Below are positions 1 through 64,000 of a DNA stretch of 64,000 nt, piece after piece. Below the pieces are notes generated by a model. It was not told where the DNA came from. It saw nothing but the letters and a program-made list of their open reading frames with translations, and did no database searches. Source of the stretch: an uncultured Planctomycetota bacterium. Lineage in GTDB: Bacteria; Planctomycetota; Planctomycetia; Isosphaerales; Isosphaeraceae. The stretch spans positions 468,287 through 532,286 of the forward strand of contig CAWJTV010000036.1 in assembly GCA_963845755.1 (NCBI GenBank), in the 5' to 3' direction. Every line of letters begins with the position of its first letter. The first letter of the stretch is position 1. The position numbers and the translations under genes were made by a program.

Positions 1-1398
1 TCCACCACATGATCGACGTCCTTGTAGGCGGCCGGCTGCTCCTCGGCCAGACCCTTGTGGCCCCGGGCGCGAGCGATGATGCCGATGGCGTTGAGCTCCC
101 GATCAATCCGTCGGCCCGCCGCCAACTTGACTGCCGCGGTGCGGCTCATTAGCCGTCCGGCGCCGTGGCAGGTCGTGCCGAACGAGTGTTCCATACTGCC
201 GAGCTGGCCGACCAGCACCCAGCTCGCCGTGCCCATGCTCCCGGGGATGATGACCGGCTGACCGATGGACATGTACGGCGGCGGAATCTCGGGGTGGCCC
301 GGGGGGAATGCCCGCGTCGCCCCTTTGCGGTGCACGCAGACCTGCTTCGACACCCCGCGGCCGACGGTGTGCTCCTCGAACTTGGCGATGTTGTGCGCGA
401 CGTCGTAGACCAGTTCCATGCCCAGCTCGTCCCAGGACTTGCCGAAGACCCGGGCGAAGACCTCGCGCGCCTGGTGGGCCAGGAGCTGCCGGTTGCACCA
501 GGCGAAATTGGCCGCCGCGCGCATCGCGCCCAGGTACGACTGACCTTCGGGGCTCCGCACCGGCGCAGGCGAGCTGCCAGTCCGGCAGATCGAAGCCGTA
601 TCGCTTCGGGGCGTTCTTGAACGTCGCCAGATGATCATCGCAGACCTGGTATCCCAGCCCGCGCGAGCCGGAGTGGATCAATACGGTGATCTGGCCCTCG
701 CGCAGGCCCATCACCTCGGCCGCCACAGGGTCGTGGATGCGATCCACGACCTGGACCTCGAGGAAATGGTTGCCCGAGCCGAGCGTCCCGCACTGATCGT
801 AGCCGCGCGTGATGGCGCGATCGCTGACCCGCGACGGATCGGCCCCGTCGAGTCGTCCCCCGGCCTCGGTGAACTGGAGGTCGCGCTCGGTGCCATACCC
901 TTCGTTCACCACGTAGGCGGATCCCTGCTCCATCAGCCGCGTCAACTTGGGCTTGTCGAAGAGGTACTTCCCGCTCTGGCCAACGCCCGTTGGGATGTCG
1001 CGGAAGAGCTGTTCCACCAGCGGCCTGATGCGGTCTTTCGCCTCGCTCCATTGAAGCTCGGTGCGCAGCAACCGGACGCCGCAGTTGATGTCGTAGCCGA
1101 CGCCGCCGGGCGAGATGACTCCGCCTTCTTCGGGGTCGGTCGCCGCCACGCCGCCGATGCAGAATCCATATCCCCAGTGGATATCCGGCATGGCCAGGCT
1201 GGCCATCTGGATGCCAGGCAGCGTGGCCACGTTGGCCACCTGTTCGGGGCCCTGGTCCTTCTTGATCTGCTCGATCAGGGTCTCGTCGGCGAAGATGATG
1301 CCGTCGACCCGCATGTCCGGGCGGTAGCTCTTCGGGATTCGCCACTGATATGGGCCGATCGGCTCCAGCGGCCCGGTATATCCGCTCTTCTGGCTCAT
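1..1398 (-). CDS. rtcB: RtcB family RNA ligase (3' end runs off the window; one frameshift near 560)
   Basis: Motifs MPDIHWGYGFCIGGV, GGVGYDINCGVR, GTLGSGNHFLEVQ and HSGSRGLG. After a frame change near 560 it continues YLGAMRAAANFAWCNRQ...HRKGATR...TTCHGAGR...LAEEQPAAYKDVDHVV. Confidence 0.95.
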
Positions 1399-1447
1399 CG
1401 TCTTCGGCTCCTGACCTTGGTCCGGCACGCATCACGCCGGCAAGAGC

Positions 1448-1506
1448 GTAGGTCAGGCTTTCCAGCCTGACGTCTCCGGAGAGTCAGGCTGGAAAGCCTG
1501 ACCTAC
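1448..1506. repeat. GTAG-type REP-like palindrome
   Basis: gtaggtcaggctttccagcctgac ... gtcaggctggaaagcctgacctac: perfect 24-bp inverted repeat, with an inner tctccggaga that is also palindromic. Confidence 0.85.
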
Positions 1507-1688
1507 GCGAGGCTCTGTGTTGCCGGGATCGTCGTCGTTGCGGTTTCCTCCCATCATAACCAGAGCGCGACACCAAAGCGCGGGTACGGGTTCACCGATC
1601 AAGGGCCGGTCCTTGCCGGGTCCTGGAGGAGCCTCTATCATGCAAGGATCGGGGAAACCATCCGAGTCTTTTCGGAAGGAGCAATATC

Positions 1689-2126
1689 ATGCCAGCCCGA
1701 GGAGCCAACGGAGTGGGACGATTCCACGTCGAGATCGAGGTTGCCAACTACGGAGACCTCATCCGGGCTCAAGACGGCACCCGGCCGCCGGACCAGGTTC
1801 GCCGTGAAAAGATCCAGGGCATGGTCGACACGGGGGCGACGCAGTTGGTGCTGCCCGAGGCCGTCGTGAAACGGCTGGGTCTCCCGTTGGGCAGCTCGGT
1901 CAATGTGCGGTATGCCGACGGCCGCAAGGCCCGTCGCCGAAGAGTCAATGGGGTCTCCGTCCAGCTCCTGGGACGCGATGGCGTGTTCACGGCCATCTGC
2001 GAGCCGAAACGCGAGACGGCCCTCGTGGGAGCGATCGTGCTCGAAGACCTCGACCTGCTGGTCAACTGCGTGGCCCAGCAAGTCGTCCCCCGCGATCCCA
2101 GCGGTGCGACTTACGAGATTGAATGA
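1689..2126 (+). CDS. Clan AA (retropepsin-like) aspartic protease
   Basis: 145 aa with MVDTGATQLVLP catalytic motif and C-terminal ALVGAIVLEDLDL. RBS aaggag lies upstream. Confidence 0.8.
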   Translation: MPARGANGVGRFHVEIEVANYGDLIRAQDGTRPPDQVRREKIQGMVDTGATQLVLPEAVVKRLGLPLGSSVNVRYADGRKARRRRVNGVSVQLLGRDGVFTAICEPKRETALVGAIVLEDLDLLVNCVAQQVVPRDPSGATYEIE

Positions 2127-2131
2127 TCGAT

Positions 2132-4919
2132 TCAACCGGTCGGCGCGACGTTTCTCAGCGCCTGGGCCAGGACCAATCCGGTCGGCGTCGCGGTCCGGGC
2201 GACGTCTTCCGGCGTCCCCGTCGCGACGACCCGGCCGCCATCCGCTCCCGAGCCGGGGCCGAGGTCGATGATCCAATCCGCGGAGAGCATGACCGCCGGG
2301 CTGTGCGTGATCGCGATCACCGAATGGCCGCGATCGACCAGGGCGTTCAGCGCCTCGAGTAGTTTCAGGACGTCGAGGGGATGAAGGCCGGCGGTCGGCT
2401 CGTCGAGGAGGAACAGGGTGTGCGGGGCCGCAGCGGCGCGGCGGAGCGCGGCCAGCGATCGGCCCAGGAAGCTCGCCAGTTTCAGCCGCTGTGCCTCGCC
2501 TCCCGAGAGCGTCGAGGCCGGCTGGCCCAGCTTCAGGTAGTCGAGGCCGATGTCGAGCAACGGACGGAGCCTCGATTGGATCCTCGGCCGGTGTCGGAAG
2601 AATCCAAAAGCCTCCCGCGCCGTGAGGTCGAGGACCTCGGCAATGTTCCGGCCGCGGTAGGTAACCTCCAGCACTTCGGGTCGATAGCGCGTGCCCCGAC
2701 ATTCGGGGCATCGGATCATCACATCGGGGAGGAATTGCATATCGATGGTCTGGAATCCGCCCCCCTGGCAGGCATTGCAGCGGCCCCCTTCGACGTTGAA
2801 ACTAAACTTCCCCGCGTCGTAGTTCCGCAGCCTGGCTTCGTGGGTCGCGGCGAAGGTCTTGCGGATCTCGTCGAAGATCTTGAGGGACGTCACCGGGTTC
2901 GACCGGGCGGACCGTGACAGCGGCGATTGATCCAGGAAGACGGCTTCGGCGAGATGATCGATTCCCGTCAGGTCATCGAATCCCCCGGCGATCGCGGCCT
3001 CGCCGGCAAGCCGGTATCGGAGGGCCGGGTACAGCGTCTCCGCGACGAGAGTGCTCTTGCCCGCCCCGCTGACGCCCGTCACGGCGCCGAGGACTCCCAG
3101 CGGGAAAGTCACGTCGATCGACTTGAGGTTGTTGCCGCGGGCACCGGTCAGCGTGACCGCTCGTCCTGTGACCGGACGCCGGGACGCGGGGATGAGCGCA
3201 CGCCGCCGACCGCTCAGGAAGTCGGCCGTCGCCGATCCCTCCGCATTGGCGAAGTCCGCGATCGGCCCGGAGAAGAGCAGACGGCCGCCGGCCTCGCCGG
3301 CGCCGGGGCCCAGGTCAACCACATGATCCGATGCGCGGATCACCGCGGCATCGTGCTCGACGACCACCAGGGTATTGCCGCGGTCGCGGAGGCGCCCGAG
3401 GGCCGACGTCAGCCGGCCGACTTCATGCGGGTGAAGGCCGATCGTGGGCTCGTCGAGCATGTAGAGCGTGTTGACCAGTCCCGAGCCCAGCGCCTTGGTC
3501 AGGACGACCCGCTGGAGCTCGCCCCCCGACAGGCTGCGTGCCGCGCGGTCGAGGGTCAGGTAATCCAGCCCGATCTCGGCGAGGTAGGCCAGGCGGTTCT
3601 CCACCTGGGCGAGGAGTGTGGCGGCTACCGGCTGGTGGCGGAGCGCATCGAGTCCGGACAGGAAGGTTCGGGCTTCGCGGATCGTCAGCGCCGAGAGCTC
3701 GGCGATATTTCGCCCCGCGATCCGGACGGCCAGCGCTTCGGGACGCAGCCGCGCCCCATGGCATGCCGGACAGCTCTGGTAGCGCCTCCACCGGCCGAGG
3801 AAGACCCGGACGTGCGGTTTGAACGCCTGACGCTCGAGCGCGCGAACGAAGCCCTTCAGGCCCGCGAACCCCGATTCCGGGACGCCTTCGACGAGCCGCC
3901 GGACCTTTTCGGCGCCAGTTCTCGAAACGGGACGTCGACCGGGATGTCGATCTGGGAAGCGGCATCGAGCAATTCCTGGAGATAGCCCCGATAGCCGGCC
4001 GAGGTCCAGGGCGCGATCGCGCCTTCGCGGATCGTCCGGGAATCGTCGGGGACGATGCGAGCCAGGTCGAGCTCGGTCGTCTGGCCCACTCCTTCACAGA
4101 TGCGGCATGCTCCCAGGGGGCCGTTGAACCGGAACAGGTTTGGTTGCGGTTCGAGGTGGTCGGTCCCGCATCGGCTGCATCGCCAGCCCCGGACGTAGGT
4201 CCACGACGCGGGATCGGCCAGGATCCGGCAACGGCCCAGCCCCTTGACGAAGGCCGATTCGATCGAATCGGTCCGGCGCCCGGGGGATCCTTGCCCCGAA
4301 CCAGCCGATCCACGATCACATCGACCGACGCGACGCCAGGGAGCGTCACGCCCGGCTCATCGAGCCGGATGACCTGCCCGGCCGAGGCGATGCGCGCGAA
4401 CCCCTCGGCGCAGAGCGAATTCACGAGCGCCGGTCGATCGGTCTCCGGGCGAAGATCGAGCGGGAAGGCGATCTCGTAACGGGTCCCATCCGGGAGCGAG
4501 TCGATGGCCCGCGAGACGGTCCCGGGCGTGGCAGGACTCACCGGCTCGCCACATTGGCGGCAGGACACGGCCCCGGCGCGCGCGTAGAGGAGCCCGAGCG
4601 CGTCATGGACCTCAGTGATCGTGCCCACCGTGCTGCGGCCCGAGTGCCGGCCATGCGCCGGGACGACCGCGATGGCCGGAGGAATCCCCTCGATCCGGTC
4701 TGCATCGGGTTTGTCCAGCTTCTCGAGGAATTGTCGCGTGTACGCCGAAAAGGTCTCGACGTAGCGGCGCTGGCCCTCCGCGTAGATCGTGTCGAACGCC
4801 AGCGAGCTCTTGCCCGAGCCGCTGACGCCCGTCACGGCGATCCAGCGATTCAGGGGCAGATCGAGGTCAATCCCCTTGAGGTTGTGGGTGCGAACGCCTG
4901 TCAGTCTCATGGTGTTCAT
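2132..4919 (-). CDS. uvrA: Excinuclease ABC subunit UvrA paralog (frameshifts near 4280 and 3900)
   Basis: [53 protein letters not shown], a second Walker [12 protein letters not shown], CxxC zinc fingers and [12 protein letters not shown]. Confidence 0.93.
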
Positions 4920-5077
4920 AGTAGTCAGGGCGTAGTAGTCAGTAGTCAGTAGTCAGAAAAGGCAAAGTCTGACGACGATGGACTTCTCGGATGGAAGGTT
5001 GGAGGGTTCACTTGAGTCCTTCTACCGAGTGCTAACAACCAACTACTGATCACTGACTACTGACCACTGACTACTGA
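4919..5077. repeat. Inverted heptamer tandem arrays (CAGTAGT)n ... (ACTACTG)n
   Basis: gtagtagtcagtagtcagtagtcag at about 4932-4956 and actactgatcactgactactgaccactgactactg at about 5042-5076. Confidence 0.75.
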
Positions 5078-5083
5078 AAAAAA

Positions 5084-6926
5084 TCACGGCCCCGAGCGCC
5101 TCAGGGTGAAGCCGGTCATGAGGAAACCATCATCATCCATCTGGCTGTAGCCGCCGGTTGCGCCCAGGTACTTGGCCACGACGGAGAAATCGGGGAGCTT
5201 CTCGGTGGCAATGATCTTTCCGATGGGGGGGATTTGCTCTTGCCGCGGCCCGCGGGGCCCGCCCATGGCCTGGCCGATGGCCTTGTCGATCTGGCCGGTC
5301 TTGACGAGCTCATAGGTAAGGCGGGCCGACTCGTCGCGCCGGACGTACGACATCGCGCTGACGCGTTCGGGGATCTCCTTGACGATCGATTGGAAGCTGG
5401 CGTTATCGCTCAGGCTCGCGTTGCCCGGCCGGAGTATCTGCTCCAGCAAGGTCGTATCGCTGGTCACGAAGAACGTGTCCTTGGCGATGGCGAAACTGAT
5501 CGATCGGAGCGGCATGTTGCCACCGTTGGGCTGGGGGAGGTTCGGCATATCGACGTCGTAGATCGTGGTGCCCTGGAACTCCCGTTTCCGGGGTGCGGCC
5601 TGAACGATCTCGAAGATGCGGTTCAGCGTGTTCTGGAACGTACGGGTATCGTCCAGGGCGACGCCCAGGAGCATGCGCTGGCTGTCCTCCTTGATCGGCT
5701 TCTTGAAGTCGGTGACCAGGGTAATCCGATTGCCGAGCGGCCCGAATAAGTCCTTCTGGAAACTGAGCGGTTGGCCGCCGTTGGGGCCGACCAACTGCTG
5801 CTCGAGGATGTTGAGCATGCCGAGCTGGAAGTTGTTGACGACCTCGTTGATCGCCTCGTAGGCGTTGTCGAGGTCCCAGCTCATGGTCTGGTAGGAGGCG
5901 ACGGTCGCGGGGACCCACGACTCGGGCCGCAGGCCCGCCGGCGGGAACGAGAAGATCTTGAGCAGGCCCTGGACCGGCTTGGGCGCGAGGAACAAGGTCT
6001 TGCTCAGGCTGTCGTAGTTTCCGGTCCCGAGGGTGAAGCAGCCGCCGGCCGACTTGAGGCCCTTGAGGCCCAGGGTCTCGACCAGGACCTCGCTCTGCTG
6101 GGCCTGGCCGTCGTTCCCCCGCGCCGGCCTTGATCACCAACTGGACGAGCTTGGCGAAGTCGAGGAACCAGATCACCTGGGCCTTGGCGGAATCGGTCCG
6201 GGCCTGCGTCTTGGCGAAGGACTCGTTGGCGGCCAGTGCGTTGTCGCGCCCTTCGCGATGGGCGGTCAGGTCCTTGACGACCTCGACGTCGCTGCCGAAG
6301 AAGAAGACGCCCTCGGCCTGGGTCCAGACCACCGGGGGAGTCGGCGTGGACTTGTCCTCATCCTTCTCCTTTTCCTTCTCCTTTGGTTTTTCCTCGTCCT
6401 TCGGGGAGAGGTGGACGACGTGTAGTGTCAGGCCGTTGAAGGTTTCCTGGGAGACCTTGGCCCCGGCATCCTCGGCCTGTTTGGTCGCGCGGGTCAAGAC
6501 ATCGGCCATCTTCTCCTTGTTCTCACCGGCGTCGGCCAGGACCGCGATGGCGACGGGCAGCTTGGGATCGTCGCGGGTCACGGCGGCGATGGCCAACGAG
6601 CCTTGAGGCAGCTCCAGGAGCTCCTTCAGGGACAGGCCCACCCTCTCCTTGAGGACCTTGGTCGCATCGTCGATCTTCTGGACCAGATCGTCCTTGAAGT
6701 CCTTCATGGCCGGATCGTTCCAGAGCTGCCCGTAGTGGCTGGCGCGGAACGATTCGCGGAAGTTCTTGACGTCGTTCAACTTGAGCAAGAAGACGGTGGA
6801 ATCGGGGAGGACGCGTTCCGGGGGTGCGGCCGCGTGTGCCGGCGACAGGGGCAGGACCGCCCCGCCGAAGAGTGCCAGCCATCCGATCAGGGCCAAGCGA
6901 CGAATCGCCCGCTTCGCCGTATCCAT
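5084..6926 (-). CDS. Secreted planctomycete protein, DUF3352-like (frameshift near 6120)
   Basis: Signal peptide (LALIGWLALFGG..AHAAA), then PERVLPDST..GQLWNDPAM. Joins ORF 5084..5995 containing PESWVPATVASY and KREFQGTTIY. Confidence 0.65.
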
Positions 6927-7014
6927 CAGAAAACACTCCATTGGTTCGAGGCACCCTCGGCTCACCGGCGGAGGGACGGATTGAGCTGGCCGCCGACACC
7001 CGGGCCGGGGCCTA

Positions 7015-8186
7015 TCAGTTGACACCAAGCTCCAAGCCTGGGTCCTCGCCGACGGTGACCGGCGTGACTTCCGATCCCTCATTCATTCCGATCCGAGATT
7101 CTGTGTCGAAGCGAGGTCCGAGACCGCTATCGGGTCTCCTCGTTTCGGCCGTCCTTCCGGGACGGCGTTCCGGCGGGCTTCGCCGCGCCTGGGTGCGGCC
7201 GGGGTGGTCCTTCAGTCCCTCGGGCTGGCTGGCGATGAGCCGGCGCGGCGGATCGACATAACGATAACCGGTGTTGGGATTGGCCTTGTCGAAGGAGAAC
7301 GCCTCGCGATGATGGAGGAATTGCTTGACGTAAGTGACCGGGATCGCGAAGCCCAGATTATCGGCCATGGCGGCATGAGCCCCGCGGCTGTTGACCCCGA
7401 TGACCTCGCCGCGCTGGTTGAACAGCGGGCCGCCCGAATTCCCAGGGTTGATCGCCGCGTCGGTCTGGAGAAAGATCTGGCCCTCGATATCCCGGCTCCG
7501 ATTGCTCACGATTCCCTGGGTTACCGTGCGCTCCAGACCCAGCGGGTTGCCGACCGCGAAGACCAGATCGCCCGGGTTGATATCCTCACCAGTACCCAGG
7601 ACGACATGGCTAGGTTTCACTCCCGCCGGCAGCGGGAGCTTGAGCAGGGCCAGGTCGAAGAACGGGTTCAAGGCGACGATCTCGACGTCCTCGATCCGCC
7701 GGCGCACCAGACCCCCCGGAGCGTTCATGTACAGGATCGCCGAGACCCGGGTCTCCCCCTGGATGACGTGGGCGTTGGTGATCGCAAATCCGTCGTTGTT
7801 GATGAGGAAGCCGGAGCCCTTGCCGGAAGGCGTCTCGATCGAGATCACCGCCTCGCCGTACTGGTTGACCAGCTCCTTGACTCCCGAGGCCTTCAGGACT
7901 CCGGTGGTATAAAAGCCGGAGTTGTCGAGCTCGGCGGCGCGCACGGTCCTCGGGGTGCCGAATCCGCCTCCTCAACCTTGGCCCGGCGGAGTACCTGATC
8001 GCGCGGAATCCGCAGCAAATCGTAGCCCAGGTCCACGTACAAGGCGGTCGCCTTCTCGGCGACGACCTCGCCGGTGACGCGCTGACCGTCCTTGAGAAAC
8101 ACCGTCTCAAAACCCGCCGCCACCGCCATCCGGCACGTCAGTAGGCCCAAGACGCCTATCGCCGCAACGTTGCAAACTAAACGCAC
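7015..8186 (-). CDS. Trypsin-like S1C serine protease without PDZ domain (frameshift near 7940; start approximate)
   Basis: GSGFLI, ITNAHVI, FDLALLK, VGNPLGLERTVTQGIVS and QTDAAINPGNSGGPL. An N-terminal signal and a 'TVFLKDGQRVTGEV' domain lie in another frame. Confidence 0.88.
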
Positions 8187-8482
8187 GTACAAGTCCGTCC
8201 CTCCGGCTCTGGCGAGTCCCGTCCTCTGGCTTCTTTGGTAAAATCTCCTCCATTGTAAAAACCGTTTCATTCCTTTCAACCCTGGCTGTCACGTTCTCAC
8301 CACCACTCCGCCCGGCTGGCCCAATTTGTTGATCGCCTCGCGAGGGATTACCGAGGTAAAATGGATTGGGTGATGGACTCAGAGGTCGTCGAGAATTCCT
8401 CCCGGCCCCGCGCAGAGAGTTGCTGGAACCGATTCTCGGCTTGACGATTCCGGTGAATCCCGGCTACTTATGGAAGAACAGA

Positions 8483-8614
8483 GAGGGTGTGAAAGAACTC
8501 GGATCGAAGATTCCAAATTCAAAGTTCAATAATCGTAGAGTTCGATGCAGGCTTGGCTTACATCCATTATTGAATCTTGAATCTGTGATTCCGATTCGAT
8601 TGTTTCACAGCCTC
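8483..8614. mobile_element. About 130-bp AT-rich MITE-like element with inverted ends (copy 1)
   Basis: Ends gagggtgtgaaagaa / ttgtttcacagcctc are near-complementary. Inner arms gattccaaattcaa / ttgaatcttgaatc. A related copy lies at 52323-52451. Confidence 0.6.
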
Positions 8615-8714
8615 GGAGCCGAACTCGTTCGTCACCTCTTCTCACTTTCGGCTTCTCGGCTCATCGTCCGACCAGCCAACTCATTCGCTCACCCAAGCTT
8701 GGGGAGATGTTCTC

Positions 8715-9522
8715 GTGTCCAGTTCTAACTGGCGAGTGGGCTATTGGCCCACCACAATTTTGTCTCGAATGGTGTTTTCCACCGTCGTGGGTCTCGTCCT
8801 GACGGCGAATGTGTGCATGGCGCAAGGAGGCTCCAAACAAATACGCCAAGCCGGAGGATGCGGATCGGCCGAAGCCGGTCCCGGAATTCAAGCTCGAACG
8901 GACCTTGCCCACAGTCCCGGTGGCCCACGACCGTCCCACGTTCAATGTGCAAATGGTCAATGCGTCGCTGCTGCCCAGGGACAAGCAAGGGATCTGGGTG
9001 CTGGATTTCGCGTACAAGCCGCTCCGAATCATCACGGTCAACATCCCGGGCAAAGGGCGTCGCCAGGTCCATTACCTGTACTACAAGGTGGTCAACCGCA
9101 CGGGCAAGCCACAGATGTTCGTGCCGCAGTTCATCATGGTGAACGCGAAGGGCCAGAAGTTCGAAGACAACGTCGTTTCCCAGGCCATACCCCTGATCCG
9201 GGCCCGCGAGGATGAGGCGGTCCCCGTGCTCGGCGCCGTCAACATCGTCGGCACGATCCCTCCGAGTACCAAAGCCAATATCGATGATGCCGTCTTCGGG
9301 GTCGCGGTCTGGGAAAAATGGGACCGCAAGGCCGATCGGTTCAGCATCTATGTGCGCGGCCTCTCCGACGGGTACAAGGAAGTCCCCTCGGAAAGCGGTG
9401 GCAAGCCGGTCGCCCAGTACAAGACCTTGAAGATCGATTTCATTCGCCGCGGCGATGAGTTCAACCTCAGCGAACACGAAATCGAACTGGACAACCCGCC
9501 TCATGAGTGGGTGTATTGGTGA
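8715..9522 (+). CDS. Hypothetical secreted protein (frameshift near 8820)
   Basis: Signal-like MVFSTVVGLVLTANVCMAQ in one frame joins a 237-aa ORF with typical high-GC codon use (WVLDFAYKPLRII..HYLYYKVVN..FSIYVRGLS..EWVYW). Confidence 0.7.
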
Positions 9523-9535
9523 ACTTCCTCATCGA

Positions 9536-10239
9536 TCATGGCTGATGACCCGAGTAGCGGATGGGATCCGCGAGCCCGAGTCGTTCGAACGCGGCGAGGC
9601 GAATCCGGCAGGCGTCGCAACGGCCGCAGGAACGTCCATCGGGGCTCGGGTCGTAGCAACTGTGGGTCAAGCCATAATCGACGCCCAAGGCGCGGCCGCG
9701 CTCGATGATCTGTTCCTTGGTGAGCGTCAACAGGGGCGCGTGGATGCGGAAACGCCCCGCGCCCTCGACGCCCGCCCGGGTGGCCAGGTTCGCGAGGGCC
9801 TCGAACGCCCGGAGGAAGTCGGGGCGACAGTCCGGATAACCCGAATAATCAACGCAGTTGACCCCGATGAAGATATCGAAGGCCGCGAGTGTCTCGGCCC
9901 AGGCCAGGGCCATTGAGAGGAAGACCGTGTTTCGAGCGGGCACATAGGTGATCGGAATGCCTTGCCCGATCGTCTCCTCGGAACGGTCCTTGGGGACGTC
10001 CAGGGAAGACGTCAGGGCGCTGCCGCCGAAGCTGCGGAGGTCGATCTCGAGTTCGACATGGCGCACCACCCCCAGCGCCGCGCGACCCGGCGCACGGCCT
10101 CGACCTCGACGGCGTGGCGCTGGCCATATCGGACGGTCAGGGCGTTGAGCGCATAGCCCGCGGCCCTGGCCTCCGCCAGCGCCGTGGCGCTATCCAGCCC
10201 CCCGCTCAGGAGGACGACGGCCGGGGCCGTTTCCTTCAT
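9536..10239 (-). CDS. queC: 7-cyano-7-deazaguanine synthase (frameshift near 10078)
   Basis: [37 protein letters not shown] and SCYDP..CGRCDAC. Confidence 0.95.
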
Positions 10240-10457
10240 CGTTCGTCCTTCTGGCATCAGCCGGGATCGATCGACACGATTGGCGTTCCCGTCTCCGCGA
10301 TGGAACCGGTCTTGCCGAAGCTTCCGAAGTTCCGCTATCCTCGTCAATTAGACCAGAATTGACAACCTGTCGCGCACCCGGAGCGAGTCCCACTCGGATC
10401 CTCGCCGCGAACCGGCCCGCTGGACTTTCTCTTTCGCAGGCATCAGGACCGAGATTC

Positions 10458-10715
10458 ATGGCTCACAAAAAGGGACAAGGCTCGAGCCGCAACGGGCGCG
10501 ACTCGAACCCAAAGATGTTGGGAATCAAGCTTTACGGCGGGCAGACGGCCAAGCCGGGCAGCATCCTCTGCCGGCAGAACGGGACCAAATGGCACCCGGG
10601 CAAGAACGTCGGGGTCGGCCGCGACTGGACCATCTTCTCGCTGATCGACGGGACCGTCACGTTCGATCAGGGCGGACGGCGGATCAACGTCCTGCCTTTG
10701 ACAAGTGGCAAGTGA
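10458..10715 (+). CDS. rpmA: 50S ribosomal protein L27
   Basis: [24 protein letters not shown]...[27 protein letters not shown]. Confidence 0.98.
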
Positions 10716-10876
10716 CAAGTGATAAGTGGCAAGTGGCAAGGAGAATGCAGCCAGGCTCGCTACTCCGAGGGTTGGTCCGAATCCTCTTCTCATCGTGTCG
10801 TCTTTGAGCAAGGATTAACCATCTTGCCATCGTTCCCCTCCGAACATTTGTCACTTGCCACCTGCCACTGGCCACT
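10701..10876. repeat. Inverted heptamer arrays (CAAGTGR)n ... (YCACTTG)n between rpmA and obgE
   Basis: caagtggcaagtgacaagtgataagtggcaagtggcaag at 10702-10740 and ttgtcacttgccacctgccactggccact at about 10848-10876. Confidence 0.75.
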
Positions 10877-11998
10877 ATGTTTGTCGACCGCGTGACCATC
10901 TATGTCTGTGGGGGGGCCGGGGGCGACGGCTGCATGAGCTTCCGGCGCGAGAAGTATGCACCCCGGGGCGGGCCCAACGGCGGCGATGGGGGACGGGGCG
11001 GTCATGTGGTGATCCGGGCGACCGAGGGTCATACCAACCTCGCGCACCTCTCTCATCAGCGGCACTGGCGGGCGCCTCGCGGTCAGCACGGCGAGGGTTC
11101 CGATCGGTTCGGGCGCGGGGGCGAGGATCTCGTGATCGAGGTCCCGCGCGGGACCCTGATCCGCGATCGCGACCGCGGTCACGTGATCCGCGACCTCAAG
11201 GCACCCGGCGACGAGGTGATCGTGGGCCGGGGCGGACGCGGAGGCCACGGCAACACTCACTTCAAGTCGTCGACGAACCGGGCTCCCCGGCAGCGCGAGA
11301 AGGGACACCCGGGGGAAGACCTCTGGATCGTCCTGGAATTGAAGGTCATCGCCGACGTCGGCTTGATCGGACTGCCCAACGCGGGCAAGTCCACGCTGCT
11401 GTCCCGGATCTCCCGCGCTCATCCCGAGATTGCCGACTATCCGTTCACCACCAAATACCCCAACCTGGGGACCGTCGTCGCCGAGGACCAGACTTTTGTC
11501 GCGGCCGATATTCCCGGCCTGATCGAGGGGGCACACTCCGGCCACGGACTGGGCCACGAGTTCCTCCGTCACGTTGAGCGGACCTCGCTCCTGGTCCATC
11601 TCGTCGAGGCGGTGCCGCTGGATGGTTCCGACCCGATCCAGAATTATCGGACCATCCGGAACGAGCTGGGTCAGTACAGCCGGACCCTGGCCGAGCGGCC
11701 CGAGTTGCTGGTCGTCACCAAGATGGACGTGACCGGCGCCGAGGACTCGCGACAGAGGTTGGAGCGCGAGCTGAACCGGGACGTTCCAGGGATCTCCGCG
11801 GTCACCGGGCGGGGGATCCCTCAGCTTCTTCATCGGATCGTCGAGATGCTGGGCGAGCACCGGGGATCGCAGGATGAGTCGAGGCCCTCGCGTGCGGAGG
11901 GCGAACCGGGCCAACCCGCGAGGTCGTCGGCGGAGGCGCACCGGAGTGCGGCGGGAGTCGCGGGCGTGCCGGTCCTTGACTCGGTCACAGGCGGCTAG
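10877..11998 (+). CDS. obgE: GTPase ObgE/CgtA
   Basis: MFVDRV..GGDGCMSFRREK..GGPNGGDGGRGG, GLPNAGKSTLL, ADYPFTT, DIPGLIEGA and TKMD. Follows rpmA. Confidence 0.97.
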   Translation: MFVDRVTIYVCGGAGGDGCMSFRREKYAPRGGPNGGDGGRGGHVVIRATEGHTNLAHLSHQRHWRAPRGQHGEGSDRFGRGGEDLVIEVPRGTLIRDRDRGHVIRDLKAPGDEVIVGRGGRGGHGNTHFKSSTNRAPRQREKGHPGEDLWIVLELKVIADVGLIGLPNAGKSTLLSRISRAHPEIADYPFTTKYPNLGTVVAEDQTFVAADIPGLIEGAHSGHGLGHEFLRHVERTSLLVHLVEAVPLDGSDPIQNYRTIRNELGQYSRTLAERPELLVVTKMDVTGAEDSRQRLERELNRDVPGISAVTGRGIPQLLHRIVEMLGEHRGSQDESRPSRAEGEPGQPARSSAEAHRSAAGVAGVPVLDSVTGG

Positions 11999-12001
11999 CC
12001 C

Positions 12002-12778
12002 ATGTTGCGCATCGTGGCGGACCTGGGAAACACGCGGCTCAAGTGGGGCCGGCTCGACGAATCTGGGCGATTGGTCGAGGTGATCGCGTTGCCGCTGGAC
12101 GACCCGTCGGCCTGGGCGTCGGCCTGGGCGGATTGGGATCGGCTCGAGCCGGGGAACGCCTGGTGGGCGGTCTCGACGGTCAACCCGCCGGTCGCGGACC
12201 GTCTTGAGACGTTCCTTCGAGAGCAGCAGGTCGGCCGGGTGAGCTGGATCCGCTCGGCGGCGGAGGTGCCCGTGGCCAAGGACGTGGACGGGGCCGATAG
12301 CGGGGGTTCCGACCGGGCCCTGGCGGTCTTCGCCGCGAGTCGGATCATGCCGGCGGGCCGGCCGGGGCTGGTGGTCATGTGCGGCACGGCGATCACCGTG
12401 GAGCGGCTCACGGCCGCAGGGGTCTGGCAGGGCGGGGCGATCGCCCCGGGCCTGGGACTGACCGCGCGGGCCTTGCACCTGATGACCGCACAGCTCCCGA
12501 TGATCCAGGTGACCCAGGCCCCACCCGCCTGGGGCCGGGGTACGGAGCAATCGCTCGAGGCGGGCATCTACTGGGGGATCGTCGGAGCCGTCCGCGAGCT
12601 GCTGGCCCGCCAGCGCGAGGACCTCGACGGCGATCCCTGGGTCGTCTGGACCGGTGGCGACGCCGCGCTCCTGGCGCCGCCGGTCTCCGGGCCCGATGCC
12701 CGCGTCGAGGCGCAGTTGATCCTCCTCGGTATCGCGGCCGTGGGCTTCGGCACACCGCTCGGGAATCCCAATAGTTGA
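12002..12778 (+). CDS. coaX: Type III pantothenate kinase
   Basis: ADLGNTRLKWG, GSDRA, CGTAITVE, GGAIAPGLGL and TGGDA. Confidence 0.9.
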   Translation: MLRIVADLGNTRLKWGRLDESGRLVEVIALPLDDPSAWASAWADWDRLEPGNAWWAVSTVNPPVADRLETFLREQQVGRVSWIRSAAEVPVAKDVDGADSGGSDRALAVFAASRIMPAGRPGLVVMCGTAITVERLTAAGVWQGGAIAPGLGLTARALHLMTAQLPMIQVTQAPPAWGRGTEQSLEAGIYWGIVGAVRELLARQREDLDGDPWVVWTGGDAALLAPPVSGPDARVEAQLILLGIAAVGFGTPLGNPNS

Positions 12779-13059
12779 GCTTCCCCGATCAAGGCACTTT
12801 CGTTAGGTTATCCGCCACGACACAACACGTCTGAGGGGATTTCCCTATCCCGAACGAAGCGGAATCGAGACGTCGCGCCGCCCAGCCGGCGGATTCGGAG
12901 CGTGGGCCCGATTAGCGGGCCCAGAAGTTCTGACCGGCGAGGTGGGCAGGAAGCCCGCCCCCGAGGCACCGGCGTCGAGAGTCGTCCGACGACAGGAGGT
13001 CGATCGGAATGGACCGTGATCCAGGGAGGCCGCACGCGCAGAACCCCGCGCGGCACTCC

Positions 13060-14627
13060 ATGCGGGTTGGGATCGCTTATGCGGCCTTGATCCTCCTGAC
13101 GGCCATGCCGATAGTGCGCGCCCCAGGGGCCGCAGTTCGACGTGGGCGCACCGCCGGGTGCCGCCGGCGGTGCCAGCACGGTCGGCCAGCCGCTGGGCGC
13201 GGCCGATTTCCCCGATTTCGGGACGACCTCGATCGCCCCGTTCAGCGGCAAACCCGGGCCTGGGGGAAGCCGCGCCCCGGCGAGTTCCCTCGCGGCGCAG
13301 GGGCGTCTCCGTATTCCGGACGTCCGCCCGGAAGCAATTCGCCGTCCAGCCCATCCAGGAGCAGAATGTCCCGGCTTACGGCGATCTGGATCTCCCCGAG
13401 GAGATGGAAGGCCCTACCAACGGGATGACCCTCGACGCGGCGATCGAGGTGCTGGTCAAGCAGAACCTCGACCTGGAGGCCTACCGCCTGGAGATCCCCA
13501 TGGCGGATGCCGACGTCCTTACCGCCAACCTCCGCGCGAATCCGATCTTCTACGCCGACACCCAGCTCATCCCCTACGGCCACTATTCGTTCCTGAGGCC
13601 CGGCGGGCCGCCGCAGAGCGACATCAACATCAACTATCCCCTGGACGTGAGCTTCAAGCGCCTGGCGCGGACACGCTCGGCGCGGGCCGCCCGGAAGGTC
13701 ACCGAGGCCCAGCTCCAGGACGCCATCCGCAACTCGATCGATAACCTCTACACGGTCTATGTGGACGCGGTCGCGGCCGCGCTGACGGTCAAGTTCAGCG
13801 AGACCTACGCCAAGGGCATCCGGCGGCTTCTCGATCGCAACGAACGGCTCTTCAAGGCCGGCCTGATCAGGGAGGCCGACGTCCTGGCGGTCCGTGCGAA
13901 GCTGGAGATGGCCGAGCTCCAGGTCCGCGAGTCGAGCCAGGCGAAGATCAAGGCCAATCGCGATCTCACCCTGATCCTCAACCTGTCCCTCGACCGGGCG
14001 GACGCCCTGGAGGTGCTCGACCCCATCGGTCAGCTCCGCGATGTCCCCCAGCCCCGGGACGAGCTGGTGTCCAAGGCGCTGGCCGGCCGGCCGGACCTGC
14101 TCGCTATCAAACTGGGTGTCGTTCGCGCCGGGGCCGATGTCCGGCTCGCCAAGGCCAACGCCTACCAGGATATCTACGTGCTCTATCAGCCTTATACGTA
14201 CCAGAACAACACCTACCTTGGCGTACCTAGTGCCTATTCGTGGACCCTCGGCGTGACGGCCGCGCTTCCGTTCTATAACCGGAACCAGGGGAACATCACG
14301 CGCGCCAAGCTCAACGTGGATCAGACGAAACTCCAGGCGACCAGCCAGGAGCGCCAGGTCGTCAGCGATGTGATGGACGCCACCCAGGAGCTCCAGCAGA
14401 GCTATATCAGCGTCGTCGAGTTCCGCCGCGAGATCATTCCGGCATCGAAGCGGATGCGTGAGGCGGCGTTCAAACTCTACGACCGAGGGGAAACCAGTGT
14501 GCTGGACTACCTCGAAGCCCAGCTCTCCTTCAACGACGTCGTCAAGCAGTACCGCGACTCGCTCGTCCGCCATCGCCGGGCGATGCTGGACCTCAATACG
14601 GCCGTCGGAGAACGGGTGTTGCCGTGA
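13060..14627 (+). CDS. TolC/CzcC-like outer membrane efflux protein (two frameshifts in the N-terminal region)
   Basis: Signal peptide MRVGIAYAALILLTAMPIVRA; MTLDAAIE..QNLDL, ALAGRPDL, LPFYNRNQGNI..A and YDRGETSVLDYLEAQ..LNTAVG. No MFP, RND or ABC partner is adjacent. Confidence 0.85.
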
Positions 14628-14632
14628 ATTCT

Positions 14633-14727
14633 CCCCTCCCCCCTTGATGGGGGAGGTTCGGAGTGGGGGTGGTCCCCACTCGCTCCATCCGGCCTTCGGC
14701 CCCCTTCCCCCACGAAAGGGGAAGGGA
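14633..14727. repeat. Double-hairpin REP/RIME-like element
   Basis: cctccccc-ttgat-gggggagg and cccttcccc-cacgaaa-ggggaaggg hairpins directly after the TolC stop. Confidence 0.65.
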
Positions 14728-14745
14728 GACAGGACCGAGGACGAA

Positions 14746-15706
14746 ATGACCAGGGACCAACGATCAAGGCGACATCGCCCTTGTCTCGAGGGCCTGGAGA
14801 CGCGCGACCTCCTGTCAACCTTGCACGTCTTGGGACCGGTCAAGGGCCAGGGCGGAGCCAAGGGCCCCTACTTGAATCTCATCGTCCAATCGGACCAGGT
14901 TGCGGGCACGGCCGGCCGCGTCTCGGCCGGGGGGGGCCGTACCGCCACGACCCCGCCCTGGGTGAACGAGAGCCTCCTACAAGGGGTGGCACAGACGCTT
15001 TTCGCGCCCATCACCACCACCTCGCCGGTCACGGTGGGCGGCCAGACTTTCCCGCCCGGCACCTATTCGGTCCCGCAGCCGACGGAAGCCGAGATCAAGC
15101 GGGAGACGTTCTGGGCCGAATTCGTCGGACATTACTCGGTGGGAGCCCCGCGGTTCTCGAATCAGTCGGCCACGATCCATATCTACAGCAATGGACGAGA
15201 CGTGACGTCGAATCAGACGCTCCAGGCCCGCGCAGGTCCTGTTGCTGCCGCCCGCCGACCCGTCCGCATCGCCTAGCACCGACGATCCCATGGCCGGTCA
15301 GGTCGCCGGCCTGCTGAGCCTCTTCCCGGCCAACGCCCTCCAGTCGGGCACGTCGCTCTTCGCCGAGATCACGAATCTGCCTGGCGTGGCCAGCAATGAC
15401 CCGACCATGCTCGACCATGGTCTCCCGTCACACCTGCAATTCACCCTCGATACCGGCGGTGTCACCGGCGGAGTCTATTCGGTCCCCGCGTATACCGTGA
15501 CCACGGGCGCCGGCGAGTCGAACCAGGTCGTCGGCGGCAATGGGGGTGCGGTGTCCTTCCAGGGCGCGGGGCAGATCGACATCCAGTACATCCCAACCGA
15601 TCACCTTCGCGCCGGCGCCCGGCAATCGGGCACGGTTATCGTGCGAGTACAGGGGCTGATCAACACAACGGGCGTCACCAACGCACTCTACAAGGGCATC
15701 AACTAG
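14746..15706 (+). CDS. Uncharacterised LEPRxLL-type exported protein, paralog 1 (frameshift near 15232)
   Basis: N-terminus RRHRPCLEGLETRDLLS. Shares its core with the two downstream ORFs. Confidence 0.75.
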
Positions 15707-15721
15707 GGAGGAGCGTCGGGA

Positions 15722-16558
15722 ATGCGATCGCACGACCCACGAGGCCGACGCCCCCGCAGCCGGCGCCCGCGACGGCCGATCGTCGAGGGCCTCGAAGCTC
15801 GGGACCTACCGTCATCCGGGGTGTTGTCCGTGGCCGGTGCCCGCCCGCATGCCCGCCCCGCGGCCGCCATCGTTGCCCATCCTGACTCGCCGAACGGACT
15901 GCTCGGCAAGCGGGCGCCCGGGACGTTCCTCGACCGGGCGGTGCTCGACCAGGCGGCCGCCGACCTCTACCATGCGAACGTACCGCCGGGCACGCCAACG
16001 CCGCGCGAGATCCAGCGCCAGACCTTCACGGCCCGATGGATCGGCCGGTACACGATCGGCCCGCCCCGGTTCTCGGACCGGGCCAACACGATCCATCTCT
16101 ACGGAACGGATGGCGGCTCCAATCAGTTCTTCCGGGGGAAGTTCAATATCGCGATCTTCCCGCCCGCCGACCCGGCGGCAACACCGACACCCGGCAATCC
16201 CTTCGCCAACCAGATCACCGGGGTGGCTGCCCTCTACGGCCAGAACTACCTCCAGTCGGGCAGCATGACACTGCTGGACCTCAACGGCACCCCCGCGCCG
16301 GGGTCGTCGCCGGACGCCCTGCCGAACCAATTGAGCTGGACCTATGACTTTAACACCAGCGCAGGCCCCTATGCCGCGCCGGGAGGCATCGCGCCGGGTT
16401 CCGGATTCACCCAGGGCACGGGCACGGTGCAGATCCACTGGATCCCCGACCCGCACCCGCTGCCAGGTACGATGGGATCGGGCCAGGTGGTCCTCACATT
16501 CCAGGGCTTGATCAATACCAGCCAGATCGCCAGCGCCGTGTCGAAGTTCATCATGTAG
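15722..16558 (+). CDS. Uncharacterised LEPRxLL-type exported protein, paralog 2
   Basis: RRPIVEGLEARDLPS N-terminal motif, RBS ggaggag and PTPREIQRQTF..GRYTIGPPRFSD core. Confidence 0.8.
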   Translation: MRSHDPRGRRPRSRRPRRPIVEGLEARDLPSSGVLSVAGARPHARPAAAIVAHPDSPNGLLGKRAPGTFLDRAVLDQAAADLYHANVPPGTPTPREIQRQTFTARWIGRYTIGPPRFSDRANTIHLYGTDGGSNQFFRGKFNIAIFPPADPAATPTPGNPFANQITGVAALYGQNYLQSGSMTLLDLNGTPAPGSSPDALPNQLSWTYDFNTSAGPYAAPGGIAPGSGFTQGTGTVQIHWIPDPHPLPGTMGSGQVVLTFQGLINTSQIASAVSKFIM

Positions 16559-16625
16559 TCCCGAAGCCTGGGGATCACGGGCGAGACTCGGATTTCCGAG
16601 GGCGAAGAGCTCAGACGGCAGGGGG

Positions 16626-17444
16626 ATGGTTCCGATGAATTCGAATGCTCATCGCGATCGCAGCGGCCGGGGCCATCGTCGCGGTCGGCCCTCGATCGAG
16701 GCCCTGGAATCCCGCGACCTGCTCGCGTCGCATCCGCTCGGGCCGGCCCTCCCGGGGAGGCACTATCCGGCGCAGGACGTGCAACAATTCGTCCCGATCC
16801 TCTATCCGCCCGGGACGCCCCAGCCGACAGCGGCCGAGGTCCAGCGTGAGTCGTTCGTCTTCAAGGGCATCGGACATTACACGATCGGCCCGGGTGGTTT
16901 CAGCGATCAGGCGATCCAGATCCACGGCTACGGCAAGCCAGGGACCAGCAACCAGTCCCGGCGGTTCTACTTCCAGTTCGCCATCTTCGAGCCGTCGAGC
17001 ACCGCGCCGAGCCAGTTGGTCTACGGGAACATCAGCTTCGTCGGGGGGAACTACCTGAATAACAGCTCGACGCTGATCACCGACCTCGTCGGGCCGAAGG
17101 GCACCGAGGTGGACGGCCTCCCGACCCACCTCTACTGGGTCTCGGACGTCAATCAATCCAGCTCCGGGCCGTTCGCCGAGACGGGGACGGCCTTCCCCGG
17201 CCGGGCCAACTTCCCGTCAAACTATTTCAACGCCCAGGGCGTGCCGGTCAGTCCCCTTAGCCAGGGCCTGCCCCCGGCCAGCGTGAACGATTGGGGCCTT
17301 TCGCTTGGCGATGCCTCCTTCAAGTACGTCCCCGATGTGCATCCCGCGAGAGGGAGCCTCGGCTCGGGCACAGTCATCGTCACGATGCACGGCCTGATGA
17401 ATAACTCCGGCGCCCAAAGCCAGATCGATAAGAACATCAATTGA
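16626..17444 (+). CDS. Uncharacterised LEPRxLL-type exported protein, paralog 3
   Basis: RGRPSIEALESRDLLA motif and PQPTAAEVQRESF..GHYTIGPGGFSD core. Confidence 0.8.
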   Translation: MVPMNSNAHRDRSGRGHRRGRPSIEALESRDLLASHPLGPALPGRHYPAQDVQQFVPILYPPGTPQPTAAEVQRESFVFKGIGHYTIGPGGFSDQAIQIHGYGKPGTSNQSRRFYFQFAIFEPSSTAPSQLVYGNISFVGGNYLNNSSTLITDLVGPKGTEVDGLPTHLYWVSDVNQSSSGPFAETGTAFPGRANFPSNYFNAQGVPVSPLSQGLPPASVNDWGLSLGDASFKYVPDVHPARGSLGSGTVIVTMHGLMNNSGAQSQIDKNIN

Positions 17445-17483
17445 CCGAGGGCGGCTGGGTCCCGGAATTCTCGAGACTCGCTT

Positions 17484-17498
17484 TGGCACGGAGCTTCC
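17484..17498 (+). promoter_or_regulatory. Possible degenerate sigma54 -24/-12 site
   Basis: TGGCACG-gagc-TTCC. The -24 box is perfect but the -12 reads TTCC instead of TTGC. Confidence 0.2.
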
Positions 17499-17617
17499 GA
17501 GAATTCGTATAGTTAAGGATGTCGGGACGTCTCCAGCAAGCTCGGGTTGCGTCAGCCGGGTGAGGAAGCGGTGCTGCTGGAGTGCGGGGCCGATCCGGAT
17601 GAAACCGAGGATCTCAG

Positions 17618-18601
17618 ATGAGTTTCCCCTCGCGAGATGATGCTGGGACGTCTCGTCCCGACGAGCTGAACGCGTCCGATCGGATCCTGCTCCTGGCACT
17701 GCGCGTTTGGGGCGGTGAAGTCAGGGGCGACCTCGCGGATCCATCCCGATCGAGCCTCTGGGATCGACTCGAGTCCTCATGGGCTCAGCGGCTTCGCGAC
17801 GCCGAGGGCGACGAACGCGATCGAGGCACGGCGCGCGGGGACCTCGAACGCTCTCACCGGACCGAGGCCCGTGTCGATCCGGATCGCGTGCATCCCAGTT
17901 GGTGGGTCCGTGCCCTGAGGGAGGAGTCGCCATCGGTCCGGAGGATCGTCGCGGCAACCGCGCCGCAGTCGGTTCGCAATGCGGTACAGGCCGGACTCCT
18001 GCTCGACAACGACGATCTCCGAGTCGACCGGTCGGCTGATCCCGAGGTCCTGGCCTGGGTCTGGTCGCTCTGGAGCGAGCGGCTCGTCGGTGGTGAGCCG
18101 GAGCGGGCCGACGATCCGCCGGCCATCGTCGCGATGACGGCTCTCTCGCTCCGGACCGGTTATCAACTTTGCCGGCTCACCGGGCTCGCGAAGCGAGCCC
18201 TTGCCGGCCAGGAGGGAGTCGTCGCCGCAACGACACCGGCCTGTCGCGTGCGAACCGAATGGTTCCGGCAGCGCCTCGGCTCCGCGGGCCCGGAGTTCGA
18301 GGCCGTCGCGCGGCATGACATCCGATCCCATCCGGCGACGAACCTGCCCCGGCGCCGGCGCACGGCCCGGCTGGGGCTGCTGACGATCGCACGCCTGCTG
18401 GCCGACGGCGAGCCGTTCCGTGTCCGCTGGGCGCTCCAGCACTGGCCTTACACGATCGCCAAACTGACCCGCTCCCTGATGCCGACGGAATCGAAACGGA
18501 CTTCCGTCGTCGCTCAGGTCGAGTCGCTGGTCTTGAAATCGGCGTGGGATCGGCTCAACCTGGAAGGACGTTCGTCGCGGGCCTGGCCGGGCTCGCATTG
18601 A
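17618..18601 (+). CDS. Hypothetical protein, possibly SctK-like (type III sorting-platform adaptor)
   Basis: 327-aa helical-looking ORF with an RVHPSW motif, immediately upstream of a SpoA-domain gene. The family is inferred. Confidence 0.5.
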   Translation: MSFPSRDDAGTSRPDELNASDRILLLALRVWGGEVRGDLADPSRSSLWDRLESSWAQRLRDAEGDERDRGTARGDLERSHRTEARVDPDRVHPSWWVRALREESPSVRRIVAATAPQSVRNAVQAGLLLDNDDLRVDRSADPEVLAWVWSLWSERLVGGEPERADDPPAIVAMTALSLRTGYQLCRLTGLAKRALAGQEGVVAATTPACRVRTEWFRQRLGSAGPEFEAVARHDIRSHPATNLPRRRRTARLGLLTIARLLADGEPFRVRWALQHWPYTIAKLTRSLMPTESKRTSVVAQVESLVLKSAWDRLNLEGRSSRAWPGSH

Positions 18602-18623
18602 CAACCATGGGGAGCCACACGAC

Positions 18624-19952
18624 TTGAGCCACGCGGAAACGATCTCAACGATAGAATGGCAATCGGATTCGGAGGAGGCGATCTCGGGCCCCGGACCGGT
18701 CGGACCGGCCGCGGACGCCGAGCCGCTCGGCTGGCTGCCGCGGCTGACGAACCGTCAAATGCGGCTCGAGCGCTGGCTCTCCTCATGGAGCCGGGACGGC
18801 CGAGTCCCTCCGTCTCTCGACTGGCTGGACGAAGGTTGCGGTGGCACGATCGCACTCGAACGGCCCGAGGTCCTCTGGCGCGCCTCGGGGCTGAATCGCC
18901 CCGGCCTGATCGCGCAGTTCACGGCACCACGGTTGGCGACTCGATTGGCGATGGGGATCGAGAATGCCCTGGCGCACGTCATCGTCGATCGCCTCCTCGG
19001 CTACGACCGTCCCTTCGCCGAGGGCCGGCTTCAGTTGACGCCCGTCGAATGGGGTGTCTGGACGTTCCTGATCCTCCGGGCCCTGGACTCGATGGGTTCC
19101 GGCACCGCGGGAGAAGGCCCGGACGGGCTCAGGGCGCTCGGGCCTGGCGACCTGACGCTCGACCGGGCCGGGCCTGACCCGTTCGACACGTCGCGACTCG
19201 GGCCGATCGTGACCATTCGATGGCCGCTTCGCGTCGGGACGACCACCGGCGGCGTCCGGCTCTGGCTCCCCGAGCCGGTGGTCGAGCGCTGGCTGGATTC
19301 TCCGAACCGGATGCCTGTCCCCGGCACCGGAACCTCCGACTCTGCCGGCCGTGGAGAGCCGGTCCCCCGCGTACCGCGTGGCGAGCTCTCGGGCGTGTGG
19401 CGGGCCGAGGCCGGGTCCGTTGCGATGTCTCAGGGATTGAAGCGGTTGCGGGTCGGTGGCGTGCTCCCACTCGGCGCCTCTCGCCTCACGGGCACGCCGA
19501 CGAGCCCCGTCGGACCCATCGATCTGATCCTCGACCTGCAGGGCCAGGAGGGCCGATTCCGCATCCCGGTCCAGCCGGTTCCCGACTCGGGCGGCCGGCT
19601 CGTCCGCCTCGACAGCGGCCCGACCCACGAACATCGGCCCCGCGATCCGATCCTCGTCAACGTCAAGGAAAATCGAACGATGAGCCAGCCCAGTGCCGGA
19701 TCCAACCCGCCTCCCGCGACCGCGCCGGAGGTCGCTCCCCTCGATGTCCCAGTCACCCTGGCCGTCGAGCTGGGCCGGGTCAACATGACGCTCAGCCGCC
19801 TGGCCGACCTCAAGCCGGGCGACGTCATCGAGCTGAGCCGGCATAGCCGCGCACCCGTCGAATTGACCTCAAACGGCCGACTCGTCGCCCGCGGCGAGCT
19901 CATCCTCATCGACACTGACCTGGGCGTTAGAGTGACGAGTGTGTTTCTGTAG
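18624..19952 (+). CDS. FliM/FliN-SctQ family protein with a C-terminal SpoA domain
   Basis: C-terminal DVPVTLAVELGRVNMTLSRLADLKPGDVIEL..PVELTSNGRLVARGELILIDTDLGVRVT, plus a FliM-like middle region (IVDRLLG..QLTPVE). Confidence 0.85.
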   Translation: MSHAETISTIEWQSDSEEAISGPGPVGPAADAEPLGWLPRLTNRQMRLERWLSSWSRDGRVPPSLDWLDEGCGGTIALERPEVLWRASGLNRPGLIAQFTAPRLATRLAMGIENALAHVIVDRLLGYDRPFAEGRLQLTPVEWGVWTFLILRALDSMGSGTAGEGPDGLRALGPGDLTLDRAGPDPFDTSRLGPIVTIRWPLRVGTTTGGVRLWLPEPVVERWLDSPNRMPVPGTGTSDSAGRGEPVPRVPRGELSGVWRAEAGSVAMSQGLKRLRVGGVLPLGASRLTGTPTSPVGPIDLILDLQGQEGRFRIPVQPVPDSGGRLVRLDSGPTHEHRPRDPILVNVKENRTMSQPSAGSNPPPATAPEVAPLDVPVTLAVELGRVNMTLSRLADLKPGDVIELSRHSRAPVELTSNGRLVARGELILIDTDLGVRVTSVFL

Positions 19953-19991
19953 GACTCGTCGAAAACCAGGGAGAATCCTGACCATCTGGGC

Positions 19992-20717
19992 TCATCGGTG
20001 ATCCCGGACGTTGGCCAGGGTGACATCGATCTCAGGCGTCGCAACTTCGCCGCGAGCAGATGGTTCGGCGAGCCGTCTTGAATCGTCATCCCCAAGATAC
20101 TCTTCCAACCAGCTCGCCTCGTTCCGATAGGGAGTGTCCTCTAACTCCTTGAGAATCGCGGCCGCACAGCGCGGCATGAGGTCGGGTGGGAGGGCGAGAA
20201 GGGCCAGATAGGCTTGGGCAGGAGTCGCATGCTCTATGGTCTTCCGCACCATCCACGTCCAGTCGGCCGCTTCATAAGAAGCACGGTGCTCGGTGAAACA
20301 TTTGACGACGATTTGACGGACCAAATGGAACACGGGTTCTGTAAGCTCGACGGAATGCTCTTCGAGCACCTCATGAAGGGCGTGCAACAAATCGGATGCG
20401 CATGCACCGGGCGTGCTTATGACGGCTTGCAGTAGGCGGTCGAGCATCCAACTCGACCAGCGCGGCTCATTCGTGTCCAGGTAAAGCCCGAGCAGCATGA
20501 GCTTCGACGCATGAATACGATCGACCTCTGAAACTGAGACGTCGCTCGTCGTGGGCCAAACCGCCGACTTGCATCCGAGAAATCGGACCGCGCTGCCATA
20601 GGCAATCCGAGTCTCCACAGGCAGTTTGGCAAATACCTCGCATGCCGACTCGCTGAGCGAGCGGCTGTTCCGTACTTCGTGCTCGACTCGTTGCGTGAAG
20701 TCTCTTGTATTAGTCAT
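19992..20717 (-). CDS. Hypothetical protein (241 aa)
   Basis: Open frame from MTNTRDFTQRVEHEV. Less GC-biased than its neighbours, with no recognised motif. Confidence 0.55.
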   Translation of the reverse strand: MTNTRDFTQRVEHEVRNSRSLSESACEVFAKLPVETRIAYGSAVRFLGCKSAVWPTTSDVSVSEVDRIHASKLMLLGLYLDTNEPRWSSWMLDRLLQAVISTPGACASDLLHALHEVLEEHSVELTEPVFHLVRQIVVKCFTEHRASYEAADWTWMVRKTIEHATPAQAYLALLALPPDLMPRCAAAILKELEDTPYRNEASWLEEYLGDDDSRRLAEPSARGEVATPEIDVTLANVRDHR

Positions 20718-20764
20718 GGACCATAATCCTGATGATGGTGTCAGGCAAGACCTGTCCCGCCTGA

Positions 20765-22285
20765 TTACACCGGATAGACCACCTGGATCATCGACTGGAG
20801 GGCCAGGGTCTGGACTCCGATGAGCGCGACCGACAGACCCAGGGTCACTGGCCCTCCGTCGAGTCGATGCAGGGCCTGTCCCGCGGCGACGAGCAAGGAT
20901 GGCGTGAAGAGCATCCAGAGCCGGGCGACTTCGCCCATGTTGCGGCCGGTCAGGTTCACGAGGACCAGGACGAGGAGCGTGGCCCACACCGACAACGGCA
21001 CGGTGCGTGGGGCAAGCAGCCCGGCCGCGCACCAGACGACTGCGGGCAAACCGATGGCGATCGCCAACTCGATCGGATTGACCCACAGCCAGAGCCGGTA
21101 AGTGCGGGGATACTCGAGGTAGAATCGCGCGTGATGGTGCAGGTTCCACCCCCAGACGATGAAGGGATCGGCTCTGGTGACCAGCCACCCCGCGAGCACG
21201 AAGGCCAGGAAGCCGGCGCCGATCGCAAGGATCAGCAGGGCGCGCACTCCCGGCCGGATCGACCTGTTGAGGCCGACGATCAGCGCGGTGATCAGTCCCA
21301 CCGGCAGGAATGCGAGCGAAAAGATCATCCCGAACGCCATCACGATCCCTGAGGCCGCGGCGAGCAGGAGCGCGACCAGGGCCGGCCGTTGGTGACCTTT
21401 CTGAGAGCGCACCGCCCAGGCGGCCAGGGCCCAGGCCGACGTCGAGAGCAAGGGGTAAGTCGTATCCGCTCCGGGTTGGAATAGGTTGGCGGCCGGTGCC
21501 AGCGGCCAGAGTGCTGCCGCGGCCCAGGCCGCGGGCGCCGGCAATGCGACCCGCGCCAGCAGGTACAGCGGCACGACCGTCCCGGCGCAAGCCAGGAGCG
21601 TCAATAACGCCGTGGCGTACAGACTCGCCCGTTCCGACTGCCGGATCGGCTGCCCGTCCACGCCCTCGAGCTGGCGAAAGGCCAACTGAACAGAGGGCGG
21701 CATGTGGTCTACCAGGAAACCGGCCAGCGCCGGGTTCTGGTCCATCGTGCGCAGCAGGATGCACTGGGCCACGATCAAGCCAGGTGGATGCGTTCCAATG
21801 TGCAGCGAGTCCTGGCGGCGAATCCATTCGGGATACCTGGCCAGGAACTGCCAGGGATGCTGCGCGGCTTGATCCCGGGCGATCTTGAAATAACCGGTCG
21901 AACCGGACAGGTAGTTGACATAAGCCCACTTGGTCAGATCGTACTCGTCGGGTGCTCCCAGGGGGACCGCGACCTGCACGGCGACCGCGGCCAGCAAGAG
22001 GGCGCCCACCCATCGCGTCTCGGACCATCGACTAGCGAGTCTCCTCAAGGCGCACAACCCCAGGCCGGCGAACCCGGCATAAGCCGCGACGCCCAGGCCC
22101 GCCAGGGTCAGCCAGCTCCACGGGAGCGGGACCATCGGCTTGATGCGCTCCCACCGCCATTCCCCGCGGATGCCCAGTGGCAACTGTCGGGTCTTGACGA
22201 CGACCGCCAGCCCGATCACCAGCGCAGCCTGGAGGGTCAGGATCAGCCCAAGCTTCAGTCTCATCACGACGATCTTAGCTTGCAC
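20765..22285 (-). CDS. Multi-pass membrane protein, probable GT-C glycosyltransferase
   Basis: About 10 hydrophobic segments, HIGTHPPG motif and GEVARLWMLF. Confidence 0.65.
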   Translation of the reverse strand: MQAKIVVMRLKLGLILTLQAALVIGLAVVVKTRQLPLGIRGEWRWERIKPMVPLPWSWLTLAGLGVAAYAGFAGLGLCALRRLASRWSETRWVGALLLAAVAVQVAVPLGAPDEYDLTKWAYVNYLSGSTGYFKIARDQAAQHPWQFLARYPEWIRRQDSLHIGTHPPGLIVAQCILLRTMDQNPALAGFLVDHMPPSVQLAFRQLEGVDGQPIRQSERASLYATALLTLLACAGTVVPLYLLARVALPAPAAWAAAALWPLAPAANLFQPGADTTYPLLSTSAWALAAWAVRSQKGHQRPALVALLLAAASGIVMAFGMIFSLAFLPVGLITALIVGLNRSIRPGVRALLILAIGAGFLAFVLAGWLVTRADPFIVWGWNLHHHARFYLEYPRTYRLWLWVNPIELAIAIGLPAVVWCAAGLLAPRTVPLSVWATLLVLVLVNLTGRNMGEVARLWMLFTPSLLVAAGQALHRLDGGPVTLGLSVALIGVQTLALQSMIQVVYPV

Positions 22286-22522
22286 CCGCGCCCCGGGCGA
22301 GGTGGGTTCTCCAGGGATTTCCTCGCGGGACGGTCCGGGTTCCCAGGATCGAGCCGATCGCCAAAAAAGCGGCGGTCGGTTGCGATGGCGGGCCGAGCAT
22401 GTTCTGATCGTGAATCGTCTCTCGGCTGGTCCTGGGAGCGGAGGCCGGTTTCAGACCCCCGGCGCAGTCGCCTCCCGGATTGGCCGGCCGGAGGGAACCC
22501 CACCGAACCGGAGATCTTGCCG

Positions 22523-23946
22523 ATGCACTTCAACGAGACTACTCCCTCCGTCCAGCCGGACCTTGGGCATCAGGGCGCCTGGTGGAAGGAGTTGACGCGA
22601 TACCAGTGGTTCGTGTTCATCGTCGCCTCGCTGGGCTGGCTGTTCGACACTATGGACCAACAGCTCTTCAACCTGGCCCGTCAACCGGCGATGACGGAAC
22701 TCGTCGGCGCGACTGCCGGCGATCCGTCGGCAGCCGGTAAGGTCGCCGAGGCGGCCGGGATGGCCACGACCATTTTCATCGTCGGTTGGGCGATCGGCGG
22801 CTTGATTTTCGGGATCATGGGCGATCGGATCGGCCGGGTCAAGACGATGATGATCACGATCCTGTTGTACTCCGCCTTCACCGGTCTGAGTGCACTTTCC
22901 AGGGGAGTCTGGGACTTCGCGGCCTATCGATTCTTGACGGGGCTCGGTGTTGGTGGCGAGTTCGCAGTCGGAGTGACACTCGTCGCGGAGGTGATGTCGG
23001 ATCGGGCCCGACCGCACGCGCTGGGCTGGCTTCAGGCGCTCTCGGCGATCGGGAACGTCGGAGCCGCGATCTTGAGCCTGGGCATGACCCGCCTGGAGGA
23101 GATCCATGTCATCGGGAGTTACTGGCGCGGAATGTTCTTGATCGGCATCGTCCCGGCTCTGCTGACGATACCGATCTTCCTCCGCGTCAGCGAGCCGGAG
23201 AAATGGAAGGCCGCGGCCGCCAAGCGCGCCGCGAGGCGGGACGAGGAATTGGCGGATGCTTCCCCTCAACTGGGCTCGCTCCGCGATCTCTTCGGCACTC
23301 CCCGATGGCGGCACCACACGATCGTCGGAATGATACTCGCCCTTGCCGGTGTGATCGGACTCTGGGGGATCGGCTTCTTCAGCCCGGACCTGACCCGCTC
23401 CGTCTTTCGCGCGTCCTATAAAGCCCAGGGACTCAGCGACGGCGAAATCACGTCCAAGCTGAACTATCTGGCCTCGATCGTGTTCCTGGTCCAGAACATC
23501 GGTGCGTTCTTCGGTATTTACGCGTTTAGCAAGATCACTCACAGGCTCGGGCGCCGGCCAACCTTCGCCATCTTCTTCGTCCTCGCGATGCTGTCAACGG
23601 GTTTGACCTTCGGCTTTGTCGGGAAGGTCTTCGGCTACTGGGACGTCTTCTGGATGATTCCGCTGATGGGTTTCTGTCAGATCGCCCTTTTCGGTGGTTA
23701 TGCCATCTACTTCCCGGAGCTCTTCCCCACGCACCTGCGGAGTACCGGCACGTCGTTTTGCTACAACGTCGGCCGCTTGGTCGCGGCGCCGGATCGACGG
23801 TCCTCAAGCTGCTGGAAAGCCGGGTGTTCAAAGGCTATTCCGATCCGGCACGATTCGCCGGCATGGCGATGTGTTGTGCCTTCCTCATCGGGCTGCTGGC
23901 CTTGCCGTTTGCCCCGGAGACCAAGGATCAGCCACTGCCGGAGTGA
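22523..23946 (+). CDS. MFS transporter (frameshift near 23790)
   Basis: LGWLFDTMD, GDRIGRVKT, RFLTGLGVGGEF, ELFPTHLRSTGTSFCYNVGR and terminal PFAPETK. Confidence 0.92.
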
Positions 23947-23958
23947 ACGAGGACACCC

Positions 23959-25269
23959 CTATTCGGGTCTTGGAGTCGGGGCAGCCGGAGGAGCCCCGGA
24001 CTTCATCTCGTGGAGGAGAAGCTCGCGCAGCTTCCGTTCATCGAGCTCGAGATCGCCTTTTCTGGAAAGTTCCTTCGCCCAGAAATCGACAAGGTCCTTC
24101 AGCACCTGATCACCATGGGCGGTGCTGTCCATTCGCAGCGACTTCAGCAGATTGGCGTTCTGCTGGATCGAGCCCGTGATTTCCTGAAGAGCAGCGTGAA
24201 GTCGGTCGATCTCTACGGTTTTCTTGACGACCTCATTTCGGCCGACGATCAGGCGATCTCCCGGGAAGAGTTGATAGTTCAGACGAGCGTTCCCCTGCTC
24301 CTGAATCGCGGCGAGATCGACCTTGTAGACCTTGGCCGGCATGTCGCCGCGCCCCGGCCGCACCAGCCGAATGTCCTTGGGCTCGGCCGTGGGTAGCAGG
24401 CCGCTGGCGTATTGCAATGCGTCGAGTACGGTCTCGTGCCCGGTCCAGGGCAGCTTGCCAGGGACCAAGACATCCCCAAGCACATAGTAGTTTGCGGAGT
24501 TATAGGCCGTGACGTACACCATAACGCTAAGACTTTCCTCCGGCGGCACAATCCTCCCTGGGCTTTCAGCTTGATCCCGATCCAGCCCCGATGGCGGCTC
24601 AGCCGGAACCGGCTCGGGGAGGGACCGAGCTCCCTCGATCTTGGTGGAGACCTCCGTCTCCCCGAAAGGACTCCTTGCCGGAACAACGCCCTTGGGCGCG
24701 GGCAGATCGAAGGGACCGTTCGCGGGCGGCTGCTCTTCCTCCGCTTCGATCATGGGGGAGGATACCAGCCCCAAGGTCTCATCGTCGAGATACTTCCGGA
24801 GATGCTTGATGAGAGCGACTTTGATCTGCTGGGGAGTCAACCCTCTGACGTAGACCTGACCGTAAAACCCCACATCAATCTTCCCATCGGGTTGGACCAA
24901 CCGCGCTCCGCTGATCGGCCGGCCGGGCAGAGACTCGAGGACTTCAACGAGGACTTGATCGGGTGGCTCGACGATGTTGGGAAGGCTGATCATCGCCCCC
25001 TCGTGAGGGGGCGGGTCGTCGGGGATCGGCGGCCGGGGATGAGGATTGAGGTCGTAGGCCGCCAACATCTTGTCGATCTCATTCTTCGCGTTCGATCGGT
25101 CTTTGATCGGATCCGATCGCGGCGGATGGGCTTTGTCGGTTTCGGTCACCGGCCTCCCGGCCTTCGGCTTTTCTTTCTCCTGCGGTCCGGCCGCGACCGC
25201 CACCACGATCATCAACAGCGCACCGGAGGCGCACAGAGACACAATGAATCCCAGCGATCGTCGGAACAT
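23959..25269 (-). CDS. Polysaccharide biosynthesis/export family protein (Poly_export + SLBB), copy 1
   Basis: IVEPPDQVLVEV..LVQPDGKIDVGFYGQVYVRGLT, YYVLGDVLVPGKLP..ETVLDAL and NYQLFPGDRLIV. Confidence 0.88.
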   Translation of the reverse strand: MFRRSLGFIVSLCASGALLMIVVAVAAGPQEKEKPKAGRPVTETDKAHPPRSDPIKDRSNAKNEIDKMLAAYDLNPHPRPPIPDDPPPHEGAMISLPNIVEPPDQVLVEVLESLPGRPISGARLVQPDGKIDVGFYGQVYVRGLTPQQIKVALIKHLRKYLDDETLGLVSSPMIEAEEEQPPANGPFDLPAPKGVVPARSPFGETEVSTKIEGARSLPEPVPAEPPSGLDRDQAESPGRIVPPEESLSVMVYVTAYNSANYYVLGDVLVPGKLPWTGHETVLDALQYASGLLPTAEPKDIRLVRPGRGDMPAKVYKVDLAAIQEQGNARLNYQLFPGDRLIVGRNEVVKKTVEIDRLHAALQEITGSIQQNANLLKSLRMDSTAHGDQVLKDLVDFWAKELSRKGDLELDERKLRELLLHEMKSGAPPAAPTPRPE

Positions 25270-25380
25270 GGACGTGAGCCCTTCGCGTTGAAGTGGAAGC
25301 GCGATCATCTCGGAAAACGAAGGATCAGTCCGCACAGTAACGGAGACCGCGCATCAACGCAAGCATGACGAAGACGCGAG

Positions 25381-25456
25381 GTGCGCAGTCTTCCTGACCG
25401 GGATGCTCGCGCTGCCGTTCGCTCCCGAGACCAGGGGACTGTCACTCTCCGAGTGA
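25381..25456 (+). pseudogene. Duplicated remnant of the MFS 3' end
   Basis: Translates CAVFLTGMLALPFAPETRGLSLSE*, versus the MFS end CCAFLIGLLALPFAPETKDQPLPE*. Confidence 0.8.
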
Positions 25457-25468
25457 ACGTGGCCGCCC

Positions 25469-26990
25469 CTACTTGGGTCCTGGAGCCGCGGGCCCTTGAG
25501 GAGCGGTAGGCTTCAGCTCGCGAAGGAGAAGTTCGCGCAGCTTTTGCTCATCGACCTTGAGATCACCCGTTTGAGAAAGTTCCTTCGCCCAGAAGTTAAC
25601 CAGGCGCTTCAGCGCCTCATCACCTTCAGGCCCCGGGCTGACGACACCCAGCGACTTGAGCAGATTGGCGTTCTGTTGGATGGAAGCCGTGATCGCGTAA
25701 AGTGGCGCGTTGAGCCGGTCGATCTCGACGGTCTTCTTGACGACCTCATTCCGGCCCACGATCAGGCGGTCGCCGGGGAAGAGTTGATAGTTCAATCGAG
25801 CGTTCCCCTGCTCCTGAATCGCGGCGAGATCGACCTTGTAGACCTTGGCCGGCTTGCCGCCGCGCCCCGGCCGCACCAGGCGGATGTCGTTGGGCTCTGC
25901 AGAGGGTATCAAACCCTGGGCGAATTGCATCGCGTCGAGAACGGTCTCATTTCCGGTCCAGGGCAACCTGCCTGGTACCAGCACATCACCCAGCACATAG
26001 AAGTTCTTCGAGTTATAGGCGGTGACGTCAACGAAGATCCGGTCGTTTTCCTCCAGAGGCACGATCCGCCACGGGCCTTCGTCCTCAGAAATGGGGGGCG
26101 GTGCCGGTTCCACCGGCTGGGGCAGAGGTAAGGGTAGGGGACGACCGCCTTCGATATCGATCGTGATGGTCACACGCCCCTTGCCGGACGACTCGATCTT
26201 GAGCGGATTCTGCTCGGCGGCAGGCGCATCCCGATCTTGAGAGGCGACGCGGGTGCCCAGTGCCCGGACCGGTCGAACCGCGATCGGGCTTCGGCTTCCC
26301 CGCCGTACGACGCGACGCCTCGCCGAGGAATCACGGCGATCGAACGACGCGCGGGGCTTCTCGGGGTTCTTGGACGGGTTCCCCTCGCCTTTCGGAAGCT
26401 CCGGAATGGCCGGCTGTGGCGGCGTGAGCGGCTTGTTGGCGGCGGGTTGCTCGGCTTCCTCCCCAAAGTCCGACGTCATGAGGCCCAGCATGTCATCGCC
26501 GAGATACTTCCTGAGGTGCTTGATCACCGCGATCTCGATCTGCTGGTGTCTCAAGCCGCTGACATGGAGCTCGCCGTAGAAGCCGAGGTCGATCGTACCG
26601 TCTGGCCTTACCAATCGCTCTCCGGAGATCGGCCGGCCCGGCAAAGCCTCGAGCACCTCGACGAGAACCAGATCAGGCGGCTCGATGATATAGGGAAGAC
26701 GGATCATCGCCCCCTCATGCGGGGCTGGGTCGTCCGGGATCGCTGGCAAGGGGTGGGGCTTGAGATCACCCGAGTCGAGCATCTTGTCGATCACCGCTCG
26801 GACCTGGGCGCGCGAGCCCACGACAGCGACCGTTTGCCCCGGTTGGTTGAACTGGGGGCGGCTGGACCTGCGGCACCGGCGACCGGGCCTTTTCTTTCTC
26901 CTGCGGTCCCGCAGTAGCGGTGACGACGGCGATCAGCATCATGGAGACAACAAGCGGCGAGGCGACGCGCGCGAACGATCGTCGGAACAT
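25469..26990 (-). CDS. Polysaccharide biosynthesis/export family protein, copy 2 (frameshift near 26830)
   Basis: Same motifs as copy 1, with an identical KVYKVDLAAIQEQGNARLNYQLFPGDRLIVGRNEVVKKTVEIDRL. The N-terminal MFRRSF signal is in another frame. Confidence 0.88.
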
Positions 26991-27118
26991 GGACGTGAGC
27001 CCTTCGTGTTGAGTGGAAGCGCGATCATTCCGAAGAACGAAGGATCAGTCCGCACAGTATCCGACACCGCGCATCAACGCAAGCATGACCAAGACGCGTT
27101 GCACGATTGCGCGATCGA

Positions 27119-27913
27119 TCAGAGCACGAGCCGTGCGGCGTCGCGGTCGAGGTACAGCTTGGCGCCGGGATGCCGGCGCAGGGCCGTGGCGGGACACGCC
27201 TCATTGATCGGACCGCGGAGTGTGGTCAGGACGGCGTTGGCCTTGCGCGGGCCGGGTACGATGACCGAGACCAAAGGCGCCCGCAGCAACGCGGGGATCG
27301 TTAGCGTGTAGGCGTGGGTCGGCACGTCGGCAAGACCCTGGAAACCGCCGTCGTGGACTTGCTGGTTCCGGCAGGCGGCGTCGAGCCGCACGACCTTGAC
27401 GAGGACCGGATCCAGGAAATCGGCCACCGGCGGGTCGTTGAAGGCCAGGTGCCCGTTCTCGCCGATGCCCGCACACACGATATCCGTCGGCTCGGCTTTC
27501 AGGAGATCCTCGTAATCCAGGCAGGTCTGGAGTGGCTTATCCGTCCGCTCGCCGGGGATCAGACGAAGCCGTTCCTCGGGCAGCGCGACGAGCCGGAAGA
27601 GGTGTTCCTGGAGATAGCGGCGAAACGAAGCCGGGTGGTCGGCGCCGATTCCCAGGTATTCGTCCATGTGACAGGCGACGACGCGCGACCAGTCGATTTC
27701 CTTGTGGGCCACCAGGCCGGCCAGGAATTCGTTCTGGCTCGGTGCCGCGGCGAAGACGATGTTGACGCGGCCGGCGGCTTCCTGCCGAGCCTGGATCTCG
27801 CGCGCGACGCTCCGCGCGGCGGCACGTCCTGCCAGCGCCCGGGTCTCAAAGACCACGACCTCGAGAGAGTCCACGAAGAAGCGAGCAATCGTCGTCGGCT
27901 CGGACGAATTCAT
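27119..27913 (-). CDS. nagB: Glucosamine-6-phosphate deaminase/isomerase family
   Basis: FAAAPSQ, HMDEY, GIGENGHLAFNDP and ACPATALRRHP. Confidence 0.8.
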   Translation of the reverse strand: MNSSEPTTIARFFVDSLEVVVFETRALAGRAAARSVAREIQARQEAAGRVNIVFAAAPSQNEFLAGLVAHKEIDWSRVVACHMDEYLGIGADHPASFRRYLQEHLFRLVALPEERLRLIPGERTDKPLQTCLDYEDLLKAEPTDIVCAGIGENGHLAFNDPPVADFLDPVLVKVVRLDAACRNQQVHDGGFQGLADVPTHAYTLTIPALLRAPLVSVIVPGPRKANAVLTTLRGPINEACPATALRRHPGAKLYLDRDAARLVL

Positions 27914-28107
27914 GACCCGGGGTCCTGCGCGAGAAAAGGGACAGGTTTGCGACCATCCGGAGGCTCCGGCGATCCTTGACCGATCGGCCATGCAAAACTT
28001 ATCCCAATTCTTGCACCGATTCCACTATTCCGCGAGAGTTGCCGCGCGTCCGAAGTCTGCAATCCGGAATCGCGAATCCCGAATCCCATCCCGGCGGCCA
28101 GTCCGCG

Positions 28108-28323
28108 TCAGGTGGTGACGAGCTGGCGGGCTGCACCGGCAGGGATCGGGCCGGTGCGGAGCTGCTCGCAGAGTTTCTGGCACTGGTCCAGGTCGCCCAG
28201 CAAGGACTCGGCCAGGAACGTCTCCGTGGCCCGGTCGCTGGTCCACTGGAGCTGGTCGTGGCAACGCGCCATGTGTTCAAGCAAGTCTTTCATCCAGAGC
28301 AGTGTGTGACGCCGATTCCTCAT
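28108..28323 (-). CDS. Small hypothetical helical protein
   Basis: RBS aggag upstream; MRNRRHTLLWMKDLLEHMARCHDQLQW..LLGDLDQCQKLCEQL. Confidence 0.55.
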   Translation of the reverse strand: MRNRRHTLLWMKDLLEHMARCHDQLQWTSDRATETFLAESLLGDLDQCQKLCEQLRTGPIPAGAARQLVTT

Positions 28324-28729
28324 CGTGAGGTGCTCCTGCACTCGCCTCGATTGACAGGCGAAAAACCCGGTTCATTCCCATCATGCGTCTCCAACCGATC
28401 TCCAGGAACCATAAAGAGCTCGGTCGTCTCCTCTGGCCTGGGTCGGTCGCCGATGCACGAGGAAAACGCAAAGCGCGTGCCGACCTGCGTTGAACGGTCT
28501 GACCGCATACTACAAACTGTTGCGAGTCGCAAACTTGAGGAAAAACGACCAAAGTCGCCAGGAATTCGATGAGGATGGCTTATTGTAAGGGTTACACAGG
28601 ATCCCGACCGAGGCCACACACAGGCGCCTCCTTGGCAATCTGACTCTCGATTCGTGGCTGACGGCTTTTCTGTCATCGCGGTAGGCCTTAGACTGGATAG
28701 GGGATCGACGAAACCGGGGGGGATCGGGC

Positions 28730-29644
28730 ATGGCGGCGTGGCAAACGGCCTCGACCTCATCGACGGATGTCGGCGGACAGGCTCCGGGCCGGCTACACAC
28801 CTGGCCTCATTCGCTGATGCGCTGGCTGTTCGGGGGCGGCGAGGAAGAGCACGCGCCGTCGGTCTCCTCGGTCACGGTTGCGCGATTCCAAAACATTTGC
28901 ATCAGCCGGGAGGCCGGGGCCGGCGATGACGACGTCGCGCGACTGGTCGGGCAACGCCTGGGCTGGAAGGTCTATGACCACGAGTTGATCGAGGCGATCG
29001 CTCATCGGATGGGCGTACCGGTCGATGACGTCCGCACGCTCGACGAGCTGGCGCCGAGCGTGGTCCAGGACTGGCTGCTCCCACTCAGGGAGGAATACTA
29101 CGCCCCTCAGGAGGCGTATCTCGACCATCTGGCGAAGTTGATCGAAGCGATCGGCCGGGCCGGCGAGGCGATCCTCGTCGGTCGCGGGGCCGGCTTCATG
29201 CTGCCGCGCGAGACGACACTGTCGATCCGGATCATTGCCCCGTTGAAGGTCCGTGCCCAGCGGCTGGCCGAGCGGATGGGCGTTTCAGTCCGCACGGCGC
29301 GTCGGGCCGCGCGAGACCTCGATCGCCGCCGTCTCCAGTTCGACCGGACCATGCATCGCGCCAACTCGAACGATCCCCACAACTATGACCTGGTGCTCGA
29401 CTCGCACAGTCTTGATGTGGAGATCGCGGCCGCGATCATCGTCCACGCCGTTAACGTGGGCCGCCGGAACAGCCCCGTAACGGGTCCCCTGCTCCGCGGA
29501 CCCTCCGATCACCCGCCCGTGAAACACGACGCTCCCGGCTCGTGGACGACCGCCCGCCAACCGCTCCCGGCTCCCGTTCTGTCGCCTCTACCACAAGATC
29601 CAACCATCCTACCGAAGACCGAACAAGGCGCAGAGTCCGGCTGA
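28730..29644 (+). CDS. Cytidylate kinase-like family protein
   Basis: ICISREAGAG..LGWKVYDHEL, ILVGRGA and DPHNYDLVLDS. Confidence 0.85.
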   Translation: MAAWQTASTSSTDVGGQAPGRLHTWPHSLMRWLFGGGEEEHAPSVSSVTVARFQNICISREAGAGDDDVARLVGQRLGWKVYDHELIEAIAHRMGVPVDDVRTLDELAPSVVQDWLLPLREEYYAPQEAYLDHLAKLIEAIGRAGEAILVGRGAGFMLPRETTLSIRIIAPLKVRAQRLAERMGVSVRTARRAARDLDRRRLQFDRTMHRANSNDPHNYDLVLDSHSLDVEIAAAIIVHAVNVGRRNSPVTGPLLRGPSDHPPVKHDAPGSWTTARQPLPAPVLSPLPQDPTILPKTEQGAESG

Positions 29645-29790
29645 TGTCCGCCTCGGCTCGGGCGGTTGAATCGAGCGGTCGGACAGACTCAGGATGGATT
29701 GCCGTGCTGCCGACGAAGCTCCCGAACGATTTTTTCTACGACCCGATTCCGTGGCAGGGGAGAAGCTGCGGAGAAAAGACGCACATCACG

Positions 29791-30444
29791 TCAATCCGGT
29801 TCGATGCCCAAGTCGCGGAGCTTCGCAGCGTACCGCTCGGCGCGTTGGTGTTCGGCATCGCGCTGCTCGCGGACCTCTTGGTAGGTCAGAAAACGCTCAC
29901 CATTGCGGCCGATGATCGTCAGGTTGTCCGGGCCCTTGCCGGGCTCGAACCGGATCCCCAGCCGATGGCTGACAAATCCCCGCATCCGCGCGATCGGTTT
30001 CAGCTCACCCCTTTGCCGGCGCCAGCCTTCCAGCGAGCCGTTAAAGGGATTGTAGAGGTAGTATTCCTCGACCCCGTACCGCTGATAAAACTCGAACTTA
30101 CGATTCAACTCCCCGGCGCGGTTGCCCGGCGAGCGCACCTCGAAGACGACCTGGGGCGCGATGTCGTCTTCCTCCCACTGTTTATAGGAGCCTCGTAAAC
30201 CTTTGGGCCGGCCGAAGGCGACCAGGACATCGGGCGCGCCGCGGATCTTCGGCTTTCCCTCGACGGCGTACCACAGGAGATTGCCCGCAACATACACGTT
30301 GAGGTCGTCCGTGAACTGGCCCTCCACGCCCTCTTTGATCACGACGATCCACTTGTATTGTAAGTCATGGTCCGACATGGGCTTTCCGTCGCTGTCGGGA
30401 TACTCGATCCTGGGGCGGGGTCGGGAGGGTGTCGAGGTCGCCAT
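29791..30444 (-). CDS. Uma2 family endonuclease
   Basis: YPDSDGKPM, APDVLVAFGRPKG, PQVVFEVRSP and FYQRYGVEEYYLYNP. Confidence 0.9.
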   Translation of the reverse strand: MATSTPSRPRPRIEYPDSDGKPMSDHDLQYKWIVVIKEGVEGQFTDDLNVYVAGNLLWYAVEGKPKIRGAPDVLVAFGRPKGLRGSYKQWEEDDIAPQVVFEVRSPGNRAGELNRKFEFYQRYGVEEYYLYNPFNGSLEGWRRQRGELKPIARMRGFVSHRLGIRFEPGKGPDNLTIIGRNGERFLTYQEVREQRDAEHQRAERYAAKLRDLGIEPD

Positions 30445-30524
30445 GATCGTCGAAACCTCGGAGGCGATCGGGATGGTGAACAGATCGTAGTATCGCAGAC
30501 GCCAGCAGTTTCGGCCAGGCGAAC

Positions 30525-31397
30525 CTACCGCAGCGCGACGATGCTCAACCCATAGCGGTCGGCCAGTGCGATGACCTCGGGCTCGTCGAGGAGGATGGTC
30601 CGGCCGGCCTCGATGGCCAGGACTCGGGCCCCGGCCTTGTGCAGGTTCTCGATCGTGGTGACGCCGACGGTCGGCACGTCGAAGCGCATGTCCTGCTTCG
30701 GCTTGGCGACCTTCACCAGCGACCAGCCCCCGGACCGGCAGAGCTGCCCGGCCCGCTCGATGCAGCGGTCTGTCCCTTCGATGGCCTCGACGGCGAGCGT
30801 CGCCATCTCCTTGACGGCGACCGACTGGCCGACGTCGAGCCGGCCCATCTCCCGGGCGAGGGACCAGCCGAATTCGATATCCTTCCGCTCGCCGGGCGTC
30901 GGCACACGGCGCGTGAGAATGCCTTCCTTCACGAGTAACTCCGGACAGAAGTCGAGGGCCGAGGCGAATGTTATCCCATCCCTCTCGAACTCGGCGATGA
31001 GGCTCAACAACAGGCTATCGTCGCGGTTATCGGCGCGGTTGCGACGATACCACCACAGGATCGTACGCAGATCGGGGCAAAGCTGGATGATTCTCCGAGG
31101 GGTGTACATCACATTCTTCGTCACCTTACCCGCCATCACGATCTGTTCGACGCCTTCGCCACGAAAGGCCCGAATCATCCGGCCCAGTTTGGCCACTCCG
31201 ACGACCTGGAATGAAGTGCAGAGGGCGTGGAGCTCCTCGGACGCCTCGTAGCGAATCCCCACGCAGGCGACGCTCAGACCCTGTCGGCGCGCCGCCTCCG
31301 CGAAGAGGATCGGGAATCGTCCGCTCCCGGCCAGCAGCCCGACGGGTCGGGCGGGGCGCGGGTTCGATCGGACTGACTGCGGCTTGACACCGATCAT
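30525..31397 (-). CDS. lpxI: UDP-2,3-diacylglucosamine pyrophosphatase LpxI
   Basis: GLLAGSGRFP, MAGKV, LDVGQSV, AVEAIEGTD and KPKQDMRFDVPTVG. Adjacent to lpxD. Confidence 0.9.
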   Translation of the reverse strand: MIGVKPQSVRSNPRPARPVGLLAGSGRFPILFAEAARRQGLSVACVGIRYEASEELHALCTSFQVVGVAKLGRMIRAFRGEGVEQIVMAGKVTKNVMYTPRRIIQLCPDLRTILWWYRRNRADNRDDSLLLSLIAEFERDGITFASALDFCPELLVKEGILTRRVPTPGERKDIEFGWSLAREMGRLDVGQSVAVKEMATLAVEAIEGTDRCIERAGQLCRSGGWSLVKVAKPKQDMRFDVPTVGVTTIENLHKAGARVLAIEAGRTILLDEPEVIALADRYGLSIVALR

Positions 31398-31452
31398 GCT
31401 CACGACCGTCCACTCCTGAGAGGTTGCCAAAGACTCAACTCGAAATCCTCGC

Positions 31453-32590
31453 TCATCCTCCGAGCGGATCATCCACCGACCGCGAGGGTTCCGGAGCATC
31501 CGCGCGAAGATGCACCGCGCCAGGTCGGATTTCGGTAGGGACAGGTGCCGCGCCGGAGAGCAAGGCGACCTGGGCCGCGAGCTCGCGGTGCTGGCGGTAG
31601 ATCTCGGGCAACCGGGCGATCATCTGGAAGATGCGCCGTTGCTCGCGGACCGGGATGGCGGGCGAGCCGAGGACTTGTTGCCCGTCGGGGATGTTGCGAT
31701 GCACGCCGGCCTGGGCTCCGACGATCACTCCGTCGCCGATCCGCGTGTTGTCCTTGATCCCGGCCTGGCCGGCCATGACCACGTGGTCGCCGGTCTTGCA
31801 GCTTCCCGCGATCCCGACCTGTCCGCAGAGCATATTATGCCGGCCGATCTGGTTGTTATGGCCGATCATGACCAGGTTGTCGATCTTGGTCCCCTCGCCG
31901 ATCCGCGTGGCCTCGAACGTCGCGCGGTCGATCGTGCAGTTGGACCCGATCTCGACGTTGCTCCCGACCTCGAGGCGGCCGGAATGCGGGACCTTGACGT
32001 GTTTTCCCTCGACCTGGCGGTATCCGAAACCGTCGCCCCCGAGCACGCTGCCGGCATGAATCTCCACGCGGTCGGCCAGGACCACATTCGGATACAGCAC
32101 GACGTTGGGATGGATGATACATTCTCTCCCGAGTGTGCAGCCTGCCGCCGATGACGGCCCCGGGATGAATCGTCGTGCCGTCGCCGATCACCGCGTCCTC
32201 ACCGACGTAGGCCAGCGGATAGACCGCCACGTCATGACCGATTCGCGCCGTCGGCTCGACGCAAGCCCGGGGATGGATGCCCGTCCATCGGGGCCTCTGC
32301 CCGCCGCTCAGATGGCTGCGAACGGCCAGGAACGCCGCCATCGGGTCGTCGACCTCGATGACGGTCAGGTCCTTACCCATCTCTTGCGGTCCCACGGGAA
32401 AGTGAGGCCCGACGATCGCTGCCGACGCGGGCGACCCCCGGAGAAGCCTGGCGAACCGCTCGTTCTCGATGAACGTGATATCACCCGGTCCCGCCTCGCT
32501 CACCGGGCGCGCCGAGCGGATCGAGACGCTCCCATCTCCGACCAATCGACCGTGAACCAGTTCCGCCAGTTGTTCCACCGTTGCGACCAC
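31453..32590 (-). CDS. lpxD: UDP-3-O-acylglucosamine N-acyltransferase (frameshift near 32140)
   Basis: N-terminal LpxD domain (AGPGDITF), hexapeptide repeats, GGDGFGY, IDRAT..TKIDNLVMIGHN and CGQVGIAGS. Confidence 0.93.
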
Positions 32591-32873
32591 GAGCGATTTC
32601 CTTTCTTCCCTGAAAGGAGACGAGGAGGACCAGGCGGTCGCAGGTCGAGCAGGGTGGGTTCTCGGTTCTGGTCCGTTCTGCCAAGAATCGATGTGTTCCG
32701 CAATCGCGAATCGGGGTCCGGCCCTCCAGGCCGTTTCGCATGCTAATCCATCCGGTCAGGTGCGGCAAGGCGAGTCGGTCGGCTCAAGAGTGCCGAGCGA
32801 CCTCAGGCTAGGGAAGCCGGATCCCTTCCCACCGCCATAGCTCCTGATCAGACACTTCCATCCGGTCTGTTTG

Positions 32874-32900
32874 ATTCATCCTTCATCCTTCATCCCTCAG
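32874..32900. repeat. Short heptamer tandem repeat (TTCATCC)n
   Basis: ttcatcccttcatccttcatccctcag in intergenic DNA. Confidence 0.5.
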
Positions 32901-32957
32901 CCTTTCTTCGAAGATCCACCTCCGTCTCGATCAATCGTCCGATGTCGGCGGACCACT

Positions 32958-33674
32958 TCAGTCCCCGTTGAACCGCGACTGCACCAGAGCCGTCAGGTTC
33001 GGTATATGCGGTAAATCGGCCGGTCGCATGGTGCCGCGATCGAGCCACAGTCCGGACAGACCCGCTCGGATCGCACCACGCACGTCATTCTCGACATCAT
33101 CGCCGACACACAGCACGCGATCGGGCGGCAGGCCGAGGTGGTCGCAGGCGGCCCGGAAGAACGACGCATGCGGCTTCCGGAAACCCACTTCCGACGAAAT
33201 CACCAGGGAGTCCACCCACGAGGCCAGCTCGGGAAGTCCCTGCACGACCCCTCGCAATCGTCCATCAAAGTTGGAGCCGACGCACAGATCGATGCCCATC
33301 TCCGTGAGGGCCTTCATAGCCGGAGCCACGTCGGGGAAACAGCGCCACGACTGCGGGCGGCTGAAATGCTCCCACAACTCGTCAAACGCCCGGTCCGGCT
33401 GAGAGATTTCGGGCAGGACGTCATAGACGATTTTCCGCCAGCGGCGACGCTCGGTCGCCTCGTCGGTCGAGAGCACCCCCTGCCCCGCGTGCACCTCGTC
33501 ACTCTGGAAATGCACGTGAAAGCGAGTCCGAACCTCGTCCGGCTCCAGGTCAACTCCCTGCCGACGCGCCGCCGCGGTATAGGCCGCGGCCACCGAGGGA
33601 TCCGGTTTGATTAAAGTTCCTACCGCGTCGAAGACGATCCCCAGAATACCGTCCCACATCGGCCCCTCATTCAT
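32958..33674 (-). CDS. HAD-IA family hydrolase (REG-2-like)
   Basis: FDAVGTL, SNFDGRL, SSEVGFRKP and VGDDVENDVRGA. Confidence 0.9.
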   Translation of the reverse strand: MNEGPMWDGILGIVFDAVGTLIKPDPSVAAAYTAAARRQGVDLEPDEVRTRFHVHFQSDEVHAGQGVLSTDEATERRRWRKIVYDVLPEISQPDRAFDELWEHFSRPQSWRCFPDVAPAMKALTEMGIDLCVGSNFDGRLRGVVQGLPELASWVDSLVISSEVGFRKPHASFFRAACDHLGLPPDRVLCVGDDVENDVRGAIRAGLSGLWLDRGTMRPADLPHIPNLTALVQSRFNGD

Positions 33675-33870
33675 CGGCGTTGCTGTTCCTTTTTTCACCA
33701 TCCAGGAAGAAGCGCCCAGACGGGTCAGTCCCAATTCCAGCGCGAGAAGATCCGTCGACACTATAGCCTGGGTGGTCTGTGTCAACATTATGGGCGAAAT
33801 AGTCTCGGAAGAAAGTCTCCACTGTCGCGGATTCCGCACACCCGCATGATCGTCAACGGGAGCCCAAACC

Positions 33871-34077
33871 ATGAACGCTCCGCATCTGCGCCTCACGAGC
33901 CATCTGCGTTCGAGTTACGACTCATCCGTGCCCGAGTCCCATGCGGAGGCGCTCCATCGCCGCCACGTGCTGGACGCCGGACAACGCGCCTTTCGCGAGT
34001 GCACCGAGGGCCGCGTGAGGCCCGATCCCGCCGAGCTGGCGTTGCCGGGGCACCGCATCAGCCGTGCGGCGCCGTAG
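33871..34077 (+). CDS. Possible small hypothetical protein (68 aa)
   Basis: gggag RBS ahead of the ATG; fills the gap between the HAD gene and tsaD. No motif. Confidence 0.3.
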   Translation: MNAPHLRLTSHLRSSYDSSVPESHAEALHRRHVLDAGQRAFRECTEGRVRPDPAELALPGHRISRAAP

Positions 34078-34106
34078 CCGGGTGCGTTCCGGGGCACGGC
34101 TGGCCC

Positions 34107-35174
34107 TCAAGCGCCTCGCCCCGGTCGGACCAATCCGGCGGTGACGTCTACATCCAGATCGGCGACCTGGCCAGCCCATAGTTTCGGCAGTGCGATGGCG
34201 CCCATGGCGGCGTTGTCTGTGCACAGTTCCAGCGGCGGGATGAAGAGCTCCGCGCCGAGCTCGGACGTCATCTCGGCGATCCGATCGCGCAATCGGGAAT
34301 TGGCGGCCACGCCCCCACCCACTCCCAGCCGCTTCAGGCCCGACCGGACCAGCGCCTGGCGCGCCTTGGCGACGAGGACGTCAACGACGGCCTCCTGGAA
34401 GCTCGCGGCCAGGTTGCCGATCAATTCTTCATCCTGAGGAACCGGGCCGGGGCGCGCGTTCTGACCGTGCAAGGCGTAGAGGACCGCCGTCTTCAAGCCG
34501 GAGAAGCTGAACTGCAATCGTTCGTCGTGGAGGAACGAGCGCGGGAAGGCGAATGCCGCGCGGTTGCGGCCCCGGGCCGCACGTTCGATCGCGGGCCCGC
34601 CAGGGTAACCCAATCCGAGCAGGTTCGCCACCTTGTCGAACGCCTCGCCCGCAGCGTCGTCGGTCGTGCCGCCCAGGAAGGTGCAGTTGAGCGGGCTGTC
34701 GCAGCGATAGAGGCTCGTATGACCGCCGGAGACCACCAGGCCGACGCACGGATACACGTCCCGGTCGGGGTGGGCGAGCTGACAGGCGTAGAGATGACCC
34801 TCCAGGTGATCGATGGCAATTAGAGGGATCTCCAGCGCAAGGGCCAGGGTCTTGGCCGCGGTCAGGCCGACGATCAGGGCGCCCACAAGCCCTGGACGCG
34901 TCGCGACCGCGACCGCGTCCAGATCGCTCAGGGAAACCTCGGCCCGGCGCAGGGCCTCGTCGATCATCGGCAGGATCTGACGGACATGAGCCCGCGAGGC
35001 GATCTCGGGAACCACGCCGCCGTATCGCTCGTGCAGACCCACTTGCGAGGCCACCACGCTGGAACGAATCCGCGGCACGCCGGTGGCCGGCGGTCGCGGG
35101 CCTTCCAGGACCGCCGCGGCCGTCTCGTCACAGGTCGTCTCGATGGCCAGCAGGATCAACGAATCGCGTCTCAT
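34107..35174 (-). CDS. tsaD: tRNA N6-adenosine threonylcarbamoyltransferase
   Basis: LAIETTCDETAAA, GGVVPEIASRAH, HLEGH, VSGGHT, DDAAGEAFDK, FSFSGLKT, GGVAAN and CTDNAAM. Confidence 0.97.
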   Translation of the reverse strand: MRRDSLILLAIETTCDETAAAVLEGPRPPATGVPRIRSSVVASQVGLHERYGGVVPEIASRAHVRQILPMIDEALRRAEVSLSDLDAVAVATRPGLVGALIVGLTAAKTLALALEIPLIAIDHLEGHLYACQLAHPDRDVYPCVGLVVSGGHTSLYRCDSPLNCTFLGGTTDDAAGEAFDKVANLLGLGYPGGPAIERAARGRNRAAFAFPRSFLHDERLQFSFSGLKTAVLYALHGQNARPGPVPQDEELIGNLAASFQEAVVDVLVAKARQALVRSGLKRLGVGGGVAANSRLRDRIAEMTSELGAELFIPPLELCTDNAAMGAIALPKLWAGQVADLDVDVTAGLVRPGRGA

Positions 35175-35331
35175 GTCCAGAATGGGGTTGGCCCTGGACG
35201 CGGCCGGATACTCACTCGATGTGCCAACGAGGGGTTTGTCAGTCATCCCCTCGCTGGCGCGTCGCATCCGCCGTGAGATTGCGGATGCCGTCAACCCGTC
35301 GGCCCGAGGTTTCGCCGTGAGATCGGCCCGA

Positions 35332-36798
35332 TCACGCCGCCTTGGCCTTGGCTTCTAACTTGGAACGGATGACTTCCAGCGCTTTATCCAGCGCCTTGTC
35401 GACGAACGGCCGGGAGGACCGTCGCGTCCCCGAGCGCTTCGGCTGGGACTTTTCCGCCGCGTTCTTGGCAGTCGCCTTGCCCTTCTCCTTTTCCTGGGAT
35501 GCCTCGGGCTTGGACTCCGCTTTATCCTTCGATGTCTCGGCCTTGGCTTTCTCGGTCTCGGGCTTGGAGGCTGGAGTGCGGCGATGGCCCGCGGCCATGT
35601 CGCGGTCGCGGCGATCCAGGAACCATTCGTAGTGCTGCCGCGAGGTCAGCTTCACCTCACACCCGGGATCGGGCGAAACTCCCCACTTGTCCGCCGTCTT
35701 TGCGTTCTTGAAGCGGTGGATGTTTTCCCCAGAGGGGCGATAGTAGCTGGCCACCGTGAGCTTCAGCACGCTCTGACCATCGTCGAGCTCGAAAATGTTC
35801 TGGACCGAACCCTTCCCGTAGGACCGCTGGCCGACGATCGTCGCGCGATGATGGTCCTGGAGGGCCGCGGAGACGATCTCGGACGCCGACGCCGAGTTCT
35901 GGTTGACCAGCACGACCATCGGCATCTCTTCATACGCGGCGCCGTCCTTGCGCGCGCGGTAAGTCTTCGGCGGCGTGTTCCGCCCCTTGGTGCTGACGAT
36001 CTCGCCCTTGTCGAGGAAGATGTCGGAGACCTCAACGGCGGCGCTGAGCAGGCCGCCGGGATCGTCGCGCAGATCGAGGATCAACCCCTTCACTCCCTCG
36101 TCCTTGAGCTCGTCGAGGGCCTTCTTCAACTCGTCCGCCGTGTTCTGGATGAAGCTGGTGATCCGGATGTAGCCGATCTTCTTGTCTTTATCCAGCAGGT
36201 AATCCCACTGATCGTCGGGCCTGCGGTGATCGCCCAGGACACTGGGCACTTCGATGATGGCACGGGTGATCGTGATCGGATCGGGCTCGTCCGACCCCTC
36301 ATGCAGCACGCTGAGCTTGACTTCGGTGCCGGGCCGGCCGGTCAGGATCTTGGCGGCCGAATCCGGATTCATCCCCTCGGCCGGCTGTCCATCGATCTCG
36401 ACGATCTGGTCTCCCGCCAGGATGCCTGCCTCGTAGGCTGGCGTTCCCACCATGGGGGCGATCACCCGCAGTCGCCCGGTCTCCGGGTCGACCCCGACCT
36501 GGATCCCGATCCCGCCGAACTTCCCTTCGATCTGCCGGCGAAACTGCATCCACTCGCCCGTGTTGATGAAGGTGGAGTGAGGATCGAGGTTCTGGAGCAT
36601 CCCTTCCAGGGCACTCTCGAGCAGTTCCCGGCGCGACACCGGACGAACATAGTTGACTTCGACCTTCTCCACGGCGTTGACGAACAAGCCGTAGAGCTCC
36701 ATCATCTCGTCCTTGGGCTTGGCCCCCTGAGTGACCTGCCAGCAGAACAAGCTGACCGATCCGATCATCGCCAGGGCAAAAAAGTTCCGTCGCGGCAT
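35332..36798 (-). CDS. ctpA: Carboxy-terminal processing protease (S41, PDZ)
   Basis: LDPHS, FGGIGI, IGYIRI, LDLRDDPGGLL, SASASEIVS and YGKGSVQ. Confidence 0.92.
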   Translation of the reverse strand: MPRRNFFALAMIGSVSLFCWQVTQGAKPKDEMMELYGLFVNAVEKVEVNYVRPVSRRELLESALEGMLQNLDPHSTFINTGEWMQFRRQIEGKFGGIGIQVGVDPETGRLRVIAPMVGTPAYEAGILAGDQIVEIDGQPAEGMNPDSAAKILTGRPGTEVKLSVLHEGSDEPDPITITRAIIEVPSVLGDHRRPDDQWDYLLDKDKKIGYIRITSFIQNTADELKKALDELKDEGVKGLILDLRDDPGGLLSAAVEVSDIFLDKGEIVSTKGRNTPPKTYRARKDGAAYEEMPMVVLVNQNSASASEIVSAALQDHHRATIVGQRSYGKGSVQNIFELDDGQSVLKLTVASYYRPSGENIHRFKNAKTADKWGVSPDPGCEVKLTSRQHYEWFLDRRDRDMAAGHRRTPASKPETEKAKAETSKDKAESKPEASQEKEKGKATAKNAAEKSQPKRSGTRRSSRPFVDKALDKALEVIRSKLEAKAKAA

Positions 36799-37049
36799 CG
36801 GCGAGTACCCTCCTCATCCGCCAGGACCAATCGTCTCACGGACCGACCGGCACGATCCGAGGATGAGGGCCCTCATCCCCGAACGAACCGCACGCCGTTG
36901 GCTGGTGTCTATGTCAAAGTCTAGTCGATTCTTAGCACGACTGGCAAGCTTGCTCCTTTGACTTCCGTCGGTCAGGCTTTCCGGCCGGATCTACTCGGCG
37001 CGTCGGGGGTAATCTCAACAAAGGGTGCTCACACGGAGGCGACTCTCTA

Positions 37050-37196
37050 ATGGCTCAATTACCTATGACGAATGACCCGGAGAACGGTAAGCTGGACGTT
37101 CCGAACGAGTTCTTGGGACGGAATCGGGGGAATCCAAGACCTCGCCCCCCCCCTGCCCTGCCGCGCCGATCGAAGGTCGGCACTGATCCGACATGA
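37050..37196 (+). CDS. Candidate 48-aa leader peptide upstream of the fusA paralog
   Basis: GGAGG at 37035-37039 and ATG at 37050; MAQLPMTNDPENGKLDVPNEFLGRNRGNPRPRPPPALPRRSKVGTDPT*. The stop is 7 nt before the fusA ATG. Confidence 0.35.
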   Translation: MAQLPMTNDPENGKLDVPNEFLGRNRGNPRPRPPPALPRRSKVGTDPT

Positions 37197-37203
37197 GGCC
37201 ATC

Positions 37204-39334
<2,131 letters not shown>

Positions 39335-39449
39335 GAGCGGCTGGAATCGAGGTCGTCTCTTTGCGGTGTTTTCGCGATGAGAGTTATGTCCCCAGGTATG
39401 GTATCGAGGGGAGGCCCCCCTGCGCTGAGCGAGCCAATTTGATCCCTCA

Positions 39450-39746
39450 TCAGGCCCGCGATTGCCAGATCGACGGATCTCGGGACGTGTGAAAGATGGA
39501 GATCACGATCACTTCCCCTGGCTCCTCCCGATAGAGGACGATGTACGGAAACTGTGTCACTCGGACCTTTCGGACCGGTCCGTACACAGGCGCATACATC
39601 TGGGGGTTCGCCGCGATCCGATTGAATGCCGCTTGAACCTGGGCGAAGAACCGGGATCCGAGGCCGGGCCGGCGTTGTTCATACCAATCGACAGCCTCGT
39701 TGACCTCAACCCTTGCCTCGGGCAAAAGCCGTACCGGAAGGATCAT
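39450..39746 (-). CDS. RelE/ParE family toxin
   Basis: LLPEARVEVNEAVDWYE..PGLG..FPYIVLYR..VISIFHTSRDP. ATGA overlap with the upstream antitoxin. Confidence 0.88.
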   Translation of the reverse strand: MILPVRLLPEARVEVNEAVDWYEQRRPGLGSRFFAQVQAAFNRIAANPQMYAPVYGPVRKVRVTQFPYIVLYREEPGEVIVISIFHTSRDPSIWQSRA

Positions 39747-39973
39747 CGGGTCAGTCGATTCAGAATCTCGGCCTCCACTTGCTCCCAAGGAACGGCTGCC
39801 TGGGGGTTAGCCAGGTGTGCGGCCCAGCGGCGATCGACCTCCTGGCGCTGGGCTTCGGTCAATGGTGAAGCCTCGATGTCGGTGGCAATGCTGTCCCAGA
39901 TTTCCTCGACGAGTTGGAGGCGCTCATCAACGCTCAGGCGGTCGATCCCCAGAGAAGTCATGAGTGTTTCCAT
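39743..39973 (-). CDS. Addiction module antitoxin (TIGR02574-like)
   Basis: LSVDERLQLVEEIWDSI..LTEAQRQEVDRR..PWEQV. Confidence 0.88.
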   Translation of the reverse strand: METLMTSLGIDRLSVDERLQLVEEIWDSIATDIEASPLTEAQRQEVDRRWAAHLANPQAAVPWEQVEAEILNRLTR

Positions 39974-40224
39974 TGCCCGATCCTTTCAGAGTGGGTTGCA
40001 GTATAATCGATCATGCCAGATCGATCGGTACGGGTGAAGACCAGTCTCACTTGGGAGAATCGGACAATCGGACCAGGATTACCGACTCCTGGAGCGAGGG
40101 AACGCGCCGGATTGTCGGCCGCCTCGCGTGAGGAGTAAGCTATCAGGAGCCAGCCGGATCCGTAGCGGCATCGACGACCGGGAACCGGAGCGGACCATCC
40201 ACAACGGCTGGCGGAGGAGATCCT

Positions 40225-40984
40225 GTGTCGGCGCGGTCCTTGCTCGTAGTCTTCGACTCGATTTACCTCGTGGCTTTGACCGCCTGGGTTGGCAGCATCC
40301 TGTTCTTCTCGTTCGGGATCGCCCCGCTGATCTTTCGCGTTCTGGGCGCGGAGTCCGGCGCGAGGTTCGTCCGGGCGTTGTTCCCGCGTTATTACCTCTG
40401 GGCGCCGATTGCCGGATCCGTGGCGCTTCCCGGCTTATGTGGCCGGACCGCTGTGCTTCCCCGAATTCCGGGGGCCGCGGGTCGGCGTGCAGGCCCTGTT
40501 GATCCTGGGCTGCATCCTGGTGATGCTCTACGGCGGGAACTCCCTGGTTCCCGCGATCAACCAGGCGCGCGACGCGGGGCCTGCCGGACACGACCGGTTC
40601 GTCCGGCTGCATCGCCGGTCGGTGCGGTTGAACGGGCTGGTCCTGGTCGTCGGGCTGGGCTCGCTGGTCGCCTTCGCGAGCCGTGCCGTCCCGAGGACGC
40701 AAGGGATCGAGGAAATGACCCCCACGCAGCGGGCGCGCTATGGCGCGGCGGTCAGTCGTGTGATCGAGGACGTCGAGGCCCGGCATGGAATCCGCCCGGC
40801 CCGGATCCGCCAACCCGGGGAATCCTCGGAGCCCGACCTGGTGCTCGACGCCGCAACCGTCCGGGAAATCGAATCTTACTATGATCGACTGCCGGGCCCC
40901 GAGCGGGTCGATCCGGGAGCGAAGATGGAGCGGATTCCCGACCGCGCGGGGACCGGCGGGGGAACACACTCTGGCGGACCATGA
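40225..40984 (+). CDS. DUF4149/TMEM205-like membrane protein (frameshift near 40430)
   Basis: WVGSILFFSFGIAPLIFRVL..FVRALFPRYY and RFVRLHRRSVRLN. Confidence 0.8.
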
Positions 40985-41083
40985 CGCGATTGGCGTAGAC
41001 TCGAAGGATCACCCCGCGAGCCTCATGCATCCAAGAAGTGGGGTGTTCCTTCGCCCGTGTCCCGTGCAGGGATCCAGCCGACG

Positions 41084-42172
41084 ATGACGGCCGAGCCCCA
41101 CAGCACCACGTTCGACCCCGAGCCCGATCTCAGCCGTCGGAACCGTTCCGAACGCCTGCTGGCGACGCTGTCGCCGTTTCGCCGCGTGGTGACGGTCTCG
41201 CACGTCAATCCCGATCCCGATTCCCTGGCCAGCATGCTGGGGATCAAGGCGCTCGTCGAAGCGGCCCAGCCCGGCAAGTCGGTCACCCTCACCTTCGATG
41301 GGATGATCGCCCGGTCCGAGAACCGGGCGATGGTCCAGTTGATCCCGATCCCGATGGTGCCGGTGGAGTCGGTGAATGTCGACGCGGAGACGGCCGTGGT
41401 GATGGTCGACACCCAGCCTTACACCGGCCGCCGTTTCAGCGAGGCGGCCATGCCCCAGGTCGTCATCGACCACCATGAAACGGGCGGGATCCTCGATGGC
41501 GTGCTCTTCAGCGATATCCGCACGCATCTCGGCGCCACCAGCACGATGGTGACCGGCTATCTCCTGGAGCAGAAGGCGATGGTGTCGCCGGCGCTGGCCA
41601 CCGCCTTGCTCTATGGGATCGACTCGGAGACCATGGGCTATCCGCGGGAGGCCTGCTCGCTGGATGATGGGGCGCTCATCTGGCTCTTCCCCCGTGCCGA
41701 CAAGGACCTCCTGGCCCAGATCCGCAATCCCAAGCTCCCCCAGAGCCATTTCGCCACGTTCTATAATGCCCTGGCCAACGCGTTCCTGTACGATAACGTC
41801 GTCGTCAGTTGGTGCGGCCCCGTCACCCAGCCGGACATCGTCGCCGAGATCGCGGACTTCTTCATCCGGTTCGACCAGGTCAACTGGTCGCTCGCCGTGG
41901 GCGACTTCGATGGGCAGATGAAGCTCTCGCTCCGCGCGGGCCAGCTCGGCGGCCGAGCGGGAGACATCCTCCATGCGGTCGTCAACGGCCTGGGCAATGC
42001 CGGCGGGCACGACAAGCGGGCCGGCGGTGCGATCACCCTCACCGATCACAGTCCGGGCGCCGTCGAGGCGCTGCTCCGCACGATCCGGCATCGTCTCCTC
42101 GATCAATTGCACATCGACGAACAACAAGGCCGCCGGCTCCTCAATGATTGCCCAGTCATCCCGGCACCCTGA
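41084..42172 (+). CDS. DHH family phosphoesterase
   Basis: HVNPDPDSLAS, VDTQP, VIDHH, GATST, GIDSET and AGGH. Confidence 0.9.
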   Translation: MTAEPHSTTFDPEPDLSRRNRSERLLATLSPFRRVVTVSHVNPDPDSLASMLGIKALVEAAQPGKSVTLTFDGMIARSENRAMVQLIPIPMVPVESVNVDAETAVVMVDTQPYTGRRFSEAAMPQVVIDHHETGGILDGVLFSDIRTHLGATSTMVTGYLLEQKAMVSPALATALLYGIDSETMGYPREACSLDDGALIWLFPRADKDLLAQIRNPKLPQSHFATFYNALANAFLYDNVVVSWCGPVTQPDIVAEIADFFIRFDQVNWSLAVGDFDGQMKLSLRAGQLGGRAGDILHAVVNGLGNAGGHDKRAGGAITLTDHSPGAVEALLRTIRHRLLDQLHIDEQQGRRLLNDCPVIPAP

Positions 42173-42314
42173 AGACCTCCGGCCGATGTCAAGAGGGAAG
42201 TACAATCGGAGCTTCGCCTCCACTTGCCCCGCCTGGCATTCGAAATGTAGAGTGTCTTAGTCTTCCGCGATCGGGAGCGAAACGACGAGATGGGCTACGA
42301 TCCGTGACCGTGCA

Positions 42315-43064
42315 GTGAATCGACCGACGATGAGGCCAACCCCCCAACCTCCGACGCTCGAAGTCTACATGCTGGGGCTGGTCAACTTCGAAGAGGTCCA
42401 GCAACTCCAGCGCCGGATGGTCTACGAAGTCGGCGAATCGGGGATTGCGACACTCATCCTGTGCGAGCATCCGCCGACGATCAGCGTCGGCCGGACCGGC
42501 AGCCGCGCCCATATTCTCGCCGATGACGAGGTGCTTCAGGGCCTGGGAGTGAAGGTCTACTATGTCAACCGCGGTGGGGGCTGCGTGCTGCATGTCCCGG
42601 GCCAGCTCGCGGTGTATCTGGCGCTGCCGCTGGAGCCTCTGGGCTTGAACGTTCAGGGTTACGTGGATCGATTGCATTCCACGATCCTGGGGGTCCTCGA
42701 AGAGTTCGATCTCAGCGGCGCCCTCCGGCCCGAGCTCCCGGGCGTCTTCTCGGGGCCGGCGCGAATCGCCACGGTCGGCGTCGCCGTGAACCGATGGATC
42801 GCCTATCATGGACTGACGCTGAACGTCGGCCCGTATCTCGAATTGTTCCACGTGCTGGAGGAGCCGGGGATCGGCAAGGCACCGCTCCGTCACACGTCGA
42901 TGGAATCCCGCCGGCAGCGCCAGACGCCGATGCCGAAGGTGCGCGAGTCGCTCGTTCGCAAGGTCGAGGAGGTCTTCGGCCTGGAGCGGCACCACCTTTA
43001 TACCCAGCACCCGCAGATCGGGCGAAAGACGCTTACCCATGTTTACGCTCCCAGTCCTGGATGA
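42315..43064 (+). CDS. lipB: Lipoyl(octanoyl) transferase
   Basis: LCEHPPTISVGR, NRGGG..HVPGQLAVY and WIAYHGLTLNV. Upstream of lipA. Confidence 0.85.
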   Translation: MNRPTMRPTPQPPTLEVYMLGLVNFEEVQQLQRRMVYEVGESGIATLILCEHPPTISVGRTGSRAHILADDEVLQGLGVKVYYVNRGGGCVLHVPGQLAVYLALPLEPLGLNVQGYVDRLHSTILGVLEEFDLSGALRPELPGVFSGPARIATVGVAVNRWIAYHGLTLNVGPYLELFHVLEEPGIGKAPLRHTSMESRRQRQTPMPKVRESLVRKVEEVFGLERHHLYTQHPQIGRKTLTHVYAPSPG

Positions 43065-43958
43065 ACCGACGGCTCAGGCCCCCGGCGAGGGCCGCGGCGG
43101 ATCGCGTCGGCTCCCCGACTGGCTGAAGCGGCCGATCCCGGCAGCCGGGGGAATGGCCTTTACCCGGAAGCTGGTCGAAGAGCTGGGACTCGAGACCGTC
43201 TGCGAGAGCGCCCGCTGTCCGAACCGCTCCGAGTGCTGGACGCGACGGACCGCCACGTTCATGATCCTGGGCGATGTCTGCACGCGCCCCTGTGGCTTCT
43301 GCGCAGTGAAACGAGGACGGCCCGAGGCTGTTGCCTTCGACGAGCCGGAGCGGCTCGCCGAGGCCTGCCATCGGCTCGGCCTGCGGCACGTCGTGATTAC
43401 CTCCGTCACCCGCGACGACCTGCCCGACGGCGGCGCGGAGCACTTCCGCCAATGCGTCGTGGCCGTTCGACAGCGGACCGGCGCCACGATCGAAGTGCTC
43501 ACGCCCGACTTCGACGGCCGGCACGAGTTGATTGACACCGTTCTCCTGTCCCGCCCGGAGGTCTTCAACCACAACCTCGAGACGATCGCCCGGCTCCAGC
43601 AACACGTGCGACGGAAGAGCCGCTATGACGTGAGCCTGTCCGTCCTGGCGCACGCCAAGGCGTCCTGTCCCGCGACGCGGACCAAGAGCGGCCTGATGCT
43701 CGGACTCGGCGAGACGATCGAGGAAGTCGTCGAGACCATGGCCGACCTGCGCGCGATCGGTTGCGACCTCCTGACGCTCGGACAGTACCTCCAGCCTTCT
43801 CCCGGGCACCTCCCGGTCGTCCGATATCTCCCGCCGGCCGAATTCGACGAGCTCGGCCGCCTCGGCGCGGGCTCGGGTTCGCCGACGTGGCGAGCGGACC
43901 GTTCGTCCGCTCGAGCTATCACGCCGACGAGATGGCGCGCCACACGGCCGCGACCTGA
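43039..43958 (+). CDS. lipA: Lipoyl synthase (frameshift near 43870)
   Basis: TVCESARCPNRSECW, CTRPCGFC, TSVTRDDL, NHNLET, KSGLMLGLGE, GQYLQP and GPFVRSSYHA. Confidence 0.96.
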
Positions 43959-44461
43959 TCCAACCGCCTCCCGGTGCGAATCCGATCCGGACAAATCGGG
44001 CGCCCCGGGCCCCAGCTCCTCCCGGCATCGTCCCGGGGGCGGAAATCCTGAGAACAGGTGGAAGAACAGGTGAGGGGCGGGGCTTTTTAATTGACATATG
44101 TACAGTAGAATCAGGACATCGTCGGCTGGCTCGACTGCCGTGCCGGGGGGCGCCTCCACCGGCTTGAGACCGGGATCATTTCGATCGAGAATGAACAATA
44201 CGCACCTCGGGCTCACGCAGTCGGACATGGGTTTCGGAAGGCTGATTCAGACCATGTATTATCCATATTAAATTAATATGTTGTTGTGTTATAATTTCCA
44301 AATGAGGCTGCCGGTACAACGGATGGAATGGAGCGCAACCAGGCCGTCGCGAACCGATCATCCTGGTAGCATGGCGTGTCGTCTCATCGCGATCCGGAAA
44401 CGGCCAGCGGGTGGCTCGTAGCTTCCGGCCTTCGGGGTGGGATTCCACCGGGAGTCGATCA

Positions 44462-45383
44462 ATGCCGCAGCCTGCCGGTCCGGATCACGACCAGCGCCTC
44501 AAGGCGTTGCTCAAGGAGTTCTTCGAAGCCTTCATTCGTTGCTTCTTCCCCCACTGGGCGGATCGGTTCGATTTCGGCGAGATCGACTGGCTGGACAAGG
44601 AGTTGTTCCTCGCACCGCCGCGTGGGGAGAGGCGGCAGCTCGACCTGGTGGCCCGGCTGAAGTTGAAGCCCGGCGCGCCGCCGCCCCGCGACGGCGTGAA
44701 CGACCTGGTGGCCCTGATCCATGTCGAGGTTGAGTCGCGCGAGTGCACGGTGCCCTTCCGGCCGCGGATGTTCGACTACTACGTGCAACTGCGCCGCGAT
44801 TACGGGCTACCGGTGTTGCCGATCGCGGTGTTCCTGCGGGTCGGGATGAACGGCATCGGCTGGGACGCCTACGAGGAACACTTCTGGGAAGAGGAGGTCA
44901 TCCGGTTCCGGTACGCCACCATTGGCTTGCCGGGCGTTCCGGGATTGCCGTACGCGACCGGCGAGAACCTGCTGGGCGTGGCGCTCGAGCGCCTTGATGG
45001 ATCTCCCCGACGACCGTCGGGCCGAGCTGTACGTGGAGGGATTGAAACGGATCGCCGGTTCGGGAGAGAATGATTATCGGCAGTATCTCCTGGCCGAATG
45101 CCTGGAGGCGTACTCGGATCTGGACGAAGGTCAAAAGGCGCGGGTGCAGGCGTTGCTGCACACCGAGTCGTATCGCGAGGTCAAACCCCTCATGAAGACC
45201 ACCTACGAACGCGGCATCGTGCAGGGCGAACTGCGGTCGGCCCTGCGGCTGATGGAATTCAAGTTCGGCCCGTTGTCTCCCCAGGTGAAGCAACAGGTCG
45301 AGGCGTTGTCGGAGGACGCGCGGCGCAACTTCAGATCGATCTCCTCAAGGCAAACCCTCGCGGAACTCCACCTGGACGACTGA
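44462..45383 (+). CDS. Rpn-like PD-(D/E)XK protein with a DUF4351-like C-terminus (frameshift near 44990)
   Basis: DHDQRLKALLKEFF..FFP, LDKELF, DLVAR, LIHVEVES, RMFDYY and PVLPIAVFL. Tail MKTTYERG..FKFGPLS..VEALS. Confidence 0.8.
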
Positions 45384-45449
45384 CTTCCAGGTCGTTCATC
45401 GACGACACCGGCCAGGGTGGCTCGTCTGCGACGGGACGGGACGCGGCTC

Positions 45450-46042
45450 AAAGCGCGGGTGCAGGCGTTGCTGCACACCGAGGCGTATCAGGAGGTCGAA
45501 CCGCTCATGAAGACCACCTACGAACGCGGGGTTGAAGACGGTATCGAACAGGGCGAGCGTCGGGCGGCCCTACGACAAATGGAAGCGAAGTTCGGCCCGT
45601 TGTCCCCCGAAGTCAAGCAACGGGTTGAGGCGTTGTCGCCTGAGGCGCTGGACCAACTCCTGCTCGATCTTCTTGGGGGAAACCCCTCGAGGAACTCCGC
45701 CTGGACGATTGAAGCCCAAGTCCTTCGCGGACGACGCGGGGCAGGTGCGCTGGCTTTCGCCGAACTGGACGAGGCCCAAAAGGAACGAGTGCAGGCGTTG
45801 CTGCACACCGAGGCGTATCAGGAGGTCGGACCCCTCATGAAGACCACTTACGAACGCGGGATCGAGGACGGCATCGAACGCGGCGAACTGCGGTTGACCC
45901 TGCGGCTTATGGAATTCAAGTTCGGCCCGTTGTCTTCCCAGGTGAAGCAACAGGTCGAGGCGTTGTCGGAGGACGCGCGGCGCAACTCCAGATCGATCTG
46001 CTCGAGGCGAAGACTCTCGCGGAACTCCACCTGGACGGTTGA
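45450..46042 (+). repeat. Two tandem copies of the Rpn C-terminal cassette (small ORFs about 45507-45712 and 45837-46042)
   Basis: gtgcaggcgttgctgcacaccgag..GGAGGtc..ATGaagaccac recurs with 315-bp and 330-bp spacing. Each copy encodes MKTTYERG..KFGPLS..VEALS..L.LD. Confidence 0.85.
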
Positions 46043-46214
46043 AGGCCAAGTCGATGGGCGACGACACCGGGCAAGATCGATCGTCTGACGGAACGGGACG
46101 CGTCGGTGAAAGTGTACGAGAAGGCGTGCCGTGTGGGTCGAGCGGAGCGAGGCCGACCGGGTTGCCCGGCGGATCCCGGTCGGCTGTACGCCGCTCCGCG
46201 ACGTTCGACCCACC

Positions 46215-48708
46215 CTACGGCCCGTCTCGTACAGCCTTCCCGTTTCCGGACTCCTTCACTGGCCGCACCAGGCGGCCAGGGGTGCCCTTTCGATCGGCTT
46301 TGACGCTCGCGAGCTGCTGGGTGAGCTTGTCCAGATGGCGTCGTGTTTCGATCCGATCAGGGTCCAGGGCGAGGGCCCGTTGGGCGGCTTCGACCGCCTG
46401 GACGAGGGCCTCCTCGACGAGTTGATCGTCGTCGCTTCGCATGGCGTTTTTCTTGATCTGGTCGTAGGAGTGGCTCAGCACGAAATAAGAAATCGCATGA
46501 TTGGGATACTCCCGGACGAGTCGCCGGGCGAGCACCATCAGACGTGCGGCGGTTGCGCGGGCGTCGTCGAGTCGGCCGTGCCTTCGATGCTCCCCGGCGG
46601 CGATGATTGCGTTGTCCGTCAGGACGAAGACCGCCGCCAATACCATGGAATCTGCAAGTCCAAGCTTTCGAACACCGCTCTCGAAGCGCGGAGATCAGCG
46701 CGGTGGCCCCAGTGTCGGGGTCTCGGTCGTACTTCGCGGCAACCGACGAGGAACGGAACGGAGAGAGCGATCCGACCGAGAGGGCAAGCCACTCGGCGAC
46801 GAAACGCTCGTAGGCGTAGCGAATCCTCTTGTCTTTGCGAGAAGACATTCTCATGAGATCAGGATGTTGAAACAACCGGCCGAGCGTCTCCAGCCCCGGG
46901 GGAGACGCGTCAGTCGAACTTGCGATGTCCGATCTAAGGAGGTGTCGCAGGATCTGCTGGCTCACGCGTCGCGATCGATCCCTCTGATCTGTTCGACCAC
47001 TGTGTTCGAGAGGATCTGCGAGATCCTGCAGTCTCTTGTAGAGGAGTGTCAGAATAATGTATGTCGATTCGCTCGGCTCGAAATCCCTCTGGATCGCGAA
47101 TGCCTGTTCGTAGCAGTTCAGGGCGATTCTCGAGTTGACCCGCGCCTTCGGCCAAGCAACCGGATTGGAAAAGGGCTTGTCCGAGGCAGATCCGAGCCTC
47201 CTCGTCCTCAGGATTCTTCGCCAATCCTCGTTTGAGGTCGGCGACCGCTTGATTCGAGAGTTCCCGGGCTTCTTCGTCCTTGCCGACGGACACCAGTGCC
47301 CAGCCAATCTCCCATTCAAGAGCGCCGAGGGTGGAAGACGGAACGATTCCGCGGTTTATCAAATCGATGGTGGAATTCCGGAGCCTCAAGAGTGACGCCT
47401 CCATTTGGTCTTGCGTAGCACTCCGCTTCTGACGGATGGATGTCTGGAGTAGTAATGCGAGCTGACCAGCGGCGCTCGCAGAAAACTCTTCAAGAGCCTC
47501 CGCATTGTGTCGTGCCTCGGCAAGCCGCGCCTGCGTTCGGCTTCAGTTTGGTTCAAGAGGACGAACAGCCCCGCGACCCCCATGGCCAGGGTCATTGCCA
47601 GCGTAACCAGGAGGCCTGCGACGGCCGGGTGCCGGCGGCACCAGCACCAGGCATGCCCCATCGGGGAGACGCGGCGGGCCTTAATCGGACGACCTTCCAG
47701 CCAGAGCCGCAAGTCGCCAGCCAGGGCCTCAGCGGATGGGTAGCGACGGCTTGGCGCCTTTTCCAGGCAGGTGAGGCAGATGGTTTCGAGGTCGCGGGGA
47801 ATCCGAGCATTGAGCCGTCGCGGGGGGACGGGGTCCTGGTTGCGGACCTGGTCGAGCGTCTCGGTGGTTGACGCGCCCTGGAAGGGCGGACGGCCCGTCA
47901 GCAGGTGGTACAGGAGCGCACCGAGGGCATAGAGATCGGCGGCGGGGCCGATCGTGCCGGGAACGGCGGCCACTTGCTCGGGGGCCATGTAGGACGGCGT
48001 CCCCTTGGGTCCGTTGGCGCCGGTCTGAGTCGTGCCCGGCTCGTCTTCGAGGCGGGCGATACCGAAGTCGGAGATCTTGGGTGAGACGGTCTCCCAGGGG
48101 GCTCCCCGCTCGCCGTCCAGTAAGATGTTCGACGGTTTCAGGTCGAGGTGAACCACCCCGCGGGCGTGGAAATACCCGACGGCGCGGGCGATCGTTTCCA
48201 TGAGCCATGCGGCATCTCGGGGCGGGAGCGGCTCGGTCAATCGATCCTTGAGCGTTCCCCCCGATACATATTCAAGGACGAGCCACAGCCATTCCTCGGT
48301 CTCGTCCACTCGATAGATCGTCACGACATGCTCGTGCGGCACCCGCGAGAGCGCCCGCGCCTCGGCCAGCCAGTGCTCGCGCGCATGCAGGATCGACCAG
48401 CGAGTTCCTCGGAAACAGTTTCACGGCGACGTGGCGATTCAGCGTGGGTTCGCGGGCGAGGTAAACCACGCTCGATCCTCCCCGGCCCAGCTCGCGCTCG
48501 ATGACGAGGCCGGGGAGTTCGGCGTGGCGTTCCGGGCCGGCGCGGGGTGGGCCGCTTGCGGGGCGGCATTCGTCGCGGCTTCGAGGACCTTCTGGCAATC
48601 GGGGCACTGCTCGACATGTTCCTCCAAGCCCCCGAAGATGGCCTCGCCGACGGCCTCGGTCCCGATCAAGCGGAGGGTCACCTCCGAAGGGCAGGTCGTC
48701 ATGGTCAC
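46215..48708 (-). CDS. Ser/Thr protein kinase, ECF-associated type (multiple frameshifts, possibly a pseudogene)
   Basis: N-terminal HVEQCPDC, ELGRGG, VAVK, HLDLKPSN, ISDFG, GTPSYMAPE, ADLYALG and TM segment PAVAGLLVTLA. Confidence 0.85.
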
Positions 48709-48734
48709 GCTGGCCTCGTGTCGGAGATCCGAAT

Positions 48735-49367
48735 TTAACAGTATCGGTCAAGCCGGCGGTCTCCCTCTTCGGCGAGCCGATCGACAACGCGCTTGTGGGC
48801 GGCATGCACGGCGAGGTGAGTCATGTTCAGAGCGTCGGCCGTCTCGCGGGTGGTCCACCCGTCGATGGAGATATGCCAGAAGACGTCCCACGATTGGGGC
48901 ATGGACCTTCTCGCGGACGGCGGCTTGAACCTGTTCCGCCAGGTCCAGCAGGAGCAACTGTCGAGGTGCCGGTTCGTCGCTTCCTCGTCGAATGGCTCGG
49001 AAGCGAAGAGGCGAGCCTTCGACATCAACGCACGAAGGATCATCGAACGATCGGACGACCAGGTTCCTCCCGACTCCGCTCGCGGATCGCATCGACGGCG
49101 TGCCAATGGAAGCAGCTTCGGAGCCATCCTCGGAACCTGCGGCTCGGGTCGTAGCGAAACGTGCGCATCTTGCTCCGCAAGCTTCCATCCAGAAGAGCTG
49201 AGAGACCTCCGCCGCGAGGTCGTCATCGAGGCGGTATTCCCGGCACCAGCTTTGAATGTAGAGGCTCGTATCGAGCGACGAACTCCTGCCAGGCGGCATG
49301 GTCACGCCAGTCGGCGGTCCGTCTCAGAAGCGTCGGGCTGGTTCTGCGTGGTGTCGTCGGAATTCAT
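48735..49367 (-). pseudogene. ECF sigma factor, heavily frameshifted
   Basis: Fragments in different frames: WRDHAAWQEFVARYEP, WCREYRLDDDLAAEVSQ and SWDVFWHISIDGWTTRETADALNM..HKRV. Directly upstream of the kinase. Confidence 0.7.
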
Positions 49368-49985
49368 CGTTGAATTCTCGCGTTTTGAGTGTCGAACGGC
49401 GACGAGCCTCTCGGCGACGACGGAATTCTGGCAAAAGCGTGTATACGGTCTTCGTAGTACTGGTAGCGGGCGATGAAAGGCCCAGGCACTTGTGGGCACG
49501 AATCATTCTATCCATGGAGTTTCGGTCAGCACAACGGGCTGGCATCAAGAAATCAGCGAGCCGGGTCGGTCGCCCCGCGGGCGATCGACGACCATCAATC
49601 CCACGACGTTCGAGACAACGAACGACCGTTCCAGGCTGCGCTCTCTGGCGGCCCGGTGCAGTCAGAGACCAGCAGATAACCGGTGCTGAGGAGGAGGCTC
49701 TTCGGGTTCGGCTAGAATTTTCGAGACACAACGACGACCTTCCAACACGATTCGAGGTGAATGGCATTGGATTAAGAGATTTGTGCAGCGACTTCCAAGT
49801 GGCTGTGCACTGCTATTGAGGCTGACTCCGATGTGTGTTCGCCTCTTTCCTCGTGCCATTCTCTGACTCCAAATTCCTCTCGGTCTGACGCCAAGTCCCC
49901 ATGATTCGCGATCCTCCCGGGCCATGCCGTGCATGGCAGGGGAATCGCTTCGAATTCGAGGAGATCACGATGACAGCGAGCTTGT

Positions 49986-50948
49986 ATGCGTAGGACGTTG
50001 ACAGGGCTGGCGTTGCTGATGCCGCTAGCTGGCGGCGTGGCCGAGGCGGGATACGTGCTCCCTTCGAGCCAGTTCACGGACCTCGGGACCTTGAACGTCA
50101 CCAGCGGTGGTTCCTTCAACACCGGCAACGGTACCTCGACGCCGACGCTGGTGGTCGGCGGTACGACCTACGATGGCCAGATCTACACCTACACCGGAGG
50201 GTTGCAGGCGGCAGTGTTCCAGTTCGACTCGATCACCCAGAGCGGCGGGACGATGAGCGGGTCTGGGTCGCTGCCGGTGATCCTGCTGTCGTACGGGGCC
50301 GTGAGCCAGACCGGGGGGACGATCGAATTCGGCGGTGGCGGCCCCGGTGGTGCCGCCCCCGGCCATGGCCCCGGCGCAGGCGGCGGAGACAGCGGCGGCA
50401 GCTACGGCGGTGTCGGCAGCGACGGCGGCGGCCCTATCTATGGCAACCTGTCCACGGCCCTTCAGGGTGGGAGTGGCGGCGGCGGCAACGCCTTCGGCCC
50501 CGGTGGTGCCGGCGGAGGGGGGCTGGAGATCGCCTCGAATCTCTCGATCACTCTCGATGGCGGGATCTTGGCCGCTGGCGGCTACGGCAACGTCGGCGGC
50601 GGCGGCAGCGGCGGCGGCATCCTCCTGTATGCCCCGACGATCACCAACGACACGACTCTCAACGTGAGCGGCGGCGATGACGGCGCCTTCGGCGGTGGTG
50701 GAGGTGGCGGCCGGCTCCTCATCGACACCACACCAGGCGGACTGCTGGGGAATGGCACCCTCAACGTCTCTGGCGGTGGTGGCCAGAACGGTTCGATCGG
50801 AGGTGCCGGAAGCTTGGTCATCCTCACGACCGTCTCCTCCGTGCCGGAGCCGTCGTCGCTGGTACTGACCATGTGTGGTCTCGCCGCCGTCGCGGCTTGG
50901 GCTGGGTTTGGGTTCACACGGCCCGGGCGTTTGTCAGCCGATTCCTGA
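49986..50948 (+). CDS. Gly-rich PEP-CTERM surface protein
   Basis: Signal peptide, repeated GGGGxGG blocks and C-terminal VPEPSSLVLTMCGLAAVAAW..R. Confidence 0.88.
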   Translation: MRRTLTGLALLMPLAGGVAEAGYVLPSSQFTDLGTLNVTSGGSFNTGNGTSTPTLVVGGTTYDGQIYTYTGGLQAAVFQFDSITQSGGTMSGSGSLPVILLSYGAVSQTGGTIEFGGGGPGGAAPGHGPGAGGGDSGGSYGGVGSDGGGPIYGNLSTALQGGSGGGGNAFGPGGAGGGGLEIASNLSITLDGGILAAGGYGNVGGGGSGGGILLYAPTITNDTTLNVSGGDDGAFGGGGGGGRLLIDTTPGGLLGNGTLNVSGGGGQNGSIGGAGSLVILTTVSSVPEPSSLVLTMCGLAAVAAWAGFGFTRPGRLSADS

Positions 50949-51180
50949 TCGATCTGCGGATCGGGCCGCCCGACCTGGCGAGGGCAGCCGAAACTGGTCG
51001 TGTCGCTGGCCCTGTGCGTCCGGCCCTGCGCCACAACAATCACCTGGCATGGCCGGCTTCAGGAACAGAAACGGGAACACGGCCAGTATTGTCGTTGCGC
51101 CATTCTTTCAGAAGGCCGGCCTCCTCACTGTGCAAGGCTGTGTCCCGAATGAAAAACAAGCTGGTTCTTGGTTTGCTAGG

Positions 51181-51378
51181 TGGTGTCGTCGGATTTCATC
51201 GTGGAAATCTCGAGGATGCGTGTCGGAAGACCACGAGTGTCTTGGCGATGACGGAGTTCTGGCAAAAGCGTGAATAGGGTCTTCATCGTAGTGGTAGAGG
51301 GCGATGAAAGGCCCAGGACACTTGTGGACACGGATCATTCGATCCATGGAGGATCCGTCAGCGAAACGGGCTGGCATG
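51181..51378. repeat. Diverged direct repeat of 49349-49547 (ECF 5' end plus upstream region)
   Basis: Shared blocks tggtgtcgtcgga.ttcatcgt, ttctggcaaaagcgtg, gggcgatgaaaggcccagg, tccatggag and cgggctggcat. Confidence 0.8.
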
Positions 51379-51523
51379 ACTGACTTTTTCAGAAAGCGCG
51401 CAAGTTCTCGTCCGGCCGAACGTCTCGAACATGAGGAGGTTCCGAAGGCTCGATTTCCCTCCTCGATGCAACGCTGTGTCATGAACCAAAGTGCGCCGTC
51501 CGCGGAGCGAAAGGAGCCTGGCG

Positions 51524-52228
51524 ATGAAGGCGTCGATGGTGACGGTCGTGGGCCTGGTGATAGTGATCTTCGCATTCGGGATGGGTCAGGCGGGGGCGCA
51601 GCATCGTGGGGGCAAGGGTAAGCCAGCCGCGGCGCATTCACCGAAAGCGAAAGGTGGTGCGCGGCCCGGTGCGGGGAAGGCGCACACGCCGAAGCCCAAG
51701 GGGAAGGTGCAGCAGAAAGCCAAGGGAGGGATGGCCAAGCCGGCACAGAAACAAGAGAAGCCCAAGGAATCCGCCAAGGCGAAGCACGACGAGAAAAAGA
51801 AACACATCGCGAAGGAGAAGACGAAGGCGGAGAAGCACGCCAAGAGGGCCGAAAAGAAGGCACCGGCGAAGGTTGCGGCCCGCGGCGGGACGGACCACGA
51901 AAGCATCTCTCTGCTGCGGGCTGTCCATCACAAGCTTCATGAGGCCGATCACGATTACGATGGGCATCGTCACCGGGCGTTGGAGCATGTCGGGTCCGCC
52001 CTGGGCCATCTCGGCTCCTCACCCGAGGCGCCCAATCGGTCCGGACCAGGCCACAGAAACTCGCCGCAGTCGGTGTCCGACGCGATCATGCGGGAGACCA
52101 GGGCGAGCCTGGAAATGATCAAGGGTCGGTTCGCCGTCGGAACCGGTGTGGCGAAGGGTCACAGCGAGGCACGTGGCGCCGTGGACGCCGCCATTCGTGA
52201 GATCGGTTTGGCCTTGGCCGTGCGCTGA
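51524..52228 (+). CDS. Secreted Lys/Ala-rich protein with a His-rich helical domain
   Basis: RBS aaggag, signal peptide, K/A-rich stretch and HHKLHEADHDYDGHRHRALEH. Confidence 0.75.
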   Translation: MKASMVTVVGLVIVIFAFGMGQAGAQHRGGKGKPAAAHSPKAKGGARPGAGKAHTPKPKGKVQQKAKGGMAKPAQKQEKPKESAKAKHDEKKKHIAKEKTKAEKHAKRAEKKAPAKVAARGGTDHESISLLRAVHHKLHEADHDYDGHRHRALEHVGSALGHLGSSPEAPNRSGPGHRNSPQSVSDAIMRETRASLEMIKGRFAVGTGVAKGHSEARGAVDAAIREIGLALAVR

Positions 52229-52294
52229 GCGAGTCGGCTTTCGCGGTGCACGGCGGGATTCAGCGTCAGCGGCTGTCCCGAAGGCCGTTTTCAT

Positions 52295-52470
52295 TAGGGT
52301 GGGTGGAGCCGAGGGTGGCTCAAAGATTGTGAAAGAATCGGATTCAAGATTCCGAATTCGAGATTCAAGAAGCCTAAGTCTCTGCTTCATCGGCTTAACA
52401 TCCATTCGGAATCTCGAATTTGTGATTTTGAATCGATTCCTTCACGGCCTCTCGGCGCAACCCACCCTAC
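52295..52470. repeat. GTAG-type REP hairpin with an inserted MITE-like element (52323-52451)
   Basis: Outer arms tagggtgggtggagccgag / ctcggcgcaacccaccctac. The inner element tgtgaaagaatcggattc ... gaatcgattccttcacggcctc resembles 8483-8614. Confidence 0.7.
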
Positions 52471-52570
52471 GGGCAGGCAAAGCGCGTCTTCTCATCGGGA
52501 ATCTCCCGGTTCATGGAGCCTCCCCGACTCTCCTCTCACCTTACACCTTGCGTCTCACAGGAGTCTGACG

Positions 52571-54592
52571 ATGGACGAGCGAACGATAGGCTTCCCGCCT
52601 GAGTCCACCACGATCGCGTCCCTCGATGCCCACTCGCGGCGCGGCCGGCGAACGCGATGGACGGAGCGATTCCGATCGCGCGTCCGGTTCCGGCCCGAGG
52701 TCGGCCTCCTCGAACCGCGCACCCTCCTGAGTGCCGAGCCCACCCTCACGGCGCTGAGTGCCTCGGCGCCGGCCGGGTCATCGATCACGTTCACCGCGAC
52801 CGTCAGCGGCTTGACCGCGGGCGGGGCGACGCCGAACCAGGGGGCCGTCACCATCAGCGACCAGAACGGGGTGCTCGCCAAGGAGACGCTGGTCAACGGC
52901 GTGGCGACGTACACGACATCGGGCCTGGCGCCGGGGACGATCACGGTCACGGCTTCCTACGACGGCACCGCGGACTTCGCCGCCAGCGCGACTGGAACCA
53001 TTGTGACCGCCGTCGGCACCGGCAAGGCCGGTTATAGCGGCGACAATGCGCCCGCGACCACCGCCAATCTGAACCACCCCTGGGGCGTCGCGGTCAACTC
53101 CGCCGGCGACCTGTTCTTCTGCGACGTCAACAACAACGTGGTCCGGGAAGTGGTGAAGTCGACCGGCAACATCATCACCGTCGCCGGTGACGGCAAAGCC
53201 GGATACAGCGGCGACCAGGGGCCTGCGACTTCCGCCGAACTGGATAGTCCCAACAGCGTCGCCGTCGACGCCGCCGGCAACCTGTTCATCTCCGACGCGG
53301 GCAACAACCGAATCCGCGAGGTGGTGAAGTCGAGCGGCGACATCATCACCATCGCCGGCACGGGCAAAGCGGGCTACAGTGGCGACCAGGGGCCCGCGAC
53401 CGATGCCGAGATCGACAGCCCGCGCGGCCTCTCGGTCAACTCCGCGGGCGACGTGTTCTTCGCCGATAACCCCAACAACGTGGTCCGCGAGGTCGAGGCG
53501 AGCGGCGACATCATCACCGTCGCCGGTGACGGCAAGGCCGGTTACAGCGGCAACAACGGCCCCGCGACCGCCGCCAAGCTGAACGGGCCCAACTTCGTAG
53601 CGGTCAACTCGGCAGGCAACCTGTTCATCGGCGACGCGAACAACAACCAGGTCCGGGAGGTGGTGAAGGCGACCGGCGACATCATCGCCGTCGCCGGCAA
53701 CGGCACCTCCGGATACAGCGGCGACAACGGGCCCGCGACCGCAGCCGAGATGGCGAACCCCCTCGGCGTCGCCTTCGACTCCGTGGGCGACCTGTTCATC
53801 GCCGACAATGGCGACAACGTGGTCCGGGAGGTCGTCAAGGCGACCGGCAACATCATCACTGTCGCCGGTGACGGTAAGGTGGGTTACAGCGGCGACAATG
53901 GACCCGCGACCGCCGCCGAGCTGAACGACCCCGGCCGAGTCGCCGTCAATTCCGCGGGCGTCCTGTTCATCGCCGACGCGAACAACAACGTGGTCCGCGC
54001 GGTCGCACCGGCGGTGACCGTGACCATCAGCCCCACTCCAACGCCAACTCCGACACCGACTCCCACACCGACGCCGACCCCCACTCCCACGCCGACCCCC
54101 ACTCCCACACCGACGCCGACCCCCACTCCCACACCGACGCCGACCCCCATTCCCACACCTATCGTAAAGGTACTCCTGACATACATGCCTCAACCGGCCC
54201 CTCCGCCGCTCCCGCCGGGATTCGCGCGGACCCCGCCGAAGATCGTACGAGTCGCCGCGAAGAGGGTCGACCGCACGCCGGAGATCGTTCTTCAGCTCGA
54301 TCAAGGGATCGTGTCAAACCGCGCCCTGGAGAAAACCTGGTACAGCGTGGAAACGACCGGGGCCGATGGCGCTCTGGGAACGAGCGGCGACCCGCACGTT
54401 GCCGTGTCGAGAGTGGCCTATCAGGCGAAGACGCACGAGATTACGCTGGTCATGCCCTGGAGATCGAAAATGCGAGGCAACATCCTGCTGACGGTCGATC
54501 CGCGCGGGATCGTCAATCTCCTCGGTCAGGAACTCGAGGGGGACAACGTGGTCCCCGGCGTGAATTTCGTTCGCGAGGTCGATCTGCCGTAG
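52571..54592 (+). CDS. LEPRxLL protein with an Ig-like domain, NHL repeats and a Pro-Thr linker
   Basis: LLEPRTLLS motif, Big-like [17 protein letters not shown], six [20 protein letters not shown] repeats and a (PT)n tract at 54031-54160. Confidence 0.9.
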
Positions 54593-55051
54593 CATCCTCG
54601 GATCGCCGAGGGCGATGGTCAAAGTCGGAAAACAATTGGTATCGGTTCTTTTTTGAACGAAAGTTGGACTGACACCAACTATCCCCTGCGAAGAGTTGAC
54701 CGATCTGGGTGATTACCGGAATCAAGCGAACGGTCAGCGGGAACACGGAAGTGGTGAAGTGAGTTGCCAAGAGGAAGGAGGGAGACGTACCATGATCCAT
54801 CGGGCCTCCTTTCCCAGGAGGTGGCAGGCCGAAGTCCGTCCTGTCATTTCACAGGTAACGCGACTCTTTTTCAGTGGTCGCTGAGCGGTTGAGGGAAATC
54901 TTGCGGCAACTCTGACGATAAGAAAACTCGCGGGTTTTCCGGAAATCCTCGGCACTGGCGAGATCGCACCCAAGAATTTTGCGTCACCGATCGCTCCCAT
55001 GGCGCCAGAGACCAGGGCCCGGCGGTGATCTGTTGGTCCCGGAGCCTCTAC

Positions 55052-58000
55052 ATGGCCGCACTCAATCCCAGACTCGCAGACCTCTCCGACGACGATCGCC
55101 AGGTGCTCGAGTCGTGGCTCGTCGAGTTCGATCAACGCTGGAATGAAGGTCTCCTGGCAAATCGTCTCGACCAGATCCCGCCCGGGAGTTCCTGGCGACT
55201 GCCGGCGCTGGCCGAAATGGTCAAGATCGACCTGGAACGGCAATGGCGGCGCGGCCGGCAGATCAGCCTCGAGTCCTACCTCAAGGAGTTCCCTGAGCTG
55301 GGTAGCCCCGGCGACGTCTCCGCCGACCTGATCCAGGCCGAGTACGAGGTCCGACGCCAGTTCGGCGCTCCGCTCGCCCTCGAAGACTACGTCCGACGCT
55401 TCCCGCACCAGGCCGGGGAACTCGCCCGCCTGATCGGTTCGGGCGGCCCGGCGCTCTCGCCCCATTCTTCGGCCGCCGCTCCCTCTCACTCCTCCTCCCG
55501 GGCCCAGAGATCCGCGAAAACGCCCGAGCCACTCCCCGAACAGTTCGGCCGGTACCGGATCATCAAGCGGTTGGGTCAGGGCGGGATGGGTTCGGTCTAC
55601 CTGGCCCAAGATACCCATCTCGAGCGCCCGGTGGCCCTCAAGGTGCCCGACTTCGGTCCCCACGAAGGTCCCGAGGCGCGGAGACGGTTCCTGGAAGAGG
55701 CTCGCACCGCCGCGACGCTCGACCACCCCTACCTCTGCCCCGTTTATGACGCCGGGGAAATCGAAGGACAGCCTTACCTGACGATGGCTTACATCGAGGG
55801 CCAGTCGCTGGCGGCTGCTGATCGGCGAGGAGGGCTGGCCGCAGCGCCAGGTCGCGGCGCTGGTGGGTAAGCTGGCCCTGGCCTTGGAGGAGGCGCATGC
55901 GCGAAAGGTCATCCACCGCGACCTGAAGCCCGCCAACGTCATGATCAAGACGACCGGCCAGCGGCGAGAGCCGATGATCGTCAACTTCGGCCTGGCCCGC
56001 CGCGACAATCCCCAAGATCAGCGCTTGACCAGGTCGGGCAGGTCATGGGCACGCTCGGCTACATGTCCCCCGAGCAGATCCGTGGCGATCTGAAGCAGAT
56101 CGGTCCGTCCTGCGACATCTACGCACTGGGAGTGATGCTCTACGAGCTGCTGACCGGCCGGCTGCCGTTCATCGGTTCGGAGTTGGCGGTGGCGGCGCAG
56201 ATCCTGACCGAGGCGCCCTTGCCCCCTTCGAGGCATCGGAGCGACCTTGCCCCCGCCCTCGAGGCGATCTGCCTGAAAGCGATGGCCAAGGCGATCGGCG
56301 ACCGTTACTTCTCAATGGCCGAACTGGCCGCCGCCTTGACGGGTTTTCTTCATTCCCCATCAGCGAGTCCGACGCCAACGTCGTCGGTCGGTTCGCCCGC
56401 CTCGCCATCGCCGACCTCAGGTGAGCGCCCTCGGCCGGTTGGGAGCGACTCTCTGGTCGGCCAGTTCCTCGATCAGTTGGCCCAGCACAAAGAAACGCCT
56501 TTTCCCATCCGGACAGCGGAGCCAGTCGCTCTTCGACCCCCTCCGCCCGAACGTCGTCGGCCGCGATGGCCCTTAATCGTCGCGGCCTGTGTGCTCGGTG
56601 TCATTATGCTCTCTGGTATCATCTATGTCGTCACTGACAAAGGCCGCATCAAGATCACCGTGGACGGTCCCACGCTCGCCATCAAAATCGACCACGACGA
56701 GGTTCGTATCGACGGCCTCGGCGAGCCGATCACGCTCCGATCAGGCGAGCACAATTTGACCGTCATCCGGGGCAACACCGAGACCGAGACGCGCAAGTTC
56801 ATTGTTCGGCGATGGCACGATGAGGCCCTGCGGATTGAATACGTCCCGCGATCCGAGGAGATGGAACCATCAGATACGGAAAAAGTTGCTGATCAAAGTC
56901 CTCTTGAGAAGGAGAAACCCGCTGACACGGAAAAAGTCGCCGGGTTAAATCCTCCTGTGGAGGAGAAATCTGTAAGTACGGAAGACGTCGCCGAGTCAAA
57001 TCCTTGGCCCCAGGCCCTCGCCCCGGCGGGTCACGTGCTTCCTCTCTGGGAGCGGATCCTCGCGATGAGCCCCGACTGCCGGCGTCTGGCCGTCGCAACC
57101 CGGACGGACATGAAGATCGTCGTGGCCCCCGACGCCTCGAAGGTATTCGAAATGAAAGGACAACCACCGCCTCAGGGCGGGAACGCTCCGTACATCTGGG
57201 CTGTCGCTTTCAGCCCCGACGGCAAGTACATAGCCGTTTCCCTTCACGAATTCAGCCGTCAAGATCTGGGAGATTGCGAGCGGCAAAGAAGTACGCAAGA
57301 CCGCTTTATTTCCCGGAACGTCCCTCGCCTATAGTCCCGACGGCAAGAGGCTGGCCGTATCCGGACGCCAAACCAAAGTTGTCAGCGTCGGGGATGCCGC
57401 GACCGGCAAGAAGTTGTTCGACCTTGGCCCCCATTCCGCCCTGACGGATTGCCTGGCCTTCAGCCCCGACGGCAAGTGGCTCGCCAGCGGTAGCGGGGTG
57501 AACCCCGGAGATGATTGGGGGGCGAAGTTCGGGACGGGCTCCGACTTGAAGATCTGGGACCTGGAGACCCGTGCCGGCACCGTCCTCGACGGTCATTCGA
57601 TGCGAGTCAATGCCGTCACATTCAGCCCCGACGGCAAGCGGCTGGCCAGCGCCAGCAACGACAGCACGGTGAAGGTCTGGGACCTGGTGACGAAAAAATG
57701 CCTGGTCACCTTCAAACAACATCAGGCGTTTGTGAAATTCGTCCGGTTCAGCCCCGATGGCCGTCTGATCGCAAGCGCCGGGGCGGAGACGCCCGTGCAT
57801 CTCTGGGACGCCGCGACCGGCCGGGAGGTTGCTACGCTCACCGGCCTCCGAGGCAACCCCGAGCTTGTCCAATTCAGCCCCGATGGTCGCTGGATCTACT
57901 CCGGCGCGCGGTCCGCCTTGCAAGCCTGGGAGACCCCGCCCAGCCCGGTGGCGGGCGATATTGCTGTTTTCTCTCCTGGTGCTGGCCTGGGTGTGGAGAA

Positions 58001-58914
58001 GGTTCCAGAAAGCAATCCGGGAGCCGCCAAGAGCACCAAGGGCAAGCCCCCGGGGCCGCTCGCCGGTCGTGCCGCCGAAAGCCCCGCCCGCACGCCTCGG
58101 GACAAGGCACGAGCACCACGCGCCTCGCGGTCCCGGCTGCGAGCGGATCCGACCGATCCGCCCAAGGAAATCAGGAACCCCATCGGGATGAAACTGATGC
58201 TCATCCCGGCCGGCGACTTCGAGATGGGTTCGCCCGCTTCGGACCAGGATGCCTTTCCCCACGAGAAGCCGCAGCACCGGGTGCGGATTACCCGGCCGTT
58301 CTACATGGGGGTCCACGAGGTGACACAGGGTCAATATCGGGCGGTCACCGGCGAAGATCCGAGCCATTTCAAGGGGTCGGACGACCTGCCGGTGGAGAGC
58401 GTCTCCTGGGACGACGCGATCACGTTCTGCAACAAGCTGAGCGAGCTGGAGGGGCTGAAGCCGTGTTACCAGTCCGGCGCGAGCGCAATCGGGCGGAAAT
58501 GGATACCGTCTGCCGACGGAGGCGGAATGGGAGTATGCCTGTCGGGCGGGGAGCGAGACCCGGTTCGGCTTCGGTGAAACCGCGGCGCGCCGCGGCGAAT
58601 TTGCCTGGTGCCGCGCCAACTCGGATGGCAAGACCCATCCGGTCGGTACGAAGCTGCCGAATGCCTGGGGCCTGTACGACATGCGCGGCAATGTCGGCGA
58701 GTGGTGCTGGGATCGGTATGGGGACGATTCCTACGGAAAGTCGTCGGCCGCCGACCCGCTCGGCCCGCCGCGGGGCGCCGCCCGAGTGTTCCGAGGCATG
58801 GGCTGTCACGCCCTCCCGCGGGGTTGCCGGCCGGCGCATCGGGCCGCGAGTGCCCCCGTCTCCAAACAAGAAAACATAGGTATACGTGTTATGCGCGATC
58901 GATCCCTGCCTTGA
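55052..58914 (+). CDS. Ser/Thr kinase-TM-WD40-FGE/SUMF1 multidomain protein (frameshifts near 55815, 56040, 57260-57330 and 58490)
   Basis: [51 protein letters not shown] repeats; [34 protein letters not shown] and [12 protein letters not shown]. Confidence 0.85.
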
Positions 58915-58965
58915 ATCGGCCTTGGGTAGGGCCCGCTGGCGTTCTGCTCGTCTCGGAGTCTTGAT

Positions 58966-61924
58966 ATGGCCGCACTGAATCCCAGACTCGCCGAACAGTT
59001 CGGCCGGTACCGGATCATCAAGCGGCTGGGCCAGGGCGGGATGGGCTCGGTCTACCTGGCCCAGGATACCCATCTCGAGCGCCCGGTGGCTCTGAAGGTG
59101 CCCGACTTCGGAGACCACGAAGCCCCCGAGGCGCGGAGACGGTTCCTGGAAGAGGCCCGCGCCGCCGCCACGCTCCACCACCCCTACCTTTGCCGCGTTT
59201 ACGACGCCGGCGAAATCGACGGACAGCTCTACTTGACGATGGCCTACATCGAGGGCCAGTCGCTGGCGGCGCTGATCGGCGACGCGGGCTGGCCGCAACA
59301 CCAGGTCGCGGCGCTGGTGGGCAAGCTCGCCCTGGCCTTGCAGGAGGCGCACGCGCGACGGGTCATCCACCGCGACCTGAAGCCGGCCAACGTGATGATC
59401 AGGACGACCGGCCAGCGGCGAGAGCCGGTGATCGTCAACTTCGGCCTGGCGCGGCGGGAGGATCCCCGGGAGCAGCGCCTGACTCGGTCGGGGCAGATCA
59501 TGGGCACGCTCGGCTACATGGCGCCGGAGCAGATCCGCGGCGACCTGGAGGCGATCGGGCCGTCGTGCGACATCTACGCGCTGGGAGTCATCCTCTACGA
59601 AATGCTGACCGGCCGGCTGCCGTTCGACGGTTCGGGATTGGCGGTGGCGGGCCAGATCCTGACCCAGGCGCCCTTGCCCCCTTCGAGGCATCGGAGCGAT
59701 CTGGACCCGGCCCTCGAGGCGATCTGCCTGAAGGCGATGGCCAAGGCGGTCGGGGACCGTTACACCTCAATGGCCGAGATGGCCGCGGCCTTGACGGGAT
59801 TTCTCCGATCCCCATCAGCGAGTCCAGCGCCGGCGGCACCCGCCGGTTCGCCTGCCGCGCCGTCGCCGGCTTCAGGTGAGCGGCCTCAGCCGACTGGGAG
59901 TAACTCTCTGGTGGGCCAGTTCCTCGCTGGGTTGGCCGAAAACAAGGCGTCGCCTCCTTCCATCCCGACTCCAGAGCCGGTCGCTTCTGCAACGCCGTTG
60001 CCCGAACGTCGCCGGCCAGTGTGGCCAATGATCGTCGCGGCGGGGGTGCTCGGTGTCATCTTGCTTTCTGCCTTTATCTATGTGGCCACCGAAAAGGCCC
60101 GCACAAAGAACAACGAGGATGATACTCGTGTTATTCCAATCGAAAAGGACGCGGCGACGGGATCAGGAATGCCAACCCTTCGGTCCGTTGGCTTCACGGA
60201 GAGCAACGACGGAAGCGCCGAGTCAGCGTTGGTGAAACAAACGGGTGGACAGCGTGAGCAAGCTGTGGTAGGCAGTCCCATTCCGCTTGTTAACGGTACC
60301 GGTACGGGCGATGCGGGAAGCGGCGGCGGAACGCGCGGCGACAACGTCGATCCCTCGCGCTATATCGACATACAGCTCATCGCTTCGTGCAGCGGTCCGC
60401 GAGGCGAGAGCTTCGACGGTGCGTGGTGGTCGGTCGCCGGTCCCAAATCGACGATCGAGCCGCACGGACCGGGCACCTTCTTCATGTCGAGCGGAGGCTA
60501 CCTTGGCACGGCCGCCCACGTGACCGGTACGAGATCTGGGGCGATCGAAGAATACGTCGCTTTCGGAATCAACATGCGTCGCGGCGGCCAGGGCCTCTTC
60601 GACGCCAGCCGGTATGACGGCATCTCTTTCTACGCCAAGGCGGACAAGCCGATGGAGATCGAGGTCGAGATGGGCCAGCAGAACACCGTCGCCTCTGGTT
60701 ACATTTGCCCCAAGTTGGCTGTGACCATCGGTACCGTATGGAGGCGGTTCGTCGTTCCGTTCGGCGCACTCCGTTCCGATCCCGTGCCTGGCGGGGGACG
60801 GGTGCCCGTGACCCTGGCGACCATCACGCAATTTGCGTTCAGAATGCCGCCCGGCGCGTTCGATTTCTGGGTTGAACGAGATCTACTTCGTGCGGGGCGT
60901 GGAGAAGGTCCCAGGAACCGTTCCGGGAGTTGCTGGGAGCACTGAGGGCAAGCCCTCGGGGCCGCTCGCCAACAGCCCAACCGAGAGCTCCGCTCCCGCA
61001 CCTGCGGGGAAGCTAGCAGTGCGTTCCGCCGCACCATCCGCGAAAGGGGCCCCTGCGAGCGATCCACCGAAGGCGATCGTCAACTCGATCGGGATGAGGC
61101 TGGTGCTCATCCCGGCTGGCACATTCCCCATGGGCTCGCCCGACGAGGACAAGGACGCGAGGGGCGACGAGACGCCGCAACACCCCGTGCGCATCACTCG
61201 GCCGTTCTACCTGGGCGTGAGCGAGGTGACCCGCGGCCAGTTCCGCCGGTTCGTCGATGACGCTGGCTATCGGACCGAAGCCGAGAAAGACGGCAAGGGG
61301 GGCTTGGGCTATAATGAGGAAACGAATAAGTGGGAGCAGAGCCCCCGATACACCTGGCGGAGCCCTGGATTCGAGCAAACGGACGAGCACCCCGTGGTGA
61401 ACGTGACCTGGAACGATGCGGTGGCCTTCGCGCAATGGTTGAGCCGTAAAGAGGGAAAGAGCTATCGGCTGCCGACGGAGGCCGAGTGGGAATATGCCTG
61501 CCGCGCAGGGACGACAACCCGCTTTACAAACGGTGACAACGCGGAAGGTCTAGCGGTGGTGGGTAATGTTAAGGATAGAACGGCCAAAGAGAAGTATCCG
61601 AATTGGAGCACGACAATTAGGGCGCGCGATGGTTATGTCTTCGCGGCGCCTGTGGGCCGGTTCCAACCCAACGCGTTCGGATTGTACGATATGCACGGCA
61701 ATGTTGGGGAGTGGTGCTCAGACGGCTATGACGTCGATTACTATCAGCAGTCACCCAGAGACGACCCGCAAGATGCCTTGGGGACATCGGACAGGGTGGT
61801 CCGGGGCGGCGGCTGGTACCAACTGCCCGGAAACAACCGTTCGGCGACTCGGTGGCACTGGCGCGCCGGGGCCCGGTACAGCCACCTCGGGTTCCGCGTG
61901 GCCTTGGTCTCGTCTGGTCCCTGA
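58966..61924 (+). CDS. Ser/Thr kinase-TM-carbohydrate-binding-like-FGE/SUMF1 multidomain protein (frameshift near 60875)
   Basis: Kinase highly similar to the upstream one; TM; DASRYDGISFYAK..WRRFVVPF..FDFWV (CBM11-like, inferred); FGE domain ending RGGGW..RSATR..LGFRV. Confidence 0.85.
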
Positions 61925-61961
61925 GTAGGGGATGGGAAGCCGTGGGCGGAGCCGGCGGCGA

Positions 61962-63394
61962 TCACGTGGCGAACGGGAGGAGCGCCCGGCGCATCTCCCG
62001 CAAGTTGGGGTATCGGGCCAGCGGATCGCGGGCCAGCGCCGATGGATGATCGCGGCCAACCCCTCGGGAAGGTCCGGGCGGCGGTCGCGGATCGGCACAG
62101 GGTCCTCGAGCAAGATCTTCATGATCTTCCCGTGGAGCTTCTTGGGAAAGTCGTAGATAAAGCAGTTGGTCAGAAAATTGTAAAGCGTCGCTGCCGTGCT
62201 GTACTGGTCGGCCGTGGGCTTGGTCGCGCGAGGGTCGTTGATCTGTTCGGGTGCCATGAATGGGGCCGTTCCGCCGCACTCGTTATTCGAGCTCAGTCCG
62301 CTCATCTTGCTCGTCAGGTAGATCCGGGCGAGGCCGAAATCGGAGAGCCTGACCGCGTCGCGGCCCCCTTCCTGCGCCACCAGCATGTTGGAAGGCTTGA
62401 CGTCGAGGTGGACGAAACCCTTGGCGTGGGCGTAATCCAGGGCCCGCAGTAACTGGCAGACCAGATCCACGGCGCGGGCGATCGGCAAGGGGCCACGCTG
62501 CTGGCTCAGCAGATGGGCCGCATCGGTCCCCGCCACATAGTCCATCACGAAATACAGGAGTCCGTTGGACTCGCCCAATTCATGGAAGGCGACGATGTTC
62601 GGGTGATCCAGTTCGCTCAATATCCGCGCCTCGCGGAGGAAGCGGTCAATCTCTACCGGCGTGGGATCGACGGCTGGTTTGATCGTCTTGATCGCCACGA
62701 GCCCACCGTCGGCCGTGCGAACGGCCTGGTAGACAACCCCCATGCCGCCCCGGCCCAGCTCGCGGACGACCTGGTAGCCCGGGATGGGCTGGGGATGGTT
62801 GCCAATCCGTCCCTGGCAGGCCGGGCAGAGCGAGATCGCGTTGACATTCGCATTCTGCCCCCCCGAACCACCCACCCCAATCTCGCCCTCGGCAAGGCCA
62901 TCCCCACAGAGTCGGCAACCGCGCGGGGCCTTTTCAGCCGGTCGTGGCCGCAACGGATAATCCGCCGTCGAAAGCGGTTGTCCGGAAGGGGCGGCGATTG
63001 GCACGGCGTGTGGACCGGGCGGGAAGGAGGAGTCGAACGCCGTGGCCCCTCGAGCCAGGATCGTCTCGGTGGTTGACATCAGGGGCTCATCACGGCCGAT
63101 CACCGAGACGAGCAGGGTCGTTTTACCCGCTGTGATCAGATCGCCGTCCTTGAGGTCGGCCATGGCGACCTTCTGGCCGTTGACCCTGGTCCCGTTGGTG
63201 CTTTCCATGTCGGTCAGACGGCACTGGGGCGGGTTCATCTCGATCATGAAGTGGATGCGCGAGATACTGTCATCCTTGACTGCAAGCCGGAAGTTGGCGC
63301 GTTCCGACCGACCGACGATAAAATTCGCGCGTTCCTCGAACTCGAAGACCTGGCCTACGTGCGGGCCCGCTTTTACCGTGAGGTTGATGCGCAT
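61962..63394 (-). CDS. FHA-domain Ser/Thr kinase (frameshift near 62040)
   Basis: FHA motifs IVGRS, ISRIH and DMESTNGT; CxxC region; ELGRGGMGVVY, VAIK, HLDVKPSN, SDFGLAR and FMAPEQ. Confidence 0.9.
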
Positions 63395-63571
63395 AGCCCC
63401 TAATCCGCCAGCTTTAGGAGTTCACACCATGCAGGATGACAAACATTTAATATTTCCATTGATGGCAGACTTGTCAAGCCGATCGAGGTCCTAGGCAGGG
63501 CTGTTGACTGTTTCATTCTGGGCGGGTACGAGAATCTTTCGTCGATCAGGAGACCGTGCACCACGGAAGTG

Positions 63572-63670
63572 CTGGCCCAACTCCAGCTCGATCTTCTCGA
63601 AGCACGAGCCCTCGAGGATCTCCGCTTGGAGGGCAGAAGCCCAAGTCGTTCGCCGACGACACGCGGCAGG
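63572..63670 (+). pseudogene. Remnant of an Rpn C-terminal cassette and its downstream spacer
   Basis: LAQLQLDLLEARALEDLRLEG followed by aagcccaagtcgttcgccgacgac, matching about 45650-45745. Confidence 0.75.
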
Positions 63671-63965
63671 AACGCTCGGCAGTCTGGGTGGCAGAATCAT
63701 CACGCAGGATCTGGAACGCGGACCGTGAGAGCGGACACAGCGCCTGAGACCACCCTGAGGACACGGACACGATGGTAGCCGGGCTCTGCGTTCGCTTCGC
63801 AGTCCCCATCGTGGCCTCGCGGATGGCCTGGATGACCAAACCCCGGAGAGAAACCAAGCTGCCAGGAACCGATCCTGGTCGCATGACGTGTCGTCTCGCT
63901 CCCGAACGACTTGCGAGTGGTTCGTCCGTTCCGGCCTTCGGGATTTGGTGCCACGGGAGTCGATC

Positions 63966-64000
63966 ATGCCGCAGCCTGCCGGTCCGGATCACGACCAGCG
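63966..64000 (+). CDS. 5' end of a second Rpn-like gene copy (runs off the window)
   Basis: atgccgcagcctgccggtccggatcacgaccagcg is identical to 44462-44496. The upstream ~100 bp is also homologous to about 44350-44460. Confidence 0.8.
   Translation, partial: MPQPAGPDHDQ

Follow-up and report, generated by a model that had tools for sequence, protein, structure and literature searches.

Does a planctomycete nuclease gene carry its own antidote in its last codons, with further versions of that antidote lined up behind it? The question is raised by a locus in a stretch of 64,000 nt (the window) from an uncultured member of the Isosphaeraceae, which lies at the end of contig C36 in an assembly of 14.3 Mb. 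An earlier note, made from the sequence alone, had described an Rpn-like nuclease gene followed by tandem copies of its 3′ end, and had proposed a gene-within-gene toxin-antitoxin system with orphan antitoxins that could recombine through a shared block.

The array consists of a 307-aa gene and, on its 3′ side, two units of ~320 nt (Table 1), each comprising a ~70-nt gene-derived copy, a Shine-Dalgarno (SD) site, an ATG and a variant DUF4351 tail. The sequence ATGAAGACCAC starts at three places, 45192, 45507 and 45837, and a repeat search returned one family with three copies at spacings of 327 and 330 nt, plus one spacer family. The three ATGs, the SD sites, the variant tails and the tandem recurrence described earlier were all borne out by these scans. 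The unit size of ~250 nt given for the two recurrences has to be revised to ~320 nt, because the start-to-start distances are 315 and 330 nt; a unit holds an upstream block of ~70-75 nt, an ORF of ~200 nt and a spacer of ~50 nt. The cassettes encode helical DUF4351 tails and the spacers hold no separate gene. The SD of the in-gene ATG is GAGGT (−6.6 kcal/mol) and that of both orphans AGGAGGT (−10.7 kcal/mol). The in-gene tail differs from orphan 1 at 37/189 nt and from orphan 2 at 16/190 nt, the repeat helix has lengths of 24, 28 and 28 in the in-gene tail, orphan 1 and orphan 2, and the units of the array differ among themselves by 8-20%. Judged from their sequences, the two orphans are likely intact and different from each other. 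A scan of the array region found no classical terminator on the + strand; the hairpin behind the array is a possible transcript end and probably a general repeated element of the REP-like kind.

Table 1. Features of the array and its surroundings, in window coordinates.
Feature	Position	Strand	Basis
Weak promoter-like site upstream of the full gene, 9/12 consensus match	44164..44192	+	consensus scan
Full Rpn-like gene, RpnL-like, 307 aa with three assembly indels discounted	44462..45383	+	ORFs, profile/structure comparison
Predicted PD-(D/E)XK domain (residues ~8-158) of the full gene, with D10, D61, E89, E91 and R102	44462..45383	+	
Predicted internal sigma-70-type promoter, −35 TTGAAA, 18 nt, −10 GAGAAT	45042..45071	+	scan, synonymous constraint
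In-gene shared block encoding the ...VQALLHTE... helix, ending in SD GAGGT at 45177-45181	45117..45191	+	
In-gene small ORF, RpnS-like, ~64 aa, DUF4351-like, without extra 4-aa repeat	45192..45383	+	
Spacer 1 and 70-nt shared-block copy with AGGAGGT	45384..45506	+	
Orphan small ORF 1, ~68 aa, one extra 4-aa repeat, most divergent tail	45507..45712	+	
Spacer 2 and 75-nt shared-block copy with AGGAGGT	45713..45836	+	
Orphan small ORF 2, ~68 aa, one extra 4-aa repeat	45837..46042	+	
Terminal spacer	46043..46100	+	
Long hairpin 3′ of the array, z −5.5, partial copies on ~10 other contigs	46113..46233	.	folding, genome search

As assembled, the gene carries indels of +1 at ~44986, −1 at 45321 and −2 at 45349, and each orphan lacks one base (at ~45676-45685 in orphan 1 and at 45978 in orphan 2). 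Short-read contigs of near-identical strains, with a low depth of 2-8, lacked four of these five indels. Contigs of 6 of the 8 short-read runs aligned to the window had no extra base at 44986, and the contigs supplied the missing bases at 45321, 45349 and 45978. Among the contigs listed none spans the whole array, and no near-identical one covers the orphan-1 indel, which lies in G/C homopolymers. A 153-nt contig matched 45277-45426 with no substitution, a contig from the same run matched 45803-45953 with one, and a 118-nt contig matched 45904-46020 with four. Since the contigs with zero and one substitution cover them, the existence of the in-gene tail and of orphan 2 does not depend on the assembly. 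A programmed frameshift at 44986 was considered and rejected: short-read contigs do not have the extra base, and its kind varies from one assembly to another.

EF-G (37072-39334) and lipA (43039-43958) of the window are likewise split by one frameshift break each, likely also assembly errors. In 97%-identical stretches, the single-base indels that separate the window genome (G000) from that of its sister species G001 numbered 6 over 6.6 kb and 3 over 2.2 kb. With 10 duplicate loci set aside first, 18/34 genes of the family were intact in records that we take to be long-read assemblies versus 57/65 genes in the others. The indels of the array are thus mostly assembly errors, and the array is not the assembly stutter that the earlier note had considered. 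An artefact, or a truly frameshifted pseudogene array, would account for the five indels as assembled and for the recurrence of the +1 at 44986 and of the tail −1 in G001; it is at odds with the divergence between the units, with the in-frame copies of the in-gene tail and orphan 2 in near-identical short-read contigs, with the runs lacking the 44986 base, with the breaks in EF-G and lipA and with the contrast between the two groups of records. We give this explanation almost no credence and regard it as already largely refuted.

The closest named homologs of the long protein (~75% identity) belong to Isosphaeraceae and other Planctomycetota, in agreement with the planctomycete setting assumed earlier. 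The search returned 1158 homologous proteins, and within the bacterial family the distribution was patchy and multi-copy (26/121 genomes, 1-13 matches each). Profile searches gave a divided answer. The DUF4351 HMM matched all three tails of the window, with the Pfam cut-off passed only by orphan 1 (34.6 versus 25 bits), but neither the window protein nor its close homologs matched the Rpn HMMs (TIGR01784, PF04754) at cut-off, and no family was found for the N-terminal part of the window protein among Pfam, NCBIfam and PADLOC profiles. The paralog L024 reached 14.7 bits against an Rpn cut-off of 52.1. Among 87 distant members, 23 matched TIGR01784 and 6 matched PF04754 at E ≤ 0.01, and full-length matches (29%) to Nostoc proteins annotated as Rpn had an E-value of 1e-21. 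The window genome also holds two more distant Rpn-like genes of another subfamily (G000:C1:119036 and G000:C27:46251; ~30% identity) with an E-V-Q motif.

The catalytic residues of E. coli RpnA are given as D11, D63, E82, Q84 and R94 in the available text of PMC5350276. In a weak profile alignment to RpnA (probability 12%, E 0.0024, 15% identity over the aligned core; RpnE 2%), D11, D63, E82 and R94 fall on D10, D61, E89 and R102, all present in the window protein, and D10, D61 and E89 are invariant in 87/87 distant members. The position of Q84 is taken by E91, with Glu in 73 and Gln in 9 of the 87 distant members. An AF2 model of P0009, an intact homolog 84% identical over the N-terminal part, had a pLDDT of 92.5. 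Its best structural match was NucS, with a Z-score of 8.1 that is near the range the tool calls common (rmsd 3.0, 98 aligned), followed by McrC (Z 7.2, rmsd 3.8, 116 aligned). The 8 best rows of VIA-align all cover residues ~4-173, with PD-(D/E)XK nucleases matching the first ~160. Foldseek with the same model returned nothing at E ≤ 0.001, a first AF2 model built on a narrow alignment had a pLDDT of 70.6 and matched no fold clearly, and a PDB sequence search gave nothing below E 0.16. RpnAS (7TH0) is missing from the structural matches listed, which excludes nothing. Matches to FliH, Yae1 and an 'invertase' were rejected since they fall on the low-complexity 4-aa repeats.

From the models, a PD-(D/E)XK fold is predicted for the N-terminal domain. 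The gene belongs to a distant, mainly Planctomycetota branch of the Rpn nucleases that lies below the Rpn HMM cut-offs. The long protein is predicted to work like an Rpn although it fails the HMM membership test. The description as an Rpn-like nuclease with a DUF4351 tail thus held, on the strength of the Rpn HMM matches of distant members, the Nostoc proteins, the RpnA alignment and the predicted fold.

The earlier note had further suggested that a small protein is translated from within the gene. A Met at or near residue 244 is present in 77/79 close and 79/87 distant members. Where the Met lies in the exact internal-start column (44 of 75 intact genes), the median SD energy is −6.6 kcal/mol, compared with −2.3 kcal/mol at 147 other internal Met codons. 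Codon choice tracks the internal SD: Glu-5 is encoded by GAG in 38/43 genes versus 65% elsewhere, and Arg-3 by the rare AGG in 5/7 versus 3% elsewhere. A promoter consensus scan of 43900-46400 gave two promoter-like sites where 0.3 were expected, one of them inside the gene and 120 nt upstream of the internal ATG. In homologs its −35 and −10 codons are TTG in 41/44 (background 16%), AAA in 36/42 (17%) and AAT in 43/43 (31%); these codons (Leu194, Lys195 and Asn203) rank 1, 3 and 6 for synonymous constraint among all tested positions in 44 homologs. The p-values of the codon and SD statistics are overstated because the homologs are related sequences, and the ranks therefore weigh more.

The internal start of the earlier note thus gained support from the conserved Met, the stronger SD, the codons that fit it and the constraint on the promoter codons. 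A conserved internal SD and start codon before a variable tail are present family-wide as a sequence signature, and the in-gene tail is likely also made as a small antidote from the internal start. The codon-level signs of a promoter inside the gene make such a promoter a prediction. The tail changes faster than the N-terminal part (61% versus 78% identity), and its repeat helix varies in four-residue steps in 40/42 genes. In a complex model, P0009 with its own tail scored 0.64 and the best of three controls 0.00, with the interface at residues 244-271, contacts agreeing at least 92% between runs and a partner pLDDT of at least 85. The mark applied to such models was reached by 116/157 solved and 2/215 mismatched pairs, and the P0009 score may reflect likeness to the solved RpnAS dimer (PDB 7TH0). 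The model predicts that the small protein binds the long one via the repeat-bearing helix.

Trailing cassettes were also found in relatives. Among the 152 loci collected, 109 genes had a complete tail. For 86 non-duplicate genes with at least 400 nt of downstream sequence, 14 had an orphan (13 with one, 1 with two) and 72 had none. Three orphan loci were added by hand: L148, L121, which is truncated, and L039, which carries two orphans and had been left out for being a near-identical paralog. Outside the window there were 19 orphans at 17 other loci, several of them from short-read assemblies. The ATG was kept in 19/19 and all 18 complete orphans were open over 63-88 codons, some at only ~46-63% protein identity to the in-gene tail. 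The orphan copies of the earlier note are real. Homology upstream of the orphans extends over 0 to 168 nt, and two orphans have a weak SD. The idea that orphans begin at the predicted transcript start was dropped because the block lengths scatter over this range.

Orphans compared with in-gene tails gave a pooled pN/pS of 0.42, with GC-rich codon use inflating pS. The dN/dS was at most 0.5 in 17/18 computable pairs, and for the first 42 codons of window orphans 1 and 2 it was 0.23 and 0.46; values below 1 cannot separate selection on the orphan from selection while the tail was inside a gene. In 15/23 orphans, window and G001 included, the repeat-helix length differs from that of the own gene; at two loci a double Met called for a one-residue correction of the length. 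Since one extra repeat abolishes neutralisation in E. coli RpnC (PMC10327210, available text), many of the orphans would be expected to be non-cognate. Near-identical duplicates that differ only in repeat number occur at L044 and L061. Units of genome G071 at L226 and L231 differ by 1-14 nt, and in the same genome an untranslated block carries a stop with an open ORF behind it. Whole tandem genes, or a tail remnant directly 5′ of a new full gene, were seen at L035, L112, L136, L233 and in record 9 of short-read contig X2, in line with what has been reported for rpn arrays.

Evidence on exchange came from the sister species G001, which has the orthologous locus with one orphan. The N-terminal parts of the two genes differ at 12/655 nt (98% identical catalytic part) and the in-gene tails at 32/190 nt (17%), a contrast with p 3.5e-13, whereas the window in-gene tail differs from the G001 orphan at only 12/190 nt. 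Spacers switch type mid-sequence, so that the units are mosaics. In G071, 7 nt distinguish the in-gene tail of L232 from the orphan of L227, against 26 nt for the in-gene tail of L227, while the N-terminal parts of the two genes are each other's closest. The locus G001:C2 consists of gene, orphan and terminal block remnant; at the syntenic G000:C33 a decayed, 5′-truncated gene runs directly into the terminal remnant and no small ORF survives, as expected if antidote loss goes with toxin loss. Third-position differences amount to 53/371 (14%) in the shared block versus 279/968 (29%) in the tail, and the block is the less diverged in 11/15 pairs with a block of at least 55 nt, in a comparison that is biased by local-alignment trimming. 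The lower block divergence suggests that older tails were captured or displaced, rather than that tails were duplicated and then decayed. A tail has likely been swapped between close relatives through the shared block, the route that the earlier note had envisaged, to judge from the match to the G001 orphan, the L232/L227 pair, the mosaic spacers and the collapsed G000:C33 locus.

Further remnants lie nearby. The window holds a tail-end and spacer remnant at 63571-63676 and, at 63966-64000, the beginning of a second paralog, which is cut off where the contig stops; the G001 contig likewise ends inside the ortholog, in 12-nt repeats (L018). The 3′ end and spacer of orphan 1 are nearest to the 63571-63676 remnant type (22/114 differences versus 31/111 to the in-gene tail). 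At G001:C20 (L190) there is a decayed 3′ half of a paralog with TTG as internal start codon and an interrupted tail. Window positions 43870-46670 are ~92-98% identical to G001 outside the swapped tails; lipA, lipB and the upstream DHH gene are 84-88% identical and other stretches 97%. This patchwork divergence around the locus is possibly due to recent recombination.

The genes next to the array in the window are lipB, lipA and a Ser/Thr kinase. A ParE module lies 4.7 kb upstream, where a ParE toxin and an addiction-module antitoxin (39450-39973, − strand; PF05016, PF09720) form an ordinary type II pair. PADLOC matched 13/146 neighbouring ORFs at 30 selected loci, mostly with generic kinase, TPR and repeat models; no defence-island enrichment was found among these ORFs, for which there was no background set. 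No recombinase was found beside the array and a search of a phage collection gave no match. As the neighbourhoods carry no clear defence-island signal, an anti-phage role is suggested by analogy alone.

That analogy is with the E. coli Rpn genes. In their available descriptions (Zhong et al. 2023, PMC10400941 / PMC10327210, with commentary in PMC10400984), RpnC, E, F and P1 are reported to have a stand-alone rpnS gene downstream, in pairs or genes named rpnE-rpnESs (ypaA), rpnC-rpnCSs, rpnFSs and rpnP1Ss. The descriptions also report an internal start and transcript, 4-aa repeats and stand-alone DUF4351 small genes (PMC10327210, PMC10400941), and loss, either through deletion or when the N-terminal domain fuses to rpnSs (PMC10400941). 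We checked the K-12 rpnE-ypaA layout in sequence; ypaA keeps ~16 nt of the SD region. The window locus and its branch have in common with E. coli Rpn a PD-(D/E)XK N-terminal part (predicted here), an internal SD and ATG, a variable tail with 4-aa repeats, an internal transcription start (predicted here), DUF4351 annotation of stand-alone tails, a downstream copy that retains its SD, and loss by deletion or fusion. Unlike E. coli Rpn, the branch has only 15% identity to the RpnA core, scores below the Rpn HMM cut-offs and carries an E-x-E motif. Its orphans number up to two, compared with one in the E. coli text and legends, and keep up to ~170 nt of gene sequence. The units are mosaic and in-gene tails match orphans of a sister species or a paralog, while each stand-alone copy of E. 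coli is reported to group with the gene upstream of it (PMC10400941 / PMC10327210, available text). Beyond Zhong et al. 2023 and the commentary, the literature search found no account of the branch or of multi-orphan arrays; Dataset S1 of PMC10400941 may list such loci. The gene-in-gene locus with orphan antitoxins proposed earlier has sequence support, but its novelty was overstated, as downstream rpnS genes are reported by Zhong et al. 2023. Most of the picture was already published for E. coli, with single downstream rpnSs genes and their fusion to the N-terminal domain; the new elements are this branch, its mosaic arrays of two cassettes and the signature of a promoter.

In polymorphic toxins such as CdiA-CT/CdiI, Rhs and MafB, the variable C-terminal cassette is the toxin domain and is followed by a cognate immunity gene. 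Their orphan arrays and the window locus share a constant N-terminal part, a recombination block and downstream variant tails able to replace the expressed one. In the window, however, the predicted catalytic domain lies in the constant part, the cassette is a likely antidote with its own start, and there is neither a separate immunity gene nor a secretion domain. The earlier comparison therefore fits in layout, shared block and exchange but not in what the cassettes encode, because the predicted nuclease fold sits in the N-terminal part and what the cassettes likely supply is the antitoxin.

Taking sequence, models and analogy together, we consider it probable, though well short of assured, that the locus is an Rpn-type gene-within-gene toxin-antitoxin system made up of a predicted nuclease, its own small inhibitor and two variant orphans exchanged with the in-gene tail. 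The last ~64 codons of the predicted PD-(D/E)XK DNA nuclease would also be translated alone, and the small protein would bind and block the nuclease. The internal promoter may produce a short transcript with the in-gene small ORF, followed by read-through of the orphans. RecA-type crossover in the ~70-nt shared block would bring in, displace or delete tails, and because the antidote would be the toxin's own tail, every swap would give a matched pair. The orphans, differing in sequence and repeat number, could act as non-cognate antidotes against other alleles or paralogs. Toxicity of the long form, its neutralisation by the small protein and anti-phage function are candidate roles by analogy.

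It is also conceivable, but in our judgement unlikely, that the gene-in-gene arrangement is real while the orphans are neutral, short-lived by-products of unequal crossover or tandem duplication with no library role, their intact look being owed to a recent stay inside a gene. Such by-products would fit the many loci without an orphan, the near-identical copies at L044, L061 and in G071, the frequent remnants and collapsed loci, the variable length of the upstream block and the lack of a recombinase beside the array. They fit less well with start codons and reading frames kept throughout, even in orphans that have diverged considerably from the in-gene tail, with the open G071 ORF behind a block that carries a stop, and with the expression of the E. 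coli counterpart RpnESs (PMC10400941, available text). Still less probable to us is a nuclease-fold protein whose role is not abortive anti-phage toxicity but selfish addiction, DNA repair or recombination, with the small protein acting as its dominant-negative regulator. The patchy multi-copy distribution and the faster, repeat-varying tail resemble the E. coli Rpn defence genes as far as these are described in PMC10327210, and have to be set against the lack of a clear defence-island context, the E-x-E in place of the E-x-Q of RpnA and the scores below the Rpn HMM cut-offs.

With the Rpn-type toxin-antitoxin system as the preferred reading, the gene-in-gene design would extend to more than 1000 DUF4351 proteins missed by Rpn HMMs, with a codon-level signature of an internal promoter. 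The E. coli work leaves the role of stand-alone rpnS copies open (PMC10400941 / PMC10327210, available text). In the branch, tails that match and tails that do not occur naturally on a catalytic part that is 98% identical. They make it testable whether tail sequence and repeat number set the specificity of the antidote, the phage trigger or both; it can likewise be asked whether the orphans serve for immunity or as a reservoir. That there is a Planctomycetota-wide, expressed and recombining library of non-cognate antitoxin tails 3′ of the toxin, driven from a promoter in the toxin coding sequence, we hold tentatively and with more doubt than confidence. If true, each tail would immunise against other Rpn alleles and, by crossing into the gene, would create a new matched toxin and antidote in one step, giving an intracellular defence nuclease a cassette system in the style of polymorphic toxins.
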